Shown in pieces: positions 1-53,985 of a stretch of DNA of 53,985 nucleotides; the stretch's first letter is position 1; every line of letters starts with the position of its first letter. This DNA is from an uncultured Candidatus Saccharibacteria bacterium (GTDB taxonomy: Bacteria; Patescibacteriota; Minisyncoccia; Phycocordibacterales; WO2-35-19), in the NCBI GenBank assembly GCA_964483435.1, contig CAZAAO010000001.1, positions 1 to 53,985 of the forward strand. Direction: 5' to 3'. Both the position numbers and the translations under genes were made by a program. The notes beneath the pieces were generated by a model. It worked only from the letters and a program-made list of their open reading frames with translations, searched no databases and was not told the DNA's origin.

Positions 1-13
1 GACCATTATAGCA
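1..13 (-). promoter_or_regulatory. partial extended -10 promoter at the window edge
   Basis: The reverse complement of 1-13 reads TGCTATAATGGTC. This matches the TGCTATAAT-GGTGTC-ATG unit at 16247-16264. The start codon it would serve lies outside the window. Confidence 0.3.
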
Positions 14-29
14 TAAAATTATGTATCAA

Positions 30-75
30 AAATGAAGCAAAAGTAATCCGCAGCAGGACCAAGGCCCTGCTGCGG
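30..75 (-). terminator. intrinsic terminator after CDS 82..417
   Basis: 10-bp stem CCGCAGCAGG (48-57) / CCTGCTGCGG (66-75), followed on the minus strand by a T-rich tail (ATTACTTTTGCTTCATT). Confidence 0.55.
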
Positions 76-81
76 TAAAAT

Positions 82-417
82 CTAATAGCATGGGAGTCTT
101 CTAAACTCCACAACGCAACCACGGACGCGGTCAAAATAGTCCGCTTGCCTGTTGTGATTATTTAGCTCGACAAAAAGCTTTTCGACCGTATTCGGATCGT
201 CCGTGCTTTGAATGATCCTTTGTATGTTCCTAGCTTCATTGCGTTCCCTCTCGGCAAGCTCTTTGATAAGCTCGTGGTACTTCACGAGCTCATCGTAATT
301 TCGAAATGTTGGGATTTTTTGAAGTCCGAGGGCCTTTTTAAGATCCCTGCGGCCGGCGTAGCTGGTCAGCCACCATGCTGCAACCAGCATAAAAACGAAC
401 CACACAATCCACCACAT
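82..417 (-). CDS. hypothetical small membrane-anchored protein
   Basis: ORF 82-444 trimmed to the ATG at 417, which has AAGGAG (rc of 424-429) 6 nt upstream. Hydrophobic N-terminus WWIVWFVFMLVAAWW, then a charged helical tail. No family recognised. Confidence 0.6.
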   Translation of the reverse strand: MWWIVWFVFMLVAAWWLTSYAGRRDLKKALGLQKIPTFRNYDELVKYHELIKELAERERNEARNIQRIIQSTDDPNTVEKLFVELNNHNRQADYFDRVRGCVVEFRRLPCY

Positions 418-571
418 ATCGTCTCCTTTTGATGGAATCCGCAAAGATTATACACCGTTTATAGAATAAGTCAAATGCCCATAGGTCGACAAATTTCTGT
501 ACATATTGACATTTTGCATAAATTATGTAATATGCATGAAGAGGCAGAGTATCGCCCAGAAAGGATGTGCA

Positions 572-1723
572 ATGAAAAAAGGAAACTTCCTTGACCCGTC
601 GCGGCAAGGAATCGAAGCTCGAAATTTGAATGCCAGACTGGCTAGCATGGTAGTTGGACAAGATCAGGCAATCGAACAAGTGGTCCAAATCTACCAAATG
701 TACCAGACTGGGTTGGCAGTTGCGGGTCGGCCGATTTGCAACCTGCTGTTCCTTGGGCCCACAGGGACAGGAAAAACCCGAGTGGTTGAAGCAGCCGCGG
801 AGGCCATCTATGGCAACCCCAAAGCAATTATCAAAATCGACTGCGCGGAGTTCCAGCACAGCCACGAGATCGCCAAACTTATCGGCTCTCCCCCGGGATA
901 CTTGGGCCACAGAGAGACGCACCCCCTGCTCTCTCAGGAAGTGCTCAACCAGCACCACACGGATGCAGTCAAGATCAGCTTCGTCTTGTTTGACGAAATT
1001 GAGAAGGCATCCGACGCTCTTTGGAACCTCCTCCTAGGGATTATGGACAAGGCAACTCTCACGCTAGGAGACAACCGTAAGGTCGACTTCTCGCGAACCA
1101 TGATTTTCTTGACCTCAAATCTGGGCGCGAGCGATATAGAAAAGGTGCTAAAACCTAAGCTCGGCTTCAATCCTGGCCCTCAGAGTGCTGAGGAGTTAGA
1201 ACGGAAAGTGACAGCTGCCGGCAGAGAGGCCGCTCGCAAAAAGTTTACCCCGGAGTTCATGAACCGACTTGACAAAGTGATCACTTTCAAAAGTCTCGGT
1301 AAAGACGAGCTTCGGAGGATCTTGGGGATCGAGCTAGTATACGTTCAGAGGCGCTTATTTCAGGCCAACAACTCTGCCACCTTCGTGTTTACGCTGACGG
1401 AGAGGGCTAACGAGTACCTCCTGGAGGAAGGCACGAGCGGTACATACGGAGCACGCCACCTAAAACGTGCGATAGAGAGGTTGCTAGTGCAACCCTTGTC
1501 AAACTTGGTCGCCTCACAGCAAGTGAACACAGGCGACGTAGTAAAAGTAGATTATGACGGCACTTCTTTGGTGTTCACCAAAGAAGCCGAGGGGCTTCCG
1601 ACGTACATGTTGGCGGGCCTGGTCGAAAAGGAGACCGCAGTCTATTTGGAGAGAAAAGCTGCCCAAGCAGAGACCGCTACCTTCGAGAGATCGAGAATGA
1701 GCAGGTACGGCGGCAGATTTTAA
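572..1723 (+). CDS. stand-alone AAA+ ATPase resembling the D2 ring of ClpA/ClpB/ClpC
   Basis: ORF 506-1723 trimmed to the ATG at 572 (GAAAGGA upstream). Walker A GPTGTGKT, Walker B VLFDEIEKA, SPPGYLGH, sensor-2 GARHLKRAIE and a D2-small domain. An LGF tripeptide follows TSNLG, at the position of the ClpP-docking loop of ClpC. No N-domain, D1 or M-domain. Confidence 0.85.
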   Translation: MKKGNFLDPSRQGIEARNLNARLASMVVGQDQAIEQVVQIYQMYQTGLAVAGRPICNLLFLGPTGTGKTRVVEAAAEAIYGNPKAIIKIDCAEFQHSHEIAKLIGSPPGYLGHRETHPLLSQEVLNQHHTDAVKISFVLFDEIEKASDALWNLLLGIMDKATLTLGDNRKVDFSRTMIFLTSNLGASDIEKVLKPKLGFNPGPQSAEELERKVTAAGREAARKKFTPEFMNRLDKVITFKSLGKDELRRILGIELVYVQRRLFQANNSATFVFTLTERANEYLLEEGTSGTYGARHLKRAIERLLVQPLSNLVASQQVNTGDVVKVDYDGTSLVFTKEAEGLPTYMLAGLVEKETAVYLERKAAQAETATFERSRMSRYGGRF

Positions 1724-1728
1724 AAACA

Positions 1729-1764
1729 CCCCCGCGCGCGCAAGCGCCGGGGGTTCCTTTTTTT
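1729..1764 (+). terminator. intrinsic terminator (GC stem, GCAA loop, T7)
   Basis: CCCCCGCGCGCGCAAGCGCCGGGGG followed by TTCCTTTTTTT. Nearly the same hairpin recurs at 2609-2646. Confidence 0.8.
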
Positions 1765-1834
1765 ATAAATATCTTGCACTGCCCTGTACTTGCTTTTTAC
1801 ATAGAAATGTGATATAAACACACCGGAGGTGCAC

Positions 1835-2596
1835 ATGAAAGAGCACTATTTTGGATCATCAATTCCCCACTGTATTCATGGAATATACCGCATGGGGATG
1901 AACACCAACCGTGTCACTCGTATTTACAGTGACACAGCTATCTTGGGGCAGGCTCACGCGAGCGCCCTCATTGAAAAGTGGAAAAAAACCTTCTGGGCAA
2001 ATAACCCCGATGAAGAAGAGAGGTTATTCCGAGTTCTCTGGAGCGAAAATAAAATCATCCAGCCAGGGCTCAGGGCGAAGAACCCTTGGATACCTATCGT
2101 CGAGTCGCCATATAGCTACTCGTCCCTCAAGGAAATGCCCAAGAAAAAACTCGCCAAGCCATTGAGCAAAAAAATCGATGGCCGATTGATGGTCTACACA
2201 GATCATGGCATCGGTTCCTTTTATGCGATTCAAAAAAGCGGCACCGACAGACTTGCCGGTCTTCAAATCCTCGACAATGGGGACTGGTTGGAAATTTTCG
2301 GAGATACAGGAATGGTCATTTGGCGAGGTGAGGTCAGCCTCGTTAACATAGAGTCAGAGGGAGGTCATCTGAACTCGGTCGAAGTCGGGCACCAGGAAGG
2401 AGTCTCCCCAAATCTTTGGCTCCGATACTTCCGAGAAGAGAGGAGGGCGCGTCTTACAACACTGCGCACTCCATCCGCCGAAGAGGAGGCGTCGTTCTTG
2501 CCAACCATTCTTGAGCCGGTGTACGATTCACCGGAACAACGTCAAAGGGTTGAAAAAGCTGTAGAAACAGCTTGGGAAGCAACCCACGCAAAATAG
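1835..2596 (+). CDS. hypothetical protein (253 aa), no recognisable family
   Basis: ORF 1829-2596. The ATG at 1835 lies 5 nt after GGAGG (1825-1829). It has its own promoter-like TTGCTT-N17-TATAAA upstream and its own terminator downstream. Confidence 0.65.
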   Translation: MKEHYFGSSIPHCIHGIYRMGMNTNRVTRIYSDTAILGQAHASALIEKWKKTFWANNPDEEERLFRVLWSENKIIQPGLRAKNPWIPIVESPYSYSSLKEMPKKKLAKPLSKKIDGRLMVYTDHGIGSFYAIQKSGTDRLAGLQILDNGDWLEIFGDTGMVIWRGEVSLVNIESEGGHLNSVEVGHQEGVSPNLWLRYFREERRARLTTLRTPSAEEEASFLPTILEPVYDSPEQRQRVEKAVETAWEATHAK

Positions 2597-2608
2597 GGTT
2601 CCAATTCA

Positions 2609-2646
2609 GCCCCCGGGCGCGCAAGCGCCGGGGGCTTCATTTTTTA
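2609..2646 (+). terminator. intrinsic terminator, near-copy of 1729-1764
   Basis: GCCCCCGGGCGCGCAAGCGCCGGGGGC followed by TTCATTTTTT. Confidence 0.8.
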
Positions 2647-2665
2647 TACTAATTAAAAATTAAAA

Positions 2666-3274
2666 TTACTCCAAAATGCCGTCGAGGTTGACGTCGTAGA
2701 GGATTTGCTCCTGGACGAGTCTGTAGTCGATGAGCTCACTAGATTCAAACCAGTGTTTTATTTCCATTTCCGCTTCCTCCTTGGTACCCGAAGCGTGCAC
2801 CAGATTTCGGACCGAACGGTCATCCTGGTCGGCCATGAGGTATGAGTCGAGCACGAAGTCTCCTCTCACCGTACCGATATCTGATGTTTTTGGCTCAGTG
2901 CCACCGGTAATCTTGCGCACCACCTCTACCGCATGAGCTCCCTGCCACACCATAGCTATCACGGGTCCAGAGGTGAGGTATTTTTTTAGTTTATTAAGTA
3001 CAATTGCCGTGACTTCGAGTGGGTCTTCTGAGGGTGGCACCTCCCCTGCTTCATGTGCAGCTTTGATGCGCTTTTCGCCTGTGATCCTCCTCCATTCTGG
3101 ATTTAAAGTATAGTGTTTTTCGACAAAATCCTCCGTAGGCACCACCATTTTTACGCCCACAAGTTTGAGTCCAACTCTTTCGTAGCGTTTGATTATCTCA
3201 CCTATGAGACTGCGCTGGATGCCGTCCGGCTTTATGACTATTAACGTCCTATCACTTTTTGGATGCTGTGGCAT
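2666..3274 (-). CDS. ndk: nucleoside diphosphate kinase (long form with insertions)
   Basis: RTLIVIKPDGIQRSLIGEIIKRYE, TSGPVIAMVWQG, GTVRGDF and NLVHAS (catalytic His) match NDK. At 202 aa it is longer than the usual ~140-150 aa. Confidence 0.9.
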   Translation of the reverse strand: MPQHPKSDRTLIVIKPDGIQRSLIGEIIKRYERVGLKLVGVKMVVPTEDFVEKHYTLNPEWRRITGEKRIKAAHEAGEVPPSEDPLEVTAIVLNKLKKYLTSGPVIAMVWQGAHAVEVVRKITGGTEPKTSDIGTVRGDFVLDSYLMADQDDRSVRNLVHASGTKEEAEMEIKHWFESSELIDYRLVQEQILYDVNLDGILE

Positions 3275-3325
3275 GTTTTTATATTAAGTCCTAACGTAAA
3301 ATAGCTTCCTCCGTTCGATACAGCA

Positions 3326-3393
3326 ATTCTCTGCTGAAAATTTGCTTTATCCTCGCGCCGCCGCGCTGCGGAATCTCACTCCGGAACTATTTT
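3326..3393 (-). repeat. intergenic repeat family 2, copy A
   Basis: The minus strand reads TAGTTCCGGAGTGAGATTCCGCAGCGCGGCGGCGCGAGG-N7-AAATTTTCAGCAGAGAATT. It shares GCGCGGCGGCGCGAGG and AAATTTTCAGCAGA with 12424-12474, and CTGCGGAATC/CGGAACTA with 53877-53961. It is flanked by the inverted 12-mers AACGTAAAATAG / CTATTTTACGTT (3293-3399). Confidence 0.6.
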
Positions 3394-3408
3394 ACGTTTT
3401 GTAAAAAA

Positions 3409-4182
3409 CTACTTCGTCAAAATCTCGATCTTTCCATCGTATCCTACCACGACAGTATGTTCAAAATGCGCCGAGAGAGATTTGTCGCGGGTGATATAAG
3501 TGTATCCATCTGGAAGCTTCTTTATATCTCGGCTACCGAGGCTAAACATAGGCTCAATAGCGATGACCATCCCCGGTCGAAGCTCTGGACCTTCGCCACG
3601 CTTGGCCCTATTTGGCACAAACGGCTCTTCATGCACGCTGAAGCCAACTCCGTGTCCGGATAGTCCTTCGACAATACCGAGGTCATATTTGACCGCAACT
3701 TCCATCACAGCCGCACCAATATCTCCGATGTGTCCCTTCACGCGCATAGCAGCGATACCCCGATCAAGCGCTTCTTTGGTAGCCCTGATGAGAAGAGCTG
3801 ATTTTTCGTCTACTTTGCCCACCGGCACAGTGATAGCCGCGTCAGTGATCATACCTTGGTAAGTGAGGCCGAGGTCGAGAGTCACAATATCTCCTTCAAA
3901 AAGTATTTTCCCTCCCTCATTTGGGATACCGTGGACGATTTCTTCATTGATAGAAACACATAGCGAAGCTGGGTATGGCCTCTTGGCATCAGCTGGCTGG
4001 TAACCCAAAAAAGCGGCAGTACATCCTGCTTCATCGATAAGCTGCTCAGCGTATGCATTGAGCTCGTCCGACTTTACGCCAGGCTTCACCTTTTTGGCCA
4101 CCTCTTTGAGAATTCGTGCATGTATTTTGCCGCCTTCTCGGAGCTTTGCAATATCTTCTTCTGTCTTGTATCTGATAGGCAT
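3409..4182 (-). CDS. map: methionine aminopeptidase type I
   Basis: Typical MAP-I blocks: VCVSINEEIVHGIP, GDIVTLDLG, GHGVG, VIAIEPM, EHTV. Confidence 0.95.
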   Translation of the reverse strand: MPIRYKTEEDIAKLREGGKIHARILKEVAKKVKPGVKSDELNAYAEQLIDEAGCTAAFLGYQPADAKRPYPASLCVSINEEIVHGIPNEGGKILFEGDIVTLDLGLTYQGMITDAAITVPVGKVDEKSALLIRATKEALDRGIAAMRVKGHIGDIGAAVMEVAVKYDLGIVEGLSGHGVGFSVHEEPFVPNRAKRGEGPELRPGMVIAIEPMFSLGSRDIKKLPDGYTYITRDKSLSAHFEHTVVVGYDGKIEILTK

Positions 4183-4227
4183 GGATTAATTGAAAATTAA
4201 ATATTAAAAATTTAAAATTTCATTTTT

Positions 4228-4244
4228 AATCTTGAATCTTAAAT
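4228..4244. repeat. AT-rich GATTNAA-type spacer repeat (inverted copy)
   Basis: AATCTTGAATCTTAAAT is the reverse complement of the GATTCAAGATT units seen at 7691-7718 and 8292-8324. It overlaps the adk stop codon. Confidence 0.5.
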
Positions 4245-4829
4245 TTTTAATTGACCTATAAGGTCAGCATGGACCTCTTCTATTCCCCTCTCACCGTTTA
4301 TAGCGAGAAATGTATAATACTCGTTATTTTTGAAAAAGTCGATCGCAGGGCGCACATTGATTTCATACCACTCGAGACGATGCTTGATCTCCTTTTCGTT
4401 GTCATCACTTCTGCCACGTTCAAGAAGCCTCTCTCTCGCCCACTCTGGACCCACCTCAATCGAGATCACGACAGGTCGCTCTCGCTTATAAAACTTCATT
4501 GCTGAATCAAGTATTCCCGCCTCTTCTAGCTTTCGCGGTGATCCGTCGATGATGATATGTTCGTGCCCCGACACGTGCCTGATGAGGTACTCAGTCCATA
4601 CCCAAATCGGGAGAAACTCTGGCAATAGCTCGCCTTTGGCCAAAATCTCTTTAGTATACTCGGCACTCAAGGATGCCTCATCGGCAAACTCGCGTAATTT
4701 GTCTCCGGTTTCTAGATAGAGGATTCTCTTTTCTGAATCTTTCCGCTTGAGCTCTTCGATAAGGAGTCTCGCCTGAGTACCCTTACCCGAGCCCGATGGA
4801 CCAAAAAACACGTATGTATGAGGAGGCAT
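4239..4829 (-). CDS. adk: adenylate kinase (short type)
   Basis: P-loop FFGPSGSGKGTQA, 196 aa, located between secY and map as in spc/alpha operons. Confidence 0.88.
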   Translation of the reverse strand: MPPHTYVFFGPSGSGKGTQARLLIEELKRKDSEKRILYLETGDKLREFADEASLSAEYTKEILAKGELLPEFLPIWVWTEYLIRHVSGHEHIIIDGSPRKLEEAGILDSAMKFYKRERPVVISIEVGPEWARERLLERGRSDDNEKEIKHRLEWYEINVRPAIDFFKNNEYYTFLAINGERGIEEVHADLIGQLKI

Positions 4830-4871
4830 GTATTAAATTAAAATTAAACGATTTACGATTTAAGAATAGTA

Positions 4872-4907
4872 AGTAAAACGCCGCATTGCAAGCAATGCGG
4901 CGTTTTT
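4872..4907 (-). terminator. hairpin terminator between secY and adk (A/T-flanked, could act in both directions)
   Basis: AAAACGCCGCATTGC AA GCAATGCGGCGTTTTT, an 11-bp stem with an A-run on one flank and a T-run on the other. Confidence 0.65.
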
Positions 4908-4944
4908 AAATCTTTATTCCTAATTCTCTATTCTATAGTCGAGC

Positions 4945-6213
4945 TTAGTATTCCTTAGCCGAGAGCTGAGCGTCGAGCTTTTTCAAGAGGTCGATAACCA
5001 CAGATACTACGATGAGGAGTCCTGTACCACCAATAGCTACCGAGCTAATACCAGTGAGGCCCTGGACGATAAGAGGAAGCACCGCGATAAATCCGAGGAA
5101 GAGCGCACCAACCATAGTTAGGCGGAAGAGGATTTTAGCGATATGAGATGATGTCGAAGTGCCTGGGCGTACTCCTGGGATGAAAGCGCCGCTGCGCTGC
5201 AAATTTTTAGAGATCTGATCTGGATCGAAGGTTACAGCTGTGTAGAAGTAAGTGAAGATAAAGACAAGCAAGAAGTAAGCAATAGCGTAAAATGTTTGGT
5301 TCGCAAGAAGGCTCAAGATAAAGGAAGAAGCTCTCTGGATCGCATCATTACTTACACCAGAAAGGAATCGCACGATCATTTGTGGGAAAAGGAGGAGCGA
5401 GAGAGCAAAGATGATTGGTATCACGCCGGCCTGGTTCACACGAAGTGGAATGTATGTAGAAACACCTCCATATACTTTGTTGCCCCTCACCTGCTTTGCA
5501 TATGTTACAGGTATTGGTCGCTCTGCTTCAGTGATGACCACGACCGCCCAAACGACGACGAGCGCGACAGCAAGGAACCCGAGGTAAGCAGGAAGCATTG
5601 ATGCATCAAACGTAAGAAGGAGTCTGCTGATTGCTCCCGGGAGAGAAGATACGATACCTGCGAAGATAATAAGTGAGACACCGTTACCGATACCAAACTC
5701 AGTGATGAGTTCACCAAGCCACATCAAAAGTACAGAACCTGCTGTGATGACAATGAGGTTGACTGCAAGTTCAAATGGGCTAAGAGCACCCAAAACACCT
5801 TGGTTTTTGAGAAGTGATATGAAGCCAAATCCTTGGATAAGCGCCATTGGCACTGAGAGAAGTCTTGTATACTGGCTAAATTTTTGTCTGCCGGCATCGC
5901 CATCCTCCTGATACATCTCCTTGAGCTTTGGGAACATGACAGTAAGAAGCTGCATGATGATAGAAGCGGTGATGTAAGGGCTTACACCGAGCATTATTAT
6001 AGAAAGTTTGGAAAGACCACCACCAGAGAAAATATTGAGAAGCCCGATGAAGTCGTTGCCTGCGATAAACTGCTCAAGACGAAGTGGATCTACTCCGGGC
6101 ATTGGTATAACAGCAAGCACTCGGAAAATGCCGAGTATGATTACCGTAAAGAGGATCCTTTTTCTCAAAACTGGATCACCAAATATGAGTTTGAGTTTGT
6201 GTGCGAAGTTCAT
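4945..6213 (-). CDS. secY: preprotein translocase subunit SecY
   Basis: 422 aa with a 10-TM pattern, GVSPYITASIIMQLL motif, positioned after L15. Confidence 0.97.
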   Translation of the reverse strand: MNFAHKLKLIFGDPVLRKRILFTVIILGIFRVLAVIPMPGVDPLRLEQFIAGNDFIGLLNIFSGGGLSKLSIIMLGVSPYITASIIMQLLTVMFPKLKEMYQEDGDAGRQKFSQYTRLLSVPMALIQGFGFISLLKNQGVLGALSPFELAVNLIVITAGSVLLMWLGELITEFGIGNGVSLIIFAGIVSSLPGAISRLLLTFDASMLPAYLGFLAVALVVVWAVVVITEAERPIPVTYAKQVRGNKVYGGVSTYIPLRVNQAGVIPIIFALSLLLFPQMIVRFLSGVSNDAIQRASSFILSLLANQTFYAIAYFLLVFIFTYFYTAVTFDPDQISKNLQRSGAFIPGVRPGTSTSSHIAKILFRLTMVGALFLGFIAVLPLIVQGLTGISSVAIGGTGLLIVVSVVIDLLKKLDAQLSAKEY

Positions 6214-6217
6214 AGTA

Positions 6218-6658
6218 CTATTCTACCTTTCCGCCTGCCTTTTCGATAGCTGCCTTTGCGCTCTCTGAAACCTTCAAACCTTTGATGGTTACTGCCTTTG
6301 TGATTTCGCCTTTGCCAAGTATTTTGACACCCAAAGTCTTGCCGCTAGAAGTACGAGTAAGACCTTTTTCAAGGAGAGTAGCGAGTGTTACCTCTGCGCC
6401 ATTTTCAAAAGTAGCGTTAAGGTCGCCAATGTTTACCGGCACAAGCTTTTGAACAAATGACTTAAGTGAGTTTTTGCCACGACCGCGGAGTTTTGGAATA
6501 CGCTTGATCACATCGCGCAATTCTGGGCGCTTCTTGCGACCCGAGCGAGCGTTTTGACCTTTGGTACCACGACCAGAAGTCTTGCCGCGCTTGCCACCTC
6601 GTCCCACCTGTCGAGACTCTTTGTTGTTTGTATTCTTTTTTAGATTGTGTAGCTGCAT
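6218..6658 (-). CDS. rplO: 50S ribosomal protein L15
   Basis: GRGGKRGKTSGRGTKGQNARSG N-terminal block; 4-nt gap to secY. Confidence 0.95.
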   Translation of the reverse strand: MQLHNLKKNTNNKESRQVGRGGKRGKTSGRGTKGQNARSGRKKRPELRDVIKRIPKLRGRGKNSLKSFVQKLVPVNIGDLNATFENGAEVTLATLLEKGLTRTSSGKTLGVKILGKGEITKAVTIKGLKVSESAKAAIEKAGGKVE

Positions 6659-6697
6659 TTGAGTTTATAAAGTTAGAAAGTTTGAAAGTTATAAAGA

Positions 6698-7330
6698 TTA
6701 TTTTGTACTTGGAACTTTAGACTTTTCGCTTTTTAACTGCGTTAGCGCCTTTACTGCTGCACGAGCAATGTTTAGTTTGTTTTTTGAGCGAGAAAGTATT
6801 TTTGCAGAAACTTCCTTCACACCAGCAAGCTCAAGCACTGTACGTACTGCGCTTCCTGCGACTATACCTTTGCCCGGAGCCCTCATGAGGAGCACTGTCG
6901 AGCTTGCATACTTTGCTTCTACTCCATGAGGGATAGTGCCATTGTGAAGCTTTACAGTCACCATGTTTTTCTTCGCGTCGCGCATAGCCTTTTCTACCGC
7001 GATAGGAGTGTCCCCTGCTTTACCGAGGCCTACACCTACTCTACCCTTGCGATCGCCAATAACGATCGAAACGCTAAAGCTAAATCGGCGTCCACCTGAT
7101 ACCACGCGAGTCACGCGGCGAAGGCTTACAATTTTGTTATCAAATTCTTGACGTGCGCGCTCTGGTCTGCGAGAAGGCTTACGCTCATTTTTGCGCCTGT
7201 CACCTCTGCCACCTCTTGGGCCGCGGTTATCTGCTACAGCTGCCACTTCAGGCGCCACGGCGAGAGCAGCCACTTCAGGAGCAGCCTCTGTATCAACCAC
7301 GTCTATTTTGTTTTCGTCTGTTGCTGTCAT
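6698..7330 (-). CDS. rpsE: 30S ribosomal protein S5 with an Ala/Pro/Arg-rich N-terminal extension of about 60 aa
   Basis: RVTRVVSGGRRFSFSVSIVIGDRKGRVGVGLGKA and the C-terminal S5 domain. The extension contains APEVAA repeats. Confidence 0.95.
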   Translation of the reverse strand: MTATDENKIDVVDTEAAPEVAALAVAPEVAAVADNRGPRGGRGDRRKNERKPSRRPERARQEFDNKIVSLRRVTRVVSGGRRFSFSVSIVIGDRKGRVGVGLGKAGDTPIAVEKAMRDAKKNMVTVKLHNGTIPHGVEAKYASSTVLLMRAPGKGIVAGSAVRTVLELAGVKEVSAKILSRSKNKLNIARAAVKALTQLKSEKSKVPSTK

Positions 7331-7336
7331 ATTTTA

Positions 7337-7684
7337 TTAAAACTTTAGGCCGCCTTCTCGAGCTCCTTCTGCTAGAGCAGCGAGAGAACCTGTGTAAATA
7401 TATCCACCGCGATCAAACACCGCAAGAGCGATATTTTGCTTCTTTGCAGCTTCTGCAATCGCTTTACCTACGGCCACCGCCTTCTCGCGAGAGCTTCCCC
7501 CCTTCATGCTCTTTGTAGTAGCAGAAGCGAGAGTCACACCCTTTGTATCGTCGATAAGTTGAGCGCTAATGTAACGGTTTGAGCGGAAAACAGAAAGTCG
7601 AGGCTTTAGAGATGTACCAAAAACCTTGGCGCGGATGCGCTTGCGTCGTCTGTCTCTTTGCTGTTGTTTGATTTTGGTATCCAT
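7337..7684 (-). CDS. rplR: 50S ribosomal protein L18
   Basis: [18 protein letters not shown] and [26 protein letters not shown]. Confidence 0.95.
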
Positions 7685-7690
7685 TTGCTT

Positions 7691-7718
7691 GATTTAAGAT
7701 TGAAGATTCAAGATTTAA
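7691..7718. repeat. tandem heptamer spacer repeat (GATTNAA x4)
   Basis: GATTTAA GATTGAA GATTCAA GATTTAA in the L6-L18 spacer. Confidence 0.7.
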
Positions 7719-7751
7719 TATTTTAATTTTAAATTTTTGATCTTGAATTAA

Positions 7752-8285
7752 CTACACTGACTTCTTACCCTGCTTGCGACGGATGACTTCGTCCTGATAA
7801 CGGAATCCTTTGCCTTTATATGGCTCTGGCTTTTTGAGAGCTCTCACCTCCGCGACGAAGCGTCCGAGAAGCTCCTTATCAATACCAGTGAAAGTAAGGA
7901 GGTTCTTTTCTGCCTTTACCTCAATACCCTTTGGAATCTGTACAAAAACAGGATGTGAGAAACCGAGTGCAAGCTGCAATTTGTCACCTTTTACTTCTGA
8001 CTTGTAGCCCACACCTTCCAAAATAAGCTTCTTTTCATAAGGAGTGTTGACACCCTTTACCATATTGAGGATATGAGAAGCATAAGTGCCCCAAAGAGCT
8101 GCGGTCTGCTTGTTTATCCTTACTGGCTCTACGCTTACGTGATTGTCAGCGACGGAGATCTTGATATCAGAGCGGAAAGTGCGCTCCAAAGTACCCTTTG
8201 GACCAGTCACAGTCACTACTCCATTAGCCACAGCTACTGTAGTCTTATCTGGTACTGCTATTCCTTTTTTTCCAATTCTACTCAT
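7752..8285 (-). CDS. rplF: 50S ribosomal protein L6
   Basis: MSRIGKKGIAVP start and two L6 repeats; operon position. Confidence 0.95.
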   Translation of the reverse strand: MSRIGKKGIAVPDKTTVAVANGVVTVTGPKGTLERTFRSDIKISVADNHVSVEPVRINKQTAALWGTYASHILNMVKGVNTPYEKKLILEGVGYKSEVKGDKLQLALGFSHPVFVQIPKGIEVKAEKNLLTFTGIDKELLGRFVAEVRALKKPEPYKGKGFRYQDEVIRRKQGKKSV

Positions 8286-8291
8286 TATTTT

Positions 8292-8324
8292 GATTCAAGA
8301 TTTAAGATTCAAGATTTAAGATTT
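8292..8324. repeat. tandem heptamer spacer repeat (GATTNAA x4.7)
   Basis: GATTCAA GATTTAA GATTCAA GATTTAA GATTT fills the whole S8-L6 spacer. Confidence 0.7.
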
Positions 8325-8723
8325 TTACCAAATACTGAACAGGATTTCACCTCCAAGGTTTTCCTTCTTTGCGTCCTGATCAGCCATAATACCCTTTGGT
8401 GTTGAAAATACTGTCATACCGAAGCCCGACTTGAAAGAAGCAATGTTCTTTGCTTTTTCATAAAGGCGTCGAGAAGGCTTTGAGATGCGCTTTACATCAG
8501 TGACACGAGGAGATCCGTCTGCGTTGTAAACGAGAGTGATAGTAAGGCTCTTTGTAGCAGGAGTCTTGCCTTTCTTTGCTATTTCGCCAATAAAACCCTT
8601 TTTGTTGAGGATTTCTGCGATAGCAAGCTTCATATTAGAAAAAGGTACTGATACGCTCTCACGCCCCGCGTAACCAGCGTTTTTGATTCTTATTAGAAAA
8701 TCGGCAATTGGGTCTGTATTCAT
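8325..8723 (-). CDS. rpsH: 30S ribosomal protein S8
   Basis: DPIADFLIRIKNA N-terminus, 132 aa, operon position. Confidence 0.95.
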   Translation of the reverse strand: MNTDPIADFLIRIKNAGYAGRESVSVPFSNMKLAIAEILNKKGFIGEIAKKGKTPATKSLTITLVYNADGSPRVTDVKRISKPSRRLYEKAKNIASFKSGFGMTVFSTPKGIMADQDAKKENLGGEILFSIW

Positions 8724-8789
8724 GTTATTTCGAGCAGTTTTGAGGGAGGGGCGGATCCGTCTATAGAGCCGGATTTCGCTTCGCTCAAC

Positions 8790-8975
8790 TTACCACGATG
8801 ATTTTTTAATTCCTGGTATTCTTCCTTCGTTAGCTAGCTCTCTGAAGCAGATACGACATAGGTCAAAGTCCCCCATGTAGCTTCGGCCTCGTCCGCACTT
8901 GAAACAGCGTCGAACAACCCGAGTGCTAAACTTCGGCTTTTTAAGCGATCTTGCGATGACTGATTTCTTTGCCAT
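8790..8975 (-). CDS. rpsN: 30S ribosomal protein S14, short zinc-binding type Z
   Basis: 61 aa with CFKCGR...CRICFRELANEGRIPGIKKSSW. Confidence 0.93.
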   Translation of the reverse strand: MAKKSVIARSLKKPKFSTRVVRRCFKCGRGRSYMGDFDLCRICFRELANEGRIPGIKKSSW

Positions 8976-9054
8976 ATAAGCTTACAAAAAGGCCCTTAAT
9001 GGGCACCGCTCTACACTATCAGATATGTGTTTTGGAGTCAATATTTGATATAGA

Positions 9055-9097
9055 GTCCAAAAACGCTAACGCCGGTGGGGCCCCTGCCCCACCGGCG
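9055..9097 (-). terminator. hairpin terminator after CDS 9105..9323
   Basis: CGCCGGTGGGG CCCCTG CCCCACCGGCG (9070-9097). T-runs follow on both strands. Confidence 0.5.
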
Positions 9098-9104
9098 TTT
9101 TTAT

Positions 9105-9323
9105 TTAACTGAAGAACTCTTCCAGAACTGAGGGTTGTGGTCGGCTTTGAAATATACGATCCCACTCCTCAGCAAGTTCTTCTTTTCCAGCTTGGCGAAG
9201 TTTGTTTTCAACGGAGAATGCCGAACCTGTAGCCATTAATTCGACGATCTCGTCATCCTCTGGAAGAGCGTTTTGTACCCGACTGATAAACTCGGTCGGG
9301 TATTCCATTGGTCGTCCCATCAT
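9105..9323 (-). CDS. hypothetical small acidic protein (72 aa)
   Basis: ORF 9105-9332 trimmed to the ATG at 9323, which lies 8 nt after GAGGAGG (rc of 9332-9338). No family recognised. Confidence 0.55.
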   Translation of the reverse strand: MMGRPMEYPTEFISRVQNALPEDDEIVELMATGSAFSVENKLRQAGKEELAEEWDRIFQSRPQPSVLEEFFS

Positions 9324-9407
9324 AGGGTTCACCTCCTCATTTGAGTCTACAATATTTATTGCTACTTGTAAATATACTATTAATGTGTTATAAATTAAAT
9401 CAGAAGT

Positions 9408-9629
9408 ATGGCCATTCCAAAAAACCTCACTCCGCAGCAGTTCTTTAGAGGACTGACTTATTCCGTATTAGCGGGCCTGCTGTACGCAGACACTCGCAAA
9501 CAAGGCTTCAGCGCCGAAAGCTCCTTTCTCATATTAATCCCTTCCTTTCTATTCGCGTGGGCGATGATTCATTACATCGTCACGCCGATATTAAAATTCA
9601 CCGGCGGGAAAAGAAAGGAAACCAAATGA
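9408..9629 (+). CDS. hypothetical small membrane protein (73 aa, two hydrophobic helices)
   Basis: ORF with TGTTATAAA upstream and a GC hairpin downstream. Confidence 0.5.
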   Translation: MAIPKNLTPQQFFRGLTYSVLAGLLYADTRKQGFSAESSFLILIPSFLFAWAMIHYIVTPILKFTGGKRKETK

Positions 9630-9639
9630 TCAACACTAA

Positions 9640-9664
9640 GCCGGCGGAGCTTCGCTCCGCCGGC
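9640..9664 (+). terminator. GC hairpin after CDS 9408..9629 (weak T tail)
   Basis: GCCGGCGGAGC TTC GCTCCGCCGGC followed by AAATTGTTT. Confidence 0.4.
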
Positions 9665-9689
9665 AAATTGTTTACCTGAGATCCAAAAT

Positions 9690-10193
9690 TTAATAACAAA
9701 TTGGTACAAGTATCCCTCCGGATATTCGAAAAGTATCGGTCACGTACCCAAACAGGACAGATGTCCTTGTTTCGATGATTTGAACTCGCACCTTCTCACC
9801 TTTGATTGGAAGACGAGGAGAACGACCTGCGGAGCAGGACCTCATATCTGCTTCTACCATTACTTTATTTTGCGGAATATCATTATCACGGTGAGCTTCC
9901 GCAACATACACCGAACTCATGCCCGCTTTGGGCTCAAAATTGGAGAGTATCGTCCACATTTCCTCTCTCGCGATTTTGGACAATTGTCCCGGATTTCTAT
10001 TTTCACTTGAGTAACTATTTTCTGGGAATGGCTTGTCTTTTCTCATGAAAATAAGTGCTACCCAAATTGCAACAATCAAAAACACTAATGTATACAACAG
10101 GAAAGCGAGCTTTCTGGATTGTATATAGGCGAGCAGAGACAATATAGCCCCTACGCCAATAAAAAAGATCGAGAGATATTCAACAAAACTCAT
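9690..10193 (-). CDS. hypothetical membrane protein (two N-terminal TM helices plus a soluble domain)
   Basis: ORF 9690-10208 trimmed to the ATG at 10193 (MSFVEYLSIFFIGVGAIL...), with AAAAGGTG upstream. Confidence 0.55.
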   Translation of the reverse strand: MSFVEYLSIFFIGVGAILSLLAYIQSRKLAFLLYTLVFLIVAIWVALIFMRKDKPFPENSYSSENRNPGQLSKIAREEMWTILSNFEPKAGMSSVYVAEAHRDNDIPQNKVMVEADMRSCSAGRSPRLPIKGEKVRVQIIETRTSVLFGYVTDTFRISGGILVPICY

Positions 10194-10221
10194 TGTGCAC
10201 CTTTTCACAATTTACAATACT

Positions 10222-10262
10222 TAATAAAAACATCAAAGGACTTGCCTCGCGGCAAGTCCTTT
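10222..10262 (-). terminator. intrinsic terminator after small ORF 10270..10443
   Basis: AAAGGACTTGCC TCGC GGCAAGTCCTTT with T-runs on both strands. Confidence 0.65.
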
Positions 10263-10269
10263 TTGTTTT

Positions 10270-10443
10270 CTATTTCGAGTGCTCGGTGAACGCCCGCATC
10301 AGTGGCACCCCGACAGAAATGCCGAGCACTGCAAATGACGCACAATATCCCCAAGCCGCCACACCGGACGCTTGGTATGCGGATATACCCGCGCCAATCA
10401 CCGAAAGGAACCACACTACAAGAAATTTTTGTCTTCGTGTCAT
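10270..10443 (-). CDS. unlisted 57-aa membrane protein (below the ORF-track cutoff)
   Basis: My hand translation gives MTRRQKFLVVWFLSVIGAGISAYQASGVAAWGYCASFAVLGISVGVPLMRAFTEHSK. It has two hydrophobic helices, starts 27 nt after the hydrolase stop and ends 8 nt before the terminator hairpin. No clear SD. Confidence 0.4.
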   Translation of the reverse strand: MTRRQKFLVVWFLSVIGAGISAYQASGVAAWGYCASFAVLGISVGVPLMRAFTEHSK

Positions 10444-10470
10444 GTTGGAGAATATATCACAAATAAATAT

Positions 10471-11070
10471 TTATCCAAGAGACAAAATGTCTTCTGCCAA
10501 TTCTTCAAATTGTTCTTGGTTTATATGCTTCCTATCTTTAAATATTGTTGATTTTGATGCCGGAAACGCAAGGCGAAAGTTTTCAACCGCGCTTACAGGT
10601 ACAACAGGATCATCCTCACTGTGATATAGGAATATATTCGGGGTCTGAAGATCCAATTTGGTAGGCAGTGTGAAGCTTGCAAGAGTGTAGCCCTCTGTAT
10701 CTTTGTCGAAAACAGCACTGACCAAAAACACACCCTTTATCTTTTTTGGAAATACATTTTCACTTAGGTATTTGACGAGGAAAGCTCCGCCAAGTGAATG
10801 CCCTACCAAAATCACGTCTTCATTTAAAAATGGAAAGAGTTTTTCAAACCAGAGCTTCCACTCCGCATACTGAGCATTAGACTTGTTTGGCATTTGAGGA
10901 AGCACGACCTCGTACTCCTCCCCTAGCCGTTGACGGAGCCAAGGTTTCCAATCGTCCTTTTTGGTTGTATATCTTTCAAAATTGATCTCAAAATTTTTTA
11001 AAAAATTTAAATACGCTTCCTCTGATTCGAAAGTATCCCCACCCTGTATTACAACAACTTGTTTTTTCAT
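10471..11070 (-). CDS. alpha/beta serine hydrolase, YdeN/RBBP9-like
   Basis: 199 aa with the nucleophile elbow GHSLGG; a later D and H (HSEDDPVVP, KHINQ) fit the small serine-hydrolase fold. Confidence 0.7.
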   Translation of the reverse strand: MKKQVVVIQGGDTFESEEAYLNFLKNFEINFERYTTKKDDWKPWLRQRLGEEYEVVLPQMPNKSNAQYAEWKLWFEKLFPFLNEDVILVGHSLGGAFLVKYLSENVFPKKIKGVFLVSAVFDKDTEGYTLASFTLPTKLDLQTPNIFLYHSEDDPVVPVSAVENFRLAFPASKSTIFKDRKHINQEQFEELAEDILSLG

Positions 11071-11085
11071 TTTTTTATTGTAGCA
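11071..11085 (-). promoter_or_regulatory. extended -10 placed 6 nt from the start codon (leaderless candidate)
   Basis: The minus strand reads TGC TACAAT AAAAAA ATG. Confidence 0.45.
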
Positions 11086-11156
11086 CTCATTTTTTAATAT
11101 GCTTAGGTATCATTAACCTGATCGATTTCCGTATCCATAATGTCCATTTTAGAGTC

Positions 11157-11200
11157 GGAAAAAAAAGAATGGCCCGTGCAGCGGAAACGCTGCACGGGCC
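11157..11200 (-). terminator. intrinsic terminator after CDS 11209..12102
   Basis: GGCCCGTGCAGCG GAAA CGCTGCACGGGCC followed by a T8 tract on the minus strand. Confidence 0.8.
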
Positions 11201-11208
11201 TAGGGACA

Positions 11209-12102
11209 TCAAGAGTACTTTGCTTCGTACTCTTTCTCGTCCCAGACTTCGATATAGAATTCCTTGCCGGTAACCGGGTCGACCGCGACCAGGAACGGAT
11301 CGGGCAAGTTAATTTGTGTCCTCAACTCGTCCACGTAAAACTCTGTCGTTGGGCAGAGTTGATGGATCTGCCTCATTTTCGAAAGAGCGAAAAGAGGGAT
11401 CTCCTCGTCGTACTTACTTACCGGAATCCGTTCCCAGTAAATCTCTAATCCCTTCAACTGATCATAAGACTCGGCCACGAAGCCGTAGGAACCCAAGATG
11501 GACACCAAGTAGGTCGGCAACAGCAACCAATTGCCAAAATTGGCGGCCGCAAGACCGAGACATACTATTGGCGACCAAATAACCGCGACGAGCCCAAGAA
11601 TATTCTTAGCTCCATCGTTCTTATATTCAGAGCGTTTTTCCCAGAAGTGGTACCATACCGGCAACTGGAACACAGCGGCGCCGACAAACGATTGCCAACC
11701 GCCGATTACACCGCACAAAAACGCGGAGGCGGCAATAAGTGGCGCAATAAAATGCAGTGCAAACCACAGATTACACTCTTCAGCGCTGAGGAGAAACTTG
11801 AGCCATCCGCGCCGAACCATGGACTTCTTATATTTCGCGACCGACTCTCTCGTGTAAGCATCGATTCCTGCTTCTCTCAACGCCAGAGGAAGAGAGTTGG
11901 CTTGCTTTGCAGTTGCAACCGCCGTCTCCCGTAGAGTTTTTTCCTGGCTCACACGGGTCGAGAGCGCCTTGTAACCAAGGCGCTTCGCCGCGTACTCCGC
12001 TAGCTCCTGCGTCTCTTTTTCCAGCAACGCATTCGTTTCAGTTTCGACCGCGGTCACCTTGGCCACGACCGGTTTCTCAAGGACCAACATTCTTTTGTCC
12101 AT
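11209..12102 (-). CDS. hypothetical polytopic membrane protein (297 aa)
   Basis: Strong AGGAGG 7 nt upstream of the ATG, about 4 central TM helices, no family recognised. Confidence 0.65.
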   Translation of the reverse strand: MDKRMLVLEKPVVAKVTAVETETNALLEKETQELAEYAAKRLGYKALSTRVSQEKTLRETAVATAKQANSLPLALREAGIDAYTRESVAKYKKSMVRRGWLKFLLSAEECNLWFALHFIAPLIAASAFLCGVIGGWQSFVGAAVFQLPVWYHFWEKRSEYKNDGAKNILGLVAVIWSPIVCLGLAAANFGNWLLLPTYLVSILGSYGFVAESYDQLKGLEIYWERIPVSKYDEEIPLFALSKMRQIHQLCPTTEFYVDELRTQINLPDPFLVAVDPVTGKEFYIEVWDEKEYEAKYS

Positions 12103-12126
12103 TTAAGGACCTCCTATTCTCTTAAT

Positions 12127-12135
12127 ATTATAGCA
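12127..12135 (-). promoter_or_regulatory. extended -10 (TGCTATAAT) for CDS 11209..12102
   Basis: The minus strand reads TGCTATAAT. It would give a leader of about 18 nt that contains the AGGAGG. Confidence 0.4.
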
Positions 12136-12234
12136 TATAATCATAAATATACAAGGCTATTCCCCCCGATGATCTCAAATCCCTATTTACCAGCAAGAAC
12201 AATTCTTTGTGGCAAATAGAAAAACTCGGTGCTG

Positions 12235-12243
12235 TGTGATAAT
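12235..12243 (+). promoter_or_regulatory. extended -10 (TGTGATAAT) upstream of tRNA-Ser
   Basis: Ends 18 nt upstream of the mature tRNA 5' end. Confidence 0.35.
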
Positions 12244-12261
12244 CTATGAAAGTTAAACAAC

Positions 12262-12350
12262 GGAGAGTTGGCTGAGTGGTCGAAAGCGCCTCACTGCTAA
12301 CGAGGTAGGGGTCTTAAAGCCCCTCGAGGGTTCGAATCCCTCACTCTCCG
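12262..12350 (+). tRNA. tRNA-Ser (anticodon GCU), class II with a long variable arm
   Basis: Acceptor GGAGAGT/ACTCTCC plus G73, anticodon loop CUGCUAA, variable arm GGGGTCTTAAAGCCCC, T-arm GAGGGTTCGAATCCCTC. CCA is not encoded. Confidence 0.9.
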
Positions 12351-12423
12351 CAATGATCCGCAAGGACAGATTAGTATATCTGTCCGAGTGGATTATCATC
12401 GCGCGAGAGGAGGGATGAGAAAG

Positions 12424-12474
12424 CCGGAGCGCGGCGGCGCGAGGCGGGGTCGCGTAAATTTTCAGCAGAAAATT
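12424..12474 (+). repeat. intergenic repeat family 2, copy B
   Basis: CCGGAG-CGCGGCGGCGCGAGG-N11-AAATTTTCAGCAGAAAATT. It matches the minus strand of 3326-3393 except for a 12-nt deletion. Confidence 0.6.
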
Positions 12475-12510
12475 ATATGTGACCGAATCTCTTACTCTAA
12501 ATTATTTCTA

Positions 12511-13065
12511 ATGGCACGAACCAAAATCACATTACACCTTTCAGATGAGCAGATAAAAGTTGGTTACAATAGAACCTTGCCCGTAATGTGGTATTTTAAA
12601 GCTCAAAATCTATTAGATGCAGCAAAAATACTAGAATCCCATGACAAATTGTTCGATCAAATAAGAACTCAGAATAAATTTTCTGACACTAAATTAGATC
12701 TCATATCAGTAATTCTAATGCTTCGCGGTATGGCAATTGAGTGCTTATTAAAAGGTGCGTTAACTATTCAAGGAAAGATTAGAGTAAAAGATGGTCGTCT
12801 GGACTTAGTTGATAAGTATAAGAAGCATAATTTAGAGATAATGGCCAAAGATTTGATCGGGTTAAATTTAGAAAAGGATGAATATATTACTCTTAAAACC
12901 TTAAGTCAACAGATTACATTAGCACGCTTACCCCTTAATAAAGCTCCATCAAAAGAACAAATGACTCAAGGGGCTTGGGATTTACCTCACGATGAGGAAG
13001 TATACCTAAATATTTTGGACAAAATACTAGCACTTAACGATAAGTTGTCAGTTAAAACAGATTAA
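12511..13065 (+). CDS. hypothetical protein (184 aa), all-helical, first gene of the AT-rich island
   Basis: ORF 12388-13065 trimmed to the ATG at 12511; the upstream part is the GC-rich repeat and not protein-like. No motif I can assign securely. Confidence 0.5.
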   Translation: MARTKITLHLSDEQIKVGYNRTLPVMWYFKAQNLLDAAKILESHDKLFDQIRTQNKFSDTKLDLISVILMLRGMAIECLLKGALTIQGKIRVKDGRLDLVDKYKKHNLEIMAKDLIGLNLEKDEYITLKTLSQQITLARLPLNKAPSKEQMTQGAWDLPHDEEVYLNILDKILALNDKLSVKTD

Positions 13066-14351
13066 AGGTCCCGAAAAAGCATATCTACCGGATCTTCTTT
13101 TTGAATCTGCTGAGTCTTTAAGTCAAAAGAAAAATAATTTTCTATTTCTGTGTCTGTATCCTTATAGTGGAGAGTGTAATAAAAGAATACCTTATCTAGA
13201 TTTTTACTTAATCCTTTTGAGACAATCAAATCCCAAGGATTAAAATCGGGCACCCCACATTTTTGTACAACAACAGGATTTATTTGATATTTGCTTTGAC
13301 CATTTACTTCTATCCCCACTAAATTTACGGAACCTTCCAGAGTATAAGCGACTATTTTACCATTTTCTTCTCTAGGAATTTCTATACATTCCCCCTCTGT
13401 CACTAGATTTATCGTATATGTCTTACCATCAAAGTTTTTGATGTGTATTTTTTGTTCATCAGAATAGCTCATGCTGAAATATTTTTTTGTATCTAGATCT
13501 ACGTAATATTCCTGTACTACATAAAGACCAGCATCTCCCACTCCGTTTTTTATCCTCACTATATTTGGTAACTCTGTCTTATAAAAGATCAATTGTTTAT
13601 CCGTGTATATATTTCTCACAAGATCTTGAATCAGAATTTCCGAAGCCCCAAGCCTACTATAAATTATGTTTAATATGCGATCGGATCTTTCTTCATAAGT
13701 CAGTTTTATATCTTTATATTGAAATGTTTCCGAACCTTCTACATCACTAGTCTGAGGTTCTATAGTCTTAAAAGTTAAAAGCATTTCCTTTAATACACTT
13801 TCATCTGATCCGCTGACAGCACCGAAATTGAATACCTTGCCATTATTTATCAATATGTAATGAGTGGGAGCCAACAAACCATCCCCTAGATATCTGGTCC
13901 ATTTATTATTTCCAATTTCTACAATTTTTGAGGGTTCTATATAATCTTTATATTGAGAATCTAAGTTATTGAAGAAGATATCAAAAGCTGGTATTTCTGG
14001 ATTACATCTTCCTCCTGGTTTGCAATTTTCTTCTGCAGTTTTATTTGTCTCTGCTGATATAAATACAGGCGACTTAAAGTAATCATCTATTTTAGCGATC
14101 CACCCCGGAGGTAGCTTTATCTCAAATCCATACTCCTCATTTCTATAAGTTTTCCATCCTGCAGTCTCGTCACTCACAGTAAGGTTTTGAGTACGCAATA
14201 TGTCGGCCTCTTTAAGGAAAGAACTGAAGACGAACCATCCACTCACCACGATCACCAAGATCAATGCGACAGAAATAAGAATATTTTTGTACTTTTGCCA
14301 AAAAGTTGGAGTTGAAGCTGCTATAGGCGTAAAGTTTTGATCGTTTTCCAT
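13062..14351 (-). CDS. hypothetical signal-anchored extracytoplasmic protein (429 aa)
   Basis: The N-terminus MENDQNFTP...FWQKYKNILISVALILVIVVSGWF is shared with the upstream paralogue. AT-rich codon usage. Confidence 0.7.
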   Translation of the reverse strand: MENDQNFTPIAASTPTFWQKYKNILISVALILVIVVSGWFVFSSFLKEADILRTQNLTVSDETAGWKTYRNEEYGFEIKLPPGWIAKIDDYFKSPVFISAETNKTAEENCKPGGRCNPEIPAFDIFFNNLDSQYKDYIEPSKIVEIGNNKWTRYLGDGLLAPTHYILINNGKVFNFGAVSGSDESVLKEMLLTFKTIEPQTSDVEGSETFQYKDIKLTYEERSDRILNIIYSRLGASEILIQDLVRNIYTDKQLIFYKTELPNIVRIKNGVGDAGLYVVQEYYVDLDTKKYFSMSYSDEQKIHIKNFDGKTYTINLVTEGECIEIPREENGKIVAYTLEGSVNLVGIEVNGQSKYQINPVVVQKCGVPDFNPWDLIVSKGLSKNLDKVFFYYTLHYKDTDTEIENYFSFDLKTQQIQKEDPVDMLFRDL

Positions 14352-14353
14352 AT
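14233..14353. repeat. near-identical 5' gene segment shared with 16051-16166
   Basis: About 75 nt plus 27 nt are almost identical at the DNA level between the two gene starts. The rest of the genes is unrelated. Confidence 0.8.
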
Positions 14354-14355
14354 AT

Positions 14356-16164
14356 TTATTTATTAACTCCTCCCCATTCGACTAGGGTAAACCCTTTTCG
14401 ATTCAATTTTTCAAGCAATTGAGGACTCGGTGCAACTTGAGGTATTTGATCAATAGGCTCCCAATCAAGAAACACACGGAACACGGTATCCGGTTTTGGA
14501 TTAACTTCCATAGGGACAAACTTTTCCATATCTTTAGTTTGAAAGAAAGAAATTTTGAAATAAGGAGAATTTTTCGCCTTGAGTTTTGGAATCCAATATT
14601 CAAGAAAATCATTTTTTTCTCTGTCATTTAATCCCATTTCAGACAGAGTCTTGCTCAAAAAACTTTCCACTTCATCTTTCTTTACAATCCAACCTTCATC
14701 AGTGTGTGGATATAAGTTTGTGGTATATCCCGCCCAATATATGTAAGGATAAGTATTTTTTATACACGCTTCCTTTGCATATTCTGATCCAGGCAGTTTT
14801 GTATTTAACTCCTCGCAATTGGTTTTTTCCGGTTGAAGGTCGATAAGGGTTCCATCCGGATTGGCTGACACTTTCCAGCCGCCATCATACTTCGGAATAT
14901 CAACACTAAACACCATTGCGTTTGTAAACTTTATCGAAACGTCTGTAGTCTTCTCCGGATAAAGGTATATAACTGGCTTACCACAACCACCACCTGTTTG
15001 ATATTCCCACTCACCAAGCGCAAGCCACCTTCCTAGATCATCCTTCAAAATAATTACTGGATTTTTAGACACATACGCATCATATGTCGGAGGTTCAATA
15101 TCGTTAAGAGTTGCAAACATAGATTTCCATTCGGTTACCTTGCTTTCGTATTGATCCTTGTATATAGGATGATTTTTGTCTTTCAAAACAAATACTTCCA
15201 GCCCTCTTTTAGTTTTACCGATCAAAGAAAGTTCATCTTTTTTGATATTTTTTAGAACAAAAGAAACGCCAATTTGCCCGCATCCCCCAGGAATCAATTG
15301 GCCATATTTTTTATAAATTGGTTCAGAAGTTGAGATGTCAATATCTTTATAAAAGTCATACTCGTAATAATTTTCTTTGTTTTTAGCTCTTTCCTCCCAT
15401 TCCGATGTTTCTAAGTTGTAACTTGCAGCTAAGCCGTATTTATCGATGGCGTATATCCTAGAATTACCTTCAATGTAGTTTTCTGTTTTTTTTATTCCAT
15501 TGCTAAAATAATCTGATCGATCAGTGTGGAAATCCAATCCGGGCACAGTACCTGCAAGCTTCGTAGTCGTAGAAAATACCGGACTTAGATCGTATTCGGA
15601 TTTCGTAAGGGTGAAATTGTTTAATTTTATAGTCTTTGGAAAGGCTGGCTCAATGTCACCCATCTCTCTGATTTTACTTTTATCCAGCGTTTGTTCTTGA
15701 TAGTACTCTTCTGATCCTCTATCTAATACAAATTGCTTGTAGTCTTTGGTAGCAAAAAAGAATATTACATTTCGCGAACCCAGCTCTCCATAATCGGCAC
15801 TTGCCGCTATACGGTGATAACCTGAATATTTTCCAGACTCGATCGTGCCGTCATCCTTGTATTTGACTGTTGGAACAACGACATACTGACTTCCATTATC
15901 AACATATCGGAAAAGATCGTATTGATCATTCGGTACAGGTTTTATTTCATCTTTCGAAGTCGGAGATTGATCATTGTTTACGATTTTATAGACACTTGTA
16001 TTCGAATCAGAATTTGCTGCTGAGTTATTTTTATTGGATGTTTGAAACAAAAACCACCCACTCACCACGATCACCAAGATCAATGCGACAGAAATGAAAA
16101 TATTTTTGTACTTTTGCCAAAAAGTTGGAGTAGGAACAGGAGTAAAGTTTTGATCGTTTTCCAT
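14356..16164 (-). CDS. hypothetical signal-anchored extracytoplasmic protein (602 aa)
   Basis: Same N-terminal anchor as 13062..14351. Cys-containing motifs GGCGQIGVSF and GGGCGKPVIYLYP. No family named. Confidence 0.7.
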   Translation of the reverse strand: MENDQNFTPVPTPTFWQKYKNIFISVALILVIVVSGWFLFQTSNKNNSAANSDSNTSVYKIVNNDQSPTSKDEIKPVPNDQYDLFRYVDNGSQYVVVPTVKYKDDGTIESGKYSGYHRIAASADYGELGSRNVIFFFATKDYKQFVLDRGSEEYYQEQTLDKSKIREMGDIEPAFPKTIKLNNFTLTKSEYDLSPVFSTTTKLAGTVPGLDFHTDRSDYFSNGIKKTENYIEGNSRIYAIDKYGLAASYNLETSEWEERAKNKENYYEYDFYKDIDISTSEPIYKKYGQLIPGGCGQIGVSFVLKNIKKDELSLIGKTKRGLEVFVLKDKNHPIYKDQYESKVTEWKSMFATLNDIEPPTYDAYVSKNPVIILKDDLGRWLALGEWEYQTGGGCGKPVIYLYPEKTTDVSIKFTNAMVFSVDIPKYDGGWKVSANPDGTLIDLQPEKTNCEELNTKLPGSEYAKEACIKNTYPYIYWAGYTTNLYPHTDEGWIVKKDEVESFLSKTLSEMGLNDREKNDFLEYWIPKLKAKNSPYFKISFFQTKDMEKFVPMEVNPKPDTVFRVFLDWEPIDQIPQVAPSPQLLEKLNRKGFTLVEWGGVNK

Positions 16165-16166
16165 AT
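16051..16166. repeat. near-identical 5' gene segment shared with 14233-14353
   Basis: See 14233-14353. Confidence 0.8.
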
Positions 16167-16246
16167 AGAGAGATTATTGTATGTCCTAATTGTAAAACAC
16201 ATTCACTTTTTTTAAAGGAATAGCGAGAGTACCAAAAGAGCCGATT

Positions 16247-16261
16247 TGCTATAATGGTGTC
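16247..16261 (+). promoter_or_regulatory. extended -10 placed 6 nt from the start codon (leaderless candidate)
   Basis: TGC TATAAT GGTGTC ATG. Confidence 0.5.
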
Positions 16262-16549
16262 ATGAAGTCACTTACATCTAGCCCTGCGTTTATATTTGGA
16301 GTCGTAATATTAGTGTTTATCGTCGGAGGTATACTCTACATCTACAACCCCACCCCGACTGAAGTTGGCGACACATCAGGCGGAGTAGTGTGCACCATGG
16401 AAGCCAAGCTCTGCCCAGACGGGAGCTATGTAGGTCGAAGCGGACCAAATTGCGAATTTGCACCTTGCCCAATACCACCTGGTACAAAAATGGAAGACGG
16501 CACTCCGTCTCAGGCTTCAAGCACGGCTCCTGTAGAATTTTTTAATTAG
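16262..16549 (+). CDS. small signal-anchored Cys-rich protein (95 aa)
   Basis: N-terminal TM helix FIFGVVILVFIVGGILYIY, then CTMEAKLCPDGSYVGRSGPNCEFAPCP. Confidence 0.6.
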   Translation: MKSLTSSPAFIFGVVILVFIVGGILYIYNPTPTEVGDTSGGVVCTMEAKLCPDGSYVGRSGPNCEFAPCPIPPGTKMEDGTPSQASSTAPVEFFN

Positions 16550-16577
16550 GCAAGATGCTCGTTTTGCTAATGTTTGA

Positions 16578-19397
16578 TCAATAGCCATTTAAGACCGCTC
16601 TTGTCTTTGGACCAACGTGCCCATAACCGTCATCCCCAGGTTTTGCAATGCCGTATTTCACTTGGAACTTTTTGACCGCAGCAAGAGTCATCGGGCCGAA
16701 ATATCCAGTAATGAGCCCTTCGGGGTACACACTTTTATCTTGAGCCAATATTTTTTGAAGCTTCTTTACGTCGTCGCCTTTTGAATCAGATTTCATATAG
16801 CTCGAAACTTTGACACCAATGCTACCGCCGAGAGGAGCTTTGGTACTAGAAATTGTGTTTGATGAATTGTTTTTACTCGATCCTCCACCTCCTCCACCAC
16901 CACCCGAACTCCTTGCGACCGCCGATGACGCACTGGAATTCGAATTTGCCGTAGCATTTGAATTTCCAAGAGACGCAGAAGTGCCACCTCCTTGATTTTG
17001 ACTAGCAGACGACGCGCTCGACTGAGAGTTGGCCGAGCTTTGTGATGAGTTGTTTTGTGACGAATTTGGTTGTGAACCCCCCGTGTTTGTAGATCCGTTC
17101 GATAATCCTTGCGTACCTCCAGTCTGCGATGATGAGGATTGATTAGAGTTTGAACTGCTTGAGCCAGAACTAGACCCTCCGCCAGAAGACGACCCACCTG
17201 ATGAAGATTGGCCGGTCGTCTGCGCCCCAGAAGTGTCCGGAATTGCTTTGACTCCAGCTGATGACGCAGGGTTCGAGCAGCTATTGTTGCTTGTCGGATT
17301 TGAAAGAGCGCGTGTACCACGATATGGATCAAGTAAGTTTGAAGAATTGCCACTAAAGCAGTTATTTTCTAGCGAAATATTGCTAACTCGCGAAGGTGAA
17401 AATTCATAAATACTTATTCCAGCGGTGCTATTGTCGCTAAAAGTATTGTTGCCAATATATACATTATCGATATCTCCCCTGCCGATAAGCACAAGACCGG
17501 TCATAGAATTATTTTTGATAAGATTTGAAGTGACTGTGATGTTTTTTGAAGGTAGAGAATTTTGAGGACTGATGATTATCCCATTGTCTTGTCTCGTACT
17601 TGCCGTGCCTTGATCCAAAATTTGGTTTTGAGAGATAGTGAGACCATTTGTACTAAATATCATAAGTCCAGCCTGCCAGCCGCCAAGTCCATTGCGGTGA
17701 TTGTTGATTATTATGTTCCCCGAAATTTCTGAGTTGACCAAATTGATCGCCGCATAGATTCCGCTGATAGCGTTTTGATCGAGATAATTATTTCGGATTA
17801 TGTATCTACCTGTCGAGGAGACTCTATCATCGAGCTGAATGCCGTGGTAAATATTTCTCGATGCGGAATTGTTTTCGATATATGTCGCCTCGCCTCCGTT
17901 GCCATAGTCCACTGCTTTGATACCCGCGCCGTTTGTATCGTCAGTGCGATTGTTCAAGATCTTTGCGCCGATACCCTGCGTCACTATGCCCGTCGCTCCG
18001 ATTGCACTTAGATAATTACCACTCACAGTCGGATATTTTTCGTATTGGAAAGTCTCTGCATTCCCTAGCCAAAATCCTCTTGTGCCATCAGGGCGACCGT
18101 TCCATGTACCAGTGCCAGTCTTCACCACCGAATTGTTTGAATATGTATTGTACTCTCCTCCGATACTTACTATGGCCGCATTGCCCGGATAGCCCACATT
18201 TGTAAAGGTATTTTGTGTCACCGTAGAGCGCACCGAAGCATTGAGACCGATGAGAGAATTGCCCACATTGTTGCCTTCGAAAGTCAGATTTTTGATCGTA
18301 CAGTTCGTACACTTTTCGAGCACAAGCATCACCTTATCAAAACCAGGCACACTTAGGTTGGACTGCGCCGTACTTACAAATCCTCCACCATTTTTTCCAT
18401 AGATAGTGATGTTGCTTTTGTTTTTTATGAGAAGACCTGCACTACCCACGCTCACCTTACAAGGTACTTCAAGCACCGCATTGTCTGCCAAATTATTCAA
18501 AACTTGTTGGAAGTCTCCACTACACGACGTGGTGTTTGTTTGGGTTTGGGTCTGTGTCGAATTTTGAGTCTGGGTCGAGGTTTGGGTTTGAGTCTGAGTC
18601 TGAGTTTGGGTCTGGTTTTGAGTTTGTTGAGTATTTGAATTTTGCTGTGACCCTGAGTTTGTATTTGAAGTGTTGTTTGATTGTGAAGAAGCTCCCGTAT
18701 CGCCATAGACATCTTGTACTTCTGAAGCTGAAAGTGCTCGGTTATAGACACGCACTTCGTCTAAAACTCCGTTGAACAATCCGTCCCTACCGGCGCCAAT
18801 CTTCAAATCATAAAAATCAGTATATGTACCCGAGAAATTTTGAGTTGCGACCAGGCTGCCGTTGAGGTACAGGTTTGCCACACCACTCGAGGAGTCAAAC
18901 GTAGCCACCACATGACTCCATGCATTTGGTGTAAGCCCCCAATATTGGAGCCTTTTTGGGATCACACCGCTTTGCCCAGAGCTTCTGGTGAATTCGAGAA
19001 GTGTGCCTTGTGTGCGAATCTCAAAACCTTCGGCTCCCTGATTGAACGAGCCATTCCCTTTGGTAGCTATGCCTTGGATTTCGGAAGCAAAAGAAGAATA
19101 CACCCACGCCGCAAAAGTAAACGATCCTGATCCGAAGTTTATATTGCTTGCATTTGAGACAGTGATGTATTGGTTTGCGCCATTTGTCGAAAGTCCGAGT
19201 CCAAATTTGCCAGAGACAGAGCTTGGATTGCCAGAAGAACTTATTGTATTTGATGATCCAGAAGTATCAGAAAGCAAGCTTGAAGAGTTGTTGAAGTTGA
19301 GATACAAAACTTGTCCTGACGTGGGAGCGGCTGCAAAAGCAAAGACTGGTGTGACTAATAAAACCCCAAATACTGCAAAAAGAGATAATTTGTTCAT
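16578..19397 (-). CDS. giant secreted surface protein: LamG-like lectin domain, TQ-repeat linker, right-handed beta-helix repeats, S/G/N-rich linker and C-terminal peptidoglycan-binding domain
   Basis: Signal peptide MNKLSLFAVFGVLLVTPVFAFA. LamG-type block (FTFAAWVY...LDEVRVYNRALSASEV). Repeated NN-x-I/G beta-helix units. C-terminal GDDVKKLQKILA...GYFGPMTLAAVKKFQ, which is PG_binding_1-like. Confidence 0.8.
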   Translation of the reverse strand: MNKLSLFAVFGVLLVTPVFAFAAAPTSGQVLYLNFNNSSSLLSDTSGSSNTISSSGNPSSVSGKFGLGLSTNGANQYITVSNASNINFGSGSFTFAAWVYSSFASEIQGIATKGNGSFNQGAEGFEIRTQGTLLEFTRSSGQSGVIPKRLQYWGLTPNAWSHVVATFDSSSGVANLYLNGSLVATQNFSGTYTDFYDLKIGAGRDGLFNGVLDEVRVYNRALSASEVQDVYGDTGASSQSNNTSNTNSGSQQNSNTQQTQNQTQTQTQTQTQTSTQTQNSTQTQTQTNTTSCSGDFQQVLNNLADNAVLEVPCKVSVGSAGLLIKNKSNITIYGKNGGGFVSTAQSNLSVPGFDKVMLVLEKCTNCTIKNLTFEGNNVGNSLIGLNASVRSTVTQNTFTNVGYPGNAAIVSIGGEYNTYSNNSVVKTGTGTWNGRPDGTRGFWLGNAETFQYEKYPTVSGNYLSAIGATGIVTQGIGAKILNNRTDDTNGAGIKAVDYGNGGEATYIENNSASRNIYHGIQLDDRVSSTGRYIIRNNYLDQNAISGIYAAINLVNSEISGNIIINNHRNGLGGWQAGLMIFSTNGLTISQNQILDQGTASTRQDNGIIISPQNSLPSKNITVTSNLIKNNSMTGLVLIGRGDIDNVYIGNNTFSDNSTAGISIYEFSPSRVSNISLENNCFSGNSSNLLDPYRGTRALSNPTSNNSCSNPASSAGVKAIPDTSGAQTTGQSSSGGSSSGGGSSSGSSSSNSNQSSSSQTGGTQGLSNGSTNTGGSQPNSSQNNSSQSSANSQSSASSASQNQGGGTSASLGNSNATANSNSSASSAVARSSGGGGGGGGSSKNNSSNTISSTKAPLGGSIGVKVSSYMKSDSKGDDVKKLQKILAQDKSVYPEGLITGYFGPMTLAAVKKFQVKYGIAKPGDDGYGHVGPKTRAVLNGY
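18530..18640. repeat. hexanucleotide-like microsatellite encoding the (TQ)n linker
   Basis: GTTTGGGTTTGGGTCTG...GAGTCTGAGTCTGAGTTTGGGTCTGG encodes QTQNQTQTQTQTQTQTSTQTQ on the minus strand. Confidence 0.7.
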
Positions 19398-19417
19398 ATT
19401 TATGTATGATTATACCA
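19398..19417 (-). promoter_or_regulatory. extended -10 (TGGTATAAT) 11 nt from the ATG of the LamG protein gene
   Basis: The minus strand reads TGG TATAAT CATACATAAAT ATG, implying a leader of only a few nt. Confidence 0.4.
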
Positions 19418-19431
19418 ACAACACAGACGCT

Positions 19432-21615
19432 ATGGAACGCAATTCCCCTATAGAAAGTATAACCAAACTATCTCTCGAACAGCGTAAGGCACTCTCCCGC
19501 CTCGGGCTAAAAACCGTAGAAGACCTCCTTCGGTATTTCCCCACTCGCTACAACACACCTGGAAGTATCAAGTCAGTAGAGACTTTGCTCGAAGGTGATG
19601 AAGCGGCTCTCTTTGGAAAGATTGTTTCGATAAAGACAGGCAAAACATTTCGCGGCCGAGTACCAATATCTGAAGGAGTATTTGAAGACACGACGGGCAA
19701 GATCAAGCTCATCTGGTTCAACCAGCCGTATATTGCGAAAATGTTTAACGAGGGCGACTCCGTACGCATCGAAGGCAAGGTAAGCTCGCGCAAAGAAACT
19801 CTCGCTATACTCAATCCAAAAATTGAAAAGATAAAAGATATTCCTGTCGGAGTCGGTGGTTCACTTTTTACAAACAAAGACACAGGCGAAGAAGAGCACA
19901 CTCTTTACCCTATTTATCCGGAGACGAGACACGTCACTTCAAACTGGATTTATCACACGCTGCAGAGAGTGTTTAGAAGCGGCGTGCTCGACAAGCTCGA
20001 AGATTCGATCCCTCAAGAAATTCTAAAAAAATACAATCTCCCCTCTCTACGTTCGGCTCTCATTTGGATCCATGCTCCGCTCAAGATCGAAGATGCTGAG
20101 ATCGCACGTAAGCGTTTTGCATTTGAAGAAATATTTGTAATCCAGCTCGATCGAGCTCGCGAACGCACTCTGGCTCGTAAGGAAAAAGCTTTCGTGATCG
20201 AAAAAAAGCCCCGCGAAATCGAGGAATTCGCGTCTACTTTCCCTTTTCCCCTCACTCAAGCTCAAAAGAGAGTAGTGGGCTCAATACTCGAAGATTTCAA
20301 AAAAGGTTACCCCATGTCTCGTCTTATCGAAGGAGATGTGGGTAGTGGCAAGACTGCCGTGGCGGCTATTGCCGCCTACGCAGCGGTGTCGACTCGGCCG
20401 GACGGCAAGGACTATGGCAATGTCCAAGTCGCGTACATGGCACCGACCGAAATATTAGCTCTGCAGCATTTTGAATCATTTATCGAATACTTTGCAAAGT
20501 ACAAAATCCAAGTAGGCCTCATCACGGGAAGCGGCGCCAAAAAATTTCCTTCAAAGGTGAGAAGCCCTTCGACAAGCTCAGGGCAAACTTGGACCAAGAT
20601 ATCAAAGCCGCAACTTCTCAAATGGGTAGCGAACGGTGAAATACCAATCCTTATTGGCACTCACGCTCTCATTCAAAAAAATGTAAATTTCAAAAACCTT
20701 GGACTCATTGTGATCGACGAGCAGCATCGCTTTGGCATAAAGCAGCGTATGACCCTGCGCAAAAAGCAGGGATCGACTCCGCACCTCCTCTCTATGACTG
20801 CGACCCCTATCCCCCGCTCGCTCGCTCTCACCATCTTTGGCGACCTAGACCTCTCTCTCCTCGACGAGCTTCCTCCTGGTCGCAAACCTGTGACGACCAA
20901 AATCATTTTGCCCGGAGAGCGTGCCGGCGTTTATGAAAAAGTCCGCGAAGAGCTTGATAAAGGCAGACAAGCTTATGTCATATGTCCGCGTATCAACGAG
21001 CCAGACCCGGATAAAGAAATGGCCATAAACGCGAAGTCTGTAATGGAAGAAGCAAAACGTCTGCAGGCGACCGAGTTTAAAAAGTACAAAGTACTAGCTA
21101 TCACCGGCAAGATGACTCCAAAGGAGAAAGATGCGGTAATGCAGGATTTTAAAGACAAAAAGGGTGATGTGCTTGTAGCCACCTCGGTGATTGAAGTGGG
21201 CGTAAATGTCCCAAACGCGACCGTGATGATAATCGAAAACGCGGAGAGGTTTGGCCTCTCTCAGCTGCACCAGCTGCGAGGGAGGATTTTGCGCAGCAGC
21301 TTCGAGCCGTATTGTTTTGTATTTACCGAGAGCAAAACCAAAAAGACGGTCGAGAGACTCAAATCATTTACCCGAGCGAAAAACGGTTTTGAACTTGCCG
21401 AAGAAGATTTGAAACAGCGTGGGTCCGGAGACCTAATAGGCACCAGACAGTGGGGCGTCTCCGACCTCGCCATGGACGCACTCAAAAATATAAAGATGGT
21501 CGAAGCGGCTCGCACCGAAGCAAGCGCGCTCGTCGAAAAAGATTTTGATCTTAAAAAATATCCTGCACTAGCAAAGAGAGTGCTCGAGAGCGAAAAGCCG
21601 ATACATTTGGAGTAA
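19432..21615 (+). CDS. recG: ATP-dependent DNA helicase RecG
   Basis: ORF 19042-21615 trimmed to the ATG at 19432; the upstream part is antisense to the neighbouring gene. Wedge/OB region, Walker A GDVGSGKT, DEQHRFG, and helicase C motifs including QLHQLRGR. Confidence 0.9.
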   Translation: MERNSPIESITKLSLEQRKALSRLGLKTVEDLLRYFPTRYNTPGSIKSVETLLEGDEAALFGKIVSIKTGKTFRGRVPISEGVFEDTTGKIKLIWFNQPYIAKMFNEGDSVRIEGKVSSRKETLAILNPKIEKIKDIPVGVGGSLFTNKDTGEEEHTLYPIYPETRHVTSNWIYHTLQRVFRSGVLDKLEDSIPQEILKKYNLPSLRSALIWIHAPLKIEDAEIARKRFAFEEIFVIQLDRARERTLARKEKAFVIEKKPREIEEFASTFPFPLTQAQKRVVGSILEDFKKGYPMSRLIEGDVGSGKTAVAAIAAYAAVSTRPDGKDYGNVQVAYMAPTEILALQHFESFIEYFAKYKIQVGLITGSGAKKFPSKVRSPSTSSGQTWTKISKPQLLKWVANGEIPILIGTHALIQKNVNFKNLGLIVIDEQHRFGIKQRMTLRKKQGSTPHLLSMTATPIPRSLALTIFGDLDLSLLDELPPGRKPVTTKIILPGERAGVYEKVREELDKGRQAYVICPRINEPDPDKEMAINAKSVMEEAKRLQATEFKKYKVLAITGKMTPKEKDAVMQDFKDKKGDVLVATSVIEVGVNVPNATVMIIENAERFGLSQLHQLRGRILRSSFEPYCFVFTESKTKKTVERLKSFTRAKNGFELAEEDLKQRGSGDLIGTRQWGVSDLAMDALKNIKMVEAARTEASALVEKDFDLKKYPALAKRVLESEKPIHLE

Positions 21616-21616
21616 A

Positions 21617-21657
21617 ACAAAAAGCCGCCCTCGCTATGCGAGGGCGGCTTTTTGTTT
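21617..21657. terminator. bidirectional intrinsic terminator between convergent genes
   Basis: AAAAAGCCGCCCTCGC TAT GCGAGGGCGGCTTTTTG. Confidence 0.8.
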
Positions 21658-21661
21658 TATG

Positions 21662-21709
21662 TCTTCCCTCTCCTGCTAAGGAGAGGGTGGCTGCAAGCCG
21701 GGTGAGGTT
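21662..21709. repeat. GC-hairpin/G-tail repeat family 1, copy 1 (divergent)
   Basis: TCTTCCCTCTCCTGCTAAGGAGAGGGTGGCTGCAAGCCGGGTGAGGTT. Confidence 0.6.
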
Positions 21710-21719
21710 TGTATGCAAA

Positions 21720-21750
21720 GAAAAAACACCCTTACGGGTGTTTTTTCTTT
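21720..21750. terminator. second bidirectional hairpin terminator
   Basis: AAAAAACACCC TTAC GGGTGTTTTTT. Confidence 0.7.
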
Positions 21751-21797
21751 TTCCCTCCCCTGCACAAGGGGAGGGTGCCCGATAGGGCGGGAGGGGT
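21750..21797. repeat. GC-hairpin/G-tail repeat family 1, copy 2
   Basis: TTCCCTCCCCTGCACAAGGGGAGGGTGCCCGATAGGGCGGGAGGGGTT differs at about 3 of 48 nt from 34817-34864. It abuts the stop codon of the minus-strand gene. Confidence 0.8.
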
Positions 21798-23813
21798 TTA
21801 AGGGAACGAAACGTCCTGAGTCCTCCATTCGACTTGTCCGGCCATGAAGTTGGTAGTGTTTACGTTGCCACCACCCTGCCAGTTGAAACCTTCAAATCCT
21901 ACAGAGTATAGACCGCTTGGTAGTGGGCTACCATCTGGTCTGCGACCGAGGATCTGGAATGTCACTGGGATAGTCACTTCAGTACCTTCTGGGATCATAA
22001 AGCTATTGTTTAGACCCGAAGTCGTAGCGCCACTAGGCACGGAGAACGAGGTAGAAGTAGCTGCGCTGCCGATTGAGGCGTCATACGCACCGTTGCGATA
22101 TACGCGGAACGCAGTCGTGCTACCAAACGCTGGGCTCGATGATGCTGTGGTGCCAAGTACTACGTCATCTCCTACCGCTCTCACGCGAACATTGAATGTC
22201 GCAGTAAGAGAAGATGTGCTCATGTTGTTTACCCCACTTCCCTGTGGCACACCACTAGTAGTGATCGACTTAGAAACAAGTGTAATCTCCGGACCAGCAT
22301 TACGTACGCTTAAGGTGTATCCCGTCGCGCTTCCAGTAATGTCGCTTGAGCTCAACTGATCACCAATTTGGTTTTCAGCTGTGATACCCGAGGACGGTAC
22401 GGATACTGTGAAGTTCGCAGAGTTTACGTTTGCATTTCTAACATCGATTCGGATCGAGAGTGTGCGAGTAGTGTCGCGAGGTACAGTGTAGTCGAGATTT
22501 GAGAATGTCGCAGTCCCGTTTGAGATAGGCGCATTATCAATCTCAGTTGAACCCTCGTAGAGGTAAGCTGTGCTTGATGCGTTTGCAGCACCAGAGCCAG
22601 TCTTAGACACATTTACTGTAAGGTCAGTGATTGTCACATCATCCCTTTCAGCACGTACGTCAAACATAAGAGCTGTAAGACGATCGTACTCATTTTGGTT
22701 TGTACCTGATGATGCGATCACACCTTGTGTCTGAGGCGTATTAGTGTTGAGCGAAACTCGGAGAGTCGATGACTCCGAAAGACTCTCGTTAATGTTGACA
22801 CTTCGAGAGACTGAGCTACCAGTAGAAGGGCTGTAATGATCAATACCTGCTCCATCTATACCTCTTACACCGTCATTTGCCAGAGATACAGTGTAGTTAG
22901 AAGATAGGTCTGTCGAGTCGATCGAGGATCTTACATCTACTCTGATCTGAAGATCTCGAGTACTGTTGCGTGGCACTATATAGTTAAATCCAGTTATGTC
23001 TATATAGTATGTGCTGCCTTCTCTAATCACGTTACTTGAATTGAGATCTCTAGATGCAAGAGTGTTGCTTCCATCTGAGACGTAAACACGTGAAAAGATT
23101 TTGTTGTAAAGTGTTGAGCTATTACCAAGATTTACTCTAACGCGCTGTACTGCTATGTCAGAAGTACGCGCTTCAACTCGGAAACCTAGCACCGCAACGT
23201 TGGTTTGCCCTTCGTAGACAGTAGAGTTTATACCTGCATTTGAGGCAGTGACTGACATGGTACCCTCTACACCCGGAGTAGTGATGACACCACTACCTGT
23301 ACCTGGAGTTGTAGTACCGGTACCAGGATTAGGATTTGGCACTACAACTACAAGCAAAGTATTGATTCTTCCACGTGTAATTGGGCCGAAGTATCCAGCA
23401 GCCGGCGCTATACCATTTGCAGCTTGGAAACGAGCTAGAGCTGCTCGAGTGAGATTGCCGAAATATCCGTAGGCTACGCCGTTTGGCATAGTGAGATATC
23501 CGCGCATAACAAGAAATCTCTGCAGTTCAGTAACCTGTGCTCCAGTCGAACCGATCGTGAGATCAGTCGTAAACATGAATCCCGTAGATACTCCTGTACC
23601 CATACCTGTACCCGCACCAGTTTGACCATTGAGCTGTGCTTGCAATTGAGAAATTAGCGCGAGAAGTGATGCTATCTGAGCCTGAAGGCTTGCTGTTGAC
23701 TGTGAGTTTGTATTTGTCGAAGTAGTTGTAGTCTGCGCTTGTGCAGTGACACCGGATACACCCATAGCCAAAGCGATAGAAAGCCCCACGAGGCGCTTCA
23801 TCGTTTTACTCAT
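21798..23813 (-). CDS. secreted cell-surface protein with an N-terminal peptidoglycan-binding domain and repeated beta-rich modules
   Basis: Signal peptide MKRLVGLSIALAMGVSGVTAQA. PG_binding_1-like GAQVTELQRFLVMRGYL...GYFGNLTRAALARFQ. Internal repeats (VPRNSTRDLQIRVDVRSS / VPRDTTRTLSIRIDVRNA). Confidence 0.75.
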   Translation of the reverse strand: MSKTMKRLVGLSIALAMGVSGVTAQAQTTTTSTNTNSQSTASLQAQIASLLALISQLQAQLNGQTGAGTGMGTGVSTGFMFTTDLTIGSTGAQVTELQRFLVMRGYLTMPNGVAYGYFGNLTRAALARFQAANGIAPAAGYFGPITRGRINTLLVVVVPNPNPGTGTTTPGTGSGVITTPGVEGTMSVTASNAGINSTVYEGQTNVAVLGFRVEARTSDIAVQRVRVNLGNSSTLYNKIFSRVYVSDGSNTLASRDLNSSNVIREGSTYYIDITGFNYIVPRNSTRDLQIRVDVRSSIDSTDLSSNYTVSLANDGVRGIDGAGIDHYSPSTGSSVSRSVNINESLSESSTLRVSLNTNTPQTQGVIASSGTNQNEYDRLTALMFDVRAERDDVTITDLTVNVSKTGSGAANASSTAYLYEGSTEIDNAPISNGTATFSNLDYTVPRDTTRTLSIRIDVRNANVNSANFTVSVPSSGITAENQIGDQLSSSDITGSATGYTLSVRNAGPEITLVSKSITTSGVPQGSGVNNMSTSSLTATFNVRVRAVGDDVVLGTTASSSPAFGSTTAFRVYRNGAYDASIGSAATSTSFSVPSGATTSGLNNSFMIPEGTEVTIPVTFQILGRRPDGSPLPSGLYSVGFEGFNWQGGGNVNTTNFMAGQVEWRTQDVSFP

Positions 23814-23939
23814 AAATTTTTATATTTAACTGATAAGGAGTTGATAAAGCCAAGCGGCCTTTAATTAGCAAATTAAAAACCTTTCTCGGCAATGTAAAAT
23901 TACCATTTTAGAAAGGAAGAATAGATGAAGCAAAAGTTG

Positions 23940-24013
23940 TCCGCCCTCTAGGATTCGAACCTAGGACCCCAGAGGTATAAGCTCTGTGCTCTAACCAACT
24001 GAGCTAAGGGCGG
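23940..24013 (-). tRNA. tRNA-Ile with anticodon UAU
   Basis: The minus strand reads CCGCCCT TA GCTC AGTTGGTTA GAGC A CAGAG CTTATAC CTCTG GGGTC CTAGG TTCGAAT CCTAG AGGGCGG A. This is a canonical cloverleaf with U33, A37 and anticodon TAT. It has a C1-G72 pair and no encoded CCA. Confidence 0.8.
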
Positions 24014-24044
24014 TTTCGTTACTCATCATATATTTTGTTGTCCC

Positions 24045-24072
24045 AAAATTCAAACAGCCCCCTTGCGGGGGC
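24045..24072 (-). terminator. hairpin terminator after the pilin gene
   Basis: GCCCCC TTGC GGGGGC followed on the minus strand by TGTTTGAATTTT. Confidence 0.55.
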
Positions 24073-24085
24073 CGTTTTAGAGAAT

Positions 24086-24547
24086 TTAGTTACAAGTCGA
24101 GTCGCCGTTTGCTAGGTTCGAAGCAATAAGTTTTGACACTCCAGTTGAGTCCACACACCAATACCCCGTAACACTAAGAAGGTTCGCAGTCACTGCATAC
24201 CCAGTCACAGTTGAGCGACAAGTAGCAGTCACGGACGCAGGCAATGCTGTCGATGAAATATAAGCGTTGACTAGTGTGTTTGCAAACATCTGGTCGCAAG
24301 CATTTGTTGCGGTACCGTAGTTGCCGTTTGTATCGTAATACAATTCGGCCGCCGATCTTACACCAGCAAGTTGTGCGCGAGTTTTAGCATCGTTACCTCT
24401 TGCTCTTGAGCTATTCAGGGCTACAAGCACAATCGAAGAAAGAACGCCGATGATCGCAATAACAACCAAAAGTTCAATAAGCGTGAAGCCTGCGTTTTTT
24501 GGCCAATGTCTGAAGACGAAAGATGCTTTTTTAAAATTTGCAGTCAT
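24086..24547 (-). CDS. type IV (major) pilin / prepilin
   Basis: Prepilin signal ...WPKNAG|FTLIELLVVIAIIGVLSSIVLVAL (G-1, F+1, E+5). 153 aa with C-terminal Cys residues. Confidence 0.88.
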   Translation of the reverse strand: MTANFKKASFVFRHWPKNAGFTLIELLVVIAIIGVLSSIVLVALNSSRARGNDAKTRAQLAGVRSAAELYYDTNGNYGTATNACDQMFANTLVNAYISSTALPASVTATCRSTVTGYAVTANLLSVTGYWCVDSTGVSKLIASNLANGDSTCN

Positions 24548-24630
24548 AATAAAAGATACCTGCTAATACAATAATGATAGCAGCAAAGGAGTGCTTGACT
24601 ACATACACATGTTGATAACATCAGGAACGG

Positions 24631-26538
24631 CTATTCTACCTTTACCTTGGGTTCGATGCCGTGAGCTTTGAGTATAGAGTCAAATTCGTCCTTCTCGATC
24701 GTCTCCGCTTCTATTAGGCGCTTTGCGATCACGTCTAGCACTGCACGCTTTTCGGTAATTATCTGCAAGGCTCGTTCATAAGCATCTTTCATGATTTGAG
24801 AAACCTCATCGTCAATCAGAGATCCGACCTTCTCAGAATAGTCCTTGTCGCTTACACCTTTTCCAAATAAAGCCTTACCGCCCTGCCCTTCTAGCGCCAT
24901 GGGACCGATATTTTCGGACATTCCATACTTGGTCACCATGTCTCGAGCCATTGCAGTCGAGACTTGCAAATCATTTGAAGGACCGGTAGTGAGATCGCCA
25001 AAGATAGTCTTCTCTGTGACGTAGCCGCCGAGCGACATTGCGATGTCATCCAAAAATTCTTTTTTGCTCTGAAGCTTTCTGTCTTCGATCGGTAATTTGA
25101 GGGTATAGCCCGCTGCACGCCCTCGACTGATGATGGAGATCTTGTGAACTGGGTCCGCATTTGGAAGCACAGAAGCGACGAGCGCGTGTCCGGCCTCATG
25201 GTATGCAGTGATCTCCTTTTCTTTTGGAGAGAGGATGTGGCTGCGTCTTTCGGGTCCTAGCATCACCTTTTCGATAGATCGTATAAGGTCAAATTGAGAA
25301 ACTTTTTTGCGGTTTTCCCTTGCGGCAAGTATTGCCGCTTCGTTCATAAGAGAGTACAAATCCGCACCTGAAAATCCCGGGGTCCTTTCGGCAATGAGAG
25401 GGATATTTACGTCTTCTGCAAAAGGCTTTTGCTTTGCATGGATTTTGAGTATCTCTTCACGGTCGCTTCTGTCTGGTAGATCGATAGTAACGCGTCGGTC
25501 AAATCTTCCAGGTCGGAGGAGTGCCGGGTCAAGCACGTCAGGGCGGTTCGTAGCAGCCATCACCACCACCTTTTCTGTCGGTTCAAAGCCGTCCATCTCA
25601 ACGAGGATTTGGTTCAAGGTCTGCTCGCGCTCATCGTTGCCACCACCCATACCGCCCCCACGGATGCGACCCACAGCGTCAATCTCATCCATAAAGATGA
25701 TCGCTGGAGCTGCCGCTTTGGCCATTGCAAAAAGGTCGCGCACGCGACTCGCGCCAACACCGACAAACATTTCTACAAACTCCGATCCAGAAATCGAAAA
25801 GAAAGATACGTTTGCCTCCCCCGCTACCGCACGTGCGAGGAGAGTCTTACCAGTACCAGGCGCACCCATAAGGAGAATACCCTTTGGAATGCGAGCTCCG
25901 ATCTCAAAAAACTTTTTTGGATTGCGCAAAAAGTCGACGATCTCGCCAAGCTCTTCCTTCGCTTCCTTGCATCCTGCCACATCTTTGAAAGTCACTTTTT
26001 GTCTCTGGTCATCAGGAGTAGTGAGACGAGCGCGAGACTGACCAAAAGTAAAAGCCTGCATACCAGCTCCCTTCACTTGGCGGGTCATGAGCCAAATGAA
26101 AACGGCAATAAATAGAATTGGGAAAAGTATTGGTGAAAGATTGAGAATCCAGTACATAAAGCCCGCACCTTCGTCGATCACCACATTGAGCTTGCTAAGC
26201 TCGGCAGGAGTGACACCATAGACGCTCAAAGTCTCCCCTATACTTGCGGTGTCTTCTTTCTTTGCGATCTTTTTTGTACCGTCGCTAAAAAGAGCTTCGA
26301 CTTGATTGCTCCTTACAGTAAGCTGTTTGACCTCGTCTCGCTTCACACTTGTCGCAATCTCCGAAATGCTTACCTCCGTCGTTTTTTTATCAAACGAAAG
26401 CACCGAGTAAAGCGTAACGATGATCACAAAGATCAAAACACTCGTCAGTATGTTGCCCCAAAAGGAGTTGCGCATCGGGCGCTTGAGTTTGGGCTTGGTT
26501 TCTAATGGATCAAGTTTTTTTGGTGTTGGTTTGCTCAT
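24631..26538 (-). CDS. ftsH: ATP-dependent zinc metalloprotease FtsH
   Basis: Two N-terminal TM helices, Walker A GAPGTGKT, Walker [13 protein letters not shown], and the Zn motif HEAGHA. Confidence 0.97.
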
Positions 26539-26555
26539 TGCCGAATATTATATCA
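26539..26555 (-). promoter_or_regulatory. extended -10 (TGATATAAT) 8 nt from the ftsH ATG
   Basis: The minus strand reads TGA TATAAT ATTCGGCA ATG. Confidence 0.45.
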
Positions 26556-26604
26556 AAATAGTGGTACCGCCAAGTAGAAAGAAGAAAACGGCGGCAAACA
26601 CCAC

Positions 26605-27045
26605 ATGTCACTCGTCGATAACAAAAAAATACACTTTAATTATGAAGTCTTAGAGAAGCTCGAAGCAGGTATCGAGCTTTTGGGCTTTGAAGTAAAGAGT
26701 TTGAGGGCTGGAAAAGCGAATCTTGAAGGAGCGCATGTGAGCATACGAGGAAAAGAAGCATTTGTCGTAGGTATGGCAATAGAGCCGTATCAGGCAAATA
26801 ATACTCCAGCAGACTATGAAAGAGATCGCCCTAGAAAGCTCTTGTTAAATAAGGCTGAAATCAAACATTTGGAAGAAGTCGAGGGTCAAAAAGGATTGAC
26901 AATAGTGCCAATTTCGGTGTATAATAATGGTAGGAAAATCAAAGTTTCAATCGCAGTAGTACGCGGAAAGAAAAAGTTTGATAAACGTGAAAGTATCAAA
27001 AAAAGAGAAACTGATATTGATATCAGGAGAGAAATGAAAAGATAG
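26605..27045 (+). CDS. smpB: SsrA-binding protein SmpB
   Basis: NKKIHFNYEVLEKLEAGIELLGFEVKS..., 146 aa with a basic C-tail; a tmRNA gene lies downstream. Confidence 0.93.
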   Translation: MSLVDNKKIHFNYEVLEKLEAGIELLGFEVKSLRAGKANLEGAHVSIRGKEAFVVGMAIEPYQANNTPADYERDRPRKLLLNKAEIKHLEEVEGQKGLTIVPISVYNNGRKIKVSIAVVRGKKKFDKRESIKKRETDIDIRREMKR

Positions 27046-27058
27046 TTGTTCCCCTAAA

Positions 27059-27325
27059 ATGTTTTACTCTGTGTATATACTCTATAGTCATAAAGATCAA
27101 AAACTTTATGTAGGATGCACCAAAGACCTCCAAAGTAGACTTGAGAGACACAACACAGGAAGAGTAAATGCTACAAAATACAGGCGCCCTTTATCCTTAA
27201 TTCACAGCGAAGAATACGGAGACAAGACACAAGCCTTTAATAGAGAGAGATTTCTAAAAAGTTTGTGGGGTTCTCGAGAAAAGAATAAGATAAAGGAGCA
27301 GTATTTGCGGCTAAATCATTCCTGA
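27059..27325 (+). CDS. GIY-YIG (URI) domain protein
   Basis: FYSVYILYS...KLYVGCTKDLQSRLERHN...R...E, 88 aa. Confidence 0.8.
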   Translation: MFYSVYILYSHKDQKLYVGCTKDLQSRLERHNTGRVNATKYRRPLSLIHSEEYGDKTQAFNRERFLKSLWGSREKNKIKEQYLRLNHS

Positions 27326-27438
27326 TTAGCTAATCAGGAATGATCGCCCGAACATACTAAGGTGCAGTGGTGGGGCTAAAACATTTCTGCTTAGTAAAGC
27401 AGAAATGTTCGCCCGATCACTTTGCCTTAGCAAAGTGA
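27317..27438 (+). repeat. three related hairpins between the GIY-YIG gene and tmRNA
   Basis: CATTCCTGATTA GC TAATCAGGAATG + ATCGCCCGA (27317-27351). AACATTTCTGC TTAGTAAA GCAGAAATGTT + CGCCCGA (27380-27416). TCACTTTGC CTTAG CAAAGTGA (27417-27438). The first two units are roughly 75% identical. Confidence 0.6.
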
Positions 27439-27442
27439 TTTA

Positions 27443-27854
27443 GGGGATGAATTAGCATCGACAGATAAGATCTTTGAAAATGCGCATAGTAGAGCCCCAA
27501 GGACTCTTAAATCCCTTGGAAAACTCAAATGCAAAAAATACTTTTGCCAAAGCTGTTTCTCCGTACTTTACGGCCAACGACTTTGATTTCGCTTACGCAA
27601 GAGCTTAATTAAGTTCTCGCCTTCGCGACGGCTCCCTCTTGAAATCTGTTATAGAGAAGAGTTGTAATAAATTCGGATTATAGAAGAGAAAATGTCTCGC
27701 TTCCCTTCTGAAAAATAGAGACTAGGTATGTATCTGTTCCGTCTGACTTTAAGGATATGTATCAAATTCCGCCCTGAGCGGAAAAGACAGACTAAACTAT
27801 GTAGATCCATTTTCAAAACTTGTTTGCACGGGGGCTCGCTACCTCCCATCTCCA
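27443..27854 (+). ncRNA. ssrA: tmRNA (SsrA)
   Basis: 5' GGGGATGAATTAGCATCGACAG. The 3' end has T-arm GGGGG CTCGCTA CCTCC and acceptor CATCTCC plus A, pairing with GGGGATG to give G3:U70. In-frame tag ORF GCA...GCC AAC GAC TTT GAT TTC GCT TAC GCA AGA GCT TAA (27531-27608). Adjacent to smpB. CCA is not encoded. Confidence 0.9.
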
Positions 27855-27870
27855 CAAAATTAAGGAGGAA

Positions 27871-27906
27871 GAAAACACCATCTCGTTCGGGATGGTGTTT
27901 TCTTCG
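27871..27906 (+). terminator. intrinsic terminator after tmRNA
   Basis: GAAAACACCATC TCGTTCGG GATGGTGTTTTC followed by TTCG. Confidence 0.7.
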
Positions 27907-27964
27907 ACTATAATTTTGTAGGATGCCGCACACCCCTTCTTTTCTCAAGTGCGGCGCCACCATA

Positions 27965-27993
27965 TTGATTTAATCCCAAAAAGAGGTATAAAT
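27965..27993 (+). promoter_or_regulatory. sigma70-type promoter of the small-ORF operon
   Basis: TTGATT (27965-70), a 16-17 nt spacer, then TATAAAT (27987-93). GGAAGGAG and the ATG at 28014 follow. Confidence 0.5.
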
Positions 27994-28013
27994 ACTTTTG
28001 GAAGGAGTTTTTA

Positions 28014-28289
28014 ATGACTATTAAACACCCCCGCGGTGGGAAGGAAATTTTCGGCCGCCAACTTGCTCCAGGTGAGGAGCTGCAACCGGGCGACGTGTAC
28101 GATTGCTCCGATGGTACATGGAGAAACATCGGGAATATGACCCGGGTACCAGAAGAAAGCACCGCCGTATTCGTAAGACCAGGCATCGACGATCTGATGG
28201 AAGAGGCCGCCAAGCATATCGAGGAAGCAGAAGCGGACTATAACCTCGGAATAGCGATTCCTGGACTCGACTTGATCCGAAAGGGATGA
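28014..28289 (+). CDS. hypothetical protein (91 aa)
   Basis: Strong SD GGAAGGAG 6 nt before the ATG. Coherent acidic sequence. The stop overlaps the SD of the next ORF. Confidence 0.6.
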   Translation: MTIKHPRGGKEIFGRQLAPGEELQPGDVYDCSDGTWRNIGNMTRVPEESTAVFVRPGIDDLMEEAAKHIEEAEADYNLGIAIPGLDLIRKG

Positions 28290-28292
28290 TCA

Positions 28293-28487
28293 ATGGTTCC
28301 AATTCCTTGTGACTGTCCGCATCATGACGGCGGCAAATCCCATCGCGGCGATTGCTGCCAAACCTGCCCCTTTTGTGGGGAAGAACGTGTCCGTCTGGAT
28401 GATATTCAGACACACGTAAATAATTGCCCTCAAAAGATTGAGGTGGATCGCGAAAAAATTTTTAGCCGGGCTCCATACACCGACTAG
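28293..28487 (+). CDS. hypothetical Cys/His-rich small protein (64 aa), probable zinc ribbon/finger
   Basis: CDCPHH...CCQTCPFCGEERVRLDDIQTHVNNCP (C-x2-C-x11-H-x4-C). Starts 4 nt after the preceding stop (AAGGGA upstream). A terminator follows. Confidence 0.55.
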   Translation: MVPIPCDCPHHDGGKSHRGDCCQTCPFCGEERVRLDDIQTHVNNCPQKIEVDREKIFSRAPYTD

Positions 28488-28509
28488 CACCCGCCCCCCC
28501 CTATCAAAA

Positions 28510-28543
28510 GACCCGAGCAACGCTCGGGTCGATTCTTTATTTA
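28510..28543 (+). terminator. intrinsic terminator of the small-ORF operon
   Basis: GACCCGAGC AACG CTCGGGTC followed by GATTCTTTATTT. Confidence 0.7.
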
Positions 28544-28572
28544 TTGACAAAAAATTCATGAAGAGCATAATT
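28544..28572 (+). promoter_or_regulatory. near-consensus sigma70 promoter with no ORF behind it
   Basis: TTGACA (28544-49), a 16/17-nt spacer, then CATAAT/ATAATT (28566-72). Confidence 0.55.
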
Positions 28573-28574
28573 AT

Positions 28575-28945
28575 CCTTGGACGGTTGGAGCGCTCTGCCA
28601 GAAGTATAGGTATATCCACTAGCGCTCCAACCTCGCTCTCCCGAGCGGGTCTGCGGTACAGTTTTACCCGCTCGGGCATCTGTCCAACTCCCCGGGCGTT
28701 TGGGGAGTAGAACGACAAGTCCTCCTTATATGAGGACACACCGCCCGCCTCTTGCGTTAATGAGGTTTGTATGTCCCCCGTTCGGGGACGGAGTCCGGAG
28801 GTTCCCACCTCGACATCCACTTAAGTTGCTACTTGAGTTTCGATTAGAGGAGGCGGCCAGACTCCAAAAAAACTGGCTTGAATGCCATAAGGCCGCGTCC
28901 TTGGAAATTTATTTCCTGGGGAGGAGCGCGGCCTTTAAATTTTAT
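28575..28945 (+). ncRNA. candidate structured ncRNA of unknown class (about 370 nt)
   Basis: Bounded by the promoter at 28544-72 and a long GC hairpin plus T-rich tail (28889-28945). At least eight helices of 6-10 bp: 28577-84/28680-87, 28585-94/28621-30, 28640-49/28667-76, 28688-93/28702-07, 28719-24/28732-37, 28773-78/28784-89 and 28820-26/28831-37. Only implausible overlapping ORFs. I see no RNase P, SRP or tmRNA signature motifs. Confidence 0.45.
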
Positions 28946-28960
28946 ATTTCAAATATCGTT

Positions 28961-29000
28961 TTATAAAAAGCTTTGCCTGCGGGACCTTGGTCCCGCAGGC
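28961..29000 (-). terminator. intrinsic terminator after CDS 29011..29634
   Basis: GCCTGCGGGACC TT GGTCCCGCAGGC followed on the minus strand by AAAGCTTTTTATAA. Confidence 0.7.
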
Positions 29001-29010
29001 ATTTGATATG

Positions 29011-29634
29011 TTACATCCCTCCCCCATCTTTTTGCTCCGTCACAGGCTCTGGGACTTGTGCCGGCTGCTGAAGATCAGTGATCATTTGCTGAAGTTTAAG
29101 CGATACCTCGGACTCACTCCCTGCTCGCCCTTTAACTTCATGATAATCTTCCTCCGAAACCTGCACAAAGACCCTCAGGCCGATTTCTTTGTTGACGAAA
29201 ATAATGTAGCTCTTGCCGTTATGGTCGATGATGACATCCCACCCCGGTTCGTCACTTGTCTCCTCATAGTATCGAGTGGCTACAGATGCACTTGGGAAAG
29301 TGTATCTGATGAAATACGCCAGAGCCTCAGCAATTTCTTTTTCGGCCGCACAACTAGCCTTACGATCATTCTGAGCAGAATCGCCGCCCTTGTCATCCTG
29401 ATCACCTTTTGACGACTTATTAGCCGACTTAGGGGTGGCTATGCTTTGCTGGGCAGCTTGAGGAGTGTCCTTTTCTGCCCTTTGAGCATAATACGCCCTG
29501 ATTTTCTCGATTACGCCCTTATCAGTATCGGAAGATTTTTTTAAAACACGTTTTACGAGGTTTTCTACAACGATCACAGTTAGCACAATGACCGCAATTA
29601 CTAGAAAAATGAACAAACCATGCGCGATGTCCAT
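29011..29634 (-). CDS. hypothetical signal-anchored protein (207 aa)
   Basis: GGAG 8 nt upstream. N-terminal TM helix GLFIFLVIAVIVLTVIVV, a charged low-complexity linker and a C-terminal globular part. Confidence 0.6.
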   Translation of the reverse strand: MDIAHGLFIFLVIAVIVLTVIVVENLVKRVLKKSSDTDKGVIEKIRAYYAQRAEKDTPQAAQQSIATPKSANKSSKGDQDDKGGDSAQNDRKASCAAEKEIAEALAYFIRYTFPSASVATRYYEETSDEPGWDVIIDHNGKSYIIFVNKEIGLRVFVQVSEEDYHEVKGRAGSESEVSLKLQQMITDLQQPAQVPEPVTEQKDGGGM

Positions 29635-29694
29635 TGATTTTCTCCGCCACGAAATATACCAGAATGCAAATATTATGCAATCTTTGTAGATGTT

Positions 29695-31224
29695 CTACTT
29701 ATTCGCTTTTGGGCGGTAGGAGATGGCTTCGAGAATATTGTTTACAGTTATCACGGGCGAATTGTCGAGGTCAGCGATAGTCTGCGCGACTTTGATGATC
29801 TTGTGATAAGAGCGAGCAGAGAGGTCGAGAGTCTTCGCAGAACGGTTTAATATATCCTTTACTTCTTCCGATAGATCCATCATAGTCGCGATGTCTCTGG
29901 CACTCATTTCTCCATTTACACTTATATTGCGCTTTGCTTTTTCAAATCTTTCGCGTTGTTTTTTGCGCGCGTTTTCGATCCTTGCACGAGCAGGTATCGA
30001 CTCGCTCTGGTCGGGCGCTTCGGTAAGTCTTTCGTGATCGATCTTCGAAACTTCGGTCCAAATATCTATACGATCTACTATTGGTCCAGAAACTTTCCTT
30101 CTATATCTCTCGATCTGGGTAGCGCTGCAGATGCACGGCTTGCCTTTGATGCCAAAGTTGCCACATGGGCATGGGTTCATTGCAGCGACAAGCATAAACT
30201 GCGCAGGAAATTTGACTGAGCCTTTAGCACGAGAAACTGTGATAACTCTATCTTCAAGAGGCTCACGCAGAGACTCGATCGATTTGTTATCAAACTCTGG
30301 AAATTCGTCTAAGAAAAGTACACCCTTGTGCGCAAGAGTCACCTCCCCCGGTCGAGGATTGGTCCCACCTCCAACGAGAGAAACATGCGAAGAAGTGTGG
30401 TGCGGACTGCGGAATGGTCTTTCTTCTAATATTCGATCTTGGAGAGCCCCAGCCATAGAGTGGATCTCGGTCACTTCCATCATCTCTTCAAATGAAAGCG
30501 GCGGGAGTACATCGGCGAGAGCTTTGGCTAGCATCGTCTTACCGGTACCAGGTGGTCCATAGAGGCAAATATTGTGCCCACCAGCGGCTGCGATCTCGAG
30601 TGCGCGCTTGGCACCCTGCTGACCTTTGATATCTGCAAGATCGTTTTTGATCTCACGTTGTTCCTTGTATGAAATGTATTTTTCTGGGTGTATTGCGCTC
30701 TTACCTCCCAAAGTGAGGTGCTCGGTTAGCTCGCGCAAACTCTCAACTCCGTACACTTTGATCCCTTGCACAAGTGCCGCTTCTGAGGCGTTTTGCTTTG
30801 GGACAAATATTTCTTCAAATCCTTCGCTTTTGGCCTTGCGAGTAAAAGCAAGCACGCCACGCACTCGGCCGACACTCCCATCAAGCGCAAGCTCCCCTAA
30901 AAATATTTTTGATTTTGGATCAAAGGTTATCTCCCCCGCTGCGATAAGGTACGCGAGCGCGATAGCCACATCGAGTCCCGACCCTTCTTTCTTTACTTCC
31001 GCCGGCGCAAGAGAGACAACTATTTTTTGATTGAGTGATTTTGGAGAAGGAAATCCAGAGTTTTTGATCGCCGCACTTACTCTGTCTCGCGCTTCTTCCA
31101 CTGCTTTGTCGGGTAACCCGACGACCGAAAATGAATGCAGACCTCGAGAGAGGTCTACTTCAACGGAGACTATATAGGGTTTGAGAAGAGATGCCTGAGC
31201 GCTGTATACCCTCGCGTAAGACAT
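29695..31224 (-). CDS. YifB/ComM family Mg-chelatase-like AAA+ ATPase
   Basis: N-terminal Lon-protease-like domain, Walker A GPPGTGKT, VLFLDEFPEF, and the C-terminal Mg_chelatase_C helix-turn-helix. 509 aa. Confidence 0.9.
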   Translation of the reverse strand: MSYARVYSAQASLLKPYIVSVEVDLSRGLHSFSVVGLPDKAVEEARDRVSAAIKNSGFPSPKSLNQKIVVSLAPAEVKKEGSGLDVAIALAYLIAAGEITFDPKSKIFLGELALDGSVGRVRGVLAFTRKAKSEGFEEIFVPKQNASEAALVQGIKVYGVESLRELTEHLTLGGKSAIHPEKYISYKEQREIKNDLADIKGQQGAKRALEIAAAGGHNICLYGPPGTGKTMLAKALADVLPPLSFEEMMEVTEIHSMAGALQDRILEERPFRSPHHTSSHVSLVGGGTNPRPGEVTLAHKGVLFLDEFPEFDNKSIESLREPLEDRVITVSRAKGSVKFPAQFMLVAAMNPCPCGNFGIKGKPCICSATQIERYRRKVSGPIVDRIDIWTEVSKIDHERLTEAPDQSESIPARARIENARKKQRERFEKAKRNISVNGEMSARDIATMMDLSEEVKDILNRSAKTLDLSARSYHKIIKVAQTIADLDNSPVITVNNILEAISYRPKANK

Positions 31225-31233
31225 AGGTGTAAA

Positions 31234-31602
31234 TTACTGCTCCATGTGCTGTTTACATGTACGTGCAGCTTGGTTGGCTTCGAGCCTATCTGCTTCGATC
31301 GGAGCGCCACACACTTCACACATTCCGTAGTTGCCACCGGCGATTTTGTCTAACGCAGATTTGATATCGTTGTATCGAATCTCGAGTTCTTTTACCACAG
31401 CTGTGTTCTCTTCGTATTCTTCTATTTTGTCTGCAGCTTCGCTTTCGTCAGCTGTATCAGTATCAAAGTCTGCTGGCTTACCTTCCCAATCCTCTTCGTT
31501 GTCAGGATTGCGTCTACCAAAACGGCTTAGTTCCTGCTCCACCTGAGCAAGCTCTGTTTCTAATTTTTGCTTAAAATAGTTTGTGTCTATGTCGTTTCTC
31601 AT
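31234..31602 (-). CDS. DksA/TraR-family zinc-finger protein
   Basis: Coiled-coil N-half and C-terminal CEVCGAPIEADRLEANQAARTCKQH. Confidence 0.8.
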   Translation of the reverse strand: MRNDIDTNYFKQKLETELAQVEQELSRFGRRNPDNEEDWEGKPADFDTDTADESEAADKIEEYEENTAVVKELEIRYNDIKSALDKIAGGNYGMCEVCGAPIEADRLEANQAARTCKQHMEQ

Positions 31603-31617
31603 GAAAGCATTCTAGCA
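31603..31617 (-). promoter_or_regulatory. extended -10 placed 6 nt from the start codon (leaderless candidate)
   Basis: The minus strand reads TGC TAGAAT GCTTTC ATG. Confidence 0.5.
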
Positions 31618-31636
31618 CAGGAGCCTTGTCCCGCAA

Positions 31637-32515
31637 CTATCTCGAGATCGTATTTGAAACGTGAAGGTCGTTTATATCAGGGATAATACGATACTCCCGC
31701 GTTATAAGTATAGTGTTTTTATCAAGAAAAGCGTATGAAATCACGCTCTGGCCCGAAGCGTCTACGAGCACTCGAGCATCTTTGTTTTTGACTATTATAT
31801 CTTTCCAAACTAATGTGCTTGTAGCACTTGTAGGGAGCACGATCATAGGGAGGTCAGTTTGCATCTGCTTTTCCCATTCGAGCATACCAGCGAAAGCACC
31901 GCCAAAATCAGTGACATCAAGCGCAAGTATTGGAGACGTGGATTCGCCTTTTTTGAATACACCCATTGCAAACTCCGACTGCAAATTGCGACCAAGCTCG
32001 CTTGGTATATTCAAACCTAGTATCTCAATAAATTTTGAAACTGGAATAGAATTTTCACCGAAGTTTATCAGGCTCACTCCTGGGGCAAACTCTTCTTTAG
32101 ACAAAGCAGCGACAATGGCTTCTTTTGAAAGAGATTCTATCTGTATAGTTTGACTATAAGGGATGATTTTTGTAGGTAGATAAACTTGAGCCTCCTTATC
32201 GATTCCTAGCCTTTGAGATACGTAAAAAGCTAGAGTTCCCCCACCTGCAAGAAGTATGAGACTTGCCACAATAGCAAGGAATGTGCCTGTGTGAGATTTG
32301 GTCGTCTCTACTTTTGGCTCGAGCTTTTGCTTTTCTTCACGGTGAGCTTTTTCTTTGAGAGCAATGGAAGTGACTGATTCGTTTTTCTCCTTTATAAACT
32401 CAGCCATATCACCTTGATATGTGCGGAGAGAAGATATTTTGCCATCTTTGTGCAAAATGTCGGAGGCTTTGGTAGGAGTGGGAGTGTTTGGAGTTGGAGC
32501 CTTGTTTTCGTCCAT
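31637..32515 (-). CDS. hypothetical signal-anchored protein (292 aa)
   Basis: One TM helix (FLAIVASLILLAGGGTLAFYV) after a charged N-terminal region. No family recognised. Confidence 0.65.
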   Translation of the reverse strand: MDENKAPTPNTPTPTKASDILHKDGKISSLRTYQGDMAEFIKEKNESVTSIALKEKAHREEKQKLEPKVETTKSHTGTFLAIVASLILLAGGGTLAFYVSQRLGIDKEAQVYLPTKIIPYSQTIQIESLSKEAIVAALSKEEFAPGVSLINFGENSIPVSKFIEILGLNIPSELGRNLQSEFAMGVFKKGESTSPILALDVTDFGGAFAGMLEWEKQMQTDLPMIVLPTSATSTLVWKDIIVKNKDARVLVDASGQSVISYAFLDKNTILITREYRIIPDINDLHVSNTISR

Positions 32516-32530
32516 ACAAATATTTTAGCA
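32516..32530 (-). promoter_or_regulatory. extended -10 placed 6 nt from the start codon (leaderless candidate)
   Basis: The minus strand reads TGC TAAAAT ATTTGT ATG. Confidence 0.5.
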
Positions 32531-32580
32531 CAAACAAGCCGCCCCAGAAGCCTACGGCTTCTGGGGCGGTTTACTCCTAC

Positions 32581-34677
32581 CTACTTCTTTTGAACGAAGT
32601 TTGGATCAGCGTCTTTGATCGAGAGCTTGAGTCGCCCCTTCTCATCGACATCCTTCACCACTATCGGCACCTGCATACCTATCTTCAAATAGTTTTCTAC
32701 CTTATCGATCCTAAACGGAGCAATTTCGGAGACATGCACGAGTCCATCGTCATTTTTGTTTAGCTTCACAATTGCACCAAACTCGGCGATGCGTACTACT
32801 TCCCCCACCGTCTTGTCCCCCTTCTTAAACTCGTGGACTATCGACTCGATTGACGAGCGCGCTTCTTCTGCACCCTTGGCTTCGCCCGTGATATAAACAG
32901 TGCCGTCATCCTCGATATCGATTTCGACACCTGTCTTTTCTTTGATCTCGTTGATCACCTTGCCTCCGGTACCGATAACCATACCGATCTGGTCTGGCCG
33001 TATCGTCATCACAAATATTCTAGGAGCATTTGGTGAAAGGTCGCTTCTTGGCGCAGGGATCGCCGCTTCAAGCACATCAAGTATTTTAAACCTAGCTTGC
33101 TTTGCCTTTTCAAATGCTTCCTTGAGTACGGTAAGTGGTATGCCGTCCACCTTTACATCCATCTGCACAGCAGTGACACCGTCGCGAGTACCAGCCACTT
33201 TAAAGTCCATATCACCATGCTCGTCTTCTGGTCCTTGGATATCTGTGAGCACTTTGTATTCCGAGCCACGAGACATGAGTCCCGAGGCAATACCTGCTAC
33301 ATGTTTCCTTATCGGCACACCAGCGTCCATGAGCGCGAGAGACGATCCGCAAACCGAGCCCATCGAAGTCGATCCGTTCGAAGAGAGTGCTTCAGAAACA
33401 ATGCGGATAGTGTAAGGAAATGTTTCCTTCGGTGGGATGAGCGGCGCTAGAGCCTTCTCCGCGAGAGCGCCGTGACCTATCATTCTGCGATTTGTACTTC
33501 CCACACGTCCTGTCTCACCAGTAGAAAATGGAGGGAAATTATAATGGTGCATAAAGCGCTTGTTGACCTGCAGGTCCATACCGTCGATCACCTGCGAGTC
33601 TCCCGGAGCACCGAGAGTGAGAGCCGAGAGTATGTGTGTGCCTCCGCGGTAAAATATACCCGTACCGTGAATGATCGAGCTTATGCCTCCCGCTTGAGCG
33701 AAGAGTCCTCGAAGATCGTCAAACCCTCTGCCGTCAATGCGCTTGTTTTGTTTGAGTGTGATATCGTGCACGAAGTCATTTACTGCTTCGTGATACATTG
33801 CCCTTGCCAGCTTGTGATCAGCCTCCAGCATCTCCTTATCAATCAGTGCAAACCACTCTTCTTCGAGTTCGTATATTTTCTTTTTACCAGGCTCACCCAT
33901 GATCGTCTCCATCTTGGAGAGAATCGTTGATTCAAAAAGGCTTTTAAGTACAGCTGGAATCTCAGGCTCTTTCACTTCTGCTTTTGGCACTCCTATTTCT
34001 TTTATCACCTTCTCTTGAAATTCTTGCAGCTTTTTAAGCTCCGCGTTTGCCGCTTCAAGTGCCTGATTCAAAACTTCTTCGGACACTTCTTTTGAGCCGA
34101 CTTCGATCATATTGATCGTGCCATCCTTACCACAAGCGATCACGTCGAGCTCATACTTTTCATCCTGTCGTACTTCGTATGATGGGTTCACAATAAACCC
34201 TTCCTCCCCTGCCTTCCTGCCGATGCGGACTGCCCCCACAGGGCCGTTCCAAGGTATAAAGGAAGTACCGAGCGCGAGAGATGCGCCGATCACTCCCAAA
34301 ATATCTGGGTCGTATTCGCCTAATGAGAGCGTAGTAATGACTACCTGCACTTCGTTGCGAAGATTGTGATTGAAAAGTGGACGGATAGTGCGGTCTACGA
34401 TGCGACCCGAAAGGATCGCCTCGTCTGAGGGCCTACCCTCTCGACGTTGAAAGCGCGAGCCAAGTATCTGACCTGCTGCATAAAATCTCTCCTCGTATTC
34501 GACAGATAGTGGAAAGTAATCTACATCCTTCTCCCCTTTGGACATGACAGCGGTCGCGAGCACCGCGCTCTGTCCGTATCGCAAGAGGACCGAGCCGTGT
34601 GCGTTTTCTGCCAAGTCATTGAACTCGGCTACAAGCTCCACACCCGCGATCTCCGTGCTAAATTTTTTGGTCTGCAT
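32581..34677 (-). CDS. pnp: polyribonucleotide nucleotidyltransferase (PNPase)
   Basis: ORF trimmed to MQTKKFSTEIAG. Two RNase PH domains, then KH (GGKVINEI) and S1 (GEVVRIAEFGAIVKL) domains. Confidence 0.95.
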   Translation of the reverse strand: MQTKKFSTEIAGVELVAEFNDLAENAHGSVLLRYGQSAVLATAVMSKGEKDVDYFPLSVEYEERFYAAGQILGSRFQRREGRPSDEAILSGRIVDRTIRPLFNHNLRNEVQVVITTLSLGEYDPDILGVIGASLALGTSFIPWNGPVGAVRIGRKAGEEGFIVNPSYEVRQDEKYELDVIACGKDGTINMIEVGSKEVSEEVLNQALEAANAELKKLQEFQEKVIKEIGVPKAEVKEPEIPAVLKSLFESTILSKMETIMGEPGKKKIYELEEEWFALIDKEMLEADHKLARAMYHEAVNDFVHDITLKQNKRIDGRGFDDLRGLFAQAGGISSIIHGTGIFYRGGTHILSALTLGAPGDSQVIDGMDLQVNKRFMHHYNFPPFSTGETGRVGSTNRRMIGHGALAEKALAPLIPPKETFPYTIRIVSEALSSNGSTSMGSVCGSSLALMDAGVPIRKHVAGIASGLMSRGSEYKVLTDIQGPEDEHGDMDFKVAGTRDGVTAVQMDVKVDGIPLTVLKEAFEKAKQARFKILDVLEAAIPAPRSDLSPNAPRIFVMTIRPDQIGMVIGTGGKVINEIKEKTGVEIDIEDDGTVYITGEAKGAEEARSSIESIVHEFKKGDKTVGEVVRIAEFGAIVKLNKNDDGLVHVSEIAPFRIDKVENYLKIGMQVPIVVKDVDEKGRLKLSIKDADPNFVQKK

Positions 34678-34785
34678 GGTTTTCACATTGGGACCAATTC
34701 TTGAATGCTTCTGCCCCCAAGCCTTTGGGATCAAAAATACTCAAAAATTAGTGTCCCGTTACTTCTAATGCCCTCAATATATCAC

Positions 34786-34813
34786 AAAACAGCCCCCTCG
34801 CGGGGGCTGTTTT
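34786..34813. terminator. bidirectional hairpin terminator between fusA and pnp
   Basis: AAAACAGCCCCC TCGC GGGGGCTGTTTT. Confidence 0.75.
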
Positions 34814-34864
34814 GTCTTCCCTCCCCTGCACAAGGGGAGGGTGCCCGGTAGGGCGGGTGAGGTT
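34814..34864. repeat. GC-hairpin/G-tail repeat family 1, copy 3
   Basis: GTCTTCCCTCCCCTGCACAAGGGGAGGGTGCCCGGTAGGGCGGGTGAGGTT abuts and overlaps the fusA stop codon. Confidence 0.8.
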
Positions 34865-37022
34865 ACTTACTTCTCGTCTCAATAATATTTTGAGCTACGT
34901 TTGGAGGGACGATTGCGTAGTGATCAAATTCGATGTTTGCGCTACCGCGGCCTTCTGTCATCGAACGGAGAGTCGTTACGTAGCCGAAGAGCTCTGCGAG
35001 TGGCACCTTGGCCTTGACCACCTTGAGTCCAGCTCGATCATCCATAGCTTCGATAGCACCACGCTTTGATGAGAGGTAGCCAGTGACATCGCCCATAAAC
35101 TGCTCTGGCACAACTACTTCTACTTTCATCACAGGCTCGAGGATCACAGGCTTTGCTTTTTTAGCAGCTTCCTGGAATGCCTGAGAGGCAGCGATCTTAT
35201 ACGCGATTTCAGAAGAGTCCACATCGTGGTAAGAACCGAATGTAAGCTCACAAGACACATCAGTCATCTTGTAGCCCGCGAGGATACCGCGATCCATCGC
35301 TTCCTTCACACCCTTTTCTACTGCTGGGATAAATTCAGCTGGGATCACACCACCCTTGATAGAGTCAATAAACTCAAATCCTTCATCGCGATGTACGTTT
35401 TTAGGAAGCTTTGCTTCTGGATCTGCAAGTGGTTCGAGAGGTTTGACGTTGAGTTTAACGTGACCGTACTGACCTTTACCACCAGTCTGTTTGATATATT
35501 TGGTTTCTGCTTCGGCGTTGCTTGTGATGGTCTCTTTGTAAGCCACCTGTGGAGCACCGACGTTTGCCTCCACGTTGAACTCGCGCTTCATACGATCGAC
35601 GATAATATCGAGGTGAAGCTCACCCATACCAGAGATCACGGTTTCGCCAGTATCAGAGTCTGACTTCACTCGGAATGTTGGATCCTCATCAGAAAGTCTC
35701 TTGAGGGCGAGACCCATTTTTTCCTGGTCGGCCTTTGTTTTTGGTTCGATGCGGAGAGAGATCACCGGCTCTGGGAAGTGGATTTCTTCAAGAATGATCG
35801 GGCTGTTTTCATCAGAAAAAGTGTGCGAAGTCTTAGCATCCTTCAAACCTACCGCAGCTGCGATTTCACCTGCGAATACTTTTTTCACTTCTTCACGCTT
35901 GTCTGCCTGGAGACGTACGATACGTCCAAGTCTCTCTTTGTCGCCTGTTGTCGCGTTATAAATATAAGAGCCCGCTTCGATAGTACCTGAGTATACTCGG
36001 AAGAATGTAAGCTGACCTACAAATGGATCTGCCTGGAGTTTGAAAGCAAGCGCACAAAATGGCTCGCTGTCTGATGGATGTCGCTCGATTTCTTCACCTG
36101 TGTTTGGGTTTGTACCCTTGATAGCTGGGATGTCGAGAGGAGATGGAAGGTAGTCTACCACTGCGTCGAGCACAAGCTGCACACCTTTGTTTTTCAAAGC
36201 TGATCCACAAAATACGGGGAAAACAGCGTTTGCTACGACTGCCTTGCGGAGAGTTTTCTTGAGAGTATCTAGTGGAATCTCTTCCCCTGCCAAATATTTT
36301 TCCATCAAGCTCTCGTCGTTTTCGACTATTCTCTCTACGAGCTCTGCTCTGTATTTTTCGGCATCAGCTCTCAAGTTTTCTGGGAAAGGTACTTCGATCA
36401 CGTTGTCACCGAGTTTACCTTCGAAGTCAAAAGCTTTCATTTGGAGGAGATCTACTACTCCCTCATGGTTGTCTTCCTCCCCTATTGGGATCTGCATACG
36501 TACAGCCTTTTTAGAAAGTCTGTTCAAGATAGATTGATATGATTTTTCAAAGCTTGCGCCTGTGCGGTCGAGCTTGTTGACAAAGCAGAGACGAGGCACA
36601 TTTGCTTCTTCAGCGTAGCGCCAGTTTGTCTCTGACTGAGGCTCTACACCAGCCACACCATCGAAGACACACACCGCACCGTCGAGTACGCGCATTGAGC
36701 GCTTCACCTCTACGGTAAAGTCGATGTGGCCCGGAGTGTCGATAATATTGAAACGAAACTTATTTTCCTTCTTGTTTCTTTCTTCTTGAGAAAGATATGT
36801 TGGTCCCCAGAAACATGTGATCGCAGCAGCAGTGATCGTGATACCGCGCTCTCTTTCCTGCTCCATCCAGTCGGTCGTAGTCTGACCATCGTGCACTTCA
36901 CCGATCTTGTGCTGTGAGCCGGTGTAGTAGAGGATGCGTTCTGATGTGGTGGTCTTACCGGCATCGATGTGCGCGATAATACCGAAGTTTCTAACTCTTT
37001 CTAGGGGATAATCTCGTTCCAT
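34863..37022 (-). CDS. fusA: elongation factor G
   Basis: ORF trimmed to [26 protein letters not shown]-domain motifs DTPGH and NKLD; domains II-V present. Confidence 0.96.
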
Positions 37023-37105
37023 AATATCTAAACTAATAATTTTATAATTAATTGTTGTGGGCAATAAAAAATTCCCACAGGAATACGCAAACTATACTCT
37101 ATGTA

Positions 37106-37138
37106 TATAAAAAAAGCAAAAAACTCCCTTTCGGGAGT
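37106..37138 (-). terminator. intrinsic terminator/attenuator between rpsG and fusA
   Basis: ACTCCC TTTC GGGAGT flanked by an A-run and a T-run. The minus strand reads hairpin then TTTTTTGCTTTTTTT. Confidence 0.7.
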
Positions 37139-37147
37139 TTTTTGTTT

Positions 37148-37624
37148 TTACCAGGCAAAATGGGCGAACGCCTTGTTTGCTTCGGCCATCTTGTGGACGT
37201 TTTCACGTTTTTTGATAGCTTCGCTTTGAGGATCGTTTTTGCTTGCTAGTACTATTTCCTGAGCGAGCTTTTCTGCCATTGGCTTGCCTTTTTTAGCTCT
37301 TGCGGCGTCAATGATCCATTTCATAGAGAGGTATGAGCGGCGCTCTGGACGTACCTCGCGAGGTACTTGGTAGTTTGCACCACCGACTCGGCGAGATCGC
37401 ACTTCTACAGAAGGAGCAGTATTTTTGAGAGCCATGTCGAATACTTCAAGAGGACTTTCTACCTTTTCTCCTTCTTTGATGATATCAAAGGCACCGTACA
37501 CTATTTTGCGAGCAGCGTTTTTCTTGCCGCGCTCCATACAATAGTTGATGAATTTCTCCACCTTTGTGTTGCCAAACATTACATCTGGCTTAACAATATT
37601 TCGATTTTTTACTTTTCTTCTCAT
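37148..37624 (-). CDS. rpsG: 30S ribosomal protein S7
   Basis: 158 aa with SVEVRSRRVGGANYQVP; lies between S12 and EF-G. Confidence 0.95.
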   Translation of the reverse strand: MRRKVKNRNIVKPDVMFGNTKVEKFINYCMERGKKNAARKIVYGAFDIIKEGEKVESPLEVFDMALKNTAPSVEVRSRRVGGANYQVPREVRPERRSYLSMKWIIDAARAKKGKPMAEKLAQEIVLASKNDPQSEAIKKRENVHKMAEANKAFAHFAW

Positions 37625-37647
37625 TTTATTCTGTATCTATATTCGGT

Positions 37648-38064
37648 TTATTTTGCGTCCTTTGGTCTCTTTACACCATAAGATGAACGAGATGTGCGGC
37701 GCTTGTCTACTCCAGCAGCGTCGAGACGACCACGTACTATTGTATAGCGCACACCGATATCCTTTACTCTACCGCCACGAAGTACGACTACTGAGTGTTC
37801 CTGCAAGTTGTGTCCTTCTCCTGGGATGTAAGCAGTCACTTCCATACCATTCGTAAGTCGAACACGAGCGATCTTTCGGATAGCTGAGTTAGGTTTGCGA
37901 GGAGTCTTGGTAGTCACCTTCACGCATACACCTCTTTTGAAAGGTGCTGGGTAATAAACAGGCTGATTTTTGAGTGTATTAAATCCACGTGCCAAAGCTA
38001 CCGCTTTTGACTTAGCGCGAATGCTCTTTCTTTTCTTTCTTACTAGCTGATTGATTGTTGACAC
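37648..38064 (-). CDS. rpsL: 30S ribosomal protein S12
   Basis: ORF trimmed to the GTG at 38064 ([13 protein letters not shown]) with AAAGG upstream. [35 protein letters not shown]. Confidence 0.93.
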
Positions 38065-38117
38065 GTGTTTACCTTTACTTAAAAATAAATTGCACCATAA
38101 ATGCAATAAACGGGTAC

Positions 38118-38146
38118 AGTCTAATATAAAGACTTATAAAAAGCAA
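38118..38146 (-). promoter_or_regulatory. candidate promoter of the S12-S7 operon
   Basis: The minus strand reads TTGCTT-N17-TAGACT, about 50 nt upstream of the rpsL start. Confidence 0.35.
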
Positions 38147-38161
38147 ATACTCCCCCGCCTT

Positions 38162-38773
38162 TTATATATTAAGACCAGTGATGAGGCTAAAGATACTTTG
38201 AACGACCGGGCTGAGCAATTGCCAAAAGAGATAAGCAAACAAAAGCGCAAAAACAACGCCAAATTGCTCGAGAAAACCGCGGAATGCCATAAAACTATTG
38301 GGCAAAACGGCAAAGAGTATTTTGGAGCCGTCCAAAGGAGGTATCGGTATAAGATTGAAAATGCCTAAGGTTATGTTGATCAAGACGACAAAGGCGGAGA
38401 TAGAAATAAACGCCTCTCCACCAAAACCATATATATGAGCCAATCTTAGAATAAGTCCAAAAACAATAGCTAAAAAGAAGTTTGATACCGGCCCAGCAAG
38501 TGCCACAAGCGCCTCTCCAAAGCGCGCATTGCGGAGATTGTAGGGGTTGAAAGGTACTGGCTTTGCCCACCCGACCACAAAACCACCCAAAAGATAGCCT
38601 ATTAGTGGCACAAGTACAGAGCCGACTGGATCAAGGTGTCGAATTGGATTTAGTGTCAATCTGCCTTGATATTTGGCCGTAGGATCACCCAGAGCAAGCG
38701 CCGCAAATCCGTGAGAGACCTCGTGGACTACGACCGACATTATGACTATTGCGATTAAAAAGATAAAATCCAT
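38162..38773 (-). CDS. site-2 protease family (M50) zinc metalloprotease
   Basis: HEVSHG (HExxH) in the first TM helix, NLIPIPPLDGS motif, polytopic. Start taken at the ATG at 38773; the ORF-track start at 38779 is a TTG. Confidence 0.8.
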   Translation of the reverse strand: MDFIFLIAIVIMSVVVHEVSHGFAALALGDPTAKYQGRLTLNPIRHLDPVGSVLVPLIGYLLGGFVVGWAKPVPFNPYNLRNARFGEALVALAGPVSNFFLAIVFGLILRLAHIYGFGGEAFISISAFVVLINITLGIFNLIPIPPLDGSKILFAVLPNSFMAFRGFLEQFGVVFALLFAYLFWQLLSPVVQSIFSLITGLNI

Positions 38774-38798
38774 TTGCAATTTGTATATATTATGATAG

Positions 38799-38811
38799 CA
38801 TAATGCCCGTT
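38799..38811 (+). promoter_or_regulatory. -10 element (CATAAT) 7 nt from the rpmB ATG (leaderless candidate)
   Basis: CATAAT GCCCGTT ATG. Confidence 0.35.
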
Positions 38812-39054
38812 ATGGCAAAGATTTGTGCAATCACAGGAAAATCATCCCTAGTCATGGGCGGCTACTCAAACCGCACCCGTGCTACGCAGTTTAACCCAGT
38901 TGGCGTTAAGCGCCGTTTTGCTAATATCCAAAAAAAGCGCATCTTTGTCCCTGAAATCAACAAGACTCTCACTCTTAACCTTTCCGCTCGAGGTATCAAG
39001 ACTATTCAAAAGAAAGGCGCTTACGCAGCACTCAAAGACGCTGGAGTAATATAG
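38812..39054 (+). CDS. rpmB: 50S ribosomal protein L28
   Basis: MAKICAITGKSSLVMGGYSNRTRATQF... Start chosen at the second ATG, giving a typical L28 N-terminus. Confidence 0.88.
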   Translation: MAKICAITGKSSLVMGGYSNRTRATQFNPVGVKRRFANIQKKRIFVPEINKTLTLNLSARGIKTIQKKGAYAALKDAGVI

Positions 39055-39076
39055 TCCGTTTCTTACTTCTTTTTTT

Positions 39077-39120
39077 CTTGTCCCCCTCTCTTAACTTAAG
39101 AGAGGGGTTAGGGGTGAGTT
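39077..39120. repeat. GC-hairpin/G-tail repeat family 1, subtype B, copy 4
   Basis: CTTGTCCCCCTCTCTTAACTTAAGAGAGGGGTTAGGGGTGAGTT. The last 13 nt supply the C-terminal codons and stop of the minus-strand gene. Confidence 0.7.
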
Positions 39121-39965
39121 ATTTCCAACCTCTTCCCATCACTCTCAAACACAATCCTCCCCAGTATATCCGTGCGGAGGATTTGTGTTTTTAGTTCATT
39201 TAATCTGTCTATCACCTCTTTATGTGGGTGACCGTACCGATTGTCCTTACCGGCTGAAATAATAGTATATTTTGGCGAAACTGCTTTAAGAAAGCTTTCT
39301 CCGCTCGAAGTTTTGGAGCCATGGTGACCCGCTTTTAGTACGTCTGCCTTTAGCTCTGGCAACAAGTGGGAGTTTACGATCTTGTTTTCTACATATATTG
39401 GAGCGTCGCCAGTAAACACAAACTCGCTCTCTCCATAGACAAGCCGTCCGACAATAGAAGCATCGTTTGTTTCCATATTTTGGCTTATCTCGCTCGGCGC
39501 AAGGACAGTAAAAACAGTTCCGCCGAAATCGATTTTTGAGCCGTCGCGAACGATTATCTTTTTTGATCTTTCATTCTGAATACTTTTTTGTAATTCAAAC
39601 CACAAATCAGTTTTGCCATCGAGACCGCTTTCCACAAAATTCTTAACATGGTATTTTTCAAAGACACTTGGTAAGCCGCCTATGTGATCCGCATCCGGAT
39701 GAGTAGCGATCACCACATCGATCGTCCTGTCATAAAACGGCATGACTCTGCCGAGCTCTCTCAACACACCCCTACCAGGCCCTCCATCAATAAGCATATC
39801 GGCACCATTCGGAGTCCTTATATATACAGCATCACCTTGGCCAATGTTTAAAAAAGCGACTATTAGCTTCCCCTTTTTCGATTCGAGAGCAGAATAGACC
39901 GAAACTGCCACAAGCACACCAAGGGCGCACAGTATAGCCACTCGTTTACGTAAGGAAAGATTCAT
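39108..39965 (-). CDS. signal-anchored metallo-beta-lactamase-fold protein, ComEC C-terminal-domain-like
   Basis: GQGDAVYI...MLIDGG, ATHPDADHIGG, GHHGS. Start taken at the ATG at 39965 (MNLSLRK). Confidence 0.8.
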   Translation of the reverse strand: MNLSLRKRVAILCALGVLVAVSVYSALESKKGKLIVAFLNIGQGDAVYIRTPNGADMLIDGGPGRGVLRELGRVMPFYDRTIDVVIATHPDADHIGGLPSVFEKYHVKNFVESGLDGKTDLWFELQKSIQNERSKKIIVRDGSKIDFGGTVFTVLAPSEISQNMETNDASIVGRLVYGESEFVFTGDAPIYVENKIVNSHLLPELKADVLKAGHHGSKTSSGESFLKAVSPKYTIISAGKDNRYGHPHKEVIDRLNELKTQILRTDILGRIVFESDGKRLEITHP

Positions 39966-40011
39966 AAACAAAATGATATACTAATTTCAATTAAAAATAA
40001 CTTTTACCAAT

Positions 40012-40602
40012 ATGTTTGAAGCACGTCAGTTTAATATCAGTGAATTGAAAGGTATTTCGGCAAAAAATATAGAGGAGCACATAAAGCTATACCAAGGCTA
40101 CGTAAAGCATGCCAATTTGATTTTGGATCATATCAGTGAACTTACTAAAGACTCAGAAAAGTATGCTTACGAGCTCGGAGAGATCCAGAGACGATTTTCT
40201 TTCGAATACAACGGTATTCGTAATCATGAATATTATTTCGCTTCTCTAGAAGGTGGTAGCAAGGAAATAAATAAAGAGAGCGAGCTCTACAAGGTTATCG
40301 TATACCTTTGGGGATCATTTGATGCTTGGCTCGCTCGATTCAAAGCTATCGCGATGACGAGAGGTGTAGGCTGGGCAATACTTTACTATGACCCAATCGC
40401 CCAAAGACTTCTAAATGCATGGGTGGACGAACAGCACCTAGGCCAACTTCAAGGCTGCAAACCAATTCTCGCACTCGACATGTGGGAGCACTCATTTGTG
40501 GCAGACTACCAGCCAAGTGGCAAAAAGCAGTATGTAGAAGACTTTTTCGAAAACCTCAACTGGAACGTTATTGAAAAAAACCTTGACGACGCGATCAAAT
40601 AG
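40012..40602 (+). CDS. Fe/Mn superoxide dismutase
   Basis: All four metal ligands are alignable: IEEH, RNHEYYF, DMWEH. 196 aa. Confidence 0.8.
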   Translation: MFEARQFNISELKGISAKNIEEHIKLYQGYVKHANLILDHISELTKDSEKYAYELGEIQRRFSFEYNGIRNHEYYFASLEGGSKEINKESELYKVIVYLWGSFDAWLARFKAIAMTRGVGWAILYYDPIAQRLLNAWVDEQHLGQLQGCKPILALDMWEHSFVADYQPSGKKQYVEDFFENLNWNVIEKNLDDAIK

Positions 40603-40626
40603 AAAGATAACCAAACCCGCACCGCC

Positions 40627-42093
40627 TTACGGCAGCGCGGGTTTGTCTTTTTTATTTAGCTTTCGATACAACGCAAAGCCAACCACATACAACACGAACA
40701 CTAACCAGAGAGGAAATGAGGAGATAGAGACTGTTGCGAGCGGTAGAGAGGATGCAAATTCGGCGAGGAGGATCATCGCTCTTGCACAAATGAAAGTGAC
40801 GAGAGCAAATGGCCAAGCGATGAGTCCGAAGTACGACGGCAGGAGACCCAAAAGACCAGTGATAAATCCCCCAAGCATGATTGCCGGCACAAGAGGTGGT
40901 ATTAAAATATTTACGATAAATGAGACTAGCGAAACAAACCCAGACATATAGATAAGGATAGGAAGCAAAAATACTTGCACGGCGAGAGTTGATGCAACTG
41001 TTTCTTGAAGTCCATACTTCGAAGTAACGAACCCGAGTCGGGTATAAAAAAATGGTGTAAGAGTGATAAGCCCAAACGTCGCCATAAATGAGAGTTGGAA
41101 AGAAGGATCATAAAGCAAGAGATCAGGATTCCATAAGATCATGGCAAATGCTGCAATGAAAAGAGCTCGCAAGGCATCAAACGGTCTACCGAGGTAACGT
41201 GCTAAGATCGCAAGAAGCGACATTAGCATCGCTCGAAGCACGGTAGCTCCGAGTCCGACCATAAGTCCAAAAAGTAAGATCGCGATCACTGCGCCAAAAA
41301 GACCTTGTCTCTTTTTTCCAAAATAATTTGCCGCATAGAGAAATGCCGATGCTACGATCGTGATGTTGTATCCAGAAAGTACTACGATGTGAATGATCCC
41401 CGCTTTCTTGAATCGATCTAAGAGAACGTCCCCCAGTGACTGCTTTGATCCAAACAAGACGCCTGCGATGAGCGAGCTATCTGGATCGGGTACGAACTTG
41501 CCTATCGAGTCAATAAATTTGTTTTTCAAATCAAAGAGGCTTCCTTTCAAACTCCGCTGCGATTCGATGAAAGTGATCTTCGGACGAAATATTTCATACC
41601 TGATATTTTCTTTACCGAGATAATTTACATAATCAAACTCCACTCCATTTTCAGATTCAAAATTTTTGGGCAGAGCAAGCTTACCCTCCACCTCGATCCG
41701 ATCCAAATACTTGAAACGCGGGAAAGGATTTGCGATGAGCAAAACGAGAGACTTTGATTGCGAGAGCGACGGCTCCACTGTATACCTCATACTAGTGTCT
41801 CTCTGATCAGGCTCGGAGACAATCACTCCTTGAAACTTAAAAGTCTGACCTACACGACCTTGAAGTACAGAGTCCTGAGTGTTGTCGGAAAGAAACACTC
41901 TGAGTATGCCAATGACAAAAAATGTGCAAACAAAAATTACTCTTTTGGATTTGAGAGTCTCCCTACTCCGATAAAGCAGTACGGACGAAGTGAGACACAA
42001 AAGTGCGGCTAGTGCCGCACCGTACAAACCAAAATAAAAATATTTTTCGAAAACTACCCCAAGTAAAAATGAAACCGTACTAACGTAGATCAT
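40627..42093 (-). CDS. comEC: ComEC/Rec2 DNA internalisation channel (membrane competence domain only)
   Basis: ORF trimmed to MIYVSTVSFLLG. N-terminal OB-like region plus a polytopic Competence domain. No MBL domain. Overlaps the rnhA stop by 14 nt. Confidence 0.8.
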   Translation of the reverse strand: MIYVSTVSFLLGVVFEKYFYFGLYGAALAALLCLTSSVLLYRSRETLKSKRVIFVCTFFVIGILRVFLSDNTQDSVLQGRVGQTFKFQGVIVSEPDQRDTSMRYTVEPSLSQSKSLVLLIANPFPRFKYLDRIEVEGKLALPKNFESENGVEFDYVNYLGKENIRYEIFRPKITFIESQRSLKGSLFDLKNKFIDSIGKFVPDPDSSLIAGVLFGSKQSLGDVLLDRFKKAGIIHIVVLSGYNITIVASAFLYAANYFGKKRQGLFGAVIAILLFGLMVGLGATVLRAMLMSLLAILARYLGRPFDALRALFIAAFAMILWNPDLLLYDPSFQLSFMATFGLITLTPFFYTRLGFVTSKYGLQETVASTLAVQVFLLPILIYMSGFVSLVSFIVNILIPPLVPAIMLGGFITGLLGLLPSYFGLIAWPFALVTFICARAMILLAEFASSLPLATVSISSFPLWLVFVLYVVGFALYRKLNKKDKPALP

Positions 42094-50835: not shown

Positions 50836-52047
50836 TTATTTTATAGCGTCGACGAGAGAGTAGGTTGGCAAAAGCATTGCGATCGCGAAGGCGCCGACAG
50901 CTACACCGATAAGGATCATAAGGAATGGCTCGATAATAGTAGAGAGGTCTTTTGTTTTTTGATCGACTTCACCTTCATAATATACTGCGATATTTTCAAG
51001 CATATCTGTCATCTTGCCGGTCTCTTCCCCCACCGCGAGCATCTCACCTACAAAAATAGGATACAAACTGTCTTTGCCCGAAAGTACCGAGGAGAGAAGC
51101 TCACCCACTTCCACTTTTTTTGCCGCTTCTTCGAGGATATTTTTGAAATAGTGATTTGAAACCACGTTGCTTGTGATACGTATAGCTTCGACTATCTCTA
51201 CACCAGAAGAGACGAGGGAGGACAGAGTACGAGAGGTGTGTGCGGCATTGACCTCCTTTGAGAGAGTTTTGAAAATAGGCATATGAAGCACTACATAATC
51301 GGAAAAGTTTTTCCCGGTATTGGTCTTCAAAAAGTAAGTCGAGCCCATCACAGCGCCGATAATAGCAAGCAGAGTAAGGATAATATTTGATCTTAAAAAA
51401 TCACTGATTGCGATGATGATACGAGTCGGAAGCGGAAGAGCAATATTTAGACCTTGGAAGGTCGCAGTAAGAGTCGGCACCATATAGACCATGAGCACAA
51501 TACCAATGACGAGCATGAGAGATATGATCACGGCAGGGTAAATCATGGCTCCTTTGACCTTTTTGGTAAGCGAGTTGCTCTTTTCTAGCTGTGAAGCAAT
51601 TGCCCGGAGTGAAAAAGAAAGCTTTCCCGACTCTTCACCCGCCTTCACCATAGACACAAAAATATTTGAAAAAATATTTTGATGTCTTTCCATCGCATGG
51701 GAGAGTGTCTCACCTTGGTTGATAGAAGATATCAAATCCTCCATCAATGTGATAAATTTTTTGTTCTTTGACTGCTTTGCAAGTATTGATAGAGCGCGCG
51801 ATACGGGCAAACCAGCGTCTGACATCACTGCCAAGTTTTTGGTAAAAGAAATCAGCTCTTCAGCTTTGACGCCTTTTCGGAAAGAAAAATGAAACTTAAT
51901 TTTGTTTTCTTTTACTTCTTCGACACTAAGCAGAGTGCTGCCCTCCTTGCGGAGTGCTGAGTATAAAGCCCCTTTGTCCGAAAACTCTTTAGTAGCTTCG
52001 TACTCGCTTCCCTCTGCATTTGACGCTTTGTATTTATAAAATGACAC
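50836..52047 (-). CDS. pilC: type IV pilus platform protein PilC (GspF family)
   Basis: Two T2SSF repeats and 3 TM helices, 403 aa, GTG start. Confidence 0.9.
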   Translation of the reverse strand: MSFYKYKASNAEGSEYEATKEFSDKGALYSALRKEGSTLLSVEEVKENKIKFHFSFRKGVKAEELISFTKNLAVMSDAGLPVSRALSILAKQSKNKKFITLMEDLISSINQGETLSHAMERHQNIFSNIFVSMVKAGEESGKLSFSLRAIASQLEKSNSLTKKVKGAMIYPAVIISLMLVIGIVLMVYMVPTLTATFQGLNIALPLPTRIIIAISDFLRSNIILTLLAIIGAVMGSTYFLKTNTGKNFSDYVVLHMPIFKTLSKEVNAAHTSRTLSSLVSSGVEIVEAIRITSNVVSNHYFKNILEEAAKKVEVGELLSSVLSGKDSLYPIFVGEMLAVGEETGKMTDMLENIAVYYEGEVDQKTKDLSTIIEPFLMILIGVAVGAFAIAMLLPTYSLVDAIK

Positions 52048-52085
52048 GTTCGTAACTTAAAATTTAATATTCAAAAATGGGAAAA

Positions 52086-53858
52086 TTACTCTGAAACTAC
52101 GCGGAGGACTTCTTCTATCGTCGTGAGACCTTGAGCTGCTTTGAAAATACCGTCCTCGAGCATGGTAAGCATTCCTTCTTTCTTTGCCTGAAGTTCGATG
52201 TCCTCTGCAGTACCACCTTTGATGATCGAGTCTCTGATCGCACTTGAAATATTGAGCACTTCATAGATACCAATTCGGCCTTTGAACCCCTCTTCTCCTT
52301 CGTCCTTAAGCGGACGATAAAAATCAATATCCTTCCAATCATCATTTTTGCCGACGATCTTTTCGTCGCGAAGTGCTTTGAGTACCACGTCCAAATTGAC
52401 CACCTTGGCGATAGAGTCGAGCTCCGCTTTTGAAAGCTTATATTTTTCTTTCTTATCTGTAAGTTTGCGCACAAGTCGCTGACCGATGACCGCATCAAGA
52501 GTAGATACAAGGAGAAACGGCTCAACTTTCATATCGATGAGTCGAGGCACTGCACCCGCTGCGGAGTTGGTGTGAAGGGTTGATAGCACGAGGTGTCCAG
52601 TGAGGGAGGCGTTGATCGCGAGGGATGCCGTCTCATTATCACGGATCTCACCCACCATGATGATATCTGGGTCCTGACGCACGAGAGTACGAAGACCAGC
52701 TGAGAATGATAGGCCGATTTCTGGTTTGACCTGGGTCTGATTGACACGGCGCATCTGATATTCGATCGGATCTTCAATAGTAGAAATATTTACATCTGGC
52801 GTATTCAAAATATCGAGCATTGTATAAAGAGTGGTCGACTTACCGCTTCCGGTAGGACCAGTCGTAAGTATCATACCGGTCGTGTGCTGCAGTGCTTTGT
52901 GCAAAATCTCTAATCCTTCCCCGTGGAAACCAAGTGATTCCAAAGTAAAACCCGAGACAGACTCGCGCAAAAGACGCATCACAGTCTTCTCTCCATAGTA
53001 GACAGGCAAAGTAGAGACACGGAAGGAAACTTTTTCACCATTCATATCGATCTTGAAACGGCCATCTTGCGGCAATCTTTTTTCATCAAGCTTCAAACTC
53101 GAAAGCACTTTGATACGTGCAGCAAGCGATGCTCCGATGTGCTTCGGCAAAACCATGGCATCATGCAAAAGTCCGTCGATGCGGTAACGCACAAGTATTT
53201 GATCCTCGAGCGGCTCGATATGGATATCTGAGGCGTTTTGGATGATGGCGTGTTTGAGCAGAGTGTCGACAATACGCACCACTGGAAGCTCCTCGGCAAG
53301 CTTCTTCAAATCTCCTTCTGAAACTTCCTCATCACCCGGAAGCTTTTCGGAAATTGCCTTGAGCTCGTCCGATTCGTTTTTGATAATGTCACCAAACTCG
53401 TCTTTGAGGTTTTTTTGATATTGAAGTAGCGCATGGCGCATGCTCTCCGCGTCAGTCAAGCGAGGCAAAATTTTGAGGCCCACTTTTTTCTTGATCGAGT
53501 TGAGAGCCTGGAGATCGTCCGTATCAAGCATTGCAACTTCGAGCGAATCGTTCTTCTTTTCAAATGAGATAATGTTGTGCTTGCGAGCGATTGGCTCTGG
53601 GATAAGCATCAAAATGTCGCGATTCAAAGTCTGACCTTTGAGATTCACGAAAGGAATACCCAATATGTAGGCCTGCATACGACGAAGATCGTCATCAGAA
53701 AATTTGCCTTTGGACACCAAAAGCTCAGAAAGAGATTTTTTCTTCGACTTTGCTTCACTAAGCGCCTCTTCTATCTCCGCTTTGGATGCGAGACCAGAGT
53801 CAATTATGAAATCTTTTATTTGTGCATCATCAACGTGCATATGATTTAGCGAAATCAT
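52086..53858 (-). CDS. pilB: type IV pilus assembly ATPase PilB (GspE family)
   Basis: GspE_N domain, Walker A GPTGSGKST, Asp box, Walker B IIMVGEIRD, His box. Confidence 0.93.
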   Translation of the reverse strand: MISLNHMHVDDAQIKDFIIDSGLASKAEIEEALSEAKSKKKSLSELLVSKGKFSDDDLRRMQAYILGIPFVNLKGQTLNRDILMLIPEPIARKHNIISFEKKNDSLEVAMLDTDDLQALNSIKKKVGLKILPRLTDAESMRHALLQYQKNLKDEFGDIIKNESDELKAISEKLPGDEEVSEGDLKKLAEELPVVRIVDTLLKHAIIQNASDIHIEPLEDQILVRYRIDGLLHDAMVLPKHIGASLAARIKVLSSLKLDEKRLPQDGRFKIDMNGEKVSFRVSTLPVYYGEKTVMRLLRESVSGFTLESLGFHGEGLEILHKALQHTTGMILTTGPTGSGKSTTLYTMLDILNTPDVNISTIEDPIEYQMRRVNQTQVKPEIGLSFSAGLRTLVRQDPDIIMVGEIRDNETASLAINASLTGHLVLSTLHTNSAAGAVPRLIDMKVEPFLLVSTLDAVIGQRLVRKLTDKKEKYKLSKAELDSIAKVVNLDVVLKALRDEKIVGKNDDWKDIDFYRPLKDEGEEGFKGRIGIYEVLNISSAIRDSIIKGGTAEDIELQAKKEGMLTMLEDGIFKAAQGLTTIEEVLRVVSE

Positions 53859-53925
53859 GTCGCACTACGTGATTCTGCGGAATCATGTCATCCCAACGTC
53901 CGCTGAGGGATGACTCAAGTGCGAC
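53859..53925 (-). promoter_or_regulatory. structured 5' leader abutting the pilB start codon
   Basis: Nested helices GTCGCACT (53859-66)/AGTGCGAC (53918-25) and GTCATCCC (53887-94)/GGGATGAC (53907-14). The outer stem ends at the nucleotide before the ATG. Confidence 0.4.
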
Positions 53926-53961
53926 TTGAAATTTAATTATACGTCACTTCTCGGAACTACA
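53877..53961 (-). repeat. intergenic repeat family 2, copy C (interrupted)
   Basis: CTGCGGAATC (53877-86) and TCACTTCTCGGAACTA (53946-61) match the contiguous CTGCGGAATCTCACTCCGGAACTA at 3366-3389. Here they are separated by 59 nt. Confidence 0.5.
53936..53941 (-). promoter_or_regulatory. candidate -10 (TATAAT) for the pilB operon
   Basis: The minus strand reads ACGTATAAT, about 75 nt upstream of the pilB ATG. The -35 is weak. Confidence 0.3.
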
Positions 53962-53985
53962 AAAGAAAAATTGCGGATATGAAAA

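What the first reader, a model, noticed from the sequence alone, without database searches (positions are those of the whole stretch)
28544..28945. Orphan promoter-to-terminator unit encoding a helix-dense RNA of about 370 nt with no ORF, next to ssrA
**Transcription signals.** Directly after the terminator of the small-ORF operon lies the best -35/-10 pair in the window: TTGACA at 28544-49, a 16/17-nt spacer, then CATAAT/ATAATT at 28566-72.

**No coding potential.** The next ~370 nt have no ORF with a credible start or RBS. The ORF-track entries 28438-28710(+), 28700-28966(+) and 28290-28820(-) overlap one another and the promoter, and do not look like proteins.

**Helices.** The region is locally GC-rich and packed with perfect or G:U-containing helices:
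- A closing helix TTGGACGG/CTGTCCAA (28577-84/28680-87) encloses two 10-bp hairpins, TTGGAGCGCT/AGCGCTCCAA and CCCGAGCGGG/CCCGCTCGGG.
- These are followed by CTCCCC/GGGGAG, GTCCTC/GAGGAC, GTCCCC/GGGGAC and CTTAAGT/ACTTGAG.
- A possible long-range pairing joins CCGCC..CCTC (28741-51) to GAGG.GGCGG (28847-56).
- The unit ends in a long terminal hairpin AAGGCCGCG...CGCGGCCTT (28889-28935) with a T-rich tail.

**Identity.** The size is in the RNase P RNA/tmRNA class. tmRNA is already accounted for at 27443-27854. I cannot find RNase P CR-I (GAGGAAAGUCC) or CR-V (ACAGAA..GGCUUA), nor the SRP GGAAGCAGC motif. A stand-alone RNA gene of unknown class inside an apparent accessory block is the strongest candidate for something undescribed in this window.
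Basis: partly seen in the sequence, partly recalled or inferred. Interest (0 to 1): 0.8.

Follow-up and report, generated by a model that had tools for sequence, protein, structure and literature searches.

The report
New structured RNA gene beside ssrA
This stretch is very likely a real gene for a folded non-coding RNA that matches no catalogued RNA family, found so far in only a handful of closely related Patescibacteria populations and of unknown function.

Summary
At 28544-28950 (+) a sigma70-type promoter (TTGACA-16-CATAAT) drives an ORF-free, GC-rich (54-60% vs 45% for the window) stretch of about 370 nt that ends in a hairpin plus U-tract.

No Rfam 15 family matches it, even at E<=10. 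ARAGORN finds nothing.

I recovered four more lineages (L094, L095, L096=L170, L097), all Patescibacteria and all with the order ssrA - p91 - p64 - RNA. The promoter hexamers, their spacing and the terminator are conserved.

On a hand-curated alignment, 97.5% of base-pair cells are canonical. 11 of 70 pairs (13 of 43 in the five-sequence core) change on both sides, against 4-5 in shuffles (0/500) and 0-3 in slid registers. G:U outnumbers A:C 21 to 3, which fits the + strand. Substitutions show no period-3 bias, and indels are 1-4 nt and lie in loops.

The conserved core is P1-P4 (28578-28708). The 3' half is modular, and 28790-28873 is swapped or lost between lineages.

It lies in a strain-variable region downstream of ssrA and was not found in 80 related genomes' syntenic loci.

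Verdict: a genuine new ncRNA family. Function is unknown; my best guess is a trans-acting protein-binding or scaffold RNA. No transcript data exist.

The parts
28510..28543 (+). Upstream hairpin GACCCGAGCAACGCTCGGGTC plus T-rich tail. It terminates the p91-p64 operon and travels with the RNA unit.
   Evidence: Terminator scan. It is nearly invariant in all five lineages. It is retained in strain variant L083, where the gene upstream of 28489 is different.
28544..28571 (+). Sigma70-type promoter: -35 TTGACA (28544-49), 16-nt spacer containing the palindrome TTCATGAA (28555-62), -10 CATAAT (28566-71).
   Evidence: 11/12 match to consensus. 31 consecutive identical positions in four lineages whose 4-fold sites differ by about 21% in the one pair measured. 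L097 keeps both hexamers and the spacing with a different spacer.
28578..28945 (+). Predicted transcript of the new ncRNA, about 368 nt. The 5' end is inferred from the -10 box and the 3' end from the terminator U-tract.
   Evidence: No transcript data are available.
28578..28708 (+). Conserved core. P1 (28578-82/28682-86) encloses P2 (28583-91/28624-32, with inner hairpin 28601-06/28611-16) and P3 (28640-50/28666-76), followed by P4 (28687-95/28700-08).
   Evidence: MFE equals the proposed structure, z = -5.5. Covariance model R1 scores 138-145 bits on the four full-length copies and 22.9 bits on the mini-variant L097. Pairs with double-sided changes: P3 5 of 11, P4 3 of 9, P2 2 of 9, P1 1 of 5.
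28709..28789 (+). 3' extension, part 1: P5 (28719-24/28732-37), the invariant C-rich stretch ACCGCCCGCC (28740-49) running into hairpin P5B (28747-51/28762-66), and P6 (28773-78/28784-89).
   Evidence: Present in four lineages and absent in L097. P5 and P6 each have 2 pairs with double-sided changes. ACCGCCCGCCTCTTGCGT is invariant.
28790..28873 (+). Variable domain V: an 84-nt closed multi-hairpin insert (GGAGUC...GACUCC).
   Evidence: Reduced to an 18-nt hairpin in L094 and a 27-nt hairpin in L170, and replaced by 86 nt of unrelated sequence in L095.
28874..28887 (+). Small hairpin P8 (UGGC-UUGAAU-GCCA).
   Evidence: Conserved in four lineages. Its pairs never vary, so it is uninformative for covariation.
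28889..28950 (+). Intrinsic terminator: stem AAGGCCGCG/CGCGGCCTT (28889-97/28927-35) with a variable apical part, then the U-rich tail TAAATTTTATATTTC.
   Evidence: Stem plus U-tract are present in all five lineages, with 2 pairs showing double-sided changes.
28014..28487 (+). Co-inherited operon p91 (28014-28289, a single Kelch-like blade plus a helix) and p64 (28293-28487, Cys-rich zinc-ribbon-like). It lies immediately upstream of the RNA in all five lineages.
   Evidence: The functional link to the RNA is inferred only.
27443..27857 (+). tmRNA (ssrA), the conserved landmark upstream of the module.
   Evidence: Rfam RF00023, 87.4 bits. It also lies upstream of the module in L095, L170 and L097.

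Best explanation
This is a stand-alone gene for a structured non-coding RNA belonging to a previously uncatalogued family.

**Shown.**
- A conserved sigma70-type promoter and a conserved intrinsic terminator bracket an ORF-free, GC-rich segment.
- Its hairpins are maintained by compensatory substitutions, with a G:U bias that fits transcription of the + strand.
- The functional unit is the 5' core of about 130 nt: P1 closing a junction with the long hairpins P2 and P3, followed by P4.
- The 3' half (P5, a C-rich single strand, P5B, P6, variable domain V, P8) is modular and can be swapped or lost.
- The gene sits in a strain-variable accessory region just downstream of ssrA. It is always preceded by two orphan small-protein genes, p91 and p64.

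**Inferred.** The RNA is made abundantly and is stable, because both ends are locked in helices. It acts in trans through its folded shape, as a protein-binding or scaffold RNA. The co-inherited p91 and zinc-ribbon-like p64 are the most obvious candidate partners. It does not act by coding or by cis-regulation of a neighbouring gene.

**Confidence by step.** That it is a real, selected, structured RNA element: about 0.8. That it is a separate trans-acting transcript: about 0.65. That it works as an RNP with p91/p64: about 0.2-0.25.
For: **Signals.** The promoter matches consensus 11/12 and is identical at 31 consecutive positions in four lineages. L097 keeps the hexamers and spacing with another spacer. 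A terminator hairpin plus U-tract is present in all five.

**Structure.**
- Fold z-scores: -6.3 (window), -5.1 (L094), -4.8 (L095), -5.5 (core).
- Curated four-sequence alignment: 70 pairs, 97.5% of cells canonical, 11 pairs changed on both sides against 5.0 +/- 1.5 in shuffles (0/500) and 0-3 in slid registers.
- Five-sequence core plus terminator: 13 of 43 pairs against 3.9 +/- 1.6 (0/500).
- 47 of 53 changed pairs stay paired, against about 20% expected under independent substitution. Stems diverge 11.4% and loops 19.2%, against 21.5% at 4-fold sites in the same genome pair.

**Strand.** 21 G:U cells against 3 A:C cells, and the promoter and U-tail are on the + strand.

**Not coding.** Substitutions per phase are 30/30/27 (p = 0.95), indels are 1-4 nt and confined to loops, and no small ORF is shared. 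The minus-strand ORF has no homologues.

**Not a known family.**

**Not a cis leader.** The downstream gene is convergent p207 in three lineages and an unrelated + strand gene with its own promoter in L170.

**Independence of the unit.** Strain variant L083 keeps the RNA but has a different gene upstream of 28489.
Against: - There is no transcript evidence of any kind.
- Only five lineages are known and they are close relatives (housekeeping proteins 98-99.7% identical between the window and L094). Several covarying pairs therefore share one evolutionary event, and the association with p91-p64 may reflect shared ancestry rather than function.
- The structural alignment was curated by hand to fit the hairpins, which inflates pair counts somewhat. 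The uncurated MAFFT alignments still gave 6-7 pairs with double-sided changes.
- P1 is weak (85% of cells paired).
- The minus strand folds thermodynamically as well as the plus strand (z = -8.3).
- Loops evolve at about the neutral rate, so little beyond the helices and a few junctions is constrained.
- Nothing ties p91/p64 to RNA binding. There is no RNA-binding domain hit, the AF2 models are poor (pLDDT 57-63), and distant p91 relatives occur without this RNA.
Confidence: 0.65

Rival explanations
1. It is a base-pairing small RNA regulator. The invariant C-rich single strand (ACCGCCCGCCUCUU, 28740-28753) or another unpaired segment pairs with G-rich or Shine-Dalgarno-like regions of target mRNAs, and the hairpins only provide stability.
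For: ACCGCCCGCCTCTTGCGT is invariant in four lineages and predicted to be largely unpaired in the short variants. The unit has the sRNA-like layout of its own promoter and terminator.
Against: The mini-variant L097 lacks this segment entirely but keeps the P1-P4 core. Complementarity of four conserved unpaired segments to 52 start regions in the window is no better than for shuffled segments (10-88% of shuffles do as well). That test has low power because it covers only 54 kb of the genome. A length of 300-370 nt with ten helices is atypical for a seed-pairing sRNA.
Confidence: 0.12
2. It is a cis-acting or DNA-level element rather than a trans-acting RNA. Candidates are an insulator or terminator array between convergent operons, a long 3' UTR of p207 read from the minus strand, or palindromes bound by a protein or used by a mobile element.
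For: Stems are mostly perfect Watson-Crick, and the minus strand folds at least as well (z = -8.3). Bidirectional terminators flank the unit. The region is a recombination hot spot, with contig breaks at 28489-28547.
Against: G:U outnumbers A:C 21 to 3, including new G:U and U:G pairs arising in L094, L170 and L097. Those would be mismatches on the minus strand or in DNA cruciforms. The + strand promoter hexamers are conserved even where the spacer differs. The unit keeps its form with a different downstream gene in L170. It is single-copy, with no repeat family in the window.
Confidence: 0.08
3. It is the RNA component (guide, template or antitoxin) of a mobile-element or defence system whose protein partner lies elsewhere or has been lost. 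Examples are a retron msr-msd, an omega or bridge RNA, a type III antitoxin, or a defence-RT template.
For: It has a conserved scaffold plus a hypervariable internal segment (V, 28790-28873). It lies in a variable island next to ssrA, a classic integration site. A phage-like module is inserted in nearby yifB in a strain variant. A related genome carries another orphan RNA (LOOT) in the equivalent region.
Against: No reverse transcriptase, TnpB/IscB, IS110-type recombinase, integrase or toxin gene lies within the syntenic block in any of the five lineages. There are no tandem repeats and no att-like direct repeats. PADLOC and PHROGs give no significant hit for the neighbours. V is itself a closed structured hairpin domain rather than a single-stranded guide, and it is simply absent in two lineages.
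Confidence: 0.06
4. It is a highly diverged copy of a known housekeeping or catalytic RNA (RNase P RNA, 6S, SRP, a second tmRNA piece, a group I/II intron fragment or a small ribozyme) that the Rfam models miss.
For: Its size range overlaps RNase P and tmRNA. Patescibacteria are known for divergent RNAs (my own background knowledge, not tested here).
Against: No Rfam hit at E<=10 on the window copy or at E<=0.1 on three homologues. ARAGORN finds nothing. The RNA is not found in the syntenic loci of 80 related genomes. It loses half its length in L097 and swaps a whole domain between close relatives, which is not the behaviour of an essential RNA.
Confidence: 0.03
5. It is protein-coding, either the 176-aa minus-strand ORF 28290-28820 that gene callers annotate (149-172 aa) or a small peptide on the + strand.
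For: Automated annotation of several metagenome contigs calls a 149-172 aa protein here.
Against: That ORF overlaps p64 antisense, has no homologue outside its own population among 5.8 billion proteins, and is disrupted by 1-, 2- and 4-nt indels in L094, L095 and L170. There is no period-3 substitution pattern (p = 0.95) and no shared small ORF.
Confidence: 0.02

Closest known systems
Orphan structured ncRNA motifs found by comparative genomics in metagenomes and accessory regions (e.g. LOOT RF03000, ROOL, GOLLD, HEARO, raiA; Weinberg et al. 2017, PMC5737381; Rfam)
   Same: It is a stand-alone, ORF-free, GC-rich, multi-helix RNA supported by covariation and of unknown function. It lies in variable or accessory DNA. 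A related Paceibacteria genome carries LOOT in the equivalent ssrA-yifB variable region.
   Different: It has no sequence or structure match to any of these families. At 150-370 nt it is much smaller than GOLLD or ROOL. Its known distribution is extremely narrow (five close lineages). It has an explicit conserved promoter and terminator.
Stable housekeeping RNAs of similar size (RNase P RNA, tmRNA, 6S RNA, SRP RNA)
   Same: The size class is similar, it has its own promoter, both termini are base-paired, and it has variable peripheral stem-loops like the expansion segments of RNase P and tmRNA.
   Different: No covariance-model match. It lacks the CR-I/CR-V P4 core, a tRNA-like domain with tag ORF, a 6S central bubble and the SRP domain IV motif. 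It is accessory and not universally present.
Island- or prophage-encoded trans-acting sRNAs, and protein-sequestering RNAs (CsrB/RsmZ type)
   Same: It is an independent transcription unit in horizontally variable DNA, with a string of hairpins that could present repeated protein-binding sites.
   Different: No repeated GGA-type loop motif. It is longer and more tightly structured than typical seed-pairing sRNAs. No target complementarity was detected.
RNA components of mobile or defence systems (retron msr-msd, TnpB/IscB omega RNA, IS110 bridge RNA, ToxI antitoxin)
   Same: A conserved scaffold with a hypervariable segment, located at an integration hot spot.
   Different: No partner enzyme gene nearby in any lineage, no tandem repeats, and the variable segment is structured and dispensable.

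Membership tests
Stand-alone structured ncRNA gene (generic criteria) | Own promoter, conserved across homologues | tested here: met
   TTGACA-16-CATAAT matches 11/12. Hexamers and spacing are conserved in five lineages, and 31 positions are identical in four.
Stand-alone structured ncRNA gene (generic criteria) | Rho-independent terminator at the 3' end, conserved | tested here: met
   A GC-rich stem plus U-tract is present in all five lineages, with 2 stem pairs showing double-sided changes.
Stand-alone structured ncRNA gene (generic criteria) | Secondary structure supported by compensatory substitutions beyond controls | tested here: met
   11 of 70 and 13 of 43 pairs changed on both sides, against 4-5 in shuffles (0/500) and 0-3 in slid registers. 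Caveats: only 4-5 related sequences and a hand-curated alignment.
Stand-alone structured ncRNA gene (generic criteria) | Absence of coding signal | tested here: met
   No period-3 bias, frame-breaking indels, no shared small ORF, and the minus-strand ORF has no homologues.
Stand-alone structured ncRNA gene (generic criteria) | A discrete transcript is detected | not testable with these tools
   No RNA-seq or metatranscriptome data are accessible here.
RNase P RNA (RF00010/RF00011 and relatives) | Covariance-model match; P4 helix formed by CR-I (AGGAAAGUCC) and CR-V (ACAGAA) | tested here: not met
   No hit at E<=10 on 28450-29050, both strands, and none on the homologues. The motifs are absent from the sequence.
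tmRNA (RF00023; one- or two-piece) | tRNA-like domain plus tag reading frame | tested here: not met
   ARAGORN finds nothing in 28400-29050. Rfam places tmRNA only at 27443-27857. There is no similarity between the two RNAs.
6S RNA / SRP RNA | Covariance-model match; a long irregular hairpin with a central bubble (6S) or the domain IV motif (SRP) | tested here: not met
   No Rfam hit. The architecture is a multi-hairpin junction, not one long helix.
Large ornate RNAs (GOLLD, ROOL, OLE, HEARO) and LOOT | Covariance-model match to the family | tested here: not met
   All are in Rfam 15 and none hit. LOOT was detected in relative L005 by the same tool, which shows the search can find it.
Type III toxin-antitoxin RNA (ToxI-like) | Tandem direct repeats of the antitoxin unit next to a toxin endoribonuclease gene | tested here: not met
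   No tandem repeats in 27800-29700. There is no PADLOC or Pfam toxin hit among the neighbours.
Retron msr-msd, omega RNA, or IS110 bridge RNA | Adjacent reverse transcriptase, TnpB/IscB, or DEDD recombinase gene | tested here: not met
   The neighbours are SmpB, GIY-YIG, p91, p64, p207, YifB and a DksA-like protein. None of those enzymes occurs in any of the five loci.
Riboswitch or cis-regulatory leader | Located in the 5' UTR of a conserved downstream gene on the same strand | tested here: not met
   The unit ends in its own terminator. The downstream gene is convergent (p207) in three lineages, and in L170 it is an unrelated gene with its own promoter.

The most novel reading that the evidence does not exclude
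The RNA core, the single-Kelch-blade protein p91 and the zinc-ribbon-like p64 together form a self-contained three-gene ribonucleoprotein module. It would be lodged specifically at the 3' flank of ssrA in episymbiotic Patescibacteria. It would be a new kind of RNA-based accessory system, for example in host or phage conflict or in modulating trans-translation. The swappable 3' domains of the RNA and the fast-evolving partner proteins would reflect an arms race.
Probability: 0.12. Interest if true: 0.7.

Novelty: new member of a known kind. Interest (0 to 1): 0.5.

Why it matters
Patescibacteria (CPR) are ultra-small, mostly uncultured episymbionts with stripped-down genomes. Their non-coding RNA repertoire is almost unexplored beyond rRNA, tRNA, tmRNA, RNase P and SRP.

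A GC-rich, promoter-to-terminator RNA gene that is kept folded by selection inside a hypervariable locus shows that these reduced genomes still invest in lineage-specific structured RNAs.

It gives a concrete, small (about 130-nt core) target for structure probing and partner identification. It also illustrates that very rare RNA classes, known from only five lineages, can be validated by covariation when close relatives are recovered through neighbouring genes.

Practically, current annotations of this locus carry a spurious 149-172 aa 'hypothetical protein' that should be replaced by an ncRNA feature.

Tried and rejected
1. **Rfam 15.** Gathering and E<=10 scans on the window, plus E<=0.1 on three homologues, found nothing but tmRNA and tRNA.
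2. **Phage DNA similarity.** blastn against phage genomes gave no match.
3. **Related genomes.** nhmmer, blastn and the covariance model R1 against 80 YifB-anchored loci of related Patescibacteria and the rest of the window found no further copies.
4. **Metagenome pattern scan.** The scan with the conserved terminator-promoter junction returned one chance match, L099, inside an unrelated gene.
5. **Viral contig scans.**
   - Two RNA core motifs gave 70 matches. All are chance, since R1 finds nothing in them.
   - The junction pattern gave 0 matches.
6. **Spurious ORF as bait.** Using the minus-strand ORF in the protein database returned only its own population.
7. **Neighbour-protein routes.**
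   - p207 and p91 have only 2-3 relatives each among 5.8 billion proteins.
   - A full HMMER search with the p91 profile hit Kelch-repeat proteins and a few small proteins. The three small proteins looked up (P0126, P0069, P0092) sit in unrelated contexts, one of them next to a 23S rRNA leader.
8. **Function of neighbours.**
   - Pfam, PHROGs, PADLOC and NCBIfam on p91, p64 and p207 gave nothing significant. p64 has only a sub-threshold zinc-ribbon match to Lar (18 bits against a cutoff of 39.6).
   - AF2 models of p64 and p91 had pLDDT 63 and 57, too poor for fold search, so that was not run.
9. **Island signatures.** No att-like repeats of the tmRNA 3' end and no tandem repeats.
10. **sRNA targets.** Complementarity to start regions was not better than for shuffles.
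11. **Model-made alignment A7.** Discarded because it included a spurious sixth match.
12. **Literature.** Searches for a described Patescibacteria or ssrA-adjacent ncRNA returned nothing relevant.
Full report
**1. What is in the sequence**

Window 28544-28950 contains, on the + strand:
- a sigma70-type promoter: TTGACA at 28544-49, a 16-nt spacer, and CATAAT at 28566-71, an 11/12 match;
- about 370 nt without a credible ORF;
- a long terminal hairpin (28889-28935) followed by TAAATTTTATATTT.

Only three sites in the whole 54-kb window match the promoter consensus at 11/12 or better. The single better one (12/12, 26896-26925) lies inside smpB.

The segment is GC-rich: 54% overall and 60% in the 5' core, against 45% for the window. 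It folds far better than dinucleotide shuffles: z = -6.3 for the whole, and z = -5.5 for the 131-nt core, whose MFE is identical to its centroid. The minus strand folds equally well thermodynamically (z = -8.3), so strand had to be decided by other evidence (section 3).

**2. Not a known RNA**

- Rfam 15 (4,227 families) at gathering thresholds reports only tmRNA (27443-27857) and two tRNAs in the window.
- A permissive scan of 28450-29050 (E<=10, both strands) gives only noise. The best is E = 0.16 to Trp_leader on the minus strand across the upstream terminator.
- ARAGORN finds nothing.
- There is no similarity to phage genomes, no tandem repeat, and the locus is single-copy in the window.

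**3. Relatives and what they show**

*Genomic setting.* Anchoring on the neighbouring yifB gene retrieved 80 loci from Patescibacteria (Parcubacteria/Paceibacterota) MAGs. None contains the RNA by nhmmer, blastn or covariance model. None contains the three adjacent small ORFs p91, p64 and p207. In the closest long contigs (L005, L006) the order yifB ... ssrA-smpB-ftsH is kept, but 4-6.5 kb of unrelated genes fill the gap. The RNA therefore lies in a variable region downstream of ssrA.

*Same population.* Exact-protein look-ups found the same population in several metagenomes at 99.8% identity or more. Contigs break at 28489-28547. Strain variants lack the GIY-YIG gene, carry a phage-like insert in yifB, or have a different gene upstream of 28489 while keeping the RNA.

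*Diverged copies.* These came from the only existing relatives of p207 and p91:
- L094 and L095;
- L096, which equals L170;
- L097.

All have the order ssrA - p91 - p64 - RNA.

*Calibration.* The window and L094 differ at 21.5% of 4-fold degenerate sites, while housekeeping proteins are 98-99.7% identical. These are therefore close relatives, but far enough apart for neutral sites to have turned over.

*Conservation of signals.*
- The promoter is identical at 31 consecutive positions in the four full-length copies. L097 keeps both hexamers and the spacing but has a different spacer.
- The terminator stem and U-tract are present in all five copies.
- Indels are 1, 2, 3 or 4 nt long and confined to loops and junctions. 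Variable columns fall evenly across the three phases (30/30/27, p = 0.95). No small ORF is shared.
- The 176-aa minus-strand ORF that gene callers annotate (as 149-172 aa products) has no homologue outside its own population.

*Structure test.* MAFFT/RNAalifold alignments already show 6-7 pairs with double-sided changes, but they misalign rewritten hairpins. I therefore segmented each copy into helices and loops, checked that the segments reproduce the sequences exactly, and counted pairs.
- Four full-length copies: 70 pairs in 10 helices, 97.5% of cells canonical. 11 pairs changed on both sides, against 5.0 +/- 1.5 in column shuffles (0/500) and 0-3 in registers slid by 1-3 nt.
- Adding the mini-variant to the core plus terminator: 13 of 43 pairs, against 3.9 +/- 1.6 (0/500). 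By helix: P3 5 of 11, P4 3 of 9, P2 2 of 9, terminator 2 of 9, P1 1 of 5.
- In pairwise comparisons, 47 of 53 changed pairs remain paired, where independent substitution would keep about 20%. Stems diverge at 11.4% and loops at 19.2%, close to the neutral rate.

*Strand.* G:U cells outnumber A:C cells 21 to 3, including wobble pairs newly arisen in single lineages. Together with the promoter and U-tail, this assigns the RNA to the + strand.

*Caveats.* There are only five related lineages, some covarying pairs share one evolutionary event, and the alignment is hand-curated.

**4. Anatomy**

*Core.*
- P1: 28578-82/28682-86. It is weak, with 85% of cells paired.
- P1 encloses P2 (28583-91/28624-32; 12 bp in the window) with an inner hairpin (28601-06/28611-16).
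- P1 also encloses P3 (28640-50/28666-76). P2 and P3 are joined by the invariant junction UCGCUCU.
- P4 (28687-95/28700-08) follows directly.

*3' half.*
- P5 (28719-24/28732-37).
- The invariant stretch ACCGCCCGCCUCUUGCGU running into hairpin P5B.
- P6 (28773-78/28784-89).
- Variable domain V (28790-28873).
- P8 and the terminator.

V is 84 nt here, 86 nt of unrelated sequence in L095, and a short hairpin of 18 or 27 nt in L094 and L170.

L097 (about 150 nt) goes from P4 straight to the terminator. The covariance model R1 aligns it across P1-P4 at 22.9 bits. P1-P4 is therefore the family-defining unit and the 3' half is modular.

A possible pseudoknot between the P4 apex (CGGGCG) and the C-rich strand (CGCCCG) is invariant. 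It can therefore be neither supported nor refuted by covariation.

**5. How it most likely works**

*Shown.* It is an independently signalled, selected, structured element on the + strand. It is not coding, and it is not a leader of a downstream gene: the downstream gene is convergent p207 in three lineages and an unrelated gene with its own promoter in L170.

*Inferred.* It is a stable, abundantly made RNA acting in trans through its fold. The most economical guess is a protein-binding or scaffold RNA. The co-inherited p91 (a single Kelch-like blade plus a helix) and the Cys-rich p64 are candidate partners.

That link is weak:
- the lineages are close relatives, so co-occurrence may be ancestry;
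- no RNA-binding domain is detected;
- the AF2 models are poor;
- distant p91-like proteins occur without the RNA.

*Rivals.*
- A seed-pairing sRNA is disfavoured, because L097 lacks the C-rich strand and no above-chance complementarity to start regions was found (low power).
- A mobile-element or defence RNA is disfavoured by the absence of any partner enzyme in five loci.
- A DNA-level or minus-strand element is disfavoured by the G:U asymmetry and the conserved + strand promoter.

**6. Comparison with what is known, and novelty**

It behaves like the many orphan structured RNAs found by comparative genomics in accessory DNA. One of these, LOOT, sits in the equivalent region of relative L005. 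However, it matches none of them, nor RNase P, tmRNA, 6S, SRP, introns or ribozymes.

I file it as a new family within the known kind 'stand-alone structured bacterial ncRNA of unknown function'.

Its known distribution is extremely narrow, and the surrounding genes p64 and p207 evolve fast (83-84% protein identity, against 98-99.7% for housekeeping proteins). That fits an accessory, possibly conflict-related, role.

Searches of the literature found no description of it.

**7. Verdict**

- The function is unknown.
- Transcript evidence and a broader homologue search are the decisive missing pieces.

Noticed in passing
L005:14538-14656 (-): An Rfam LOOT RNA (RF03000, 53.9 bits against a gathering score of 46.4) lies in the variable yifB-ssrA region of a related Paceibacteria MAG. 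So the equivalent hot spot holds a different orphan structured RNA in another lineage.
   Followed up: partly
window 30312 (inside yifB 29695-31224); L083:1-1333: Strain variant L083 has a phage-like module (DUF1508 protein, Xre-type HTH repressor, ImmA/M78 peptidase) inserted in yifB at about residue 304. yifB/comM therefore serves as an integration site in this population.
   Followed up: partly
window 27059-27325: The GIY-YIG nuclease gene between smpB and ssrA is present here but absent in L087 (same population) and in L094. It looks like a mobile, homing-type insertion.
   Followed up: partly
window 27306-27354 and 27371-27419: Two 49-nt direct repeats (80% identical), each containing a perfect 13-15 bp palindrome, lie immediately upstream of the tmRNA gene. 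A third 10-bp palindrome is at 27416-27439.
   Followed up: no
window 26896-26925: A perfect 12/12 sigma70 consensus (TTGACA-18-TATAAT) lies inside the 3' part of smpB, about 130 nt upstream of the GIY-YIG gene and about 520 nt upstream of ssrA.
   Followed up: no
window 28014-28289 (p91): The N-terminal ~55 residues of p91 match the Kelch repeat, with HMMER hits to proteins carrying 5-12 Kelch blades. p91 thus looks like a stand-alone single propeller blade plus a C-terminal helix. Small stand-alone relatives exist in unrelated genomic contexts.
   Followed up: partly
window 28293-28487 (p64) and 29011-29634 (p207): Both proteins evolve much faster than their neighbours between the window and L094 (83-84% amino-acid identity, against 98-99.7% for YifB, FtsH and SmpB). 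p207's 4-fold sites differ by only 13.7%, suggesting relaxed or diversifying selection.
   Followed up: partly
window 28555-28562: The 8-bp perfect palindrome TTCATGAA sits inside the promoter spacer of the RNA gene. It is conserved in the four full-length lineages but absent in the mini-variant L097. It could be an operator.
   Followed up: no
L086:1189-1527: One contig joins very AT-rich unrelated DNA to the RNA gene at window position 28547, replacing the -35 box. It is probably an assembly chimera. Several other contigs of the same population also break at 28489-28547.
   Followed up: partly
L173:397-1205: A distant p91-like gene (79 aa) lies directly upstream of a promoter and the leader of a 23S rRNA gene (the LSU rRNA match starts at 997).
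   Followed up: partly
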